Assembly: GCF_036321535.1 (NCBI RefSeq) | Contig: NC_087436.1 | Span: 20,896,001-20,960,000, forward strand | Length of the DNA stretch: 64,000 bases | DNA from: Camelus dromedarius | Taxonomy: Eukaryota | Reading direction: 5' to 3' | Part shown: one piece after another, positions 1 to 64,000 of the stretch | How positions within the stretch are numbered: the stretch's first letter is position 1 | Layout: every line of letters starts with the position of its first letter | Program-made: the position numbers and the translations under genes | Notes under the pieces: model-generated | Databases searched by the model: none | What the model saw: the letters and a program-made list of their open reading frames with translations, nothing else | What the model was told of the DNA's origin: nothing

Positions 1-1740
1 GACCAAGGGCAAGGTGGAAGAGAGGAGAGTCCAAATGTGCCAAAGAGTTTCAACCAAAGGAATATACCTGAAACCACCTTTAATAAGTATAAAAGCAATC
101 AGCTATGGGACTTGAGAGAGAAACTACGAACAGAGATACAGGGAGGTCATTGGGGAGAATGGTGGTAAGGGGACCTCATAAGCACTAGTATTTGCATGCC
201 AAGTTCCTGCTGGTTAGGTTGACTGCAGAGTCAGACAACAGCATTTTCTTTTCCATGGACACAGTTTGGTTTGGAATGTGATTGTAAGCACAAAGCAAAG
301 TCACACTGTATTATTAATACATCTTTTCCCCAGTGTGGACAAAGTAGAGAGAAACAGATACAGAGAAACTGCAGCAAATCCATCAAAGAGCCTCCCACCC
401 AATTCCCAGCTCCCATGGCAAGCCCGAGGGTGAGACTGAGCGGGTTCAACACTGAGGCGCAACAGGCAGAGACAGAGCAGGTTGGTGATCCTAGACTAAA
501 ACTGAATAGCAGACACATGGATCCCGGCATCCCAGCAAAATCTGATCATAATATCCAAGGAATTTTAGACCTATAGGAATAGAAATTACCTAGTCTTGCC
601 TTCGAAATTTTTACTCAAAGATACAAACTGGAGAAAAGGACAGAGCCAGCTTCAAAATCTAGTCTCCAACTCCCAGTTCAGTGCCGTTTCTCCCACCCTG
701 TCGTGCTTGTCTGAGTTAATGGAAACTGAATGGGTCAAGGTCTCGTTTCTTAGTGGGTCAAGCCGACGGCAGTCCTGGTGAAACCTCCGGCTGGTGCAAG
801 ACTGACCCTATATGGCTCTGTGCCTGGCAGTTTCAAGTGAACGGGAGGCCCACAGCCCTAAATGTCTCATCTGCTTATTTTGGTTTCCTTTGTGTGATAC
901 TGGATCGTGCCTGTTTTCTATAGCCTTAGGAAGCTGATAAAAATTGTACTTTAAGAAAGAAAAATGTATAAAGACTGCTACATAAAGGAACAACCATTTC
1001 ACAAAAAAGATTTTTCAAAAATTAGTTTGCAGATGATGAGTTTGCTAAATAATCTTGAAATACTTTCAGCTGGGCCTGAATCAGCTTCAGACTATTAAAA
1101 AGGAATGACTGAATGTAACATCATCTCCCCAAGTACTGTGTTGATAAAACCCATCTATTCCACACGATGGGCAGGGCAAACTACTCTTGGATAGCTGTGT
1201 ACCCCGAAAATGCAAGGAAAGTAAAAAGAGGCTTAAATGATCTGCCTCTTTAATTAGATAAGTCAAATAATGATAAGTGTAGAAGAATCTTGAAATGCTT
1301 CCCTCCTTCTGTAATGCAGCTTTCACCAGAATGAGACAAAGGAAGGAAAGACAGTGGGTTTTTGCAAACAGCTAAGTTTCTCCTGATTTTAAACATCTTA
1401 TTCCCAGGCAGCAAATGTTATTTCATTTAGGAAACATGGAAGGTAAGCGATAGTAGACGTATTTTTTAATGTTATACTTGGCAAAATAATAACACTAACA
1501 TTTCCATTTAATAGTAATGTAACTTCTCTGACTTTCAATTTCCTTATCCATAAGGGCAATGATAATCATTGTCCCATCACCCTCCCAGAGGTATTGTGAG
1601 GATCAATTAAAATAATGAATATAAGAGTAATGTAAATCAATTTATCACTTAAGTATTTAATATATACTCATCGATTATCATTATTGTTATGGCAACCAAT
1701 TAACTGTGTACTGTAAGCAAAGTGAAGCAATGGAAACTTC

Positions 1741-2220
1741 CTAGTTGAGAAGATGAACAGAAATGTATTCTACTCCACAGAACTCCGTAACTCCATTGGT
1801 GGGGTAAACGCTGCTGAGCAGTTTGAGTTAAAGGTCATCTGGAAAAGCTTCATGGAGTTCATGCAATCTGGAAATGTTTTGGATTTGTCTGTAGAGGTAG
1901 GAGAGAGTGTGCTTTTCCACTGATAGAAACTCAAGTGGAAAGACAAAGAGACAGAAATAAGCAAACGTATAGTGGGGGATGGTGAAGGACTGGTCTGGCT
2001 GAAGGAGGAAGTTCAGTATCAGGAGAGAGACGTGGGAGGTAAATTTCGTTACATTCATTGAAGTCAACTGATGATGGGCACTGAAAGCCAAACTCGGGCA
2101 TTGGTACCTGGCCTGGAAAACAATTCGGGATCGTGGACAGTTCTGATGTTGGAGAGGAAAAAAGTGGCACGTGGAAAGTGATGCCTATGTACGTATTTAC
2201 CATATCGGACATGGAGTCTC
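1741..2220 (-). pseudogene. Probable last coding exon (DSMSDMVNTY...PDTELPPSARP / FPLEFLSVEKHTLSYLYRQIQNISRLHELHEAFPDDL*LKLLSSVYPTNGVTEFCGVEYISVHLLN-stop)
   Basis: Acceptor catgttttag in frame with ORF 1931..2212; a frameshift leads into ORF 1828..2091; TAG at 1743-1741. Confidence 0.58.
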
Positions 2221-2381
2221 CTAAAACATGAGTGTAAATGAAGAACCTGTGGAGATCTCAGGGAGCCTCACCTTTATGAGACAGAATGAGAAATGTATAC
2301 AGCAAAAGTGTCTATTAAGGATCTAAGAATCAACTGATCAAGGAATACAAAGGGAGGAGAGAGTTCAAATAAAGCATACAC

Positions 2382-2678
2382 CATAGTTTAAATTATATTA
2401 GAATTTTTCCCAAGGTCACTAGAACCTCAATCACTTTTGCAAGATACAAAATTCTATGCCCAGTCCTCATACACAAGCCAAACCAAAAAACTCTTGATCT
2501 TTAACTTCTTTGGTGTATTTTTCCAATAAATATATTCTCCAAAATACCATTTATTTATTCAGATAAACAAATATATAAACGTTGCTAGGATCTTTCTTCC
2601 TAGAAGAGTATTTAGAAAAGACACAACGAAAAACTAAATTGTCATTTTTCTGTCTTTTCATCTCATTTAATCCTTTAA
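2382..2678 (-). pseudogene. Penultimate pseudo-exon with weak chromo-like start (VKGLNEMKRQKNDNLVFRCVFSKYSS)
   Basis: Acceptor ttatttgaaag, donor G|gtgtat (or gtatgc), 297 nt, phase 1-1. Confidence 0.5.
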
Positions 2679-3378
2679 CTTTCAAATAATGGGAAATAGC
2701 AGGTACAGCAGCAGAAGCACAAGGCAGGAAGTCAGAACACCTGAGTTCTTGTCCCAGTTCTGCCACTAATTAGCTGAGAGGGAAAAATCATTTAATCTTT
2801 CCATGTCAGTTTCCTCCTTTTTAAAATTATGAGGTTAAACAAGTTAATCTCCAAGGTTTATTTTTAAATTATAGGGTTAAACAAGTTAACCTCTAAGATG
2901 TTTCTTCCCAGCTTTAACATTCCCTGATTGTAATTTCTTAGTCTTGGGACACTGGAGTGAGTTTTGGACTACCTGGTCTAGGCAGACCTAGATAAAATTA
3001 CTTTGGGAAAAAAGAAATAAAGCTGTCTATAAAACTTTGGGGAACAGGATCTGTTTTTTCACTTTTGTATAAAACTATTTTTACAGATTGGTTTCAAGAT
3101 GACTCTGGAGATGAAACCCATGGAATTGTCTGTTCTCAATAAAATAAAGTACTAAATCTCATTTGAATCTATGGAGTAAAACGCTAAACAAAAGAAAGAA
3201 TATTTAAAATAAGATAAAGTACAACATATAACCCCTCACCTCTGTGAGACATATAGAGCCCTTGTTTCTATAAATATTGTTTAGAGTGCATTTTTTCATT
3301 AAGGATATATGCATGTAAGCATGTGTGTGTGAATACACATGTATACATGTCCATGTACAGAAACTGAACACATACGCA

Positions 3379-3410
<32 letters not shown>
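3379..3410 (+). repeat. (GT)n(GA)n compound microsatellite
   Basis: Visible tract. Confidence 0.9.
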
Positions 3411-3913
3411 AAGTGTGATGTGCACATATTATAGAAATTAAGTCCAAGAGTATCCTTTATTCTTTGGTGATATGAGACCCAGCAAACTCCAAACTTTATT
3501 TGGTATTTTATTTATTATTTATTCTCTTTTTAAGAGAATTGTGGTCACTAATAGGTTTAATTCTACTCAGAAACATCAAGTCACTTCAAGGGTTTATAGT
3601 TTGGGGGTCAAATATCTAATTGATGGTTTACCTTACTTTAAAGAGAACTTAATGTATTTCCCAAATTTAGACTCAAGAATATATCTAATGCTTGTTAGCC
3701 CCTGGGAAATTATTACAGGGCTATGACCTAACCTAACATTCAGGGGTTATAGTTGATAACAAATTGAATTAAGAGACGTACTTCCATTGTTACTTGGGTG
3801 GTTCTTGTGGTTGTTATTATTTAAAAAAATAAACATGATACCAAAATGTTTAACCTAGAGCCAAAGTTTGTAGGAACTAAAAGATAAACATCCAAACATA
3901 TTTATCACATTAC

Positions 3914-4729
3914 TTTCCTGATGTTGGAGGCAGTGCGGGACTGTGCAATTTAAATTGGCCTAGGTGATTTCATCAGAGTCAGAGGAAGTAGCTGCAGACA
4001 TCTGTGGAAAAGAGAGAGAAACAAATTTGTGAGCCAGAGCTTCCTGTGCCTCAGCCTTGACACACTCAGGTCATGGTCAGAGTTCATGGGCGTTTGGGGA
4101 TATTGATCGCCTCAGTCCTTCTGGCAGGCAGTTGTGCCTGAAGCCTTTAGTAAGTCACCTCTGGCCTCAAACAACTCCAACCACCTACCCCAAGGTGCTG
4201 TACAAATCTCACCATTTTCTAGGTGCCCCATCTGCAGAGGGTTGGGGTGTACTGGTTCCATCTATACTTGAGAAATATAAAGGACAATGCCAAAGCCCAT
4301 ATTCAGAAGATAAACGAAAAAGATCATTTAAATAAACATCTGTTCCATCTCCTTCCTAACATCTGAATGTTCTGAACATCTATTGACATCAGGTAAAGGT
4401 GCATTTGGGTTAGCTCCTAGGTGTCCAAAGTCACCAAATGCTACATCGTGAATGGTGGCACCAGCTGCTTTCATCACTGCACAGTGAGGACACCACAGAT
4501 GCATCTCCCAGATGATTTGTGCACATCCACATGAAGACATCAAAGAAAGCAAGGCTCTACCATAAAGCATCCTATGAGAAAGAAGTTGCTGAAGAGATGT
4601 GCACTGAAATCTCGCCTTGGTGAGGGCTGCAAGCCTCATCAGCTAGTAACTGGAACTCTGATAGGGACTTGTCGGAGAGTAGTGAGAAGGGTGAAGCTCT
4701 GACTTGTTTTCTAGTTACACACTAGTATC
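3914..4729 (-). pseudogene. Candidate large degenerate Ser-rich pseudo-exon
   Basis: Acceptor ctacattctcag, possible donor gtaatg; contains listed ORF 4328..4639; no transposon recognised. Confidence 0.35.
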
Positions 4730-5916
4730 CTGAGAATGTAGGACACTTGTTATAACGATTACATTACAAGAGCACATTTTTCCATTTCTAAATCATAAAG
4801 ATTTATGAAGCTGTGTGGTCATGCCTTGTAGCTGATGTTTCCAATGAAGAATAATCTAATTTCCCAGTGAAAATCACACTGATGTGACCTAGAGACATTT
4901 CTGTTTTGTCACAACAGCATTTAATTTGAACTGAAATTAGCCAGAATTACACCATGTTCCTGGCAAACAGTATGATCCAAAAATATCACCATAGTAACAT
5001 GTGTATTCTATCAACAAGTTCCCTTTCATATTTTTTAAGGACTCATTCTATCAATAATTCTGAAATGCATGAAAAAAATTGTTTTGGAACACCAATCTGT
5101 TGCTGTAAGGTATTTGTAACTCAATTTCAATGGCATATAGGGTTTAAAAATATATATATTTCCCTTTACTTCAGGAAACATTTACTTGCTCATTAGGCCA
5201 GATCAACTTTGCAGATGTAGTGAGAGCTCCCAGAGATGTTTTATATGACCAAGTGCTGAAATTCGTTTTCTTTTTACTATTTCTTTCATCACCTTCTAAG
5301 AAATTACATGTTCATTCCAAGGAGTTAGGTCTCAACTGACCATGGAAAGGTAATTTTTTAAAGTTTGCTTCTTTAAGCTAAGAGAAGTCATAGAGGAAAC
5401 TGAAAGTTCATATTCTCAAAGAGGTTTTAGTTCTCACATGAGCAGTTGAAAGCGAAATCTCTTTTGATTTTATAGGTATATATACAGATATGAAATGGTT
5501 ATAATTGGCCCTTCATAGGTTTAAAGCAGTTCATTTCCTCCCTTCATCAGCTAGGTTTGTTACCTGTTTATAGAAGTAACAATTTGTACAGGGATGAATT
5601 TGAAAAATGACAATTAAATTTATTACAATGCCCTGGGTTGATGGTGGGTGGCTAAAAGAGTCTGAAGCCAAGGAAGAGGGGAAGATGGAGGAGATGGGGG
5701 GGGTGATATTTCAATGCCTTTGATTGTTACACAAAGGACATTGTATAAATAACAATTGAATTTTAAAGGAAAAAAAAAACACTGATTTTCCTAAAAAAGG
5801 AGTGACAGTTGTATAATGCTGAGAGCCAGTGCTTGTGGGTGAAAGACAGATAATGACAACAGAGGATGGGAAGTCAGTCCATCAGGCTATGACTTGGTAA
5901 AAGTTTGAAATGCTCT

Positions 5917-6493
5917 CATGTGAAGTAATGGTCTGTGGTGTTAAGATCATGTGTGAACACTTCAGTGTTTCCGTGCATAAGAAGCTTCAGCTTGATACCA
6001 TTAGGAGTGAAAAAAGGACTATTTTGGATAAAAAGATCGCCTGATTCACCAAGCCCGGGATACGGCATGTGAAGCAATGAACTTTTCAAAGATGTTAGCT
6101 TTATCTTTATGTTTTGTCCCTGTCAGTAGATTAATGATCTAGAAAGCAAAACAGTATATGCAAAGTCATTTGTTTTTCAGTTAGACTTGAACTCAGCTAT
6201 CTTGCAACTCTATGCTGGCATTTTCACTTAGAACAACATCCTTCGTGAGCTCAATGGCCTCATTTGAAATAACTTCTTGTTTGTTTCTCTCTGTTTGTGT
6301 TTGTTATCTTTCTGGTTGCTTGTCTCTTGTTCCATTAAGTTTATAGCAATGAGGACAGTGACCCATATTTTATTTCCTTTAGCAGAATTCTTCTTTATTC
6401 TTTGATAAACAGTCATTCATATCTTGTGGGAAATTTTGACATAGCGAGACAGGACCACTTTTTGTTTAAACCACGACAACAGGAAGAGCTGCT
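5917..6493 (-). pseudogene. One or two pseudo-exons (AALPVVVV*TKSGPVSLCQNF...HCPHCY...; QGQNIKIKLTSLKSSLLHMPYPGLGESGDLFIQNSPFFTPNGIKLKLLMHG)
   Basis: Acceptors ctttaccag (exon start 6493) and tttgctttctag (6138); long near-open frames; donors unclear. Confidence 0.5.
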
Positions 6494-6499
6494 CTGGTA

Positions 6500-7210
6500 A
6501 AGCGTTAATTTACTCAACAGCTGTTTAGTTAATGACTATGCTGTGCTAAGTATTGTGCGTGTCAGTGGACAGACATGTGAGAGCAAATAGACAAGGTTCT
6601 GCCCACTGAGACAGACAAACAAACACATAGCAGGGTTTCTAATGATAAATATTGGTAAAGGTCATAAATAGGGGATAGGCCTAGGATGGGATGTAACTGG
6701 GGTGCTAGGAAAGGTCTCCCTAAGAGTTAATCTGATAATTGATGATTAGTCAAAGCTAGTCAAAGAGAGTAGGTGTGATGGTGGTTGGTGAAGAGATTGT
6801 GAGGAGGAAGAGACAGAAATCGGTATTATAAGGAATTAGGGGAGAGTTGCAAGAGTTGAGGTCAAAGGGATGGGCAGGGTTCAGAACCAGAAAGGTCCAA
6901 CAGGTCTTAATAAGAGTTTGAATTTTATTCTAAGAGTGATGTGACTGAAGAACTGTGAGAGTGACACAATGTGATCTACTTTCCAAAAATCACTCTGGCT
7001 ACTCTAAGGAATAGATTAGAAGGAAGCATGAGTAGAGAGAAGAAAACCCAGTTAGAAGACTATAGTCCAAGCCAGATAGTATGGTAATCTTGCTTGGAGA
7101 TGTGACAGAGAAGGTGGAAGTAAACAGCTTTGAGATATATTTTCGAGGTAAATCAATAGAACTTGAGACAATAGATCTGGGAAGAAGAAAGAGCAAAGAT
7201 TACACTCTGG
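6500..7210 (-). mobile_element. L2 LINE fragment (continues about 7745-8050 and 8570-8700)
   Basis: Reverse-complement L2 3' end and purine-rich body, split by LTRs. Confidence 0.65.
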
Positions 7211-7215
7211 TTTCC

Positions 7216-7741
7216 TGCAGTGGTAGGCAGCCTCCTACATGGCCCCCAATATTCCCTACCTCCCAGCATTCACACCCTTGTGTCACTGCCTTCCACACTG
7301 TAATAGGGTTGGTCTTTGGGTCCAACAGAATATACCAGAAGTGATGTCATGTGACTTCCAAGGCAAGGTCATAAAAGACATTGTAGCATCTACAATGTTC
7401 CTCCCTCTTGGATCACCTACTCTGGCATAAGGAACACTACAAACAGGCCCCTCTGGCAGAAAACTGAGACTTCCTGCCAATAGCCATCGAGAAACTAGGG
7501 CTTCTTGCTAAAATCCACATGAGGGGCACAGCTTGGAAGAAAGTCTAGGCCTAGTCAAGCTGTCAAATGACAGTAGCCCCAGCCAACATCCTGAACTGCA
7601 ACTTCATGACAGATTTCAAGCCAGAACCACCCAGCTCATCTGCTTCTGTACTCCTTACCCACAGAAACTGGGAGATAAATTGTTCTTTTAAACCACTAAA
7701 TTTTGTGGTAATGTGTTACACAGCAGAAAATAAGTAATGCA
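7216..7741 (+). mobile_element. MaLR solo LTR (MLT1E/F-like)
   Basis: Start gtggtaggcagcctcctacatggcccccaa; end ttttgtggtaatgtgttacacagcagaaaataagtaatgca. Confidence 0.8.
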
Positions 7742-8050
7742 TTTGCTTAAGCAATTGGAATGGTGTTTGCTAGCTGCTAAACATTAGGAAAGAAATAGAT
7801 GTGCAGGGGAAGATCAAGCATTAGTTTAACCCATATAGACTGTGTATTCCTCAAAATATTCTAGAGTTGATGCAATGGATAGAACAAAATAAATGAAAAT
7901 GGAATTCAGAAATCTGATCCAAGCTAATGATATAAATTTGGGATTAATAAGCTTATAGATGATCATTTCAACCACAAGAAAAGGTGTGATCACCTAGGGA
8001 GAGTATGACATATTAAGAGAGAAGAGGATCTAGGAACCCCAGAATCTAGA

Positions 8051-8568
8051 TGTCTGTATATTTACACTCGTTTTGCACCATTCTGGCTCATTTGACTTCC
8101 CTCTTACTCCAGTCATTGTCACCATGACTGATTCCATGCACCCCACTACAGTCTTTGCACAGGTGCAAGCTGACACGACCTCTTGGTGGCCCACACTGGA
8201 ACATCTCTGCTGCGCTGCCTGGAATACTCTTAGGAACCACTCAGCACTCATGCAAATGTAATCTGGAAGTCAAGAGCATCTATTGCCCACGGGGCCCCCA
8301 ATGGGAGATCAAGAGATGATGGATAAATGTGTTCTCATTGCATTCCCAGCCAGATAGTTCTGAGATGCATTTCATAAGGTTTCTCAAAAGCTCCTGCAGG
8401 ATTTAGAACTAATTTCCTGAAGTGGTGGCCAGCTCATTTTTGGCACTGGTTTTCCCTCTTTTCCTTTTGCCCTCTCCTGTCTCTTACCCTTGTTTCTTAG
8501 GATCATGGCCCAAATAAACTATCTGCCTGCAAGCTTTTATCCCCTTTTGGGAAACTCAGGCTAGGATG
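8051..8568 (+). mobile_element. ERVL solo LTR (LTR16-like)
   Basis: gttctgagatgcatttcataaggtttctca ... cccaaataaactatctgc ... ggaaactcaggctagga motifs. Confidence 0.7.
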
Positions 8569-9333
8569 GTCTAGTAGGAAAGGACCAGCTGAGTCAGCTC
8601 AGTAGATGCTAAAGGAGAAGCCAAAGTGGTAGAAGGAAACCAGAAAATGAGCATAACAAATGCCAAGAGAAAACGAGAGGTCAACGATGTGGCACAGTAC
8701 GGAGACGACCAGTCAAACGAACCAAGTGGCACAACACTTTACTTTTCGTCCAATGTTCACATCACTGGGCCTTCCAAGCAGTTCTGTGAGGTAGGCAAGA
8801 CCAGTGTTATTTTTCCCAAGGTCGGGGGAAGGTGAACACATCCAGAAAACTGACGTGATGGGCCCAAGTTCGTGCAACGAGGGTCCACACGTTTTGACTT
8901 CAGTTCGTTTACTTCACGAACCATTGCTTATACCATGGTTGTTGGACATCAGCTTTACTGAGCACGGGTAAACTTGATCATTTAAAATATAAGACTTTAA
9001 CTGCAGACACATGTTGGCAATATACAAATACTTTAAATTCTAGAAGTTCTCTGAGAAATTTTATATTGTAGAAAATTGGAGATTTTTTTAAAGGGCTTAA
9101 TTCTGACAAAATAATCATAAGGTGTTACAAACTGCAACAATTTTATAGCTACTAAAAATTCACCTAATAAAAGTTGTAGGAAAGCAAAAGGAAACACTAC
9201 CAGACTCTTGCTAAAGACTGAGTCCCTGTCAGCCAGAGCATTATTACATATCGCAACACTCCATTATTTGAGAATAGCTTTAGGCTAAGGAAATCAGTGG
9301 AATAATTTGAAAATCTGGATTATAGCTACTCAC

Positions 9334-9418
9334 ATAATTGTTGGGATTTGGGGGTGCCCAGTAAAGGATGGCCCTTTTCCTCGCCTCAGTTTTGAACAAT
9401 TGCCTGAATTCTGAGTAT
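9334..9418 (-). pseudogene. 85-nt pseudo-exon (YSEFRQLFKTEARKRAILYWAPPNPNNY)
   Basis: Strong acceptor ctcctctttcag and donor TAT|gtgagt; phase-2 start matches the previous exon; open frame. Confidence 0.68.
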
Positions 9419-10339
9419 CTGAAAGAGGAGTCAGCAGTTGGAGATGAGTATGCCAACTTGATGCAACAGCTAAGTTAGAGGACAGGGCTTAGATATGCAG
9501 TCCATGGTTGGTTTGTTCATTTGATCATTTGTTCAGTTCACCAGTCATGCCTCCACCACACTAAATCTTGGCTTTGTGAAAATATGTAACTGTACCTAGA
9601 ATTGCTGAATTGGATGGTTTAGATAGGAAAGAAAAGAAATACCCAGTATACACGGCCTTTTAATAGCCTTATCTTTTTGATTAAGAAATGCTGACTAAGA
9701 GATGTCATCTGCCAATCAAAGGGAGGAATGGACAAGGAGGAGGAGTGTGTAAGGGGCAGGACAAAGAACCAGGAGTGCTGCTCTATTGAATGATATTCCT
9801 TCCAGTGACAAATGCGGAGCCCAGGCTGGCCCTGGTCACCTAGAGCTCTGTTCTGCAATGAGAGGGTCAGGCTGGAAGGAAGCATGGACACAAAGATACG
9901 ATGGCATGAAAAGTATGACGGGGCTCATAATGGAAGCGTGATTTGGATGCACAACTACTGCACAGGCAGAAACACACACAGGATGATCTGAGAATACATA
10001 TTTCAAGTCCTATCAGGTGGCTAGCTTACTAGGTGAGGGTCCCCGGCTTTGCTTCCTTCATGTCAATAAACATCCCCCGGACATGCTTATATCCCATACT
10101 TTTCAATATCAACAAGACACATCAGCTTGAAAGAGTCAGGTCTGTGAAACTCCATTTTCAGGTAACCAGTTCTGATATTCCAGAATAGACACTGAATTAA
10201 TCCTAGCTAAGCCTTTGTTTATCAGAACCAAACTTTTTTTATACAAAAATTTTTTTGTCTTTTTTAAAACAAATTAAGTCTTTTACCTGACTTTAGAAAC
10301 TGCACAGTGTTCCTTGCAACAAATACAACAGAAAGTTAC

Positions 10340-10744
10340 CATAAAAAGGGGTTGGGACGGATGAAAACATCCGGGAAATATCAGAACAAATAATGGAAAT
10401 AAGGAAAACCATGTGCAAAATCCACTCTTCACCTTTCATAATTAACAATAAAGCCAATGAGAACTGAAGACACTCTATCGCTTTATGCATGCAATGAAAC
10501 ACAAACCAAGCAAAAGATTTCTTCCTATAGAATTTACAGTGTTGTTCCTTAAGTTTCATGAGCAGTATTTCAACTTCAAAGAAGACATACTCTTGATGAT
10601 CATCTTTGAAGCAAACAGCATATTCCAGCTCCCCAAATTAGTAATGCCAACGTTTAGAATATGTTTGATAGTTTCACCGTTTCTTTCTCTGGCTACATTC
10701 CGAGGCAACCTAGGTAGACTGTGCAGATCATTTTCGCGAAAAGA
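10340..10744 (-). pseudogene. Pseudo-exon with the best chromo/chromo-shadow-like domain (TIKHILNVGITNLG/ELEYAVCFKDDHQEYVFFEVEILLMKLKEQHCKFYRKKSFAW)
   Basis: Acceptor tattttcttctag, donor TG|gtaact; one frameshift in a G run joins the domain halves. Confidence 0.7.
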
Positions 10745-11192
10745 CTAGAAGAAAATATACACGTGGATGCCTAAACATAATGGAGGAAAAATGCCAGGGT
10801 AATCTCCAAACCAGTAAAAATTGTGATTATTGTTAAGAATCTGTTCCTGGGATTTTTTTTCCGGTCTTTAGAATTTCAACACTCAGAAATATAATCCATG
10901 GATTTCAAATCTGCCATAGTTCTTTGATGAAAGAATGGATTTCATAAATCTGTGTTTATTAACCACATTGTGTTTAAACAAAAAACCTTCCATGCACATA
11001 AACACCCAAAGAGTTGTTTTTTTGGCTGGTGGTGGGTGATGTGTGCTGCCCTCACTACCCCTGTCTGTACCCCAGATGGCTGTTTTCTAGTGAGTATCTG
11101 ATAGAGAAAGGCTCTGGCTGTCAGGATTTTACAATTGCCAGATAGTCTAATTAATAATTAGGAGTCGAAGACGATGAGCAAGAATGTTTTAC

Positions 11193-11565
11193 TTAAACCA
11201 TTTTGCAGAATATTTTGTGTATAAACTGAGTGATTCTTTCTGAGCACTTTATCTGACAGCTTGCACTTGATTTCCAAGCAGGGCTGGGTAGTCGCAGGCC
11301 AGTGAACTCAAGACCTGGTTCTGTTCCCCGTGGTCGGTGTGCCCAGGGCTCAGGACACGATGTAGGTAGCGGTGCTCTGCACCGAGTGGGCTCACAATTC
11401 CTGCTTCCTGAAGACATCTTCTGCATTTCTCAGCATGCAGGTGCAAAATTGCCAGCTGAGCTCTAGTGATAGGATATTCTTTTATACCTTGCTCTGGTTT
11501 CAGATTAATCGAAAACTATTCATTCCCACCAGGAACCCTACATTTGACCTCATTCTGAAGGAAAT
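11193..11565 (-). pseudogene. Pseudo-exon of about 124 codons with two stops (DFLQNEVKCRVPGGNE*FSINLKPEQGIKEYPITRAQLAILHLHAEKCRRCLQEAGIVSPL...)
   Basis: Acceptor gagttttcag, donor gtaaaa; near-open frame. Confidence 0.65.
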
Positions 11566-12036
11566 CTGAAAACTCTTTCAAACATGGCCCCTGACTTAAA
11601 AAAAAAAAATCTACAAACCAGTGTTGGGGAAGACTCTTAAATAGAGCAGAGAGTGACAGAATTGCCATTCATCTGTATGTACTGTACTGACGGCAAAAGT
11701 AATTGCTTACGCTTACTGAGCAGTTTTTATGGACTCTGTGTTACTAGCTTTATATACGGTATTTTATTTCATCTTCACACCCACTCTCTTAGACAGGTTT
11801 TATCATTATCCCTGTTTCACAGGTGAGCAACCAAGACTGGTAGGAGTAATCCTGCCTGAAGTCTTTCTACTGAGAAACACAAAGCAAAGACTAGAACGTA
11901 AGCTTCTCTGACTCCTCTGCCCATGCCCTCAGCTATGGGGGATGGAGACCAGCAGGGGCGAGGGAGAAGATGCTGGGGTCCTAGGTAAGCAGAGCCCAAA
12001 GAGATTTCACATCCAAGACTCAAAGTCCAAACCCAC

Positions 12037-13069
12037 CGTTGGCTGGGAGAGGCAAGGTCAGGGCCAGGCCATTGTGAACTGGGGCTCGGTTCTGGGCCAT
12101 TTGGTTAAAAGAACTTAAGCCCTGAGGAGGCAATACTGAGGACAGAAGCGTCGACTGGCCCCTGAATGTGTGGAGAGAAGGGAAAGAAAGGCCAGGAGCA
12201 GCAGGGACGACACACTTGGCCATCTCCTCAGGATCCTCAGACCGTGGAAGCAACAGGCCAGTGCGATCTTGATGTCATCCCCACCAGAACTGAATGGACT
12301 GAGCAGTCTCTCAGTGAAACAGAGTTGTAATCCTAGCTGATGACTCTCTCTCTCTCAACTGTACAGTCGGTATAAAATGTGTTCTACACCAGAAAAAAAA
12401 ATGAAATGAAGGCTTTTCAAATGTGGTGCGAGCTCCTTTTTATAACTGAAGGTATTTTAGGACAGGAGATTGATTTTTCAAGGCCCTGTGAAAGTGGACC
12501 ATCTTCATAAACTTCTCTCAAGGAAAATACTCTGGGGAATCATAGGTCTGTGGGCCAGTTCCCTCCTTCTTTATCACCCTGGGCCTGAGTACATTAAAAA
12601 CCTGCCTTGCTGTCTCTTATACTGCATTAGAGGCATTCCAATAGCTAAAAGATTAAATGCTTTTTTTCTGCTGCAATCTCCTCTCTTATCTCTAAACTTT
12701 CTTTCAGAAAGCTATAGCTGGCTTTGCAAAGTAACATTTCCAACGCTGCGAGGTTTTCCCTTCTTACATAATGCAAAATCAGTGAGATCATTTAGCTAAT
12801 GCATTTAATCCACTAATCCAAGTGATGTTGCTCTGAGCATGTTCAGGGTTTGAGGAGATATTTGTTCATCGCAAGGGATTATGCTTTATGTCTTGTGCTT
12901 GCTTGTAGACTGTGCTTCAGAGACGCCGAGAGAAGTGGGGTTTGTAGGGTAAGCCTTCCTGAATGTTAGGACTATCTGGTGGGAGCTACAGAGTCCAAGG
13001 TGCTTATCTGTGGGTGGCATTGACAGTGGGAGCCCTTTCATTAGACACAGTCAGATTTACCACTACATT
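12037..13069 (-). pseudogene. Large degenerate pseudo-exon, probably a low-complexity linker (ends ...VHNGLALTLPLPAN)
   Basis: Acceptor ttccgtgctttccag, donor ACG|gtgggt in phase 1 matching the next exon; many internal lesions. Confidence 0.5.
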
Positions 13070-14662
13070 CTGGAAAGCACGGAAGAGAAACAGAGACTCC
13101 CAGCCTAGAAGTCAAGGGACACACAGACCATTCCTAGCCTACTGACTCAGTATTTAACTGGGGACAAGTGGCTTAACTGTACTCAGATTCCTCAACCCTA
13201 AATTCAGATGAAAATAGCAATTAACATGTTTTCATGCCTTAAGCATCTCATCTAATAAGTTAGTGTCTTTCTGACCTAGAGAAGTGAAGTGACTTGTCCA
13301 AAGTCAAAAGTTCCTTAATGCCCAGGCAGGGAGGGCTTCTCAGCGTTTCTGCCTTGTAGCGCGGTGCTCTGTTTACTGACTGTCACCATGGCACTGCCCT
13401 GGTTGGAGGACAAGTTTTGAAGGAGTTGAAGTTTGCTTTTGTTGAGTATTCAGCTCAGCATTTTATGAAGTTATAGACCAATGTTTCTTTTTAAGGCAAA
13501 TGTTAAAAATATATAAATAAGCTGCTTCAGGCTTGCAAGTAAGCTTTGTAAACTTGAATTTCATCCTTGTTTAGAGGCTGACTCAGGCTGGATTTTATTC
13601 AAACTCCTGTTCTAGCGCCAAAGAAAAATGGCTCCCAAATGTTAGCCTCTCAACACTGGTGCTTCATCCTTGCCAAAAGGTCCTGAGATTTCAAAGATCC
13701 ATTCAGCTCTGAAGCGGAGAACAGTGACCTAGATACAGGAAAGCTCATGTTAAGTTCTCAAAGCCCATTTGCCCCTTTGTTTGTAAATCTCTTTGGAAGT
13801 TCAAGCTGTCTAAAATAGGTTTAAGTGTGTAGCCATCGATGTATGTTTATTTCCACCAAACAGCAGTAGGAATCTATCTTCAGCATCTTCAAGACCAAGT
13901 ACACGTTTCTCCTCTTTGCTGCTACAGGATCTAGCAGGCATCAGTCTTTAAAAGTCTAGTATTGTCTACACTGACAATCGGGAAATCCACTCCTCCTGGT
14001 ATTCTCCACAAGCTGGTAGGCAACACCTTGGCCACTTTGGTGTCTACACTGGTTGACTTGCCCCCCAATGTTGTACAGAATCCAATCAGCACTCTCAACA
14101 TGCTTGTTCCTTCAGTCTTGGAATCAATGCCTAGTCATCTCTCAAATTAATATTAGGCTCAGAGGTGTGTGCCACTGATAACTGATCTGTTGGCCACATG
14201 CTTCAAGTTTTCCGTATTTTTCCTCTGTAGTGAACATAATTGGCTGCGTCAACTCCCCACTTCTTCCTCCACAACAGAATCGTAATTGTCCCCAGAAATT
14301 CACCCCTATGTCATGTAGCCAAGTGTCTTCCAGGAAGATAACCCCTTGCCTCACCCCGCTACGCCAGTTTCAAGAATGGGACTGATTCATAAATTCAAAC
14401 TCTCCAGTTGCAGTGGACCAATTCAGAAATACACGTGGACATAAAGCACACACCTTACAGGCCAATGGGTAGGTCAGAAGTCAAGAATTAAATACCTGCA
14501 CAACTGCTAACAACAGGTGTTGATCAACATTAACACTCCATTCCTCTAGAGAGGCTTTTGTTCCTGACTTGAAAGGTCCTAAGAGGCCTCTACAGATTGT
14601 TCTCAGCCTATCAGTAAATTTTTATGGGGAATTCAAAGAATTTTTATCCTTGAATAACTCAC

Positions 14663-14842
14663 TTTGCCCAATTAGGTTTATATTTCATTTGTGGGCCGTG
14701 AAGAGGATGAAGATCTGAGCTGTTTGATGATACACGGTATGAGATCGGCAGGAGAGACTGCACTACAGATTCTGATACACTTCGAAAGGTAGGGGTTCCT
14801 GTACCTTAAAATTGCTGGAATCTGTCCAGGATATTGGGTCCA
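14663..14842 (-). pseudogene. 180-nt pseudo-exon (WTQYPGQIPAILRYRNPYLSKCIRICSAVSPADLIPCIIKQLRSSSSSRPTNEI*T*LGK)
   Basis: Long pyrimidine tract ending AA (apparent AG>AA loss), donor AAA|gtgagt, phase 0-0. Confidence 0.55.
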
Positions 14843-15165
14843 TTAAATGGGAAAAAATGTACAAAATAAATTAAATTGTAGAAAATTTAAAAATAAAAAT
14901 AAAGAAAGAGAGATAAAAATACCCATAGAAAGAGCCCAGTACAAACAGGAATAGTGATAGCAAAGCTGTCAGAGAAGAGCAAGGCTTTTTTGTGTACTTG
15001 TTTTGTTTTGTTGCATGTTTGGTGGAATGACATTTAAATGTCAAATATATAAAAGAAAACTCCATTTAATAGTATTAAGTGTTCTTTTTCCCCTGACAGT
15101 ATTCCCCTCACCCCTCTGGTCCTCCACCCCTTCCGGTTGTCCCGTTTGTCTGTAGGACTTTTTAC

Positions 15166-15357
15166 CTCAGGGTAGGAATGTGACAACAAAAGGCAGAGTG
15201 TTCTTTTTGCCTCTTTCTGGCTTTTGAGTTTCAAAACACTCAGGCTTTCAGTGAATGGAAAGGACTCACAGAGTGGATAAAATATTTTGGAGACGACATC
15301 GTGAGTCAGAGCAAATATTCCTCGTCCCTTATTTCTCACCCCACCCTGGGCCTCAGA
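15166..15357 (-). pseudogene. Fully open 192-nt pseudo-exon (SEAQGGVRNKGRGIFALTHDVVSKIFYPLCESFPFTESLSVLKLKSQKEAKRTLCLLLSHSYPE)
   Basis: Acceptor ttttgtttgccatcag, donor GAG|gtaaaa, phase 0-0, no stops. Confidence 0.68.
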
Positions 15358-15424
15358 CTGATGGCAAACAAAATCCTCAGGTGGAAAGGGAAAATGAGGA
15401 TCAGAGATAAGCTATGAGGAAAAG

Positions 15425-15934
15425 TTGGGTGGTTTTGAAACATGGCTCCAAAATTCTTCGACACTTCTCCCATGGACAGGTTGGGGTCTGTGTCTCCTTG
15501 CCTTGAGTCCGCATGGCCTCTGGTTTCTTTAACCAGCAGGGTAGGGCAGGAGTGACTTGTATGAGTTCTAAGACAGGCCATAAGAGGTAATGCAGCTTCT
15601 ACTTTATTTTCTAGAACATTGACTCTTAGTGCCAGGAACTGCCATGTAAGAATTCTGGCTACCCTGAGGTGGCCATGCTCTGAGGAAGCCAAGCCACACA
15701 GAGAGGCTATGGTGGAAGCTCCAGTCAGAAGGCTTTGTCTTTAAGTCAACCCAGCCTGGGCTCCAGACGGGAGTGAGTCTCCCCAGCTGAGGACCAGACA
15801 ACATGGCGCAGAGCCAGCATACCTGCTGTGCCCTGTCTGAATTCCTGACCCACCAAATTCTGTGAGATAATAAAAGCTTGTTTCAGCTGCTAAATTTTAA
15901 GCAAATTTGATATGAAGCAATAGTAATTGGAACA
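15425..15934 (+). mobile_element. MaLR solo LTR (MLT1G/H-like)
   Basis: Typical MLT1 body; end aattcctgacccaccaaa...gcaatagtaattggaaca. Confidence 0.78.
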
Positions 15935-16239
15935 GAGGAGGCTGCTTCCCTGTCTCCCCTATCTAGACTGTCCTTCCTCCTCTCACAATTGTACCCAGCA
16001 CTTCTGGTCCTCCTAACAAAATCCGACTCATCTATCAAGACCCAGCACCCAAATTATCTCATCTGTGAAAGTTTTGCCATCATGCCCAGGCCAGACAGAG
16101 GTAGCTAGTTCCTATTCAGTGCCCCAATAGCATTGTTTTCATGCTTCAGCTCTAATATGTCTCATAAAGTGCTGTAGTCATTTCTTGATATGCCTCTCAG
16201 AATTCTGAGCTCCTTCGGAGCAATACATCCATCCAGTGT

Positions 16240-17050
16240 GGTGTGGTGGTTGTTACAATACTAGTTCTCAATGAATCATGCCTCTCCATCTCCATGATCA
16301 TGGGCAGTTCTCCTGTAAGCTTGGCTATACGATTTGTTTGGGGTGATGGAACACTGGTAAATGTGATGCATGCAGAGGCTTTAAAAAGGCTTATGAAGTG
16401 GAGCTTGCCTTTCTTCTTGAAGAAGTCCAGGCTAGCATGCAGGAGACACGGGTCAGTGAGCCGTCAACACCAACTGTCAGACTTGTGAGAGAGGCCACCT
16501 GGTACTGGCCAGCTTCCACTGGACTTCCAGACTGACCCTGGAGACATGGAAGAGCCTAGCCAGTGTCTCGAGGAGAAGGGAAGAGCCATCTTAGCTGAGC
16601 CCTGTCCAATGTGCCAACACCCAGAGTGGCCTTTGTCCTAAGACACTGACACAGCTGACTAATTGCTCCAACAAGCAGTTAATGCATCTTAGTGACCCAA
16701 CACAGTGAAATTTACTTCTTGTTTAAGTCATAGTCCAATGTGGGCTGATGGTGATGGGAAGAATCTCCGTTCTACCCAGCCACTTGGGAACCCAGGCTCC
16801 CGTCTGCTTATGATTCCCCTCTCTCTGCTAGGTCCTTCGAGTCCCCTTCATTTATGTGGCAGATGGGAAAGAGAGAGATGTGGGAATCGTACAAGGGATA
16901 TATTTATAGGGCAGGTCTGAAAGAGGCACATAACACTTACCCTTTCATTCTGTTGGCCAGGATGTGGTAACGGAGAGTGGAAAATGCAGTCTAGCTGTGT
17001 GCCCTGAACAAAGAGGAGAACACAAATATTGGTAAGGATTTATGGTCACT
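16240..17050. mobile_element. MaLR LTR fragments
   Basis: tgtggtggttgttac start and MLT1-like internal motifs. Confidence 0.5.
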
Positions 17051-17245
17051 GACGCTGGCAGAAATGTTTTATTCCACTCTGTGTGTCCCTCAGTGCCTGG
17101 TACAATACCTGGCTTATAATAAATACTTCATAAACACCAACAGGATGAGTGGACAAATGAAATAGTCAGGGCTGCCGTAGTGCCTCACTTAGGACATGGA
17201 CTGAGAATGATACGTGAAAGGAACGTCTGTCTCATTTGGGCCTAC

Positions 17246-17299
17246 CTTCTCCTAAATCTTGGCATTCGTACCTGGTTTTATGCTAGAGCCTTCATCAAC
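17246..17299 (-). pseudogene. 54-nt pseudo-exon (VDEGSSIKPGTNAKI*EK)
   Basis: Acceptor gtgctttttag, donor AAG|gtaggc, phase 0-0. Confidence 0.6.
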
Positions 17300-17979
17300 C
17301 TAAAAAGCACGGCAAGGAATGGATGTAGATGTGTTACTGTGGCTGGATTCCTGATACTGAGATGATGCCAGAATAGCCTTCTCTTATCCTGCAATTTGTA
17401 AGACTATCAAATTTAAAAGAACAAATGGAAAGTGTACTTCAAGTTAAGTCTCTGATTCCCCAAATCTCTATGTGTGTGTGCATCATTAGTATACTATTCA
17501 ATCAAGCTACCAGTAACCTAAGCCCTTTTACGTGCAATAGGGTACAAATAATATAGTTTTTAAAATTTACACAATATAATTTTCACTGTATTGTATGATA
17601 CCATATAAACACACTGAACTGAAAAGCTAAAGAGAACTGCCTTCTAGTCTCTATTCTGTTATTAATCATTTAAATTTCTCTGGCTTAGTTCCTTGAGTCC
17701 CTACCAGCTATAAAATTCAAGAATTCTTTAAGTCTCTATCATAACACATATGTGAGAGGCACCCTTTATTTTTCTCTATACAGTGATCAAATCAAATAAA
17801 TATAGATCAAGCTTCTTCAATCAAACTTCAAAGAAGAGTCCCTTTTTTGTTTTCTTTTACCTGAGAAATCAGAATGCAGGGAAATAGACTACAAGGTGTA
17901 ATCTCTGAACACCAAGCATTCAGGTAGAGAAGATTAAATAGGCTCCAAGAAGCATTTAACAGATCATTAGGGCAGTTAC

Positions 17980-18192
17980 TCAGTCACGGGGTGGGACATG
18001 AGAGGATAACTGGCCGTCTTCTTTTGCTCCTTAATATCATCTTCAATGGTTGCCAGTTACTACTCACTCAAGTGTTTTAAGGCATGGTCTTTTCAAGTGC
18101 TCTATTTTGAAATACACACCTTCAGAGGGCTTGACTTAATCATTACCACCTTGGCCTGAGCATCTTTAGATGATCAAGTCCACCAGCAGGGG
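17980..18192 (-). pseudogene. Candidate pseudo-exon
   Basis: Acceptor actttctctaaag, donors gtgagt (about 18067) or gtaact; frame degraded. Confidence 0.35.
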
Positions 18193-18537
18193 CTTTAGAG
18201 AAAGTGACAGCAAGTGGGAAGGTTACTAACAGTGGTGGTTGTCTGCTTTGCAGCTAAGGGTCCTAAAGGGCCACCTGAGAGCTGGAGGCAGATCCTGGGT
18301 ACCAAAACGATGGCACCAGGACCATGCTTCTGGCTGTGCTATCCTCCAGAGAAAATTAAAACAGCAAGGATCACTGAGGCAAGTAGGAAGACCACACAGG
18401 TCACAGGCGAGCTTACTGGGCAAGCGGAAGGCAGAATACGGAGGCTATGCTTTTGGTTGGAATAAGGTATCATGGAATAGAGAGCAGAAAAGAAACCAAG
18501 AGTGGTACAAAGTGTGAGTGAAGGTGGCTGGACTTAT

Positions 18538-19147
18538 TCATTGATGCACTTGTCCTTCAGTGCATGTCCTAGATGTTTCCTCTTCAATGCTGCCCTTAAG
18601 CTATCTTAGAGCGCACTCTCTCAGCTTGCTTTTCAACACTATGACATTCACTTAGCAATTCAGTGGAAGGAGAGCGACCCAGTTAATTCAGGGAAAAGAA
18701 TAATTTACAGCATGGACGTGTGGTTTGTCTAAAGTTTTCACCTTTGGTGGGCTACTCTGATGTTGTTAGAGACAGGAGAATCCACCCCTGGGAATACGTG
18801 ACGTTAGGGACTCTTTGGACCATGTTGGTATCACTCGGAAATGAGAGTTCTTCCCTCACTTCCTCACTACTCAATTGCTTTTCAAAAGAATGCTACAGAA
18901 CAGATTAATGGTACATTGTTCTTCTGTAATTCTCTGGTTACTCTAACAGAGTCAGGGTAGATTTGAAGAGAAGAAATGCAAACCAGCTTGAGGCTGCACT
19001 GCCCAATTTGATCAAAACGAAATGCAACCATCGTGGGTTCGAGTTTGGTGGTCCAAAACACTGGAATGTTTCAAAGACATCTAAAATGCGATGCCAGTGT
19101 TGTTTTATTTGGTTTGGGGTTTGCTATCCCTTTATGTTAAACAGGAG
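18538..19147 (-). pseudogene. Candidate pseudo-exon (NIPVFWTTKLEPTMVAFRFDQIGQCSLKLVCISSLQIYPDSVRVTRELQKNNVPLICSV)
   Basis: Long open stretch; both splice sites appear mutated (acceptor ttttccaaa, donor ataagt). Confidence 0.45.
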
Positions 19148-19263
19148 TTTGGAAAAATTACACAAAAGACTCACTGTCTATTTTCATGCAGGCCTACATA
19201 CTAAGTAGCCAGTGTAACTGATAAAGGAAAACATCAAATACGGTGAACAAAGTCTCCACTCAC

Positions 19264-19603
19264 CTACCCCAGGAACTTAGAGGAAGCTGAAGATGAATCA
19301 GATCTGATCTTTATTTAGCAACCTACCTCACAGCAGCAACTCTCTCTGAGGCACTAGGTTCTGAGCCTTAGAACTGCACATAAAACAGATATTCGCCTGG
19401 ACCTCCCTGCAGCGACCCAGGTAATACCTGTGTTGAGTCCTTTGTGCATCAAGGGAACTCTCTTTGAGACTGGACCAAGGGTTGAATAACACCGTCCCGA
19501 TCTTCCTAAGGAAGATACAGGAACTAGACGCTGTCTTTGAACTCTGGAGAAATATTCCACTCTAATCCAGGTTTGGAGGAGGAGGAGAAGTTAAGTCCAG
19601 CAT
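19264..19603 (-). pseudogene. Pseudo-exon with chromo-shadow-like motif (QVLPGSLQGGPGEYLFYVQF*GSEPSASERVAAVR*VAK*RSDLI)
   Basis: Acceptor ttgccactctag, donor TAG|gtgagt, phase-1 start, several stops. Confidence 0.65.
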
Positions 19604-21182
19604 CTAGAGTGGCAAATTATACCTTTGTAATTCACCAAAACGTATTCTTCTAAGAGACTATTTTAAAAAGTTTTGTTTTGTTTGTGTAGCCCAGAGAGCA
19701 AAATACAGCATTGTCAGTCAAGACAGACTTCAAACTGCCTGTGCCCGTTAGAAACGTTTCATTAATAACATGTGTTTACCATTGAGAGAAGTAGACTTTG
19801 TGTGCTAAGATTTTGTTTGTCAGTCATTCACTGGAACCCCACTGTTAATAGCATACAATGGTTTGTGGTTATGCCACAATTTAACCCAGGTTTAAAAATA
19901 CAAACTAGAGCCCTGGTGGTCTAGAAGAAACAGGGAGTGAGTGAAGGTATTGGCTCAACCTGCTTTGTGGGCTGGTGGCTTGGAATGCTTTACAAACTAA
20001 TCAAATTTATTGACTATGATCCTGAGTTAAAAAAAAAATCACATGCTGGGGTGTGCATCCTGGTTTGACTGCAGTTTGGTGAGGTTCTGAATGTCTGAAG
20101 GGGGAAACAAGGCAACTATTTGGCATTCCTTTCCCCAAAGACAAATTAGAAACAGATATCACAGAATATGAGAAGGTTTTTTTTTTTCCAGCAGTCTAAT
20201 AAGAAAAAGAGATTTTGCTCTATAGTTTTAATTCTACTGTATGTTAAGGATAAGTAAACAGAATTAATATTGTACTAGGCTGAACAGGCAATGAAATTTC
20301 TATTAATTCAGTAGTTGGAGCGGCAAGTGATCTAAAGGCAGCCCAGGAAAAAAGAATGGACTTTACATGTGATTTCAGTTTACCTACCGAGGACTGGCTG
20401 CAGGTAACCTGGGATTAAACACTGCTTGCTTCATATGCACTTACAGCAGATATATAACCCAAAGGGAGGAAATTTTACATTTTGCACAGATCTACGTGTA
20501 AAATGTCCATTTAAAATACAGCAAGACATAGCTATCTACAGTAATGGATAGAAAATGCCTTTGTGTTTAATGAGCCACCTCAGTTATGCAGAAGCACATG
20601 AACTATAAAGAGTTGTTACATGATGTGTTTATGAAATCTCATAGTCATGGAAATAGCACCATGATCCTAAACATTTGTGAAATCTTATATCACATGGGCT
20701 TAAAACCAATTTTCCAGTTGCTTACAATGTATCCTTTTAAAAATATTTGCATTTCAAAAATAAAACAAGATCACATTGAGAGAAAATTAAACCCATAAAA
20801 AAATTAGAGGAGGCCGTCCTTCAGTTATCTGTTTACACATTCTGAGAGGAGAGATTTGGTACTTTAAAACTTTTTAATGTCTTGAGTTTGTTTTCCTTTC
20901 TTTTATCACTTTTTTTTTTTTTTAAAGAAAAAGAACATATCTAGAGGGAAGTTTTTACTACAAAAAGATTCATTTTCCAAGTTCCAAGTGCATAGAAAAT
21001 GAAGAATAAGAGGCAACATCTATTAAACTCACACTTCACATTTTCAAAAACCGAAGTCCACAAGTACAGATAGCACATGTGCTACACGTGCAGCAATATT
21101 CTAGGAACAACGAAGGCCGGTCAAGATCAACACAACTGGATCTACGTTTAAGGAGCTGACGATTAGCCGAGGATACAAACAC

Positions 21183-21342
21183 CTAATGGTTCGTAAAACA
21201 AATCTTTCCCCGTCTGTCAGCGTAACACTGGGATCTCTTATTTTTACTCCTATAGGATTCTTGGAGGTATTTTCTTTGATAACGTGTTTGTTTATTTGTT
21301 TTTACAAACACTTTGTGTATAACAAAGTTTTTCTGTAATTAA
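21183..21342 (-). pseudogene. Pseudo-exon with PxVxL motif (NYRKTLLYTKCL*KQINKHVIKENTSKNPIGVKIRDPSVTLTDGERF)
   Basis: Acceptor tgtttccgtcacag, weak donor gtgttt, one stop. Confidence 0.5.
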
Positions 21343-21629
21343 CTGTGACGGAAACACAAAAAGAGCACAAATAATGTTTAGGGTCATAGGCCCTTTCTCC
21401 AGGGACGTGAGGAGGCAGCAGGTACAGATGATGAAGCAGAGGTCTGCTCAGAGTGAAGCGCAATCTAGCTGCACGATCCCCAACATCAGACGGAAGGAAC
21501 ATCTTTTAGAAACCAAGTCCTCTGCCTAAACCCTGCCCAGACCACAATACAGTCAGCTTTCAGCCTAAAGCTGGTCTGCCAGGAAACAGCATTTTGAGGT
21601 TATAAAATGGTTAATAATATGAGAATAAT

Positions 21630-22612
21630 CTATTCAAACAACTCAATAGAAAAAACAAACAACCCAGTCAAAAAAAGGGCAGAAGACCTGAAAAGACATT
21701 TTTCCAAATAAGACATACAGATGGTTAATAGGCACATGAAAATATGCTCTACACTGGTAATTATTAGAGAAATGCTCCAAACAACAGTGAGATAATCACT
21801 TCACACTAGTCAGAATGGCCATCATCAAAAAGTCTACAAATAACAAATGTTGGTGAGGATGTGGAGAAAAAGGAACTCTTGTACATCATTGACAGGAATG
21901 TAAATTGGTGCAGCCATGGTGGAAAACAGTATAGAGGTTCCTCAAAAAACTAAAAACTACCACATAATCCAGCAATTCCACTCCTGGGCATATATCTAGA
22001 AAAATGAAAACACTCATTTGAAAAGATATATACACCCCCAATGTTCATAGCAGTGCTATTTATAATAGCCAAGATATGGAAGCAGCCTAAATGTCCAATG
22101 ACAGATGACTGGATAAAGAAGATGTGGTGTATATACATATACAATGGGACATTACTCAGCCATAAAAAAGAATGAAATTCTGCCATTTGCAGCAACATGG
22201 ATGGATCTACAAAACATTATGCTTAGTGAATTAAGTCAGACAGAGAAAGACAAGTACTGTATGTTATCACTTAAATGTGGAATCTAAAAATTAAAACAAA
22301 TAAATATATGTAGCAAAACAGAAACAGACTCACAGATATAGAAAACAAACTAGTGCCTACCAGTGGGGAGAGAGAAGGGAAGAGGGGCAAGATAGGAGTG
22401 GGTGATTAAGAGTTACAAATTACTATGTATAAAATAGACAAGCCACAATGATCTACTGTACAACACAGGGAATTATAGCTATTTTTTGCAGAATGGAGAA
22501 TAATCTATAAAATCTCTTTTAATGGAGAATAATCTATAAAAATATGGAATCACTCTGCTGTACACCTGAAATAAATATAATATTGCAAATCAACTATACT
22601 TCAATAAAAAAT
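21630..22612 (+). mobile_element. 5'-truncated L1 (ORF2 C-terminus and 3'UTR)
   Basis: Canonical L1 ORF2 3' sequence and ctatacttcaataaaaa tail. Confidence 0.92.
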
Positions 22613-22619
22613 TTTAAAA

Positions 22620-23410
22620 TCAAATTAAGAACTTCTGTTCCTCAGAAGACAACATTAAGATAGTGAAAGAGTGGGAGAAGATAATTATCTAGAGCATATA
22701 AAGAACGCCTAAAAATAAGTAAGAAAAATGCAGACAACTCAGTAGAGAAATGGCTTAAATGGCTTAAAAGACTTGAACAGGTACTTCATAAAGGGGGTAT
22801 CAACATACTCAAACATGCTTTGCTCATTAGTCACCAAGAAAATGAAAAGTAAACCACAACATAATACCATTAAACACCCAACAGACTAAACTCACTCTCT
22901 CTCTCTCTCTCAAAAACACATACTTGAATTTGCCGAAAGACTTAACTGGAATGTTCATAGCAGTGCTATTTGTAATAGCCCCAAACCAAACTGGATGTTA
23001 TCCAGATGTCTATCAGCGGTAGAGTGTATACATAAATTGTGACATATTTACTCAATGGAATTTTATACAGCATTGAGAATGAACGGTCTACAGGTGTATG
23101 CAACAATAGGGTAAATCTTGCAAAAAAAAATTCAGGAAAAATGCTGGATACAAAAAGTACCTACTGTACGATTCCATTTGTATAAATTACAAGAAGAGGG
23201 AAAAGTAAGCTATGCTGTTAGAATTCAGGATAGTGGTTAATCTCATGACTAGAAAGGAAGATGGGAGGGTTTCTAGGGTGGTGGCTAGGTTTGTTTTTGA
23301 TCTGGGTGCTAGTTTAACAAGTCTGTTCAGTTTGTGAAAAATTCATCAAGGGATATGCATTAAGATAAACACACATTTCCCTATACGTATTTTATATCCA
23401 TAAGAAGTTT
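22620..23410 (+). mobile_element. Older L1M fragment
   Basis: Degenerate ORF2 end and L1MC/ME-type 3'UTR motifs. Confidence 0.7.
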
Positions 23411-23560
23411 TAGAAATAGCTCTGTCTTTTCAGTTCATGTTGCTTAGGAAAACGGTTTTGATACAGCTTCTATATTATCAAAGTAATAATCATGAAAGAT
23501 AAGCCTGATGTTTGACAGAGTCAGACATATGGACTTCCGGTTCATTTCTTCCCTAACCAG

Positions 23561-23670
23561 CTTCCTTCCTTCCTTCCTTCCTTCCTTCCTTCCTTCCTTC
23601 CTTCCTTCCTTCCTTCCTTCCTTCCCTCCTTCCTCCCTCCTTGTCTCCCTCCTTCCCTTCTTTCTTTCAT
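23561..23670 (+). repeat. (TTCC)n microsatellite
   Basis: Visible tandem tract. Confidence 0.95.
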
Positions 23671-24818
23671 TTATTTACTCAATGAGAGAGCAACAGTAAA
23701 CAAATTTTGTCTAATTCTGGGAAACAACATTGCACCAGCTTCCTATGTAGCTCAGTGTAACTCGTTAGTCTTTCATTTACTAGCTGCTGTTTTAAGCCAT
23801 GAAGAAGAGAAGGTTAAGCCCTGTGGTGAGCCATAGGACAGAGAAGCAGGGCTGGAGTATAAACATTTTCTGCCTGTCTCTACAACTCAGTGAGGAGACC
23901 AGGAGAATACCGTTGTCCCATAAGGAGCCCTTGACACATTAACGCAGGGAATCTACCAAGTTCATGCTTTCTTTCTCAACAGACCTACTTAATCTGCACA
24001 AAGATGAGTCATAATTCCTTTCAATGAAAGGCATGGCCTGAGTATCAGAAAATGAATACACTTCTTTTCAAGGTTTGTAACAAGTAGCCACGAAACAAAC
24101 TGGACAGAGTGTCTACTACACTATCATTACTTAACCTGACAGCCTGGCTCTAGGGGGCACCCCGAATAGCTAAGCCCAGTGAGCTCAACCACATTTCAAG
24201 GAAAAGCATTCCTATGTCCTTAATCCCTGAAAGCACAAGACATAATAGCAAGGGGGCAGAGTCAGTTTGGCCTGATTGGGGATTTCCTACTACCTGTAAA
24301 AGTTTTTACTCACAAATTCTTCCCACTTGGCTTTTTTGAGTGAGTAAGTAGGGACCAGTTTACACATACAAAAGGCAAAAGAGTTCTATTGATTTCTTTT
24401 GGGAGATTACTCTTTAAAGAGTTCTATAAAACTAGACATTGGAAATTTGAAAAATTAGAAATATCTTTGACATTTCCTCTAGTCCAAAATGACTGCAAAA
24501 CTGTTTCAAGATTTCCATCAAATCCTTATTACCTAAAGTTTCACTCAGCTATTTACAAATACAGGTAATACAGATATGAAAGCAAACCCTAAATTCACAG
24601 TGATTTAATCTAACAGAAGTTTATTTTCACTCATTTGAAATGCTGGTGTTCCACCTTGGTGTAGTGGTGTCTTTCCTCCACACTGTGATTCAGAGACTCC
24701 AACTCCGTCCACCTTTTAGACCCACCACGCCCAGGACCTTATCACCATTACCCACACTGAGCTGAAGGAAAGGGGAGAAGTGTAGAAGGCATACCTGCTA
24801 TTTAAAAAGCCAACTCTG

Positions 24819-25025
24819 TTTTGTTCCATTGTATATATATTACCACATCTTCTTTATCCAACCTGTCGACGGACATTTAGATTGTTTCCATGTTTTCGCT
24901 GTTGTAAATAGTGCTTCTATGAACACTGGGGTGCATGTATCTTTTCCAATTAGAGTTTTCTCCAGATATATGCAGAACTACATTCAATATCTTGTAATAA
25001 CCTATAATGGAAAAAAACTAAAAAG

Positions 25026-25057
<32 letters not shown>

Positions 25058-25126
25058 ACTGAATCACTATGCTGTACACCAAAAACTAACACAAATTATA
25101 AATCAACTAAACTTTAACAACAACAA
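24819..25126 (+). mobile_element. 5'-inverted (twin-primed) short L1 inside an MaLR-like LTR
   Basis: Antisense L1 piece 24819 to about 24972, then sense 3'UTR; TSD aaaaagccaactctg at 24804-24818 and 25127-25141. Confidence 0.85.
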
Positions 25127-27512
25127 AAAAAGCCAACTCTGAAATAACTTCTGTTCATATTCCATCATTGGAAACAAATTGCATGGCTGCCCCAAGACGC
25201 AAGGAGAAAGTTTCAGGAACTAAAGTTCCTGACAGTGACCTCTGAGTGATCACGCCTCACTGTGGAAGAGGAAATGTGGGTTTTGGTGGCCACGTGGCCA
25301 CCTTCACCTCCATTGGTAGTGAACTGTACCATCAGACAGATGAAGAGTAAACTGAGGCTTGATTTTTCAGTTAAACTTGGAAGAGCAAGTGGAGTAGGGA
25401 AGGGTAGAGGTTAGAATAAGAGATTTGAGGCTGATCATGATTTTTCTTCTCTGCTTAAGAAATATTCATAACAATACACTTATTTATTCATTGACCAAAC
25501 AAGTATGTATAGAACATCTCGTAAGTTACAGATCTAGGTTCTATGGATCCAGCAGTAAACAAAACAAAGTTTCTGCCTCCCTGAAGCATACCTTCTAATG
25601 TAAGAGTCAAAAAACAAGCAAATACTCAAATAGATACAGAATGTCTTGTTGGAATGAGTGCTGTGAAGGGAAGTTGGGGAGGTAAGGGGATTGAGGATGA
25701 CAAAAGGGAAGATGTCTCTACGGAGGTGACAGCTGAGCAGAGGACAGAATGATGGGAGGAGGTGGCTGTTTAGGACACCTGAGCATAAAAAGCAAGCTTG
25801 ACCTTTCCAAGGAACAGCAGAATAGCCACCTCCATTTCAGTGGTGCTGCATGGGTTTAATTTATGCCATTCATGATGGGCTGCTTAGGAAAGAAGTACTG
25901 AGGACTGGAAAGAAGATCAACCTTGGAGCAAAACAGCATGGTTCAGAAACGGAGTCTGCCACCTAGAGCTGGTATTATTTTTTTGCAAATCATTAATGTA
26001 TTTGCTCCTCTGATTTTTTTTCACTAGCAAAACAATGAGACCTATCTCACTGAATTATGACAAGATATATGTACAAAATAATGCACATAAATTATTCCTG
26101 CTACACAGCACACTGCAAACATGCAGTAAATATTCATTACTCCTCCTTTCGCATTGGACCTAGGGGTGGTGAGTGGGAGATGATCTCTTTCCCTTCTTTC
26201 CATTCTTCCTCAAGCTGGACAACTTTCACGCCTTGTCCGTTTCCTAAGTCCTGACATTCTTTTCTCGTCTCAGACAGCTGGCCTTGCTTTGCAAAGATGA
26301 GGATGAGGAGAAGGACAGAATGGCAGTCATTCTACAAGGAGACGGACATTGGCATAGTCATCCCTCCATCTGTGAACCCCTCCTCTATAATTCACATCAT
26401 GTTTCTAGAGTTAAGGACTTGGTTGGGAGAAGCCAGACGTTCATGGCTCTGCACCACAGTGTGAAAGTAGAACTTCTAAGCAGGCCTCCTCCCCATTTTC
26501 ACTCTGTGTTCATTATTCATTCATTTCATTTAAGCTCTGGGACAGGCTCTTGTCCTTTGGAAAAGTGTTGGGGAAAGATGAGACCAGTGTGGGTTTTTTT
26601 CCTCAGACTCATCTTTGTGGATTCTCCATCAGCCTTGTGAATTGATCATGGCCAAGAAGCATTCATTGTCACACTGATTTGGTTTGGTTTGACACAGATA
26701 CGTATCTAGAAGTCCTACTGTGCTTCCACTGGAACAGGTGTGTATTAGACCACAAGCTACAGTCTGAATTACTCTGTAACGCATTGCTTTACATGCCATT
26801 TTGAGAGTACAGTCCCCCTCTTCTTTCCGAATGTGTTTATCATCACAGTGTATACTTGTACCTCTAAATTTGTCTCTTTGACTTAGTCGTTTGACAGCAA
26901 TATCCTCCAGGCATTTCTCCCCCTCCCTTCCCACCAAACCAGTAAGTCTGCAGCTCCCTGGGGCAGATCTCAGGGCTCTCCATCTCCTAGGAAGCACCTC
27001 GTTACACTCAAGAGTACAATACACCACAGGTCGTTAAACATTTAACTATTTATTTGCAGTTGTGGCTACCGACACCCGAGAGTCCTGGTTGTGAAGCCCT
27101 TTTTCTCAGTTTTAGCTCAGTTCTCAAGCTTTACCACATGACTAGCACTTAAAGATATGTTTACAGAGCCCTTTTGACTAGATTTTGTAACCATTCTTTT
27201 CACTTGCTTGGAGTCAAATCAAGTCTTCCTTTTTCCTTGGACTGGCCTATCCTATCTCCAAGACTCCTCTATCTCAGATACTGGGAAATACTTCAGTCAT
27301 TTCATTTTTTAGAACACTCACCAATTGAAACACACTGAATTGCAATCTCAGGACCTCAATGAGACCAACAGAACATCCAAAAGCATCATCATAATGGGGC
27401 TATGTGAACTCTGAAAATGTGAAAGAGTACTAGAACATCTCTGGCCTCTGTAACAGCAAGAGCCCATTCTCATGAAACAAGAAGGGCAGTCATTTCCTAG
27501 AGAACAGCTTAC

Positions 27513-27984
27513 GTTACCGTAGCCGGGAAAGCCCGGCCCAGTGCCGTCCTCTCTGGCCCCTCCACCTCCCTCAGAGCTTCACCTCTTCTCTCAACATCTT
27601 GCTTCAAGTAAACCCACGCAAAGATGCTTTCAGAAACATCTGTACTCTCTCATGCGGGAAGACAAGCAGAGGGGATATCCTGCAGGAGGAAATACCAGTA
27701 AACAGTAACACACCAGCAAGGACATTCGTGGGGGGTATCTGCAGACACTCCTCAGGACTAAACAAGTCCACAGATACGCCCCACTCCATGCAGCAAGCCA
27801 CTGAAGCTTTGTAAATGCTGCAGAAAACATCTGTATTCCTTTACATCTCCAAATGCCAGCCTCTGGTGTGTCGGGGTAAGGATGCGATTTCATGGTGCAA
27901 GTGAAAAATACACATTTGCCTCAACTTTTCTTTCCAAAAAACACCTTCAAATCCTTCATGAATCTTGGACTGTGGTACAGTTGA
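27513..27984 (-). pseudogene. Pseudo-exon with internal EYRCFLxHL repeat
   Basis: Acceptor gctttcctag, donor gtaagc or gtaacg; several long overlapping ORFs; CpG-richer than the flanks. Confidence 0.55.
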
Positions 27985-28709
27985 CTAGGAAAGCTCTGTG
28001 CCTTGTACTCATTAAGTTTTTTTAAATAAATAACTGCTAAAAATCAATGAATTGGAGGATGGGAAGTTCCCTTAGCGATTGTCTAGCCTAGGCAGATGGT
28101 ACCTTTGATAAAGTGGGAAAACTGAAAAGCAAAAACATCTTCATGGTCGTCAACATAGGAGCCACTTATTACATTTGAATTTCTACAGAATACTCTAGGA
28201 AATACAGAGAGCTGTTCAATAAGAAATCAAAGTATAATCTCTTGATCCTAAGCTTAACTAATTGTACTAAATTAGAGGAATGAGTCAGTATTTTTTTCCT
28301 TTTAGTAAATAAATTGAGTTTTATTGGGACAACTTTGAGTCAATGTAAAAACATTAAAAGTTCAATATATTTTCTGAGGTTCTTTGGCATTTATGAAGAA
28401 TCTAATGAATAAAATACATGCTAACTATAAACATTTTGTGTGATAACAAAGATGATAAGGAAGACAATAAAACTGTTGTAGTCTTGCAACAGAGATAGGC
28501 AGTTAATATTCTGATATCTCCATATTGTTGACTATCATTATTTGAATAATTAAGTCTCTTTAATAGTCTTTATTTCACTCAGTTATTTTACCATCAGCAT
28601 TGTCCTACTGTGGTAGCCAGTGTCCAAGCCATCCTTCATTGATCCTTACCTCCTGCTACGCACACCTGGTGCAGTCCCTGCTCACTGCACCAAGACTGGA
28701 CTGTGCCAT

Positions 28710-29625
28710 CAACCTAAACAAGCAATTCTCCAGGGAATACATACAAATGATCAATAGGCACATGAAAAAATGCTCAATATCACCAATTATCAGAGAAATG
28801 CAAATCAAAACTACAATGAGGTATCACCTCACACCAGTCAGAATGGCCATCATTCAAAAATCCACAAATGACAAATGCTGGAGAGGCTGTGGAGAAAAGG
28901 GAACACTCCTACACTGCGGGTGGGAATGCAGTTTGGTGCAGCCACTGTGGAAAACAGTGTGGAGATTCCTCAAAAGACTAGGAATAGACTTACCGTATGA
29001 CCCAGGAATCCCACTCCTGGGCTTGTATCCAGAAGGAACCCTACTTCAGGATGACACCTGCACCCCAATGTTCATAGCAGCACTATTTACAATAGCCAAA
29101 ACATGGAAACAGCCTAAATGTCCATCAATAGATGACTGGATAAAGAAGAGGTGGTATATTTATACAATGGAATACTACTCAGCCATAAAAACCGACAACA
29201 TAATGCCATTTGCAGCAACATGGATGTTCCTGGAGAATGTCATTCTAAGTGAAGTAAGCCAGAAAGAGAAAGAAAAATACCATATGAGATCGCTTGTATG
29301 TGGAATCTAAAAAAAAAAAAAAAAAAAAAGCATAAATACAAAACAGAAATATACTCATAGACATAGAATAAAACTTGTGGTTGCCAAGGGGGCAGAGGGT
29401 GGGAAGGGATAGATGGGATTTCAAAATTGTAGAATAGATAAACAAGATTATACTGTATAGCACAGGGACATATATACAAGATCTTATGGTAGCTCACAGA
29501 GGAAAAAAATGTGACAATGAATATATGTATGTTCACGTATAACTGAAAAATTGTGCTCTACACTGGAATTTGACACAACATTGTAAAATGATTATAAATC
29601 AATAAAAAATGTGAAAAAAAAGAAA
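28710..29625 (+). mobile_element. Young 5'-truncated L1 with ORF2 C-terminus still open
   Basis: The 236-aa ORF matches the L1 ORF2 end (…[13 protein letters not shown]…[13 protein letters not shown]…); 3'UTR and poly-A present. Confidence 0.95.
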
Positions 29626-30813
29626 GAAAACTATTTTTAAGGGCTACCTAATATTCTGTCCTATAAAATGTACCATGATTTAATTGACTACATTATTCTT
29701 GGATTTTCAGGTTGGTCTTAATTTTCTGCTCCTTTATTTATTGCAGTATCCATCTTTTTGCAATTGTCTGTATCTGTGATTAGTTTCTTAGCACAGACTC
29801 AGAAATAAAATAAATAAAACTATTAACATTTTCAACACTTTTGACATTTATATATTATTTTCCAAATTTATGGTACTGAGTAGTCTCATCAATTTAAATT
29901 TTTGACTCATAAAAGGCAGATCTGTGATGTGACTGAATTGTATCTGTTTCTAGCACCAAATATTTCTGATGTATATTTAGCTGTTTGCCGTTTATTTTAA
30001 ATGCTAGTCTAGAAAAATTAAATCTTAATATCCATTTGCATTTTGATTATATCTGATGCTGCAACTATCCAATGCAAATACATCATCTTTCCCACCATAC
30101 TTGTTCTCTTTCTGTTTTTTTTTTCATCTCAAGGAATAGCTCCACCATCCTCATAGTCTACCAATCAGAAACCAGAGAGTCAGCTTAGTCTATTACCTGT
30201 ATCTCATCCCTTCCATACACTCTGTCCCTTATTTTTATACCTCCCTTTCCTTCCAGCCCCACTGCTGCTGCCTCAGTGCAAACCTTATTCAGCTCTCTTC
30301 CAGACTGATCCTCCCCTTCGATTTTCAGTCTTCTCTTACCCATGGCTCTACTTTGTGATAATGAATTTGTTACTCTTGGAAGCACTAATGATAACTTGAT
30401 GTTATTCAACTATAATCTCTTACAATTATCTTCTATTTTTAGGACTGTATTCCAGCACACCAGGATGCTAGTATTTCATGTATAAAAGACTGTACCTGCT
30501 TTCATGAAAAGACACCTGAACAAATTATACCTGCTGACCGTAGCAAGGCATGGCCTTCAATGACCATGTCAATGAACCGTCCCTGAGGATTTAAGGATTG
30601 CAGATGCAAGTCTCAGCAGCATCAAGGCAAAATCTACCCTGAGTGAGCATCATTCCTTTTTCCACCTCTCTCAGAACTTTCACTCTAGTTGGGGTTTTGT
30701 TGCACAACTGATTTGGCACAGACTGCAGGCAGCACCAGACAAAGTGTAGACAATGAGGAAACGTCACATGTTAAAGATGATGCATCATTTTCCCTGTGTC
30801 TTTCAACAGTTAC

Positions 30814-30997
30814 CTACATTGGAGAATTTTCATGTTCAGAGGAAGAAAGATTGTAGTTCTTCCAAGTAATAAAGTTAATTTTTGTTAATTATCATAAAAC
30901 TTTTCTCACAGAAAAAAAAAATGAATGCGGTATTAAATTTGGCTTTGGATTATCTGGTAATATTCTCATGTCAATTCTGGGCCATCTATTTTGTTGG
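30814..30997 (-). pseudogene. Pseudo-exon copy B of duplicated exon (NKIDGPELT*EYYQIIQSQI*...LYYLEELQSFFL...FSNV)
   Basis: Acceptor tctttggtcactacag, donor TAG|gtaact; paralogous to 32351-32552. Confidence 0.7.
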
Positions 30998-31925
30998 CTG
31001 TAGTGACCAAAGAGATGGAGTAAACACAGATGGAGTACAAGTTTGGATGTACCTTACAGGTATTGACCAGAATGTGGGATTTTTCATGTAGTCCCTCTAG
31101 CTGACTAGTATATAATAGAGCATATTTTAAAATGACGCCTTAACCAGAGCTAAAAACAAGTGTGTGCTTTAATTTCTATGGGCACAGAGATAATTTCCAT
31201 GGTTCAAGAGATGCATCTTCTAAGTTGAGGCGGTTTCTACTGAGACTAATGTAACTACAATTTGAAGAGACGTTCAAAGAATATATTTGAACGAGTCCCA
31301 TTTTGTTTGGTTCCTGTTATCTAAGCAGTCATTTTTCACTTTCAGTTAAAATTAGCCCAGAACATTCTTCAGGACAGCCCCCTGCATTCCTGACATATTT
31401 CCGCAAAGGGCCCTTGGTTGGAGGCCCCTATCCCCACAATAGATTATTTTTGGTCAGTTTTTTATTAATAATATTATTCATAGTTGTAGCTACTTTTTAT
31501 TTGACAAACCCAGTGCCAAAACCCATATGCACATTTCCTCATTTAATCCTCACACCAACACTGCAATGTATTTATTATTAATTTTTCCATCTTCTAAATG
31601 GAGAACCTGAAGCTCGGAGCTGAGCACGTTGACCACAGTCACAGAGTTAGAGGCAGTCACAAGCCGGCCTGGTGCCAAAGCAAGTTGTCTCAGTCCTGAC
31701 GCTGGTTCTCCTGGTGTGACTCGCTGCACGGTAACTTCATATCAGACTGACTTAGGACCTTGATTCTTCTAAGGTAACTCCTAAGACTTTGAACAAGTCA
31801 CTGTACATTAGGGCCCTGATTTATGAAGAAACATCCCTGCAGGGTATTAACGTGGATTTAACAAATTCCAATTCCTTCCTGCTCACAGGAGAGGCCTGTA
31901 TATATTCTGTGCTCTGCTGACTTAC

Positions 31926-32128
31926 ACGCTTGAGTCCTATTTTTAGTGCCTCCTCGGGGGTACACAATAATATTTCTCCCAGGGCACTGCTTTCTCAGGG
32001 TCTAACTCTCAAGTGAGGTCAGCTTTTGCCGGGATGGACTTGTGACTCGGTCTGCACAATTTAAGCTTTTCCTACACACACAGGAACTTCCGGAAGGGTC
32101 CCCTGCTCCTAGAAAGTCTATCATGAGC
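31926..32128 (-). pseudogene. Pseudo-exon between the duplicated exons (LMIDFLGAGDPSGSSCVCRK...LES*TLRKQCPGRNIIVY)
   Basis: Acceptor ttgttttag, donor T|gtaagt, 203 nt, phase 2 to 1, bridging both neighbours; one stop. Confidence 0.55.
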
Positions 32129-32350
32129 CTAAAACAACTAGCCTTTCCCAGACCAGTTTAGTGATATCTAATTGTCAAATAAATGTGTCTTTAAAAATAA
32201 AATGACATTTTAAAATGGTTTTCCATTCTTTAGAGTAATTAGGATCACAGGCCGTATTCAATCAGCCCCATGGTAGAACGTCCCATGGCCCCTGTTTTCC
32301 ATCTTGTCTTTCTCTTGTCCTTTTCCCTCCCACACTATGTATTCTCTTAC

Positions 32351-32552
32351 CGACCTTTGGAGTATTTTGGTGTTCAGAAGACGAGAGATGGTAGTTATTC
32401 CAAAAAAAATTAAGTTAGCTCTTTGTTAAATCATTATATGATTTTTCTTGGGAGGAAATGAATATTCTCTTCAATTTGGCTTTGGATTCTCTGGTAGAAT
32501 TCCTGTATCAGTTCTGGGCCATTTATTTGTTGCCTCAAGTTCCCCAAAAGAA
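32351..32552 (-). pseudogene. Pseudo-exon copy A of duplicated exon (LLGNLRQQINGPELIQEFYQRIQSQIEENIHFL...)
   Basis: Acceptor gcacttag (alternative exon start 32563), donor CG|gtaaga; aligns at DNA level with 30814-30997. Confidence 0.7.
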
Positions 32553-32579
32553 CTAAGTGCACACTAAACACAGGTTAAA

Positions 32580-32900
32580 GGTAACATTAATAATGACTGA
32601 TGTGTGATCAGCACTTTGTAGCTTACAAAGTACTTTTACAAATATTAAGTCATTTAACCCTACAACAACTTTCAATGAAAGGAAACAAAACTTTCCTTAA
32701 ATGTTTATTACAAGCTAGGCATGTTAGTGTTTTATATTTAGATGCTCCTTTAATCTTCACAAAAGTCCTTCAAGGCATGTATTATCTCTGTTTTACTGAC
32801 AATGAAACTGAGGTTCAGAGAGGTTAACTAACTTACCTAGCGTCAGACAGCTCTAGGATTCAAGCCAGGGTGTTGAGATGCAAAATCTGGTGCCTGCCCC
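32580..32900 (-). mobile_element. MIR SINE fragments (other MIRs near 1.6, 2.75, 11.8, 13.2, 26.0, 31.55, 40.85, 49.8, 55.1, 58.35 and 61.95 kb)
   Basis: MIR core aatgaaactgaggttcagagaggttaactaactt. Confidence 0.75.
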
Positions 32901-33333
32901 TGTGCTGTTTCTGACATCCCAGCCTACTAAGGTGGTCCGCAGATTCATCCCAAAGGACACAATCAAAGCCATGGGAGCCACAGCGTCTACCATATGCCTC
33001 ATTCCATAGTAACAATTTTTACTGTGTTAAGTAGAGAGGCTTACATGTCTATCCACATCCCCATTAGAGCTCTAAATTCTCTTCTCTGATGTTTCTTCCG
33101 TAAACTTCTTAATTTCAGATAAGTAAATTAATTCCTTCCTGGCTTTCCTTCCTATGCCACGGGAAGGTAAAAGACTAGTACAGGACGAAGATATATGAGT
33201 TTTCATTCCACTTCTAAATGTTTCTCAAGTTCATGGGTAACTCAATTGTACCAAGTTCTCATGTGCATCACTGCCCAGATTATTTATGTCCACTAACCAC
33301 CTCAGATGTGTACTCTGACTGGATCTGACTTAC

Positions 33334-33471
33334 CCAAAAGAGGACTGAGCACTTCTGGATGACCAAACTCATACTTTTTGCTACTTGCCGGAAGAGTACT
33401 GAAATAGTAACCTGAAATGGCCTCAGAACACACTCTGCTAATGAGCTGGTATAACATCAATTTTCTGTTTT
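33334..33471 (-). pseudogene. Pseudo-exon, open in phase 1 (ENRKLMLYQLISRVCSEAISGYYFSTLPASSKKYEFGHPEVLSPLL)
   Basis: Acceptor ctattaaag, donor TGG|gtaagt, 138 nt with no stop in this frame. Confidence 0.5.
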
Positions 33472-34663
33472 CTTTAATAGACAGAAGTCCTACTTTGTGA
33501 TTTAGACAAAGGAGGGTGACTAGGTGAGTGAGGCACTTGGGTGGGATGAACTTTAAAATCGCTTGAATCCAGAAATCCCTGGAATAAATCCCACCTGATA
33601 GTGGTGTATGATCCTTTTTTTAAATAATAATAATAATAATAGTAAAATATATCACTCGAAAAGAAATTTTCTCTCTTAATACCTTCTAAGACAAATTTTA
33701 GAAACAATACATAACTGATTTTGTCCCAAATGATAAGTTTATACACACAAATGCATGTATATGTGTGTGATTGTGTATATATACTTCATTATCAAGTAAA
33801 ATCGCCTTTATGATAATGAGGAAAATAGTCCCATAAGTCTGAAGTGTAATAAGAGTGAAATAAACTTAATGAGTGTTTTGAAGTATCTGAATCACTATAA
33901 ATACAAATGCAAACCCAAGTTTCCAGTAGACTTTAGAATACATGGCCTATGAAATTCCATAAAAGACCAGCTTTCAGATATGAGATCTTCAATATGAGAC
34001 TTTCTATATAAATATTTCCTTTAAGTTAACAGCTATTGCATGGTAATAGTTTCTAGGACAGCATGACCTGCAGTCGGTAGTTTTGCATTTAACTAAACTT
34101 TTCACACGAATCATACAGCAGGTTCCCGACAACATGTTTCCAAATGTGTCTCCTAAGATACAGTGGAAAATGTGACTTTTATTTACAACTTAATAAATAA
34201 CTCAATGATGTGAAGTGTTTTAAGTACAGCAATGTGCTACTTTAAACAAAGTACTGAAAATATATAACTGACTGTGTCTCGTTGTTTTCACTTCTTTTAA
34301 GGTTTAGATTTCCTTTGCCCGCCTGTCTGATTTAACTTGAAAAAAAAAAAAAACTTATGGAAAGTGGGAACCTTGGATACTTCAAAGTTAACCAAGATCA
34401 AAGTCCAATGAGGTCCCCTGAAGAAGGAACAAACCAGCCTGAAAAATGTGTCGCGTTGATACTGGCTTGAAGTCTCTTAGTTTACAGTTTTGTACCAAAG
34501 CCTCGACCTTGGATTTATCAGTTATCTAAGCGCTGGGCTTTCTTATGGAAAAGAACAGTTGGCACAGTTTTCCCGGGAATTCAAGCACAGACTCATCCAC
34601 ATGAGCAGGTAACTAATTTCTCACTTGGTAAGTGAAACACTGACAAGGTGAGAGGCTTCTTAC

Positions 34664-34772
34664 CTACTGCATCTTTGTCCACCATGGATAACTCCTGACA
34701 AACGGACACCTTCCACACACTGCACCTTGTTTAACCATGGAAACCTCGTCTTTTACTATGAATTCTGCCTTC
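34664..34772 (-). pseudogene. Candidate pseudo-exon (EGRIHSKRRGFHG*TRCSVWKVSVCQELSMVDKDAV)
   Basis: Acceptor ccatttcag, donor TAG|gtaaga, 109 nt ending in phase 1. Confidence 0.45.
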
Positions 34773-35439
34773 CTGAAATGGGCCCACATAAGAACACTGA
34801 AATCAGTTACTCTACCTTACTCTCTCTGCTTGATGACCCTTAGGAGTGAGACAGTTTCCTTAAGGTTTTGCAGGATTCCAAAGTAGTTTCTCAATCTTCC
34901 CCGTCTCTCCATCATTTTAGGGTCTGGGGATTTGGGCTTTTGCTGAATTCAAAAAATGCAGAATCATTAACATGCGAAAAGGTAGTGTGGTCTGTTATTC
35001 AGAAGATGCCATGGGTGTTCTTGAATGTTCTGCTTCATTGAAGCCCTCCTACACCACACATGTTACCAGTAAAGGCACAACGTTTTTTCCTTGAAATGGT
35101 CCATGCTGTTTCATTTGAAACGGTGTGTGCTGCTGCTGGGTGTTCTGTGGTTCTGTCTCAACAGCAGCGCTCAGAACTCACATTCAGCAGGTATCAGCCA
35201 ATAGGCCCTTTGGTATCAGAGGAGGAAATAAATCACATTCTCCAGAAACACCCATCTGTTTTGAATAGTCCCATAGATAGATGGCTGTCTGTTTCAAGGA
35301 ATATTTAATGTTAAAAAAAAAAAAAAAACTAGTCCAAACAGTTTACTCTCCTTAACTCTACGCAGCAAGAGGTCTTCCAGTAAATGCTTCAAAACTGCCT
35401 AACAGGAGAGGCCAGAAACATCCCTCTGTGATTCAAAAT

Positions 35440-35457
35440 GAAAACGGAAAGCGAAAC
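35440..35457 (+). promoter_or_regulatory. ISRE/IRF-like motif
   Basis: GAAAACGGAAAGCGAAAC contains GAAANNGAAAC. Confidence 0.3.
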
Positions 35458-36059
35458 AAGTTACCAATAATCTTTATGACTTTGGTGACCTCTAGTGATC
35501 AAAACAGAGAACAAACGTACCAGCTTTGTTTTCCTTGTGGAGAAGAGGGGTCTTCCAAAGTCAGGAAGTGTAGATTCGTTTTCATTTTTCGACTCAGTCT
35601 TTAAATAATGGGTTTTTTATTAGTAAACAGAAATGTATTCTCATGGTAGAACATTTAATAAGCAAAAGGAGAAAAAAAATCTCAATATTTGAGAGTATTT
35701 TTTTCGGTCTTTTTTCTATATATTTACATACAGGTTCCCACCAACTCACAAAAATAGGTAATTCTCTACAAAAGGATCATACAGGACAATTATTTTGCAA
35801 TGTATATTTTTTTACAGTATATGGAAATGTTAATATACTCTTTCAAATTGTAGTTTTAATAGTATGTTGTGACTGTCTTCCCATGTCATTAACTATCCTT
35901 CTACACATTATTTGTATTGATTATAGTATTTCATGATAATTTGTGTAAGCATTTCTCTATTACTGGCTATTTAAACTGGTTTTTTTTTTTTCTATTATCC
36001 CTGGAGCTAATTCTTTGCACTCTGCCAGCATTAGAGCATAAAGCCTTTTATTCTTTCTT

Positions 36060-36260
36060 TTTTTTTATTTTTTAAAAACATTTTGTTATTGAAGTATAGT
36101 TGATGTACAATGTTGTGTTAGTTTCTAGTGTACAGCAAAGTGATTCGGTTATACATGTATATATCCTTTTTCATACTCTCATTCATTATAGATTAGTACA
36201 AGATACTGAATGTAGTTCCTGGTGCTATACAGTAAGATCTTGTTTATTCATTTTATATAA
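36060..36260 (-). mobile_element. Short L1 3' fragment
   Basis: attgaagtatagttgatgtacaatgttgtg L1 3'UTR in reverse. Confidence 0.85.
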
Positions 36261-37016
36261 GATAAAGTCTTAGAAATGAAGCCTCTGATTTTAAAAATGT
36301 GCAAAACAGAATGGTTTTTGACACATAATATCTAATTGCCAGATAATTCTAAGAAAGAAATGGTCACCTAGACACAATAATAGTGCCCTCCAATGGGAGC
36401 ATGTGGTGAGCTGGGAACTCCTTGGCAGCCAGTCTGCATGCAGAGCTGCCACCCAAGCATGAAGGGCCTGTGGCTGAAGAAGAAACCAAGAATAAGCAAG
36501 ATGCTGCGTGTGAGCTGTGGAACAGCACTTGCCCATCAATGCAAGGTTATGCCACTTGGAAAAAAAGGAATAAATAGAGACTTATCAGATTCCGAGGAAC
36601 TCTGTTTTGTAAACACCTTTAAACATAGGGTTCCCACATCAGCAAAAATCCTCTAATTTGACACAAGGTATCCATTCACCAGCTATCAGCTGAAGGTTAT
36701 ATGCAGAAAGTGTTTGCTAAAGGCTTAATTTGTTTTCATGGTTTTTGCATTCACGGGGTAAATACAAAGTTCTCTTTTTCATCTCTATGGAGATGCATAG
36801 GTTAGGGAAATTTTGCCATATAGGGGTAAGTAGGGAGAACAGAGTATCTGAACAACTTTTTTGGCAATTATCAGAGTAAGGGTAGCACCCTGTGAAATAT
36901 TTTCTAAATGTGTAAATTAAACTTGCTGACCATACTACTCTAAGTTTACAATGTCAAAGACACGTACTGTATTCAGCAACCACACTACATGTCATCTCCC
37001 TCCCAGGAGGACGTAC

Positions 37017-37516
37017 TAGAATATCACAGCGCTGTGTCATTTTTAAAAACCATAGTCATGTCCCCTTAATATCAAAGACAGAGAGTAAGAAGCAGGCAAG
37101 TCTTCTGGGTTGGTTAGCACTGAGGGAAGATGGAAGGCATGGCCAGCATGAGCTGTAAAGTTCGAGAGGCCCTGCCTCAGAGCAAACGACGTGTACCAGG
37201 TCCCTGCGGTAGAAGCCTCATTTGGTGAAACTGAAGGATGTGTTACAAGATCCAGCCAACTTGCCCTTGCTCTCAAGCCACACCCTCGGGCCATGGCTGG
37301 TCTCCCACTTTGGCTTCTCCCTGAGATTAAATAACCGTAGCAGAAGAACAACCTCCACAAGAGAGGGGCTTCTCACGCTGGGCCCTTGACCTTCTCCCAG
37401 CATGAAGATACAGGTGCCACGAAGATGTCGATGCTTTTTGATTCCAGGCTAAATCTGTGCATCATGGGTCCCAGGCGTGGCATCGTCTCAGATTCTGAAT
37501 TTCAGGCTACTTCTCT
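37017..37516 (-). pseudogene. Candidate pseudo-exon (ERSSLKFRI*DDATPG...IKKHRHLRGTCIFML...)
   Basis: Phase-1 start matches the previous exon; donor gtacgt; weak acceptor; long ORF fragments 37043..37403. Confidence 0.4.
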
Positions 37517-37702
37517 CTGATAATATATGCCTTCCTCTATTAGTTAGAGCTATATGAGTCCACGCAAAATAAATCAATGCTGGCTAATGGAGACCAGAAT
37601 AAATGAAAACAAACAAACAAAAAAAAACAAAGTGTAGCTCAGGGGATCCAGAAGAAAGGTACTAAAGGTAGTTTCTTCTGAGCCTGGTTAAGAAGAACCA
37701 GC

Positions 37703-38240
37703 GCAAACAACCCAAATGCCCATCAACAGATGCCTTGATAAAGAAGCTGTGGTATATTTATACTATGGAATACTATTCAGCCACAAAAAAGAATAAAATA
37801 ATGCCATTTGCAGCAACATGGATGGACCTGGAGATCAACATTCTAAGTGAAGTAAGCCAGAAATTGAAAGAAAAATACTATAAATCACTCATATGTGGAA
37901 TCAAAAAAAGAAAAAAGAAGACACTAATAAACTTATGTACAAAACAGAAATAGACTCACCGATATAGAAAACAAACTTATGGTTACTGTGGGGGAAAGGA
38001 GGTGGGAAGGGATAAATTGGGACTTGTAGATTTACAAATATTAACTATTATTTATAAAATAAACAAGTTTCTTCTGTATAGCACAGGGAACTATATTCTA
38101 TATCTTTAGTAACCCATAATGAAAAAGAATATGGAAATGAATATATGTTTGTATATGAATGATTGAAACATTATGCTGTGTACCAGAAATTGACACACTG
38201 TAAACTGACTATACTTCAATAAAAAAAAAAAAAAAAGAAG
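37703..38240 (+). mobile_element. 5'-truncated L1 with TSD
   Basis: ORF2 end, 3'UTR and poly-A; TSD aagaagaaccagc at 37690-37702 and 38241-38253. Confidence 0.92.
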
Positions 38241-38740
38241 AAGAAGAACCAGCTCAAAGTATGTTCTGTATTTGAGTCCTTCTACTCAAAACACCCTAGG
38301 TATCTCCTCAACCGTGCTCACCCAAGGCAAAGACTCTACAAAGAGCCCAAGTCATCTTTCTTTACTGAATGATACATACTACCTGAGTGAGACATTTACT
38401 TTGTACTGTAAACAGTCTCCTCAGATAAGTAATGATGTCAAATGGGTGTCTCACTGACAGTCTTGCACCTTTTTAAGGAATTCCTCTTCGGTTATTTCTG
38501 GGTTCTAATTTTTATCTAGCTATGGCATTTTGCAGAATCATTATAATCTATAAAATTTAAACATAAATCTCTAAAATCACTACCAAAGCTATTGAGCTAT
38601 TGCATTATTGAAACCTTTTTTCTTTCTTGAGACATGGCATTTTCTTGAATATTCTTTTAAACTCTAACCCCAGTCAAAAATTTCCTATTGAAGGCAGTGC
38701 ATTAGAACCATCACGACCTGACTCCTTTGTTAAATCATAC

Positions 38741-39078
38741 CAGCTGAGAGTACGTAAGTCTAGTCACAGACATTAGCAGAGTTTTTGAAAATACCTTCTT
38801 TCCTCATCTCTTCTTCTGAGACCATTTTTTGTCCTGTAAAGATACACATCCCAATTTTCCAGCAATTTCTTCTTCTTCCCCACTGTGTCCAGGATCTGAG
38901 TAGAACACCCAAATAAAAAAGATGCTGGCCTTCTGTCCGGCCACATTCTATGAGGTGGGAAATAAAAAGCCAACCCTGGCGATTCGGCTGAACCACATAA
39001 ATGAGAAACAGATTTATGCAATGTGTGTTTGCTCCAAGCCACAGAAGGCCAATACCATCCTCTGGCATATTTTGAAGG
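38741..39078 (-). pseudogene. Pseudo-exon with chromodomain-like motif (ISHLIECGRTEGQHLFYL ... KKW/VSEEEMRKEG)
   Basis: Acceptor ttaccctttag, donor G|gtatga, 338 nt, phase 2 to 1. Two overlapping frames are nearly open (listed ORFs 38760..39164 and 38773..39042). Confidence 0.65.
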
Positions 39079-39979
39079 CTAAAGGGTAATTGGATCCTTT
39101 CTACACTAGACAGATAGTAAAAAAACCCAGCAGGGTTTGTCTGGGAGAGACAGTGCAGGCTCACATCTCACTCATGGGAGTGCCGTGACAGGACAAAGGG
39201 GCATGTTTAGATGGTGCTGCACAGCCCCACAGGATTAGCCAGCACACAAGGCCCCTCAGTCATCTGAAGCCCAGTGATCTGCAGTGACTTTCAGGAGTGC
39301 CGTCACCGCTGTCTTCCCTCCTGTCCTGGAGATTTATAAAGCCTCCTGTCTTGGTCCCTGGCCAGTCCAGCTGAGCCTCGGCCTTGGCTTCCTTCTGTTC
39401 ATGATTCCCTAATTAGACACTTGAAGGCCTGTCCTAATTAAGAATCTTTTGGTTACAAGTGTCCGATACCCACTTCAAAATAGCTTCTCCTAAGACAAGA
39501 GAATTTATTGGAAGGATGCTGTGCTACCTCACAGACTCCAGGCGTCAGAAAGGGTGGGAACCCGGGCAGTTCAGTGGAGCTCAGGAAATTCTGGTTGGTA
39601 TTCACCTGAGAAATCCATCATCAATGGAGCTTCGCTTCTAACTCCCAGTCCTCTGTGTTGTTCTATAAAATATTCTCCAGCGGGGGAATCAGAAGGGCTC
39701 AAGTTCTCATCAGCCATTGTCAAGATTAATGGTCCCGTAAGAAACTATTGTCTACTATGAGCTCACCTCTGAAGGGGAAGGAGGCACTCCAAGAAAATGG
39801 TGAATTCTGGACAGAGAGTATTTTTATAAGACTCCAGCTGGATGCTGGAACTGAGTTGAGATGATATGGCCTATGTCTCGTTCATGTCCCCAGGTCCCCA
39901 GGCTAGGCTTAGAGGCATTCTGGGAACTGTCCATCCAGCCTGAAGACATTACAAACTTTTACTTGTCTTCTGTCCATCA

Positions 39980-40680
39980 GTACCTCCATCCTCTCCATGG
40001 ACAGGCTGATGACGGCCACGCCTCTATCTCCAGTCCAGATTCCTCTTCCGAATGCCAAATTCAATCATCCATCTTCCTACCTGAACTCTCCACGAGGGTC
40101 TTCCAGAGAAATCTCAAATTCAGTGCACCCAAATGAAACTCACACTCTTCCATCACAAACCTCATTTGCCTCCAGAGTTTCCTATCTCTGTAAACAGGAC
40201 CACAATTTACCCAGTCGTGCAAGCTGCAAAGTTTGGAAACACCCTTTCATCTGCCTCTCTCATCCGCCTTATCCAATTAAACACAAGACCATTCCATGTG
40301 AAGTTCCAAAGTTGTTGAATCAGTTCAACTAATTCCGTAATAGCCACCTTATTTAGTCATCTGATTTAACTCTCACTTCAGTGTCTGCTAAGGCCTTCTT
40401 ACTGTTCTCCTTGTCAGCTGTGTTATGTTTCTAGAATCTGTTCTCCAGCCTGCGGACAATATGGCGTACTTGACTGCACAGCTTTAAGTGTCTTTGCCAA
40501 TTGTCCATAGGACAGAACCCCAAACCCTGCCTGATATAGTTTATGATCCCACCAACCAGTCTTTGTTCATATCACCTGCTACCACCCTCACCTCTCACCC
40601 TCTATTCCCCAGTCATAAGGAGTCAAGTTCACTCCTCTGAACAGTACACACCTGCCTCAGGGCACAGAGAGAACTCTATT
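39980..40680 (+). mobile_element. L2 fragment (others near 25.5-25.8, 30.1-30.3, 43.4-43.75, 46.2-46.55, 50.7-51.4 and 63.8-64 kb)
   Basis: L2 motifs ctctatctccagtccagattcctc...ctcaaattcagtgcacccaaatgaaactc. Confidence 0.7.
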
Positions 40681-41314
40681 TAAAGCCTCTATACCTACTC
40701 CTGTGGGCAACTAGGAAACAATGTCCTTATCTTAGTATCTGAGTTGTCCCTGCCCCTCCAGACCAAGCTAACTGACTTTTCACTATGTGGTCTGGTGTAG
40801 CAGGAGGGAGTGTAATACTGAATATCAACCTGGGCCTTGGGGACATACTGCTTGGGTTCAAATCCTGGCTCTACCACATGCTAGGGGAATGGTGCTTACT
40901 TTGTAGAATCACGGTGAGGATTAATACATCACCCAAGAAAATGCCTGATACTTGGTTAGCAGTCAGTAACTTCTCATTAATATTCTAGATTTGTCAGAAG
41001 CAAGAATAACAGAGCCAACAGAGTAACAATGTAATAGGCATCTCGTGGTATTATAAGCTGAAAAGAAATCTACTGTTTTGGGTTCAGGTGGCTCTCAGGG
41101 CCCAGAGAAGCTCACTTATATTTGCACCTACAGCAAACCACTCAATTTCTGTCTTCTGATCCCAAGAATACAGCCAAGAAAGAGAAAAATAGAAGAGATA
41201 CTGGGATCTATAATCCCTGAATTTTATAAAATACCACCTGTTTGTATTTTATAAAATACCATCATTTTTAAGAAATTGGAGGTCTGTCACTAAAAGTGAT
41301 CCTTGACTGCTCAC

Positions 41315-41527
41315 TGACACTTGAGACATATGATACAATTACTCTTCCAAATTTGGCACACTGGGGAAAAGATGGACATATCAGGAAAATTCTCTTGTTG
41401 GCATCATAATTGTGTTCAGATACGAGAGGTAAGAGGGGGCTACACAGTCACACAGAGGGGATCTTTTCTTTCGCTAGCAGAGTTTACCCATTTGTTGATT
41501 TCTTCCATGGGGACATTACGTTGTGAA
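41315..41527 (-). pseudogene. Candidate 5'-most exon remnant (possible start CCCATGG: MEEINKWVNSASERKDPLCV*)
   Basis: Strong acceptor tttttttctccccag; donors gtaaac (internal) or gtgagc; frame disrupted. Confidence 0.35.
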
Positions 41528-42795
41528 CTGGGGAGAAAAAAACTACCAGAGCTTTTGGTGGTTAATCAGAGCTGGCATAACAGATTAGAAACTAGATGAG
41601 CCCAACCACAAATCTGCTTTCTCTCACAGGACACTTGCTGAGTTCTAGAACGGCACAGGAGTCTGGGGAGTTAAGTTGGAAAAACAGAACAAAACCCTAC
41701 CGGAGGGAAGGGGCTTGCAACAAACCATGATGAATCTCTTCCTCAAGACACCTCCACTGAAGCTACAGGGATGGGAAGCTTCAAAGTTAAGGTCAATGCC
41801 CTGCACAAAAGAAAAAAAAAAATTATTAGGCGTGCAAAGAGGCAGGAAAATGTGGCAAATAATCAACATTTAAAAAAATAAGAGCTGATGGTTGTACAAC
41901 AATGTGAATGCACCTAATTATGCCATTCAAATGTAAACTTAAAAATTACTAAAATGGTAAATTTTATGTTGTGCATATTTTATCATAATAAAAATAGGTA
42001 ATGTCTAGATACTACAGTCAGCAGACAAGGACATTAGAATAACTATGATTAGTACATTCAAGAAATCAGAGTAAAAGGTACACAGGACACATGAAAATAA
42101 GCAGAATTTCAACTGTGAATTGGGATCTATAAAAGAATTAAACGTGCATTCTGAATTAAAAATGCAAAATCACCATCAAAGAACTCATGATACAGGACTA
42201 TATATAGGACTAAAGTTAACAACAGATTAAACATAGCAGATGAAGGATTATCCAAGGTCATTAGATAGAATCCAATACTGAAGCATGGTACGAAAAAAGG
42301 GAATGGGGAAAAACTCACATGTGTGAGTAATAGTTTAAAAGTCTAATGTATGCATAATCAAAACCCTAGAGGGAACAGAGAAACAATATTTGAAAGATAA
42401 TGGTCAGGATTTTCTGAAACTGCTAAAAATATCAACTGACAAATTTAAGAAGCTCGGATCCCTAAGAAAATCACAGAGACACATATAATAAAATTCTTGA
42501 AAATCTAACGCAAAGAGAAAACCTTTAAAGGAGCCAAAGGACAAAAACACACATTACCCTCAATAAAGAAACGCCAAGCTGAGAAAAAATGGTCTTTTCA
42601 ATAAAGGGTGCTGAATCAGCTGGATAATCACAGTGCTATAGAAGATCTACTTTTCCATGCAAAATCAGCCTGAGTCAACCTCTCAGACTTCAGGTTAAAG
42701 GGGAAAATTCCAGACACAAAAGAGTTCATACTATGTCATTTAACTTCTATGAAGTGCAGGACCAGACGGAACTAATCAACAGTGTTAGAAATCAG

Positions 42796-42905
42796 GGGGA
42801 GGGTATAGCTCAGCGGTAGAGCGCATGCCTAGCACGCATGAGGTCCTGGATGGCATCCCCAGTGCCTCCATTAAAACAAACAAACAAATAAAATTTAAAA
42901 AAAAA
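42796..42905 (+). mobile_element. tRNA-derived SINE (camelid Vic-1-like)
   Basis: ggggagggtatagctcagcggtagagcgcatgcctagcacgcatgaggtcctgg with A-rich tail; TSD aacagtgttRgaaatcag at 42778-42795 and 42906-42923. Confidence 0.85.
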
Positions 42906-43025
42906 AACAGTGTTGGAAATCAGAGTAGTTGTTACCTCAACGCAGGATAGGTATTGACTGGAATAAGCAAGAAAGAAACAGTGGGAGTGTTGAAAAGTTT
43001 CCATGTCTTGAATTGAGTAGTGGTT

Positions 43026-43077
43026 ACACACACGCACACACACACGTGTGTATGTGTGTGTGTGTGCGTGTATGTGT
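43026..43077. repeat. Head-to-head (CA)n/(TG)n inverted microsatellite
   Basis: acacacacgcacacacacac|gtgtgtatgtgtgtgtgtgtgcgtgtatgtgt. Confidence 0.9.
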
Positions 43078-44073
43078 ATAACTGTTCCATCAAACTGCAC
43101 ACTTCAAATGTATGTGTTACATTTCAATAAAAAATAAATGTAAGAGGATCACTGTTCTGTACATCAGAAACGAACACAACCCTGTAAATCAACTATACTT
43201 CAACTTTTTTAAATGTAAGAATTTACTGTATATTTATCCTTTATCTTTTGCGGATAAGCTACCCCCAGTATTTCTTCATGTAGAGAACCAGGGCCAACTG
43301 CATGTTTACAAAGGTAACGGGCAGAGTGAACCGACCTCCTAGACACTGCAAAGTGCAAACGTGCACATCGTGTGTCCTTAGAATTTCAAACAGTTGTGCA
43401 AACTACTACAGTGCTGTCTCTCAATTCCAGACCATTACTCCTGCTGCCTTCTCTGCCTGGAATGTGCCCTCTTCTCCCTTGACCTGGTTACTCACTCTCC
43501 AGGTCTCATTGCTCTCTCTGGAAAGCCTTTCCAGAACGCTGTATTTGAGTTAAGAGCCTCTCATGTGCTCCCAGAGTGCCCTTTGCCCACTATCACACAG
43601 CCCTGGACACTCCATAGTGTCCAGAACTGCCTTCTTTCGTGTTTGTTTCCCAGGTAAGCTGTAAGTTCCTGCAGGGAAACTCGAACTTCGGAAGGTTGTA
43701 TCCCCAGCACTTGGCAGGAGTTCACTAATCATTTGCTGCATCATTAAACGGATGCAGAACAAAATAGACCTGTTTAATCCTTAGCTGAAAGACGACACAT
43801 GATTCCTGATTCCAGGAGGATAATACAATGGGCTTAGAGGCAGCCTGGAGCCGTTGTTCACTGCCTACTCACCACGTAGTGAGAGTTTCCAACTTCTTCA
43901 GTGTTATTTAGCATGCCTCCAAAACACAGCACATTATGTTAAAATTGTAAAGAAAGGAAACCAGGACCTGGGTGAAATCTCATAGCTAAAGGATCTTGAA
44001 CAGTCTCCTAACTGTCTAAACTGGATTTGCAAGCCCAAATGCAGAAAGGAGCTAGACAGAGAGTATCAATGAA

Positions 44074-44460
44074 TGTGGTTGATTGTATTACTGTTCTCAG
44101 TTATCACTGGCCCTCCTATAAGTGTTTTATACATCCTCACCATTGCCATACGACTTGCAGGCTTTTCCTTTGGAGGAGGTATACTTCCTTGCCCCATTGA
44201 TGGCAGCTTGGCCTCTGATTTGCTGTGGCCAGTAGAACATGAGCAAAAGCGGCATATGCGGTGTCTGAGCATTAAAAGCCATTGTCCCATCCGGCCATTC
44301 TTCCTTTCCCTCAGCAACAAGGACAGCATATTCCACACAGGGGCTGCTCTTTCTTCCTGAGACCTGCAGCCATCGCACGCAAAAAGGACTGTGAGCAGGA
44401 AATGAGCCAATGCTGCTGCAAGACAGTGTGGTTCTGAGGTTTTGGCAGAGGATAACGTAG
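44074..44460 (+). mobile_element. MaLR solo LTR (MLT1J-like)
   Basis: tgtggttgattgtattactg start and MLT1J-type body. Confidence 0.65.
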
Positions 44461-44489
44461 TCTAAGCTGTGTGCAGCAACCGCAGCAAG

Positions 44490-44760
44490 CATCAGGTGTA
44501 GGACTTTAATGAGAAAGCTTAACTGTCCCACAGGACGGCCAATCCCCAGCTCCAGTGGACCATCACCATGCAGAAATGCAAGCTCACTCTTGACAGATCT
44601 TCCTCTGGTTTAAGAGGGGCCAGATTTTTTAATCAAATCTCGTCCTGATGTTTAATTAAAATATATTTCCTTTTAAATATTGGCAACTAAATCAATACAT
44701 TTAAAAAACACTTGGGGCCTCATCAAATCAATGAATATATTTGCCATTTCTCATCCACCC
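44490..44760. mobile_element. hAT-Charlie MITE (MER103-like)
   Basis: gacagatcttcc...aaatctc...aaatattggcaactaa motif. Confidence 0.55.
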
Positions 44761-45515
44761 TTAGTTTTCTAACCTATCAGAGAAAAATGATAATATCATT
44801 CTGCCTCCCTAATAGGGTTGTTTTGAGGGTCAGATTTGTCTAAATTTATGTTTATTTTGTTTTAATTTTGAAATGATAAGATAACAAAAGAAGGTCAAGT
44901 TAAGAAGTTAAACCACCCTGGCGAAGTAGACTGGCGATTCCAAGGTGACAAGATACCAAAGGGGCCAACAGTGCAAGTACCATGTCTCAACTTTCCTGAG
45001 CCTCCATACGAAACGTGAAAAGCAGACTTCTCCACAGACTGACCAGACTAGCCTGCAACCATCTTCAGGAATAAGGTGATCCTAAACTAGATGGAGCATA
45101 AATAATTGACAAAAAGTAACAGCTCTGTCATGAAACAAGTCTGAGCGAGGCCGATAGATCAAGTTGACTTTCCTAGTTTGCAACATTTAATTCATTCTTC
45201 TCCTTGACCAATGGTGTCCTTCTCCTTGACAAATGACAATAAGAAAAAATTGCCTAAGAACATCCAGTACCAAGAATGGGATAAGGTTTTTATGTTTGAA
45301 GGCATAAAATAAAAATTCTCAAAAGATAGGTAGATTTGTCTGACACATTTGCATGATATATCTCACAGGTAGGATTTTATGGCAATCTTGAACATGTATC
45401 TTCAGTAAGAATATAAAGACTGGAGACATGCCTGAAAGGGAAAAGCATACTCCAATGTCTTACTACATTTTCGTTTCATTTTCAGGTTTCACATTTTTCC
45501 TTCCATTATGCAGAT

Positions 45516-45533
45516 CCACCACTAGAGGGCACC
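45516..45533 (+). promoter_or_regulatory. CTCF-binding motif
   Basis: CCACCACTAGAGGGCACC closely matches the CTCF core consensus CCASYAGRKGGCRS. Confidence 0.65.
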
Positions 45534-46092
45534 ATACAGTTCTGCTTCCACACACCCTGTGTGTAATGCTGGGTCTGACCTCCAGTTTCTATGCTCAGAG
45601 CCTTACAGATTTTGTCTGTCTAATCAGACCAGGTAGTGTCAACCTGAAGGGAGCTGCAAACCCATCCTTGATCCCAGGTCAGTTGCCACTCCCCAGGTAT
45701 TAGGACCTACCTAGTCCTTCCAGGTAACCAAGAGCAAAGCCTCTCTTCCTTTCCTGTGGCCTCATTTTCACTTAGGGGTCATCCAGGGTACTCTGCCAGA
45801 TGCTGGAACTAGAACAATGGACACAGGACCTACAGATCCAAGAAAAGGGACCGTGCAGGATAACAAATGAACCAGTGTGTGTAAATACTTCAGGAGCTTC
45901 AAGGATGATGAATGAAGAGATTGTCCAGGAAAGCACGAGGTGTCATGAAGAAAAGTGTTCTCAGAGGCTGATCAATTCAGGCTAAAGAGCATATGAAGCT
46001 GGATTTTAGGCTGAGTTTCCTTTTCTCCTTCCTGCCCTTAGCAAGGGACTTCCATACAGGGGGTAACCTGAAGCTAAGATATGATATAGGAG

Positions 46093-46094
<2 letters not shown>

Positions 46095-46145
<51 letters not shown>

Positions 46146-46150
46146 ATCTA
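46095..46150 (+). repeat. (TCTA)n microsatellite
   Basis: Visible tandem tract. Confidence 0.95.
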
Positions 46151-47779
46151 AAAAGTGGCTTCTGTTCCCCAAGACTGCCTGAGAGAGGTTACTTTCCTCT
46201 GCACTGCAATATTCACTTGGTACTTATTGATCTGACAAATATTTATTGTCAACCGTGCCCCAAGCACTCAGTGGCAAATGAGATAGCCACAGACAGGGCA
46301 GGCCTGCTTAGCACTTATAGTCCAGTGGGGACACAAAAATGACTGCAATGCAATATGCTAAGTCCTATGACAAGGGAGGAACAGTGTACACTGTGAGAGC
46401 AGAGCAGGGACCTCTGATGTAGATAGAGGAAGTCAGGGAAGGCTTCCTGGAGGAAGTACTATTAAACTGAGATCCTAAGCAGAATAGAAGTAGGCCACGT
46501 ACTTCACACAAGTGTGTCCCAGGCAGTGGTAACACAGCACAGAGGAAAAAAGATTCAAACAGGAGTTCATTTTTGTATATACAATTTTGGAGCTTGCTGT
46601 TTTCCACTTACCTATTTTCTCCTGAGTCTCCATATCAACTCTTTTTGAAATCATGATTTTAATAGCTGCCTAAAAGTCCATTGTGAGGATAATGCCTAAT
46701 TTATTTACCCATTTTCAAAGGGAAATTGCATTTTTAAGGCTCATGCTAGTTGCTGTCCCATTAAAATATAAAATCATGTGGAATATTCTTTATTGCTCAT
46801 ATTAATATCCCAAAGATCTCCTTTATTTGGCTATCTGTTGAGAAAAATGTCTGCAGCCCAAGCTGATATCCCCCTGCAGCAAATACTGAATTTAAGCAAG
46901 CTATTGGTTTACTAAATATTGGTTAAATTTGACTATCTGTAAATTTTGCTACAGTTACCTTGCATGCATTGGCAGGACCTTCAGAGGGGCTCCAGGATTC
47001 TGAGGCTTGACGATCTTGCACTGTCTCTCAAAATGCCCCTCTGTGACCCCTCAGTCTCTTCCAAGTCTGCATCTCAGCTCCCCATCCAGCCTTCCATCTC
47101 AGGCTCCCCTTCTCTGACATGTTAACCAACATTTATCTCCATCTTTTCCCTAGTAAATTTTTTTTCCTCTGTGGCTCAACTTCCTAAAGCTGCAAAGATC
47201 ATTTTCAGAAACGGTTCTTTTTAAAACCATATTTGGGTAAAAATATAAATACAGCATATTTCACAAATAAGCTAACATCGCAAATTGATTTTCTGGGCCA
47301 AGCAGGGAAGACTTTTAAAAACAAATCTTAGAGAAAGTAAGAAGTTTTAGGTGGAGTAGCCAAACACCATTTGAGCTGTTTGAGGTAGAATTCAGTTGTT
47401 TTTCCTCTGCCTCCCTTTCAAACTGATCTTCCTCAGATGCCCATACCTCTCATCTTAACCTGCTTTGCAACAAAGTTTTGAGTTTGTCTGTCTGTTTGGT
47501 GTTTTGAGTGTTCACCTGTATTGCCTTGGCGTTCATTCCCACTTACGTAGTGAGGTGTGTTTGGAGAGAAACCACTCTGTAGCTGTGTGGGCACTAGCTT
47601 TTCAGTTCAAACTCTAACTTGGGTTAAAGATTTCTTGTGTCTCGTGAATTCTTACATCGCTGCATGACTTGCCATGAGGTGGAGAGTGTCTTCAGCCCTT
47701 AGAGCCCTCTGATGGTAATTACAGTTCTCACATACATTTATTTCTTATGGAGGAAGTCACGTTCACCCTGGCCAAGGAT

Positions 47780-48816
47780 CTCCACGTGAAAAACGAGAAG
47801 GTTCCTAGTTCCGCAATAGCGCCCTCAGCCTGGCCCTCATCCCAGGCCTTCAGTCTGTCTCTTGGCTGTCCAGCCGGGCGGCTCCTGGCTGCTGCTGGGA
47901 GAGGTGATTAGACAGGCTGACTGGCCCTGGCTGGTTATCAACAAGGGAAAGAAGATGCCAGGCTGCTGAAAAACAGGACACTTCCTCTTATCCGGCAGCT
48001 GGCCCCTTGGTTCCCAGGACACAGCCATACAATAAGACGTTTTATCTTCCACAACTGCTGCATAATCCCAAGGACATACCCCAGTATCTCTTTCTTTCTT
48101 CTCTCTTTTCCCGCCAAAGTTTCTGTCTTAGGGCTGAGCTCCGTGGGAGGAAGAGCCCGTAGCAGAAGATGGCTGGCAGCATCAGAAGGGAGATCACAGT
48201 GTCAGAGCCTTCCAGTAAAAGAACCAACTGGGAGCTGGAGCTGTCTCAACCCGCTCCCTGGCTGACGGCTCCCTACTCGAGTGTTTTTGTTGTTTTGTTT
48301 TGTTGCTGTTTTTCCATCTCTTTCTGAGCAATAAAGCAGTTTTGTGTGTTTCTGTGTCCGTGTGTGTGTTTTCACTTTGTCCCTCTGCTTCTACTGAGAA
48401 TTCCTTCTCAATCAGCAGGCAAGGACCCAGCTGTTTGGTGGGCTTTCCAATCTGAGGGTCCCTCTTTCTGCTAGCACTACTGCCTCACGATGCCCACTGA
48501 ATTTATGCAAAGTAAATTTAACACGTAGCTGCCAGTTCCCTGAAGTGAAGACTGGACTGGACCCTTTCATAATCTTCGTTAAGCAGATACCCACGTATCT
48601 TTATTGACAGGCGTTTCACAATTTTGCATAATTCAAAAATGACGCCCAGCCTATCAGCTGATGCCTGGAGAAAGTGGACTGAAAGATAACAGCGTGCAGG
48701 CTGAGGTCACAGATGCCACTTCAGTCGTCCCTGGTGGTCTTCTGGCACTGACCTTAGCAAGCCAGTTCATGAGATCAGGATGCAGAGGAAAATAATCATT
48801 GCACTACTACTGTCAG
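47780..48816 (+). promoter_or_regulatory. Candidate promoter and first exon of an unidentified plus-strand gene; possible coding start ATG 48780 (MQRKIIIALLLS, phase-1 intron)
   Basis: About 1 kb with no recognised transposon and more GC/CpG, E-box CCACGTG, octamer-like ATTTTGCATAAT, ending in consensus donor CAG|gtaagt at 48816/48817. Confidence 0.5.
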
Positions 48817-51800
48817 GTAAGTGGAATTTTTTTTTAAACGTGATGCTGTTACATGGGATATAGGATTATAGGTCAAAAGAGCAACATTTTAGTCCTATCT
48901 AACTTAAATGAATGTATAAATGAGTAGTATCTCAGATCCCAGTTTGGTGGATGGATTTTTACTGGGACTCAGCTGGTAAAGTAGAGAAAATGACACAAGG
49001 GGGCCCAGTAACTGCGGCTGAATCACAATTTTCCAGTATGAGAAGCATGCTTCTGTTCCCCAGCTAGACTTAAAAGAATTTTATCAAATATTATGGGAAA
49101 CATCTCTGCTGTGAAGGAATGTGTTGCTCTGTTGGTGTTTCAATGAGTTTAACTTGTAAATTAAAGAGTCATTAAGGAAGGTGATGGTGGATGTACAGTC
49201 CTCAGTTTTCAAGAAATTTCCCCCCCAAAATTATAATTTCCTCCTTCTCCTGCCAAAAATGTACAAGCCACAAGCATGAACTCTGAATCCACAGGGGGGT
49301 TGTTTCCCACTTTGTGGCCCACTTCGTGAGGTGTGATGCAGTGAAAAAAGAAGAAAGAAAGAAAGAGCTCTTATTGGCTTAGGTGTTATGTGGTTTGGGG
49401 AGAAATCGAAATCAATTCATTAAAATAAAGAAATAACACAGGTGCATTAAGAAGTTGTATCAGATTAGCATTATTCTTGACCTCTTCCTGAGAATGTCAT
49501 GGTTAACGTCTTCTTAAATGCAGTGTTTATGTGTCAGAAATACTAGTGCCCAGCACGTAGATCAGGAGCAGGCCATTACTTGGAATGTCTCTAGCCCCGC
49601 AGACGTGGCTGTCACTCGAGTTAGAGCAAGTCTCAAGGATCTGCTGCTGGATGGGGGAGGGAGCCAGCATTTTCTAAGATACATGAGCGGGTAAAAAGAG
49701 TGTCATGGTTAAAGCACAGATGTGAAAGACAGGCAGAACTAGGGTCAAACCTGGCTTCACATCGGAGAGCCCGGGGAACAAGGAGGCAAACGACCTACCC
49801 TTTCTTTGCCTCAGTGTCCTTGTCTGTAAAATGCAGACCATGCTGGTACCTGCCTCCTAGGAATCACATAAAGACTAAAGAAAGTAATTACCGTAAAGTA
49901 CTTACTCCAGCGCCCAGCACATAGTAAAGAGGTAAATGAGTATTTACCTATGATAATAATTACAAACTAGGAAACAAACCTGGGTACGTGATGGTGACTT
50001 CTCAGAAGTCAGGGAGAATGGAAAATTACGGGAAAATAAAAAAGTTGCTCTAATTTTTTTTTTAAGTAGCAAAGTATGAAAACATTAAGTTGAAGAAAAG
50101 AAAACATGTAGAAGGAATGCAGCCTAGTATTTAAATATAATCAAATATCTGTAGAGCTGTCACACAGAAGAGACCAGAGGCATTCGCTGTTTTGTTCCAG
50201 AGGGCAAAGGGCAAATACTCTCTCATATTAGACACATTATCTATTGGTGGTGGGGGAAGCACGATATTTGGAAAGGACTCCTGGAAAAGAAAGAAATTCA
50301 TGAAACCAGTGCTCAAGCTGATAGTGGATTAAGGCCTTAAATGAGACTCCACCAGAAGGTCGTCAAAACCAAGTGACTTTGACGCCTGCCTTAGTCTCCA
50401 GTGCCACAGCTGTCATCATCCTTACATCTGAAATCCTCAAAGAAACCCTCTTAATGTGACTACTTTATAGAATAATAGAAAGATGTTGGGAAAGATGCCC
50501 CCCTCCCTACCCCGCCCCTTACTCATTAGTTGGGAGGAGAACCTGGAAAGAATGAGGAAGGAAAAAAAAAAGATTGTTTTCTTTCTCCAGTAATCCTTAA
50601 GGATAAAGCCACTATTTCTAATTCTACATGTATCAGATGTCATCCTCCCAATGGGCAGTAACGTTTTCGAAATGATTTGATTCCTGCTTCCTGAATTCAT
50701 TCACTCACTGGTTCATTCAGTAACTATGTGTGGGGTGCCAAGCACGGAGGCCAGGGCAGTCAGACATGCGGGCTCCCGCTCAGGATGCAGGTGCCATCAG
50801 GGCAGGTGGGGGCAGGCAGTGCGAGGGAACACAGACGTTAAACAGGATTTTTTTTTAACAAAGGTAATAAATGCTGTTTATGACTTCTTTAAATTTACAT
50901 AGTGATCCAACATATTAATAACTTCTGAACTTCAAAAAACCAAATCCATTTACATTTGGTGTAGTATCGGTCACCAAAATGACGGGGGAAGGAAACTTGA
51001 TGACTGTCAGAATGTGCAGAGGTTTTCATTAAGGCAATATTGACGGAGACGACCATTTGACCAGGTGACCATCTGTCACCTCAAATGCCTCACAACTCTG
51101 GAACGCTCCTTGTGACAAACTGTCAGCGCACAGTGTTTCCTAAATTATTGATCATTAAAATGAGAACAGACAGTGAAAAATAACGCGAAGAAAATTAAAC
51201 CAGGGAAGGCGATGAACATAAGGCAGGAGGCTGATGGAGAGAAGGGCGGCAGGAAATTTTTCTCTGAGTTAGTGACAACGATGATGAGAGTTGAACAGTG
51301 AGAGGAGGCCAACCCTGTGAAATCAGGGGGAAGGGTGCTGGAGGGAGAGGGGAAGGAGAGGATGAAAGTTCTGAGACAGGAGAAAATATAGGGCGTTCAA
51401 GGAAAAGCCAAAGCTTTAATTTGAAAATCGGATTCTGATGCTAGGAAGTTCTTGGAGAGAGTTCTGTGTAGATAGACCATGAATTACCCTGGGGTTCTCA
51501 CTACACACACCTGCAGGCACACCAGGCTGAACAGCACATGCTTAGAATGACTGAGAAAGTGGGCATCTCCTTTTTCTTCAGCGATCCAAGAAGAGAAGCT
51601 TTCTCTCCATTTAGCTGTTGCAGGAATGAGTTCTGAACTGGATTTCAGGGACCACGACACTAAATTTCTTAAAGTGAAACCCGTGTCTTCATGTATGCAT
51701 CCCCTGCACTGCTGGGCACCTAGTCGGCACTCAATTAATAACAGTTGCAGAAATGACCGATGACCAGAATTCTGCTGCAGACTAGTTTAACTGTGGGCAA

Positions 51801-52749
51801 TTGACCCCCATGAGCCTCAGTTTCCTCCTGCCTATTTAATAAAACACAGAATAAATAGATGGCATCGAAAATCCCTTTCATCTCTAAACTTCAGTGACAC
51901 CTCAAGGTCAGCCTGAGATGATCTGTAGATTAGTTACCACACCTATAAAGCTCTAGCTTAGGGTGAAATTGGATTTTTAGAGAGAAATGAACACTCCACT
52001 ATGAACTCCTGGGGAAAAATTTCTAAGAGGGGAAAGAAGAGACTGTATCTCGAAATTGACTCACACTGATTTGAATTTGGGAAGTTGAATTTAACATTCT
52101 TGCCATGGATTTTTTTTCCTTTGCTTTCTAGAGGATTCTTGAAAACATCTATGAATCTACTGGAGATGCACATTTTAAATAATTTTCCTAAATGTCTTTA
52201 TAGGTTATATTTTAACTGCATCTCCTCAAACGAGCCCTAACACTCAAAGTCCAGGTAAGTTACCAACAAAAGCAGATGGATACTAGATTTCCAGCCATTA
52301 TTATCATATCCATATATTTAATAAGTACTTATCTGTGTGGTTTTCTGTGATAAATGAACTAAATCAAAACTAAAGCAAAAATACAGAAGAGAAACATCCC
52401 AGGGTTCTCTCTCAGTGTTGGGATTGGAGGTAATTTTTTTCCCTGCTTTTTAATACTTTCTAAATTTTCTGTGAAAATAATCATAAAATATAATTAGGAA
52501 AAGTTTAAAAACTCTTTAAATTAAACATACACAATCTCTGCTTTCTAAGATGTCTCTATCATTAAGCAATGCTGACAAACATTAACAGAGGAAGACCTAG
52601 ATTCCAGCATATTTATTGCATTGTGCTTATTACGACTCAAATAACTTGGTTGTGATATATACTGAAACTGATTTCAGGGACCTGATAGAGAAAAGAGAAT
52701 TGATAGTAAACATATGAGATAACCCACAGTTTATATTTTCCCATTTTCT

Positions 52750-54395
52750 GTTTTTTTTAATTGAAATATAGTTGATTTAAAATATTATGTTACTTTCAAG
52801 TGTACAACATAGTGATTCAATATTTTTACAGATTTTACTCCATTTATAGTTATTATAAAATATTGGCTATATTCCCTGTCCTGTACAATATGTCCTTGTA
52901 GCTTATTTATTTCATACAGAGTAGTTCATACCTCTTAATCCCCTACCTGTATTTTGCCCCTCCCCACTTCCCTCTCCCTACTAGTAACCACTAGTTTGTT
53001 CTCTATATCTGTGAGCCTATTTCTGTTTTGTTTTATTCATTCATTTTATTTTTCAGATTCCACATATAAGGGATAACATACAGTATCTGTCTGTCCCTGT
53101 TTGACTTATTTCACTAAGCATACCCTTTAGGTCCCTTCACATTGTTGCAAATGACAGAGTTTCATTCTTTTTTATGACTGAGTAATATTCCAGTGTATGT
53201 ATATATGTGTGTGTGTGTGTATCTCATCTTCTTTATCCAGTCATCTGTTGATGGACACTTAGATTGCTTCCACATCTTGGCAATTGTAAATAGTGCTGTT
53301 ATGAACACTGAGGTGCATGTATCTTTTCAAATTTGTGTTTTCATTTTCTTTGGATATATACCCAGGAGTGGAATTGCTGGGTCATATGGCAATTCTATTC
53401 TTAGTTTATTAAGAAACTTCCATACTGTTTTCCACAATGGCTGCAGCACAAATTTACATTCCCACCAACGGTCTACAAGGGTTCTATTTTCTCCATAGCC
53501 TTATTAATATTTGTTATTTGGAGACTGTTTTTTTAGGAATTTTATTTTATTTTTTTAATTGAAGTATAGTCAGTTTACAATGTATCAATTTGTGGTGTGC
53601 AGCATAATGTTTCAGTCATACATATACATACATATATTCCTTTTCATATTCTTTTTCATTATATGTTACTATAAGATATTGAATATAGTTCTCTGTGCTA
53701 TGCAGAAGAAACTTGTTGTTTATCTACTTTATAAATAGTAGTTAATATATGCAAATCTCAAACTCCCAATTTATCCCTTCTTACCCCCTTTCCCCCCTGG
53801 TAACCATAAGTTTGTTTACTATGTCTGTGCGCCTGTTTCTGTTTTATAGATAAGTTCATTAGTGTCTTCTTTTTGCTTTTTTTGATTCCACATATGAGTG
53901 ATATCATATGGTATTTTTCTTTCTTTTTCTGGCTTACTTCACTTAGAATGATGATCTCCAGGTCCATCCACGCTGCTGCAAATGGCATTATTTTATTCTT
54001 TTTTATGGCTGAGTAGTATTCCATTATTTAAATATACCACAGCTTCTATACCCAGTCAACTGTTGATGGACATTTCAGTTGTTTCCATGTCTTGGCTATT
54101 GTATATAGTGCTGCTATGAACATTGGGGTGCATGTATCTTTCAAATTAGAGTTCCCTCCAGATATATGCCCAGGAGTGGGATTGCTGGCTTATCATACAG
54201 TAAGTCTGTTTTTAGTTTTTTGAGGACTCTCCATACTGTTTTCCACATTCTTACAGATGTGAGGTAAAATCTCATTGTGGTTTTGATTTGCATGTCTTTC
54301 ATGATTAGCAACGTTGAGCATCTTTTCATGTGCTTATTGGCCAACAGTATGTCTTCTTTGGGAAAGGCCCATTTTCCATCTTTTAGAGTACTTAT
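52750..54395 (-). mobile_element. Nested L1s: younger L1 3' end (about 53540-54247) inside an older L1
   Basis: Two reverse L1 3'UTR/poly-T starts; the older ORF2 sequence resumes at cattcttacagatgtgagg. Confidence 0.85.
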
Positions 54396-54739
54396 TTCTG
54401 TTATGATACAGTAACTAACCCTCAAGTCCCCGGCTGCCACACTCCAGTAGCTAAGGGTATCAGAAAAGTGGCAGCATCTAGAACCTTAGGATGCTTTATT
54501 CACTGAGAGACTCCTATGACATCATGGGAGTCAGGCAGTGTTCGTCCTATACCTGTCTCAGAAAAGTAAATGACTCCAAAAACACTGCAAGCCCCAAACC
54601 ATAAAACATTCTTCTGTCAGTCACCAAGCACCATACCAACTCTCAGTGCAAAAGTGCAGGAGGAGAGTTCTGACCTCATCTTGTCTAGAGCCTTGTCTCC
54701 CTTAATATTTTAGATCAGACAGTTCTTTCATCATTTAAT

Positions 54740-54975
54740 GGTCTTGGCACCCATGCTAAAAATCAATTACCACAGATACAGGTTCATTTCTAGACTCTCA
54801 ATTCTATTCCATTGATTCTTAGAGCAATACCACACTGTTTCGATTACCACTGCTTTGTAGTAAGTTTTGGAATTGTAAGGTGTAGATCATCCATCTTTGC
54901 ACTTTTTTAAGGTTATTTTGGCTATTCGGGGTCCCTAGCAATTCCATATGAATTTTAAGGTCAATTTTTCTCTTC
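54740..54975 (-). mobile_element. L1 ORF2 fragment
   Basis: Reverse L1 motifs (ccacactgtttcgattaccactgctttgtagtaagttttg). Confidence 0.75.
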
Positions 54976-55749
54976 GTGTAAACATTTATATCAATCAATC
55001 AATCAATCAATCAATCATTCATTTAACACGGTCAGTAACTCTGTAAGATAGACAATTATTATCCCCATTTTACGAATTATGAAACAAAGGTACAGAGGGA
55101 ATAAGTAAACTGCCCAAGGTCTCAGCTCGTAGTTATGAAATTACTTTGAAGCCAGGCCGTCTGGCTCTGGAGTCCGTGCATTTCATCAACATGTTGTAAT
55201 GCCTTATTTGTCCTACACGTTGATGTTCGCAGCTTGGCACATCCTCTCTCTGCCAACATTGTCACTCAGCGTTCTGCTTGTGCTTTCACTAAAGTGAAGT
55301 CTGTAGTGAAGGCTGGTGGTCTGTCTTCTCCTTTTGGTGCAGCTAATGAACCCTAAATTTATGACTATTAAGTTAACTTTTTTGCTGTTTTTTTCTCTGG
55401 GCTAAATAACCTTTCATCTAGGGCTCTCCCTTTGATATAGCCACTCATTTCTCAGTCATGGTTGTGTTTAAAAATCAAAATGAAAGAAAAGAAACCCAAA
55501 GCACAAAACATGAATGCAGTGCCTCTATGGAAGGCAGGCGAGAAGACAGTTCGTGGCAGTGACATTGGGTCTTGCCAGGAAAAACACTGCACAAATTTGC
55601 CTTTCAGTGTCCTCCCTGTTCCATCAGGTACAGATCTCAAAACATCTTGTCAAGCAATTCAGCAACATCACTTCAAAATGAGTGTTTGGGAATGCTGGAA
55701 CACATGATAAAGTTTATCCTCATTAATTTATTACCAAAAGAACTATACA

Positions 55750-56420
55750 TCAATCACTTGTGATTGCAAAGCAGATACCTTTCAGATTCTAATTATTTTT
55801 TTTGCCTCCTTGATTTATCACAATTGGAGAAAACAGTTAAAACTTCTCACTGCTATTGTAATTCTGTCCATTTCTTCTTTTGCTTTATATTTCATGTTGC
55901 TCTACTATTGAGATATAATGGCTTGGTCAGTCCATAGTTATTTAAGAATTATTATGTCATGTATCCTTTAACAATATAAATTGAATTAATTGTCTGTCTT
56001 TTTATTGTCTTTGCCTTTAGTTTGACTTTGTCTAATATTAAAATTGTGATTTCTGGTTTTATTTATTTTTATTTTTCAAGTATACCTTGCACTCTTTTTT
56101 TAACATGTCACATTCTTTTGTTTTATTTGTACTCCTTGTGATCTAGTGTATTTTTGTTGGATTTTTTTTTTCCTGTCTGTTTTGACTCAATCTAAATGTC
56201 CTTATCCTTTAATACAGAAATTTAATCCATAGACATTTATGGATTCACAACTGACATTTAGTTTATTTTCTGTTATTTTTATTCCATACTTTATTAAATT
56301 TCTTATTTCTGATCTTTTAATGTACATGCTATAGTTTATTTGCCTATATCCTCTTATATGTTTGGAAGGTATATATCATACTTGTAATTATCCCATTAGC
56401 TAACTTTATGCTTTTGAAAG
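55750..56420 (-). mobile_element. Old L1M fragment
   Basis: T-rich degenerate L1 sequence. Confidence 0.55.
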
Positions 56421-56967
56421 CATTTGTTCTTAGAACTCCCAAACCATTTTAATGGCATTGCACACATAGAAATTCGAACTGCTTTTATAGACCCTGTATA
56501 AGCTGGAAAAGGCTACTGGAGTATGAAGCCAACTGGCCAACAGCTTGTGGGTGCCTTGAATGAATTTCAGTTGTGTCATGGGCTACTGATTCCCGCACCC
56601 CTCTGGAGGCCAGGTACTCAGGTAGGGTACAGCCATGGCTGTCAAGCAGCAGGACATTCAAGGATGGTTAAGGCATAGTGAGTGTACATTGCAATTCATT
56701 GCACACAGACACAAACACACAAACAGACATATGTATGAGACAAAATTCCACAAAATAATAACTGTCCTTACTGTGTGTGATGCACTTTGATGTAGTCTCT
56801 TCTATCGTATACAATTTGATTTTTTAACACCAGTGACAACTGTGTAACTGATTTCATAGCCCATTAATGCAGGAACTCACTATCTTGACTACATGCTGGA
56901 ATCATCTGAAGGACTCTAAAAAGTACTGATGACTGAGTTCCACATCCAGAGATTCCAAATATACCCA

Positions 56968-57291
56968 ATCAGGGGCCAAATCCAACCTACCACCTGGCTT
57001 TGTATAGCCTGAAAATTAAGAATGCTTTTTACAATTCTAAGTGCATAAAAAAATCAAAAGAGTAATAATGGTTTGTGACATGTGGATAGTCTATGAAATT
57101 AAAATTTGAGTGTCCATAAATAACTATTGGAATACAGCTGTACTCATTCACTAGTACGTTGGCTGACGTATTGTCTGTGGCTGCTGTGGCACTGTGACAA
57201 TGGAATTAAGAGCTGTAACAGAGACTGTCCTGCAAAGCCTAAATTTTTATTCATTCTCCCTTTCCAGAAAAAAAAAGTTGACCACTCTTGC
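56968..57291 (+). mobile_element. hAT MITE (MER58B-like) next to a MER5-like remnant (about 56865-56965)
   Basis: ggggccaaatccaacctaccacctggctttgta ... gcaaagcctaaa...aaaagttgaccactcttg. Confidence 0.75.
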
Positions 57292-59559
57292 ACTAAGGGA
57301 TCCCGAACCCAGATTTCCACCAGAGCCACTCCACTTTGTTTCATACACTGAGGAGCCCACCCTTGGAAAGTGCATGGAGGGAAAACAAATGTGGGGGAGA
57401 TGGGGCTTTCTAAGACAAAACCCCAAGAAATAGCATCATTTCGTATGGAAAATTGTGACTGTTATTATTTCTCAAGCAAATCAGGCTAATACCCATTTGT
57501 TTCATGAATAAGTTTCAACTCAAGATAAGGGTGATATAAGAACCTTTGAAAATGAAAAAAAAAAAATCTTAAAAGCCAGGAAAATGAAGTTTCTACATGT
57601 TTATCTAGTCTGGAGCAATGGTTCTTGTTGCTGGCAGCACATTAGACACCAGTGCCTGGGAACTGCAGATGGTTCTAATGGGCAGTCAAGAGTGAGGACC
57701 CTGATTTGGCTTCTGTTGTTCCTATTTGTCATGGTCCAGCCAGTGATGGCAAGTATCAGTGGTGTGAGAACTTTGGGATAAAGCTTTCATTTTTAATTAG
57801 AATTTTTCTCATCCACTCTAACTTCCTTAACTCCAAATCTAATGTGTATAGGAAGTTTAGCTGCAGAAATGCCAATATCTTAAAATAAAGCCGGCACACC
57901 TAAAGTATGTGAAATCCCCTTTAGTTCTGAGGATTTATGGTAAGCAAGAGTAACTGGATTGGAAGATGCTTGGCTGGAAAAAGTGAGATTTCAGTTCACA
58001 AACTGTTACTAACCAGAAACATCTGTTCTTCCATAACCTAGATCTGACACTACAGGTCACTTTACCACTGTATGTTAGAGAAATAACCCTCTCATCATCA
58101 GGTTATGCACAAGATGGATTATTATTTTTGCATCTCTGCAGTTAGCCAAAATTCCTGTTAGTGAAGGCTTGCTTGAGAGTTAGTTTCATAATTTGGTGAG
58201 AATTTAATCTTCTCTTAGTGAAACTTACTTGATGCTCTCAATCTTTTTATTCTGCATAGATTGTGGTAGGACTTGACAGACAGTTCTGCAGTCAGAGAGA
58301 TGGGAATTCAGAATCCAGCTCTGCCATTTATCAGCTGCGTGATCTTAGGCAAGTGAGGCAATGTTTCTCATCTTTGTTTTTCACATGATAATTAATATTT
58401 AATAATATTCCCTTGGGTAACTGTTTTGAAGGTGTCAAGAGAGAATGCCTAGAGTTAGCAAATACACACGTTAACTAGGAATATTATTACCTTCAACATA
58501 GAAATGGCTATGATTTGGGGAGAGTAAGTACCTTAGAGGACATCTGCTCCATTACTCTCATATTAGAAGCAAGAAACTTCTAATGACTTATTCAGATTCC
58601 TAACCAGTTAGTGGCAAAACCAGGACTAGAACTCTGATCACCTTTCTAATTGGAACAATAAACAACAATATCCCTTGCTTTCCATCTGTCCAGGCTGAAG
58701 AATGCAGTGGCTGGGGTTATGGGCTGGTTCTTCTCTCTCTTACTGCTGGCTCAGTGATGGTTTGGATGAGGATGACTGGAAGCTGGGCAGTACAGAGCCA
58801 GGCTATAAAGTTCAGGGTTCCATGTCCTTCTAGGCCAAAGCAGCTCCAAAGCAGACTCATCAAGGAGTGGTTCTCTACCAAGTTAAGGAAGGCAGAGGTG
58901 TGACCAACTGGCTGCTGGGAACTGCCGAAGCATGCAACTTGTGAGCAGAAACGGGTCATCACATTTGACATCTGGCCCACGAACTGCACCAGCTAACATG
59001 CTGTGTCCTTCTTTAAGAGCTATTGATGGGACTTCACACAAAGTGTTGAGGGCTATTCAAAACACTAAACTCAAATGTTATCCCATCAACCGCTTTATCC
59101 TTAGAAAGTTCAATTTTTCTAAATTGCAACTGGCTACTCTGGCTTACTAAAACCTTCCCAAAAAGGAAAAGTGAATGACAACAGATGGGATGGACATCGA
59201 ACTATACTATTATAACTTGACCCAGATGGAATCTGTGAGTCCTTTGGTTCAAGGGCAAAACTGAGTATTTCTTTAAATGTATTGCTTTTTAACAGTAACT
59301 TTCTCTAAACATCTTTTGGAATAGGCAAGAGCCCTGTTTATACAGTCATTCTGTAGAAAACAATACAGTCTGACAGAAAAGAAATTGAGTTGGAAGTCAG
59401 CATATGTGAGGTTTTTCCCAGTTTTCCCACAAATTAGCAGTGCAGAACTTCCACACATGCATTTATTGATCAGTTTTCACTGGTCATCACAATGCCAAAA
59501 AACTATTGCACTTATCTGTGAAATTCCTTCTATTTTAAAGAATGGTCTTGCCAGATAGA

Positions 59560-60388
59560 AACTAAAAGAGTTCAGCAATAGTAAACCTATGCTAAAAGAA
59601 ATATTGAAAGATCTGTTCTAAATAGACAAGAAGCAGAGAGCTATACAAATGAGAAAACCATAAGTGGAAATGGGATAACTATAATGAGTTACAAGAGAAT
59701 AAACATGAAGATGTTAAAAAAAAAAGGACATCAAAATTATAAAAGGTGAGACAGGGGAGCAAGAAAATACAGATTTTTTTCCTCTCTCTTCTTTTTTTTT
59801 TTCTTTTTTCTTTCTTTTCTTTTCTTTTTTTTTTTTTTCTCATTCTTTTTAGGATGTGTTTGAGCCTACATGACTACCAGTCTAAAGCAAACAGATATAG
59901 TAAGGGGTTAACATACCTGAAAAACAAGGTAACCACAAATCAAAAGCACACAGTAGAGTCACAAAAAAACAAAAAGAAACCAAGCTAATACAAAAGAAAA
60001 CTATCAAACCAGAAAAATACCATATGATATCACTTATATGTGGAATCTAAAAAAAAAAAAAAAGACAAACAAATTTATTTACAAAACAGAAACAGACTCA
60101 CAGACAAAGAAAACAAACTTATGGTTACCGGGGGTGGGGAAGGGAGTGGGAAGGGATAAATTGGGAGTTCAAGATTTGCAGATATTAATTAACATATATA
60201 AAATAGGTAAACAACAAGCTCATACTGTATAGCACAGGGAACAATATTCAATATCTTGTAGTAACCTATGGTGAAAAAGAATATGAAAATGAATATATGT
60301 ATGCTCATGTATGACTGAAGAATTGTGCTGTACACCAGAAATTGACACAGCATTGTAAACTGACTCTAGCTCAATAAAAATATATATT
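59560..60388 (+). mobile_element. Internally deleted L1: ORF1 end and inter-ORF spacer fused directly to the ORF2 tail/3'UTR
   Basis: KLKEFSNSKPMLKEILKDLF* (L1 ORF1 C-terminus), spacer, then agaaaaataccatatgatatcac at about 60010 and the 3'UTR. Confidence 0.8.
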
Positions 60389-63300
60389 TAAGAGTTCAAA
60401 AAAACAATTTACACTTGGAAAATTTAGTTTTCTGACCTGGAAACTATGAAGGCTTTTCCTATGCAGAGTATACCCTTGTAAGAGTTTGCTTTTGTAAGAT
60501 AAGACTTCTATCAACTGCAAGTCAGGAGGGAACCAAACTGAAACTCACAGCTGCGTGAGCTGACCTTATCACAGCGTGACAGGAGCTCGGCTAATGGAAA
60601 TTTGGGCAATTTCCAAAAACTGCAGGGTATTTGTCCAACACTGCATCTTGCATTCATCCTAACGACACTCCCCATGAGAAATGCCAGCTGTTTGGGAGAG
60701 CCGTGTGGTTTAGTGGCTAGAGCACAGAGGAGAGTGCTAGGAGACTGGACCTCTACTCCCTATCATGTCCTCACCCACAAGTCACCCCGCCTCCTCCGAA
60801 CACCGGGAACAGCGGCAGGGGCCCTGTCGTGCTCCCTCTTACAACGCCCAGGCATCTCAGGCTGGTAGCGTTTCCGTGAGCACCTGTGAGGTCAGAGCAG
60901 TGAGGATGAGAGACCAAAGAGGTGAATGTTCTGAAACAATTCATGTTACACAAGTATGAGATGATACCACCATGCAAATTTGGAATATTTAATATTCTGG
61001 GTGGTGTATTGACTAATTTGTTCCCTCTTACCAAATCTAAAACTATGGGATTCAGTTCAAGTCACAAATACGTACTTGCCAAGTACCAAAGCAAATGCCA
61101 TTTCAGTATCTTGGGACTGAAAAAAATTTTTTAACCAGGAGTCTGAGGCCTTCCCAAACCTTCCCTTCCATTCCATTTGGTGTTAATTTGCCACCTGAAC
61201 ATTAAACTCTTATCAGTTAGCTGCCCCTCAGCCTCCACGTAAATGCACACTCTCTTTCTCCGTATTTTATCCCATGCTATTCCTTTACCTTAATTCCTCC
61301 TCCTCCACATTTCCACCAAAAACTCTACCTATCCTTCAAGTTTCAGCCAGTGATTCACCGCAAGAAGGTGTGGGGTAGGGACTCCAGTGTAAGTTTTCAG
61401 AGCCCAGTGCAGCTAAGGAAATGTGCAGGGTTGGCTCAAGGCCCATCTCTGTTCCGGGCTGGTCAGATGCTGGATACATCTTCCATGATATCTCAAGTTA
61501 AATGTGCATCTCTTGGGCAGAGAGGTGGAATTTTTCAGGTATAGTCTGGATGTGTTCCCACAAAAGAAGTGGGGAATTAAGAAAAGGACCCTCATATCAG
61601 TATTGCTAGAGCAGAAAACAGTTTTTCTCAGTGGTTACAGGAAGAAGACACTGAGGGCTAAGAGATAATGGAAGAACTGCAATAAATTGTAAAAATTTGT
61701 GTAAAAAGTCATCAAAATGAAGACTGCATTATTATTATAAAAATTCTAGTACACAGGATGTTTGGGAATCTCAAGGAATTTAGTTGTCTTTTTTGTGTGT
61801 ACCATGCACCCTTATGTTCACCAACTAATATGCTAAAACACGAAGGAAATCTTGCTGACAAGATCTCAACCAGGCAGAGACTTAGGAAGTGGGCATATTA
61901 TTGCAAGGCAGCAGAATTACGTTTCAGTTCTGTCCCATACCAGCTGTGTTAAACTGAGCGAATCATCCAATTTTCACGATATCAAATTTCTTCTTTGTAA
62001 AGTAAGAAAGTTGGAGTAGATGTTCCAAGAGACCTTGTATGGTAATATGTAAAAGTACATTTTGAATTAATTGGGATAATATTTAGATTGACCTTTACTC
62101 AGGGAACAATGCAGACAAGTCGAAAGCTGATTAAGCAACAGAAAGGGAGGGGCCCAGAGTATAAGAGGACAAAAAGCAGAAGAGAAACCCCTCTGTAATC
62201 CAGGCCCTAAGAGGTTCAGGAAAACTGCGTCCATTGCTTAATGGTAACATATTTGCTCAGATGGCCCAGTGGAAGATTCTGTTGTAAAAAGCCCTGTTTA
62301 AAATAAGCTTAGTCACAGAAATTTTGCAACTCTGCATTACTGAACATGTCCCCAGATGTCATTAGCTGATTAGGGTCTTAGGAACCTGGGAGCGTCAGAT
62401 AGACATGAGGGCTATCAATGTAGCATCAGAACATTCTTGGTGCTTGCTGGGGATATGTTTTGTGGAGCTTGGGGTTCCTTACCTTGGATTTTGAAAGTAG
62501 CTTAAGCATCTGAGGATGTAGAAAGAGACATTTCTTTTGTTTTTCCTGAGTGACATCTTCCAACCAGGGGTTGGTTTATTTAATTTGAGGTGCTCGATAA
62601 ACTTCTTTAAATTCTTTAATTGTGAATCTATTTTAGAATAACCAGCATGTTCTTTAAATGCAATTAAATCCTAGAAAATATAAAAGCTTATCTGTGTGAT
62701 CAGAGCCTGTGTCCTTTCAAACTGACACTGGGAACTCTGAAGCCTCTGAGCGTTCCTCATACCACTCACCAAGCACAGGTATTAATCCCTATTGAAATAC
62801 TTATACAAGGTTATCTGTTTTTTCAGAATATGAAAGAAAAACTAACTATGACAAAGGTCATTTTACAGATCAGCTACCGAAATTAGATGGTTAAGGAAAT
62901 GATGTTAAAAATATTTTTTATCAAGTTATTCTTAGATCATTTATTTATTTACTATAAATAAGTATTTATTTACTTACTGTGCTGGTGGTTTTAGGTGACC
63001 GTGTTATGAAATTGTATCAGACAATTAAATCTGGAGAATTAAAGCAAGTATTTCTAAGATCATAAGTGGAAAATTTCAGCCTCAAATCAGTTTGGCAACC
63101 AACCAGTTTTTACAGAATATGCCGCTCACAGATGGGACTTGGCTAAAGTCTGCACAATTTGTTTGAAATTGCAAGGACTGTGACTGTGTTACTCTAAACA
63201 ATGTATTGCCTTCAATATTAGATATTCCTGAGTTCTGACTTCAATTTAGAGCCTTGGGACTTCTGCCTCTACTTCTTCGGAACAAAATTTCCACTAAATG

Positions 63301-64000
63301 CTCCTCCCCACTGAGGAATAGTGGCTGGAAAAGAAAGAATTCTATCTATTTGCTAGAGGGTTAAAATTATTTTGATAAAGTTCGAAACTCTTTTTAATGA
63401 GCTCTCTCTACCTAAGCATTTTCTCCTTTCGATAGCAAAAAAGTTACATAGATTTTGCTTATCCCTTGAAAATACTGTTTTTCCCCTTCTCTGACCTTGT
63501 TTGAAATTAAAAGCATTAAAGTGCCAGTTTCAAGAGATGTTAGATCCTACTGCTGGGTCTTTGCCATCTTTTTTACAACTTGCTATAATTTTCTGTCCCT
63601 TTAAGCCCTTAACCTACAGGCCTTCTGCACCAAAGGCAAGGCCTACAAGTGATAAGGACTCTCTGAGGAGCGCCTCCTGTGCCAAAGGACTGCTTATCTT
63701 GGTCTCTGTCGAACACAAGATGGGATCCTCTTATAAAGAGTTCTGGGCATGTCTCCCCCACCCCCCACATCATCCTTCATGCTATTGACAGTGATCTTCC
63801 CAAAATGAAAATCTGGTTCAAACCCTTCATTGTCCTTCTGCCACCTTAAAGTCCAAAGTCCACACCATGGCCCCAACACACATCATTTCACTGCTTCCTC
63901 TGCTTCTCACATCACATGCTGCAACCACGTAGACAGTTGCAATTCCAACTTGTGATGATGTCTCAAGTTCCAGGACATCCCTGACCCTGCTGACTCTGTA

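Follow-up and report, generated by a model that had tools for sequence, protein, structure and literature searches.

A short proximal duplication in dromedary DNA, possibly of repair-mediated origin

The window, by which we mean the whole stretch of 64,000 nucleotides of Camelus dromedarius DNA analysed here, contains two copies of a block of about 240 bp that lie in the same orientation some 1.3 kb apart, between flanks that are unrelated to one another (Table 1). The differences between the copies are spread evenly over the codon positions, and most of the gaps that separate them break the reading frame. We give a probability of about one half to the reading that the pair is a 'doublet', an old and short proximal duplicate that arose through repair and is neutral-looking in both copies. 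Repair as the mechanism, the neutrality of the copies and the age of the pair are what we infer here; the template may at first have been an exon that was already dead, a relic of a LINE or intergenic DNA.

Table 1. Coordinates of the block copies, splice-like sites, candidate exons and LINE-1 pieces in the window. Donor percentiles are ranks among the minus-strand GT sites, scored with a rough matrix.
Feature	Position	Strand	Details
Copy 1 of the block	30810..31050		about 240 bp; blastn core 30810-31015, extension to about 31043-31050
Copy 2 of the block	32347..32582		same orientation as copy 1; gap of about 1.3 kb, offset 1537 bp
Donor-like sites, copy 1 end	30808..30817	-	TAG/GTAACT (first intron base 30813), 97th percentile; AAT/GTAGGT at 30817, 95th percentile
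Donor-like sites, copy 2 end	32345..32354	-	TCG/GTAAGA (first intron base 32350), 98th percentile; AAG/GTCGGT at 32354, 96th percentile
Candidate exon of the initial annotation, copy 1	30814..30997	-	184 nt; acceptor CAG 30998-31000, 97th percentile
Candidate exon, copy 2	32351..32563	-	213 nt; acceptor TTTAG 32564-32568, 85th percentile
LINE-1 ORF2 relic	33568..33617	-	50 nt, 1 kb from copy 2; IIHHDQVGFIPG motif (start of the RT domain)
LINE-1 piece	54731-54958	-	LINE-1 pieces of the window are of differing ages
LINE-1 pieces	21686-22630, 24822-25131, 28712-29630, 36059-36265, 37705-38239, 52744-54365, 60011-60406		

Extent and divergence of the duplicated block

When the window was compared with itself by blastn, 30810-31015 aligned with 32347-32551 over 211 columns at 72.0% identity (E 8.1e-21). 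The local alignment score of the pair was 108, against a maximum of 29 among 209 other 300-bp tiles of the window. The initial annotation had described an ancient tandem exon duplication of roughly 180 nt. The existence of the pair is confirmed, with only two copies in the window, and so are the motifs quoted for it; the GPEL..QSQI peptides that it reported are both present on the minus strand. The alignment over about 180 nt is real, but the block is longer, at about 240 bp, and runs about 50 nt past the copy-1 exon of 184 nt. The observation as a whole is thus partly confirmed, as a real duplicate that extends further than had been stated.

A more permissive alignment stretches the block to 31043/32576, and P0005, a database reading frame described below, aligns to copy 2 until 32582 and to copy 1 until 31071. 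P0005 is collinear with 31071-30832 of copy 1 and aligns to both copies across the extension of about 50 nt, by which the block continues beyond the acceptor at 30997, to about 31050/32582, with 29 of the 49 aligned bases identical there. Beyond the block nothing was found in common: all six flank comparisons stayed at the chance level, 28-100% of random tiles scoring as high, and the similarity does not run into the flanks, as the initial annotation had held.

Copy 1 and copy 2 are identical at 54 of 66 positions in block A, at 60 of 75 in block B and at 22 of 37 in the linker, and of the nine gaps between them eight have a length not divisible by 3. In the 64-kb window, a profile built from both copies found no third one; its next match (E 0.21) came from 57050-57290, which by eye we take to be a piece of a MER58-like DNA transposon. 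A possible third copy near 33720 (IIWDK) was rejected because its scores were equalled or exceeded by 12% and 68% of random tiles, and a reading as MITE or SINE was rejected because the copies have no terminal inverted repeat in common. Directly to the right of copy 2, at 32596..32900, lie what by eye we take to be MIR-like repeats; their alignments with further pieces of this kind in the window are at 58-63%. Pairs of MIR-like pieces reach about 56-63% in the longer matches within the window and are thus more diverged than the 72% pair, so that the block would be younger than those repeats or would have been held longer.

A probable orthologue in another mammal

The NRWPR frame of copy 1, searched with phmmer against 1.84 billion representatives, gave two matches. 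One of these, P0006, was dropped as a low-complexity repeat with 24% identity. The other, P0005 (82 aa, 62%, E 7e-14), is an unnamed Logan ORF with two variants that are almost the same and lie on contigs of about 1.65 kb; with this one frame no protein relatives other than its cluster were found among the 1.84 billion representatives. Counted in minimal changes, P0005 is 27 away from copy 1 over 207 nt (3 gap events) and 30 away from copy 2 over 195 nt (7 gap events); by the same metric, 31 changes and 8 gap events in 195 nt separate the two copies. Relative to P0005 the indels sum to +3 and -3 nt, and over block A it has 18 of 20 residues in common with copy 1. From these alignments, P0005 is probably the orthologue of copy 1 in another mammal. 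Since the paralogues are barely further apart than these probable orthologues, the duplication would slightly predate the split between this lineage and the mammal of P0005.

P0005 keeps the NRWPR/WKNY frame open for 82 codons, 67 of them across the candidate exon. Stretches of 79 codons in the window are stop-free in 1.6% of cases, a figure to be read with the caveat that protein databases receive open frames only. Word searches in which three shared 5-mers were required gave 2 candidates and 0 matches for the GPEL-to-WNNY read-through of copy 2 among proteins of 112-2000 aa, and nothing for the open GPEL stretch among proteins of 25-81 aa, from which distant relatives can escape. Pfam and PDB sequence searches with the block frames found no family or structure match. 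The best ESM Atlas value for P0005 was 0.79, and its AlphaFold model (pLDDT 58, pTM 0.33) was too poor for a structure search. Orthologous DNA was sought in metagenomes, where peptide patterns gave 109 candidates with 0 confirmed and a DNA pattern scan gave 0 related loci out of 97. No further related exons were found in the window. On the plus strand, a 70-codon open frame crosses block A of copy 1 (30879-31088), with ATGAAT in that frame in both copies, and the plus-strand ORF of 70 aa was without a usable match in the ESM Atlas.

Codon positions and reading frames

According to the initial annotation, similarity confined to an exon implied past coding constraint, and a codon-aware alignment was to test for a bias towards third positions. 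No such bias was found. In the minus-strand NRWPR...WKNY frame, the best of the six, the differences are distributed 17/16/17 over the three codon positions in 64 codons, and the GPEL frame gives 15/19/17. The spread is flat in all six frames, with best-of-six P values of 0.41, 0.57 and 0.35 for three spans. With differences spread so evenly, the restriction of the similarity to the block is no proof of past coding constraint here, and repair-mediated duplication yields the same geometry. The GPEL reading through the block also fails, with four stops in copy 1 and an identical TAA common to both copies at 30887. The earlier interpretation is therefore partly supported at best, coding constraint being unsupported and the GPEL frame unlikely.

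The count of synonymous codons is highest in the NRWPR/WKNY frame, at 11 against 4-8 in the others, with a single-frame P of 0.075 (0.046 without the linker, 0.13 for the exon first proposed). In block B, the same frame has 4 synonymous codons (P 0.046), and the GPEL frame has 7 over the block (P 0.61). No identical stop is common to the copies in the NRWPR/WKNY frame, and the aligned codons at 30894 and 30891 are stops in both, though differing ones. If the duplication were old, with flanks saturated by change and exons under coding selection, at least about 40% of third positions would be expected to differ, and 17 or fewer third-position differences out of 64 would have a P of 0.018 under an expectation of 40%, which is our own assumption. 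Coding on the plus strand was rejected, since in each of the plus frames both copies carry a stop at an aligned position.

Splice-like sites at the block edges

The drop of similarity at the minus-strand donors, which had been reported from the first reading of the letters, holds: the left edge of the block falls within 4 nt of a G/GTAA donor-like site in both copies. The site of copy 2 is homologous to that of copy 1 and is thus not an independent observation. A random 10-nt segment contains such a donor-like site 1.3-1.6% of the time per strand, and with two possible ends we estimate the chance of finding one at a block edge at roughly 3%.

The donor is common to both copies, whereas the candidate acceptors are non-homologous (30997 versus 32563). 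The AG of copy 2 that aligns to the copy-1 acceptor is below the listing cut-off of the splice-site scoring, and P0005 has a Gly where copy 1 reads AGC, so that the acceptor of copy 1 is lost in P0005. Copy 1 has no AG where that of the copy-2 acceptor aligns, whereas P0005 has an AG-compatible codon pair there, and the right edge of the block lies about 20 nt past the acceptor-like site of copy 2. Judging from the alignment with P0005, the 213-nt candidate exon of copy 2 would be of phase 1-1 in the NRWPR/WKNY frame. A plus-strand acceptor at 30810 (99th percentile) and a plus-strand donor at 32581 (97th percentile) also bracket the block; sites of equal strength on the other strand indicate that such sites are common here.

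Setting of the window

The GC content of the window is 39.8%, and several LINE-1 3' ends occur in it. An ORF at 28789-29241 matches human L1 ORF2p (E 2e-73), and 28567-29310 is a still open frame of 247 codons that matches the ORF2p C-terminus. By human gene order, the window would be placed upstream of FREM3 and near GYPA; GYPA transmembrane motifs were not found in it. Rfam RF00005 matches at 42799-42870 (+) with 43 bits; by eye, this tRNA-like head would belong to a lineage-specific SINE. At 43873-43916 (minus), also by eye, 44 nt lie between an AG that follows a pyrimidine-rich run and a GTGAGT donor-like site.

Repair-mediated copying as a possible origin

Under the reading that we favour, a double-strand break would have occurred in the germ line, and the broken end would have been extended by about 240 bp along a template 1.3 kb away. 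The copied stretch would have been fixed at the break, and both copies would then have drifted without detectable coding constraint. The event would be old, having taken place shortly before the split from the mammal of P0005. If only about 240 bp were copied, the flanks were never homologous, and repair-mediated copying would give block-limited similarity without the need for coding constraint or for a gene.

PMC2671141 describes repair-mediated duplicates of 162 bp in the mean and at most 619 bp, whose distance to the donor averages 1.2 kb, and attributes them to strand invasion of a nearby template during break repair. It reports the class in primates, cow, dog and rodents, 53 of the 1,136 human cases being common to a non-primate mammal. 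According to the same source whole exons are also copied in this way, so that the block could once have had an exon as its source. The pair described here, at about 240 bp, lies within the size range of the class (50 to about 620 bp), and with a gap of about 1.3 kb and an offset of 1537 bp it also falls inside the separation of donor from acceptor in that class, above 50 bp and below 5 kb. At the acceptor, members of the class interrupt an older sequence and show microhomology, filler or a small deletion; with the window as the only DNA compared, neither an empty site nor an interrupted host repeat came to light here. As in the class, there is no polyA/T tail at the block ends. A target-site duplication of 6 nt or more was not found at either copy, and in an empty-site test with the joined flanks within the window no junction-spanning match rose above background (best scores 1427 and 1602 versus 1742 and 1902 for non-spanning matches).

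The K2P distance between the copies is 0.33 over 225 aligned bases. Provided that both copies are neutral, the pair would be 75 million years old at a rate of 2.2e-9 per year. At the camel rate quoted in PMC8605555, the age would be 33 million years under the same condition of neutrality. A term search for the human interval in the supplements of PMC2671141 returned 0 places, although such a search may miss tab-separated coordinates and an orthologous case might be listed among the 143 chr4 entries.

Alternative readings

The alternative that survives best, although we consider it doubtful, is that the blocks are two tandem symmetric exons of phase 1-1, about 213-222 nt long, from a lost minus-strand gene that was read in the NRWPRID...ILP(D/E)NPKPN...W(K/N)NY.LSSSEH frame and not in the GPEL frame. 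The block ends at the common G/GTAA donor-like sites, copy 2 also ends just past an acceptor-like site, and a 213-nt candidate exon can be drawn in copy 2, but the acceptor lies at different places in the two copies and the plus-strand acceptor (30810) and donor (32581) around the block are equally strong. P0005 is open across 67 codons of the candidate exon with frame-neutral net indels, and the NRWPR/WKNY frame is the best of six for synonymous changes and has no identical common stop; against this stand the lack of third-position bias (17/16/17) and the two aligned codons, 30894 and 30891, that are non-identical stops in both copies. The exons would have been duplicated or homogenised shortly before the death of their gene, so that little synonymous excess accumulated. 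Reproductive-tissue RNA runs of one study contain 0.35-0.45 of the sampled words of 29700-34000, which is a lead only; runs with a small share of these words are no evidence. No family or structure match, no parent protein and no further related exon in the window were found for the proposed gene.

Taken to its full extent, this reading would make the blocks the last readable exons of an undescribed gene upstream of FREM3, built of tandem 73-residue modules on symmetric phase-1 exons. The gene would have died around the radiation of the placental orders and left no surviving close relative in the protein libraries, with P0005 keeping the copy-1 frame almost open. We regard this as rather unlikely. 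Nothing on a lost gene at this locus was found in the literature that we searched, including a term search of PMC10195156. Were the exon reading true, it would mark a lost and unnamed gene of mammals near FREM3, a matter of moderate interest for studies of gene loss.

A second alternative, which we hold to be improbable, is that both blocks come from a decayed LINE-1-type ORF2 stretch just before and at the start of the reverse transcriptase, either as one relic that was locally duplicated or as two pieces of an old repeat family. GPEL..EFYQ would then be a worn form of the ORF2 motif GPDGFT.EFYQ, and the reading is compatible with a second copy made by repair. When the two-copy DNA profile was run on five fetched LINE loci, the top match fell on the GPDGFT.EFYQ motif (E 0.22). 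Against a 300-nt ORF2 stretch of two mammalian L1 pieces, three of four comparisons beat all but 1.4-4.2% of 520 tiles. However, the fourth stood at 21% of tiles, the triplet-shuffle P values were 0.035, 0.07, 0.47 and 0.038, and register at the motif is kept only by the copy-1 alignments and by a single one for copy 2. At the protein level, the ORF2 profile scores 0.2 bits or less, blastp gives no match, hhalign gives a probability below 1%, and the frameshift-aware ORF2 comparisons rank at 19% and 45% of 532 tiles. Moreover, the lead arose from a motif already known, so that the test site was not chosen blind, and a single database cluster instead of many argues against a high-copy family.

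A real LINE-1 ORF2 relic does occur 1 kb away on the same strand (33568-33617; tblastn E 0.002 with 12 of 18 residues identical, nhmmer E 0.0015 with the fetched L1 pieces). About 50 nt upstream of this relic, a KRENF stretch resembles by eye the ENF that precedes the motif in ORF2. Mammalian-type LINE-1 ORF2 was also seen in a 1,726-bp contig of a bacterial genome record (L108) and in a viral-contig collection (L109), the two being 77% identical over 120 residues, which is probably contamination of those public records. Three large viral contigs (L110-L112; 186-211 kb) contain an L1/Tx1-like non-LTR retroelement ORF.

It is still less probable that the blocks are duplicated non-coding functional elements, such as enhancer modules or long non-coding RNA exons, preserved as nucleotide sequence. 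The higher identity of blocks A (54/66) and B (60/75) than of the linker (22/37) speaks for such elements, as do the agreement of P0005 with copy 1 over block A and the share of unmapped words from 29700-34000 in the RNA runs. Uneven identity is, however, expected near homopolymer runs, the consensus fold is weak (-7.25 kcal/mol over 246 columns, from two sequences), and no Rfam family was found at the block.

We see very little chance that the blocks are exons of a lost chromodomain gene, each with the C-terminal helix of one domain (GPEL frame) and the strands of the next (WKNY frame). The initial annotation had likened the peptides to the C-terminal helix of the chromodomain, a likeness that gained no support, as there is no Pfam Chromo match and no PDB chromodomain, and a profile of 227 domains gives 0.2 bits in the real splice order, with block B of copy 2 ahead of block A of copy 1. 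On the expected parts of that profile, the better-preserved halves reach 5.9 and 6.4 bits, and with block B of copy 1 ahead of block A of copy 2 the score is 12.1 bits, which none of 8,000 random pairs attained; an independent profile of four sequences gave 5.3 bits, its other value being -1.1 bits. However, there is some circularity in the 227-domain profile, whose members were retrieved with an alignment that included these pieces, and 12 bits are not significant against a library of 25,000 families. The reading also requires a frameshift inside both copies, the chromodomain TWE motif faces EHE in the alignment, and the aromatic-cage Trp is absent. Single frames had no Pfam match to the chromo shadow domain (PF01393), and in a chromo-anchored search the 120 listed out of 288 matches were all ordinary chromodomain proteins by their Pfam annotation. 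Equally weak look-alikes, namely the PARP14 macrodomain (E 0.13) and the INGPE motif of AAA (E 1.2), were rejected as chance. With four families fitting equally weakly, such likeness is at chance level for short decayed peptides, and none of the four is usable as a name.

Comparison with known systems

If the pair is a repair duplicate, it is one more of many. It would then serve as a caution that a sharp-edged similarity beside a splice-like site does not by itself amount to a lost exon, and that short decayed peptides can resemble several families equally well.

The chromodomain (PF00385; HP1/CBX type) resembles the block in that W(K/N)NY recalls WKGY and PELIQEF recalls PELI.EF, but in the block these parts are reversed in order and lie in different frames, and TWE is missing. 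LINE-1 ORF2 before the RT (L108, L109) has the GP...EFYQ arrangement, and about 75 columns of copy 1 show borderline similarity to it as DNA; unlike a true ORF2 piece, the block has no significant protein or profile match, and several deletions would have to be assumed to explain the spacing of the later motifs. The pair can also be set beside tandem exon duplications in unitary pseudogenes, a general class to which it is alike in the donor-like end of both copies, the possible symmetric exon of 213 nt and the block-limited similarity, and unlike in the absence of third-position bias, in the shifted acceptor and in that no parent protein was found. As for the repair-mediated duplicates of Pace, Sen, Batzer and Feschotte (2009, PMC2671141; the 'doublets' of Thomas et al. 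cited there), the pair, at 72% identity, is far more diverged than those cases, which are mostly of primate age. In other respects it is like them: short, close together and set between unrelated flanks, with no target-site duplication found and no coding constraint seen.
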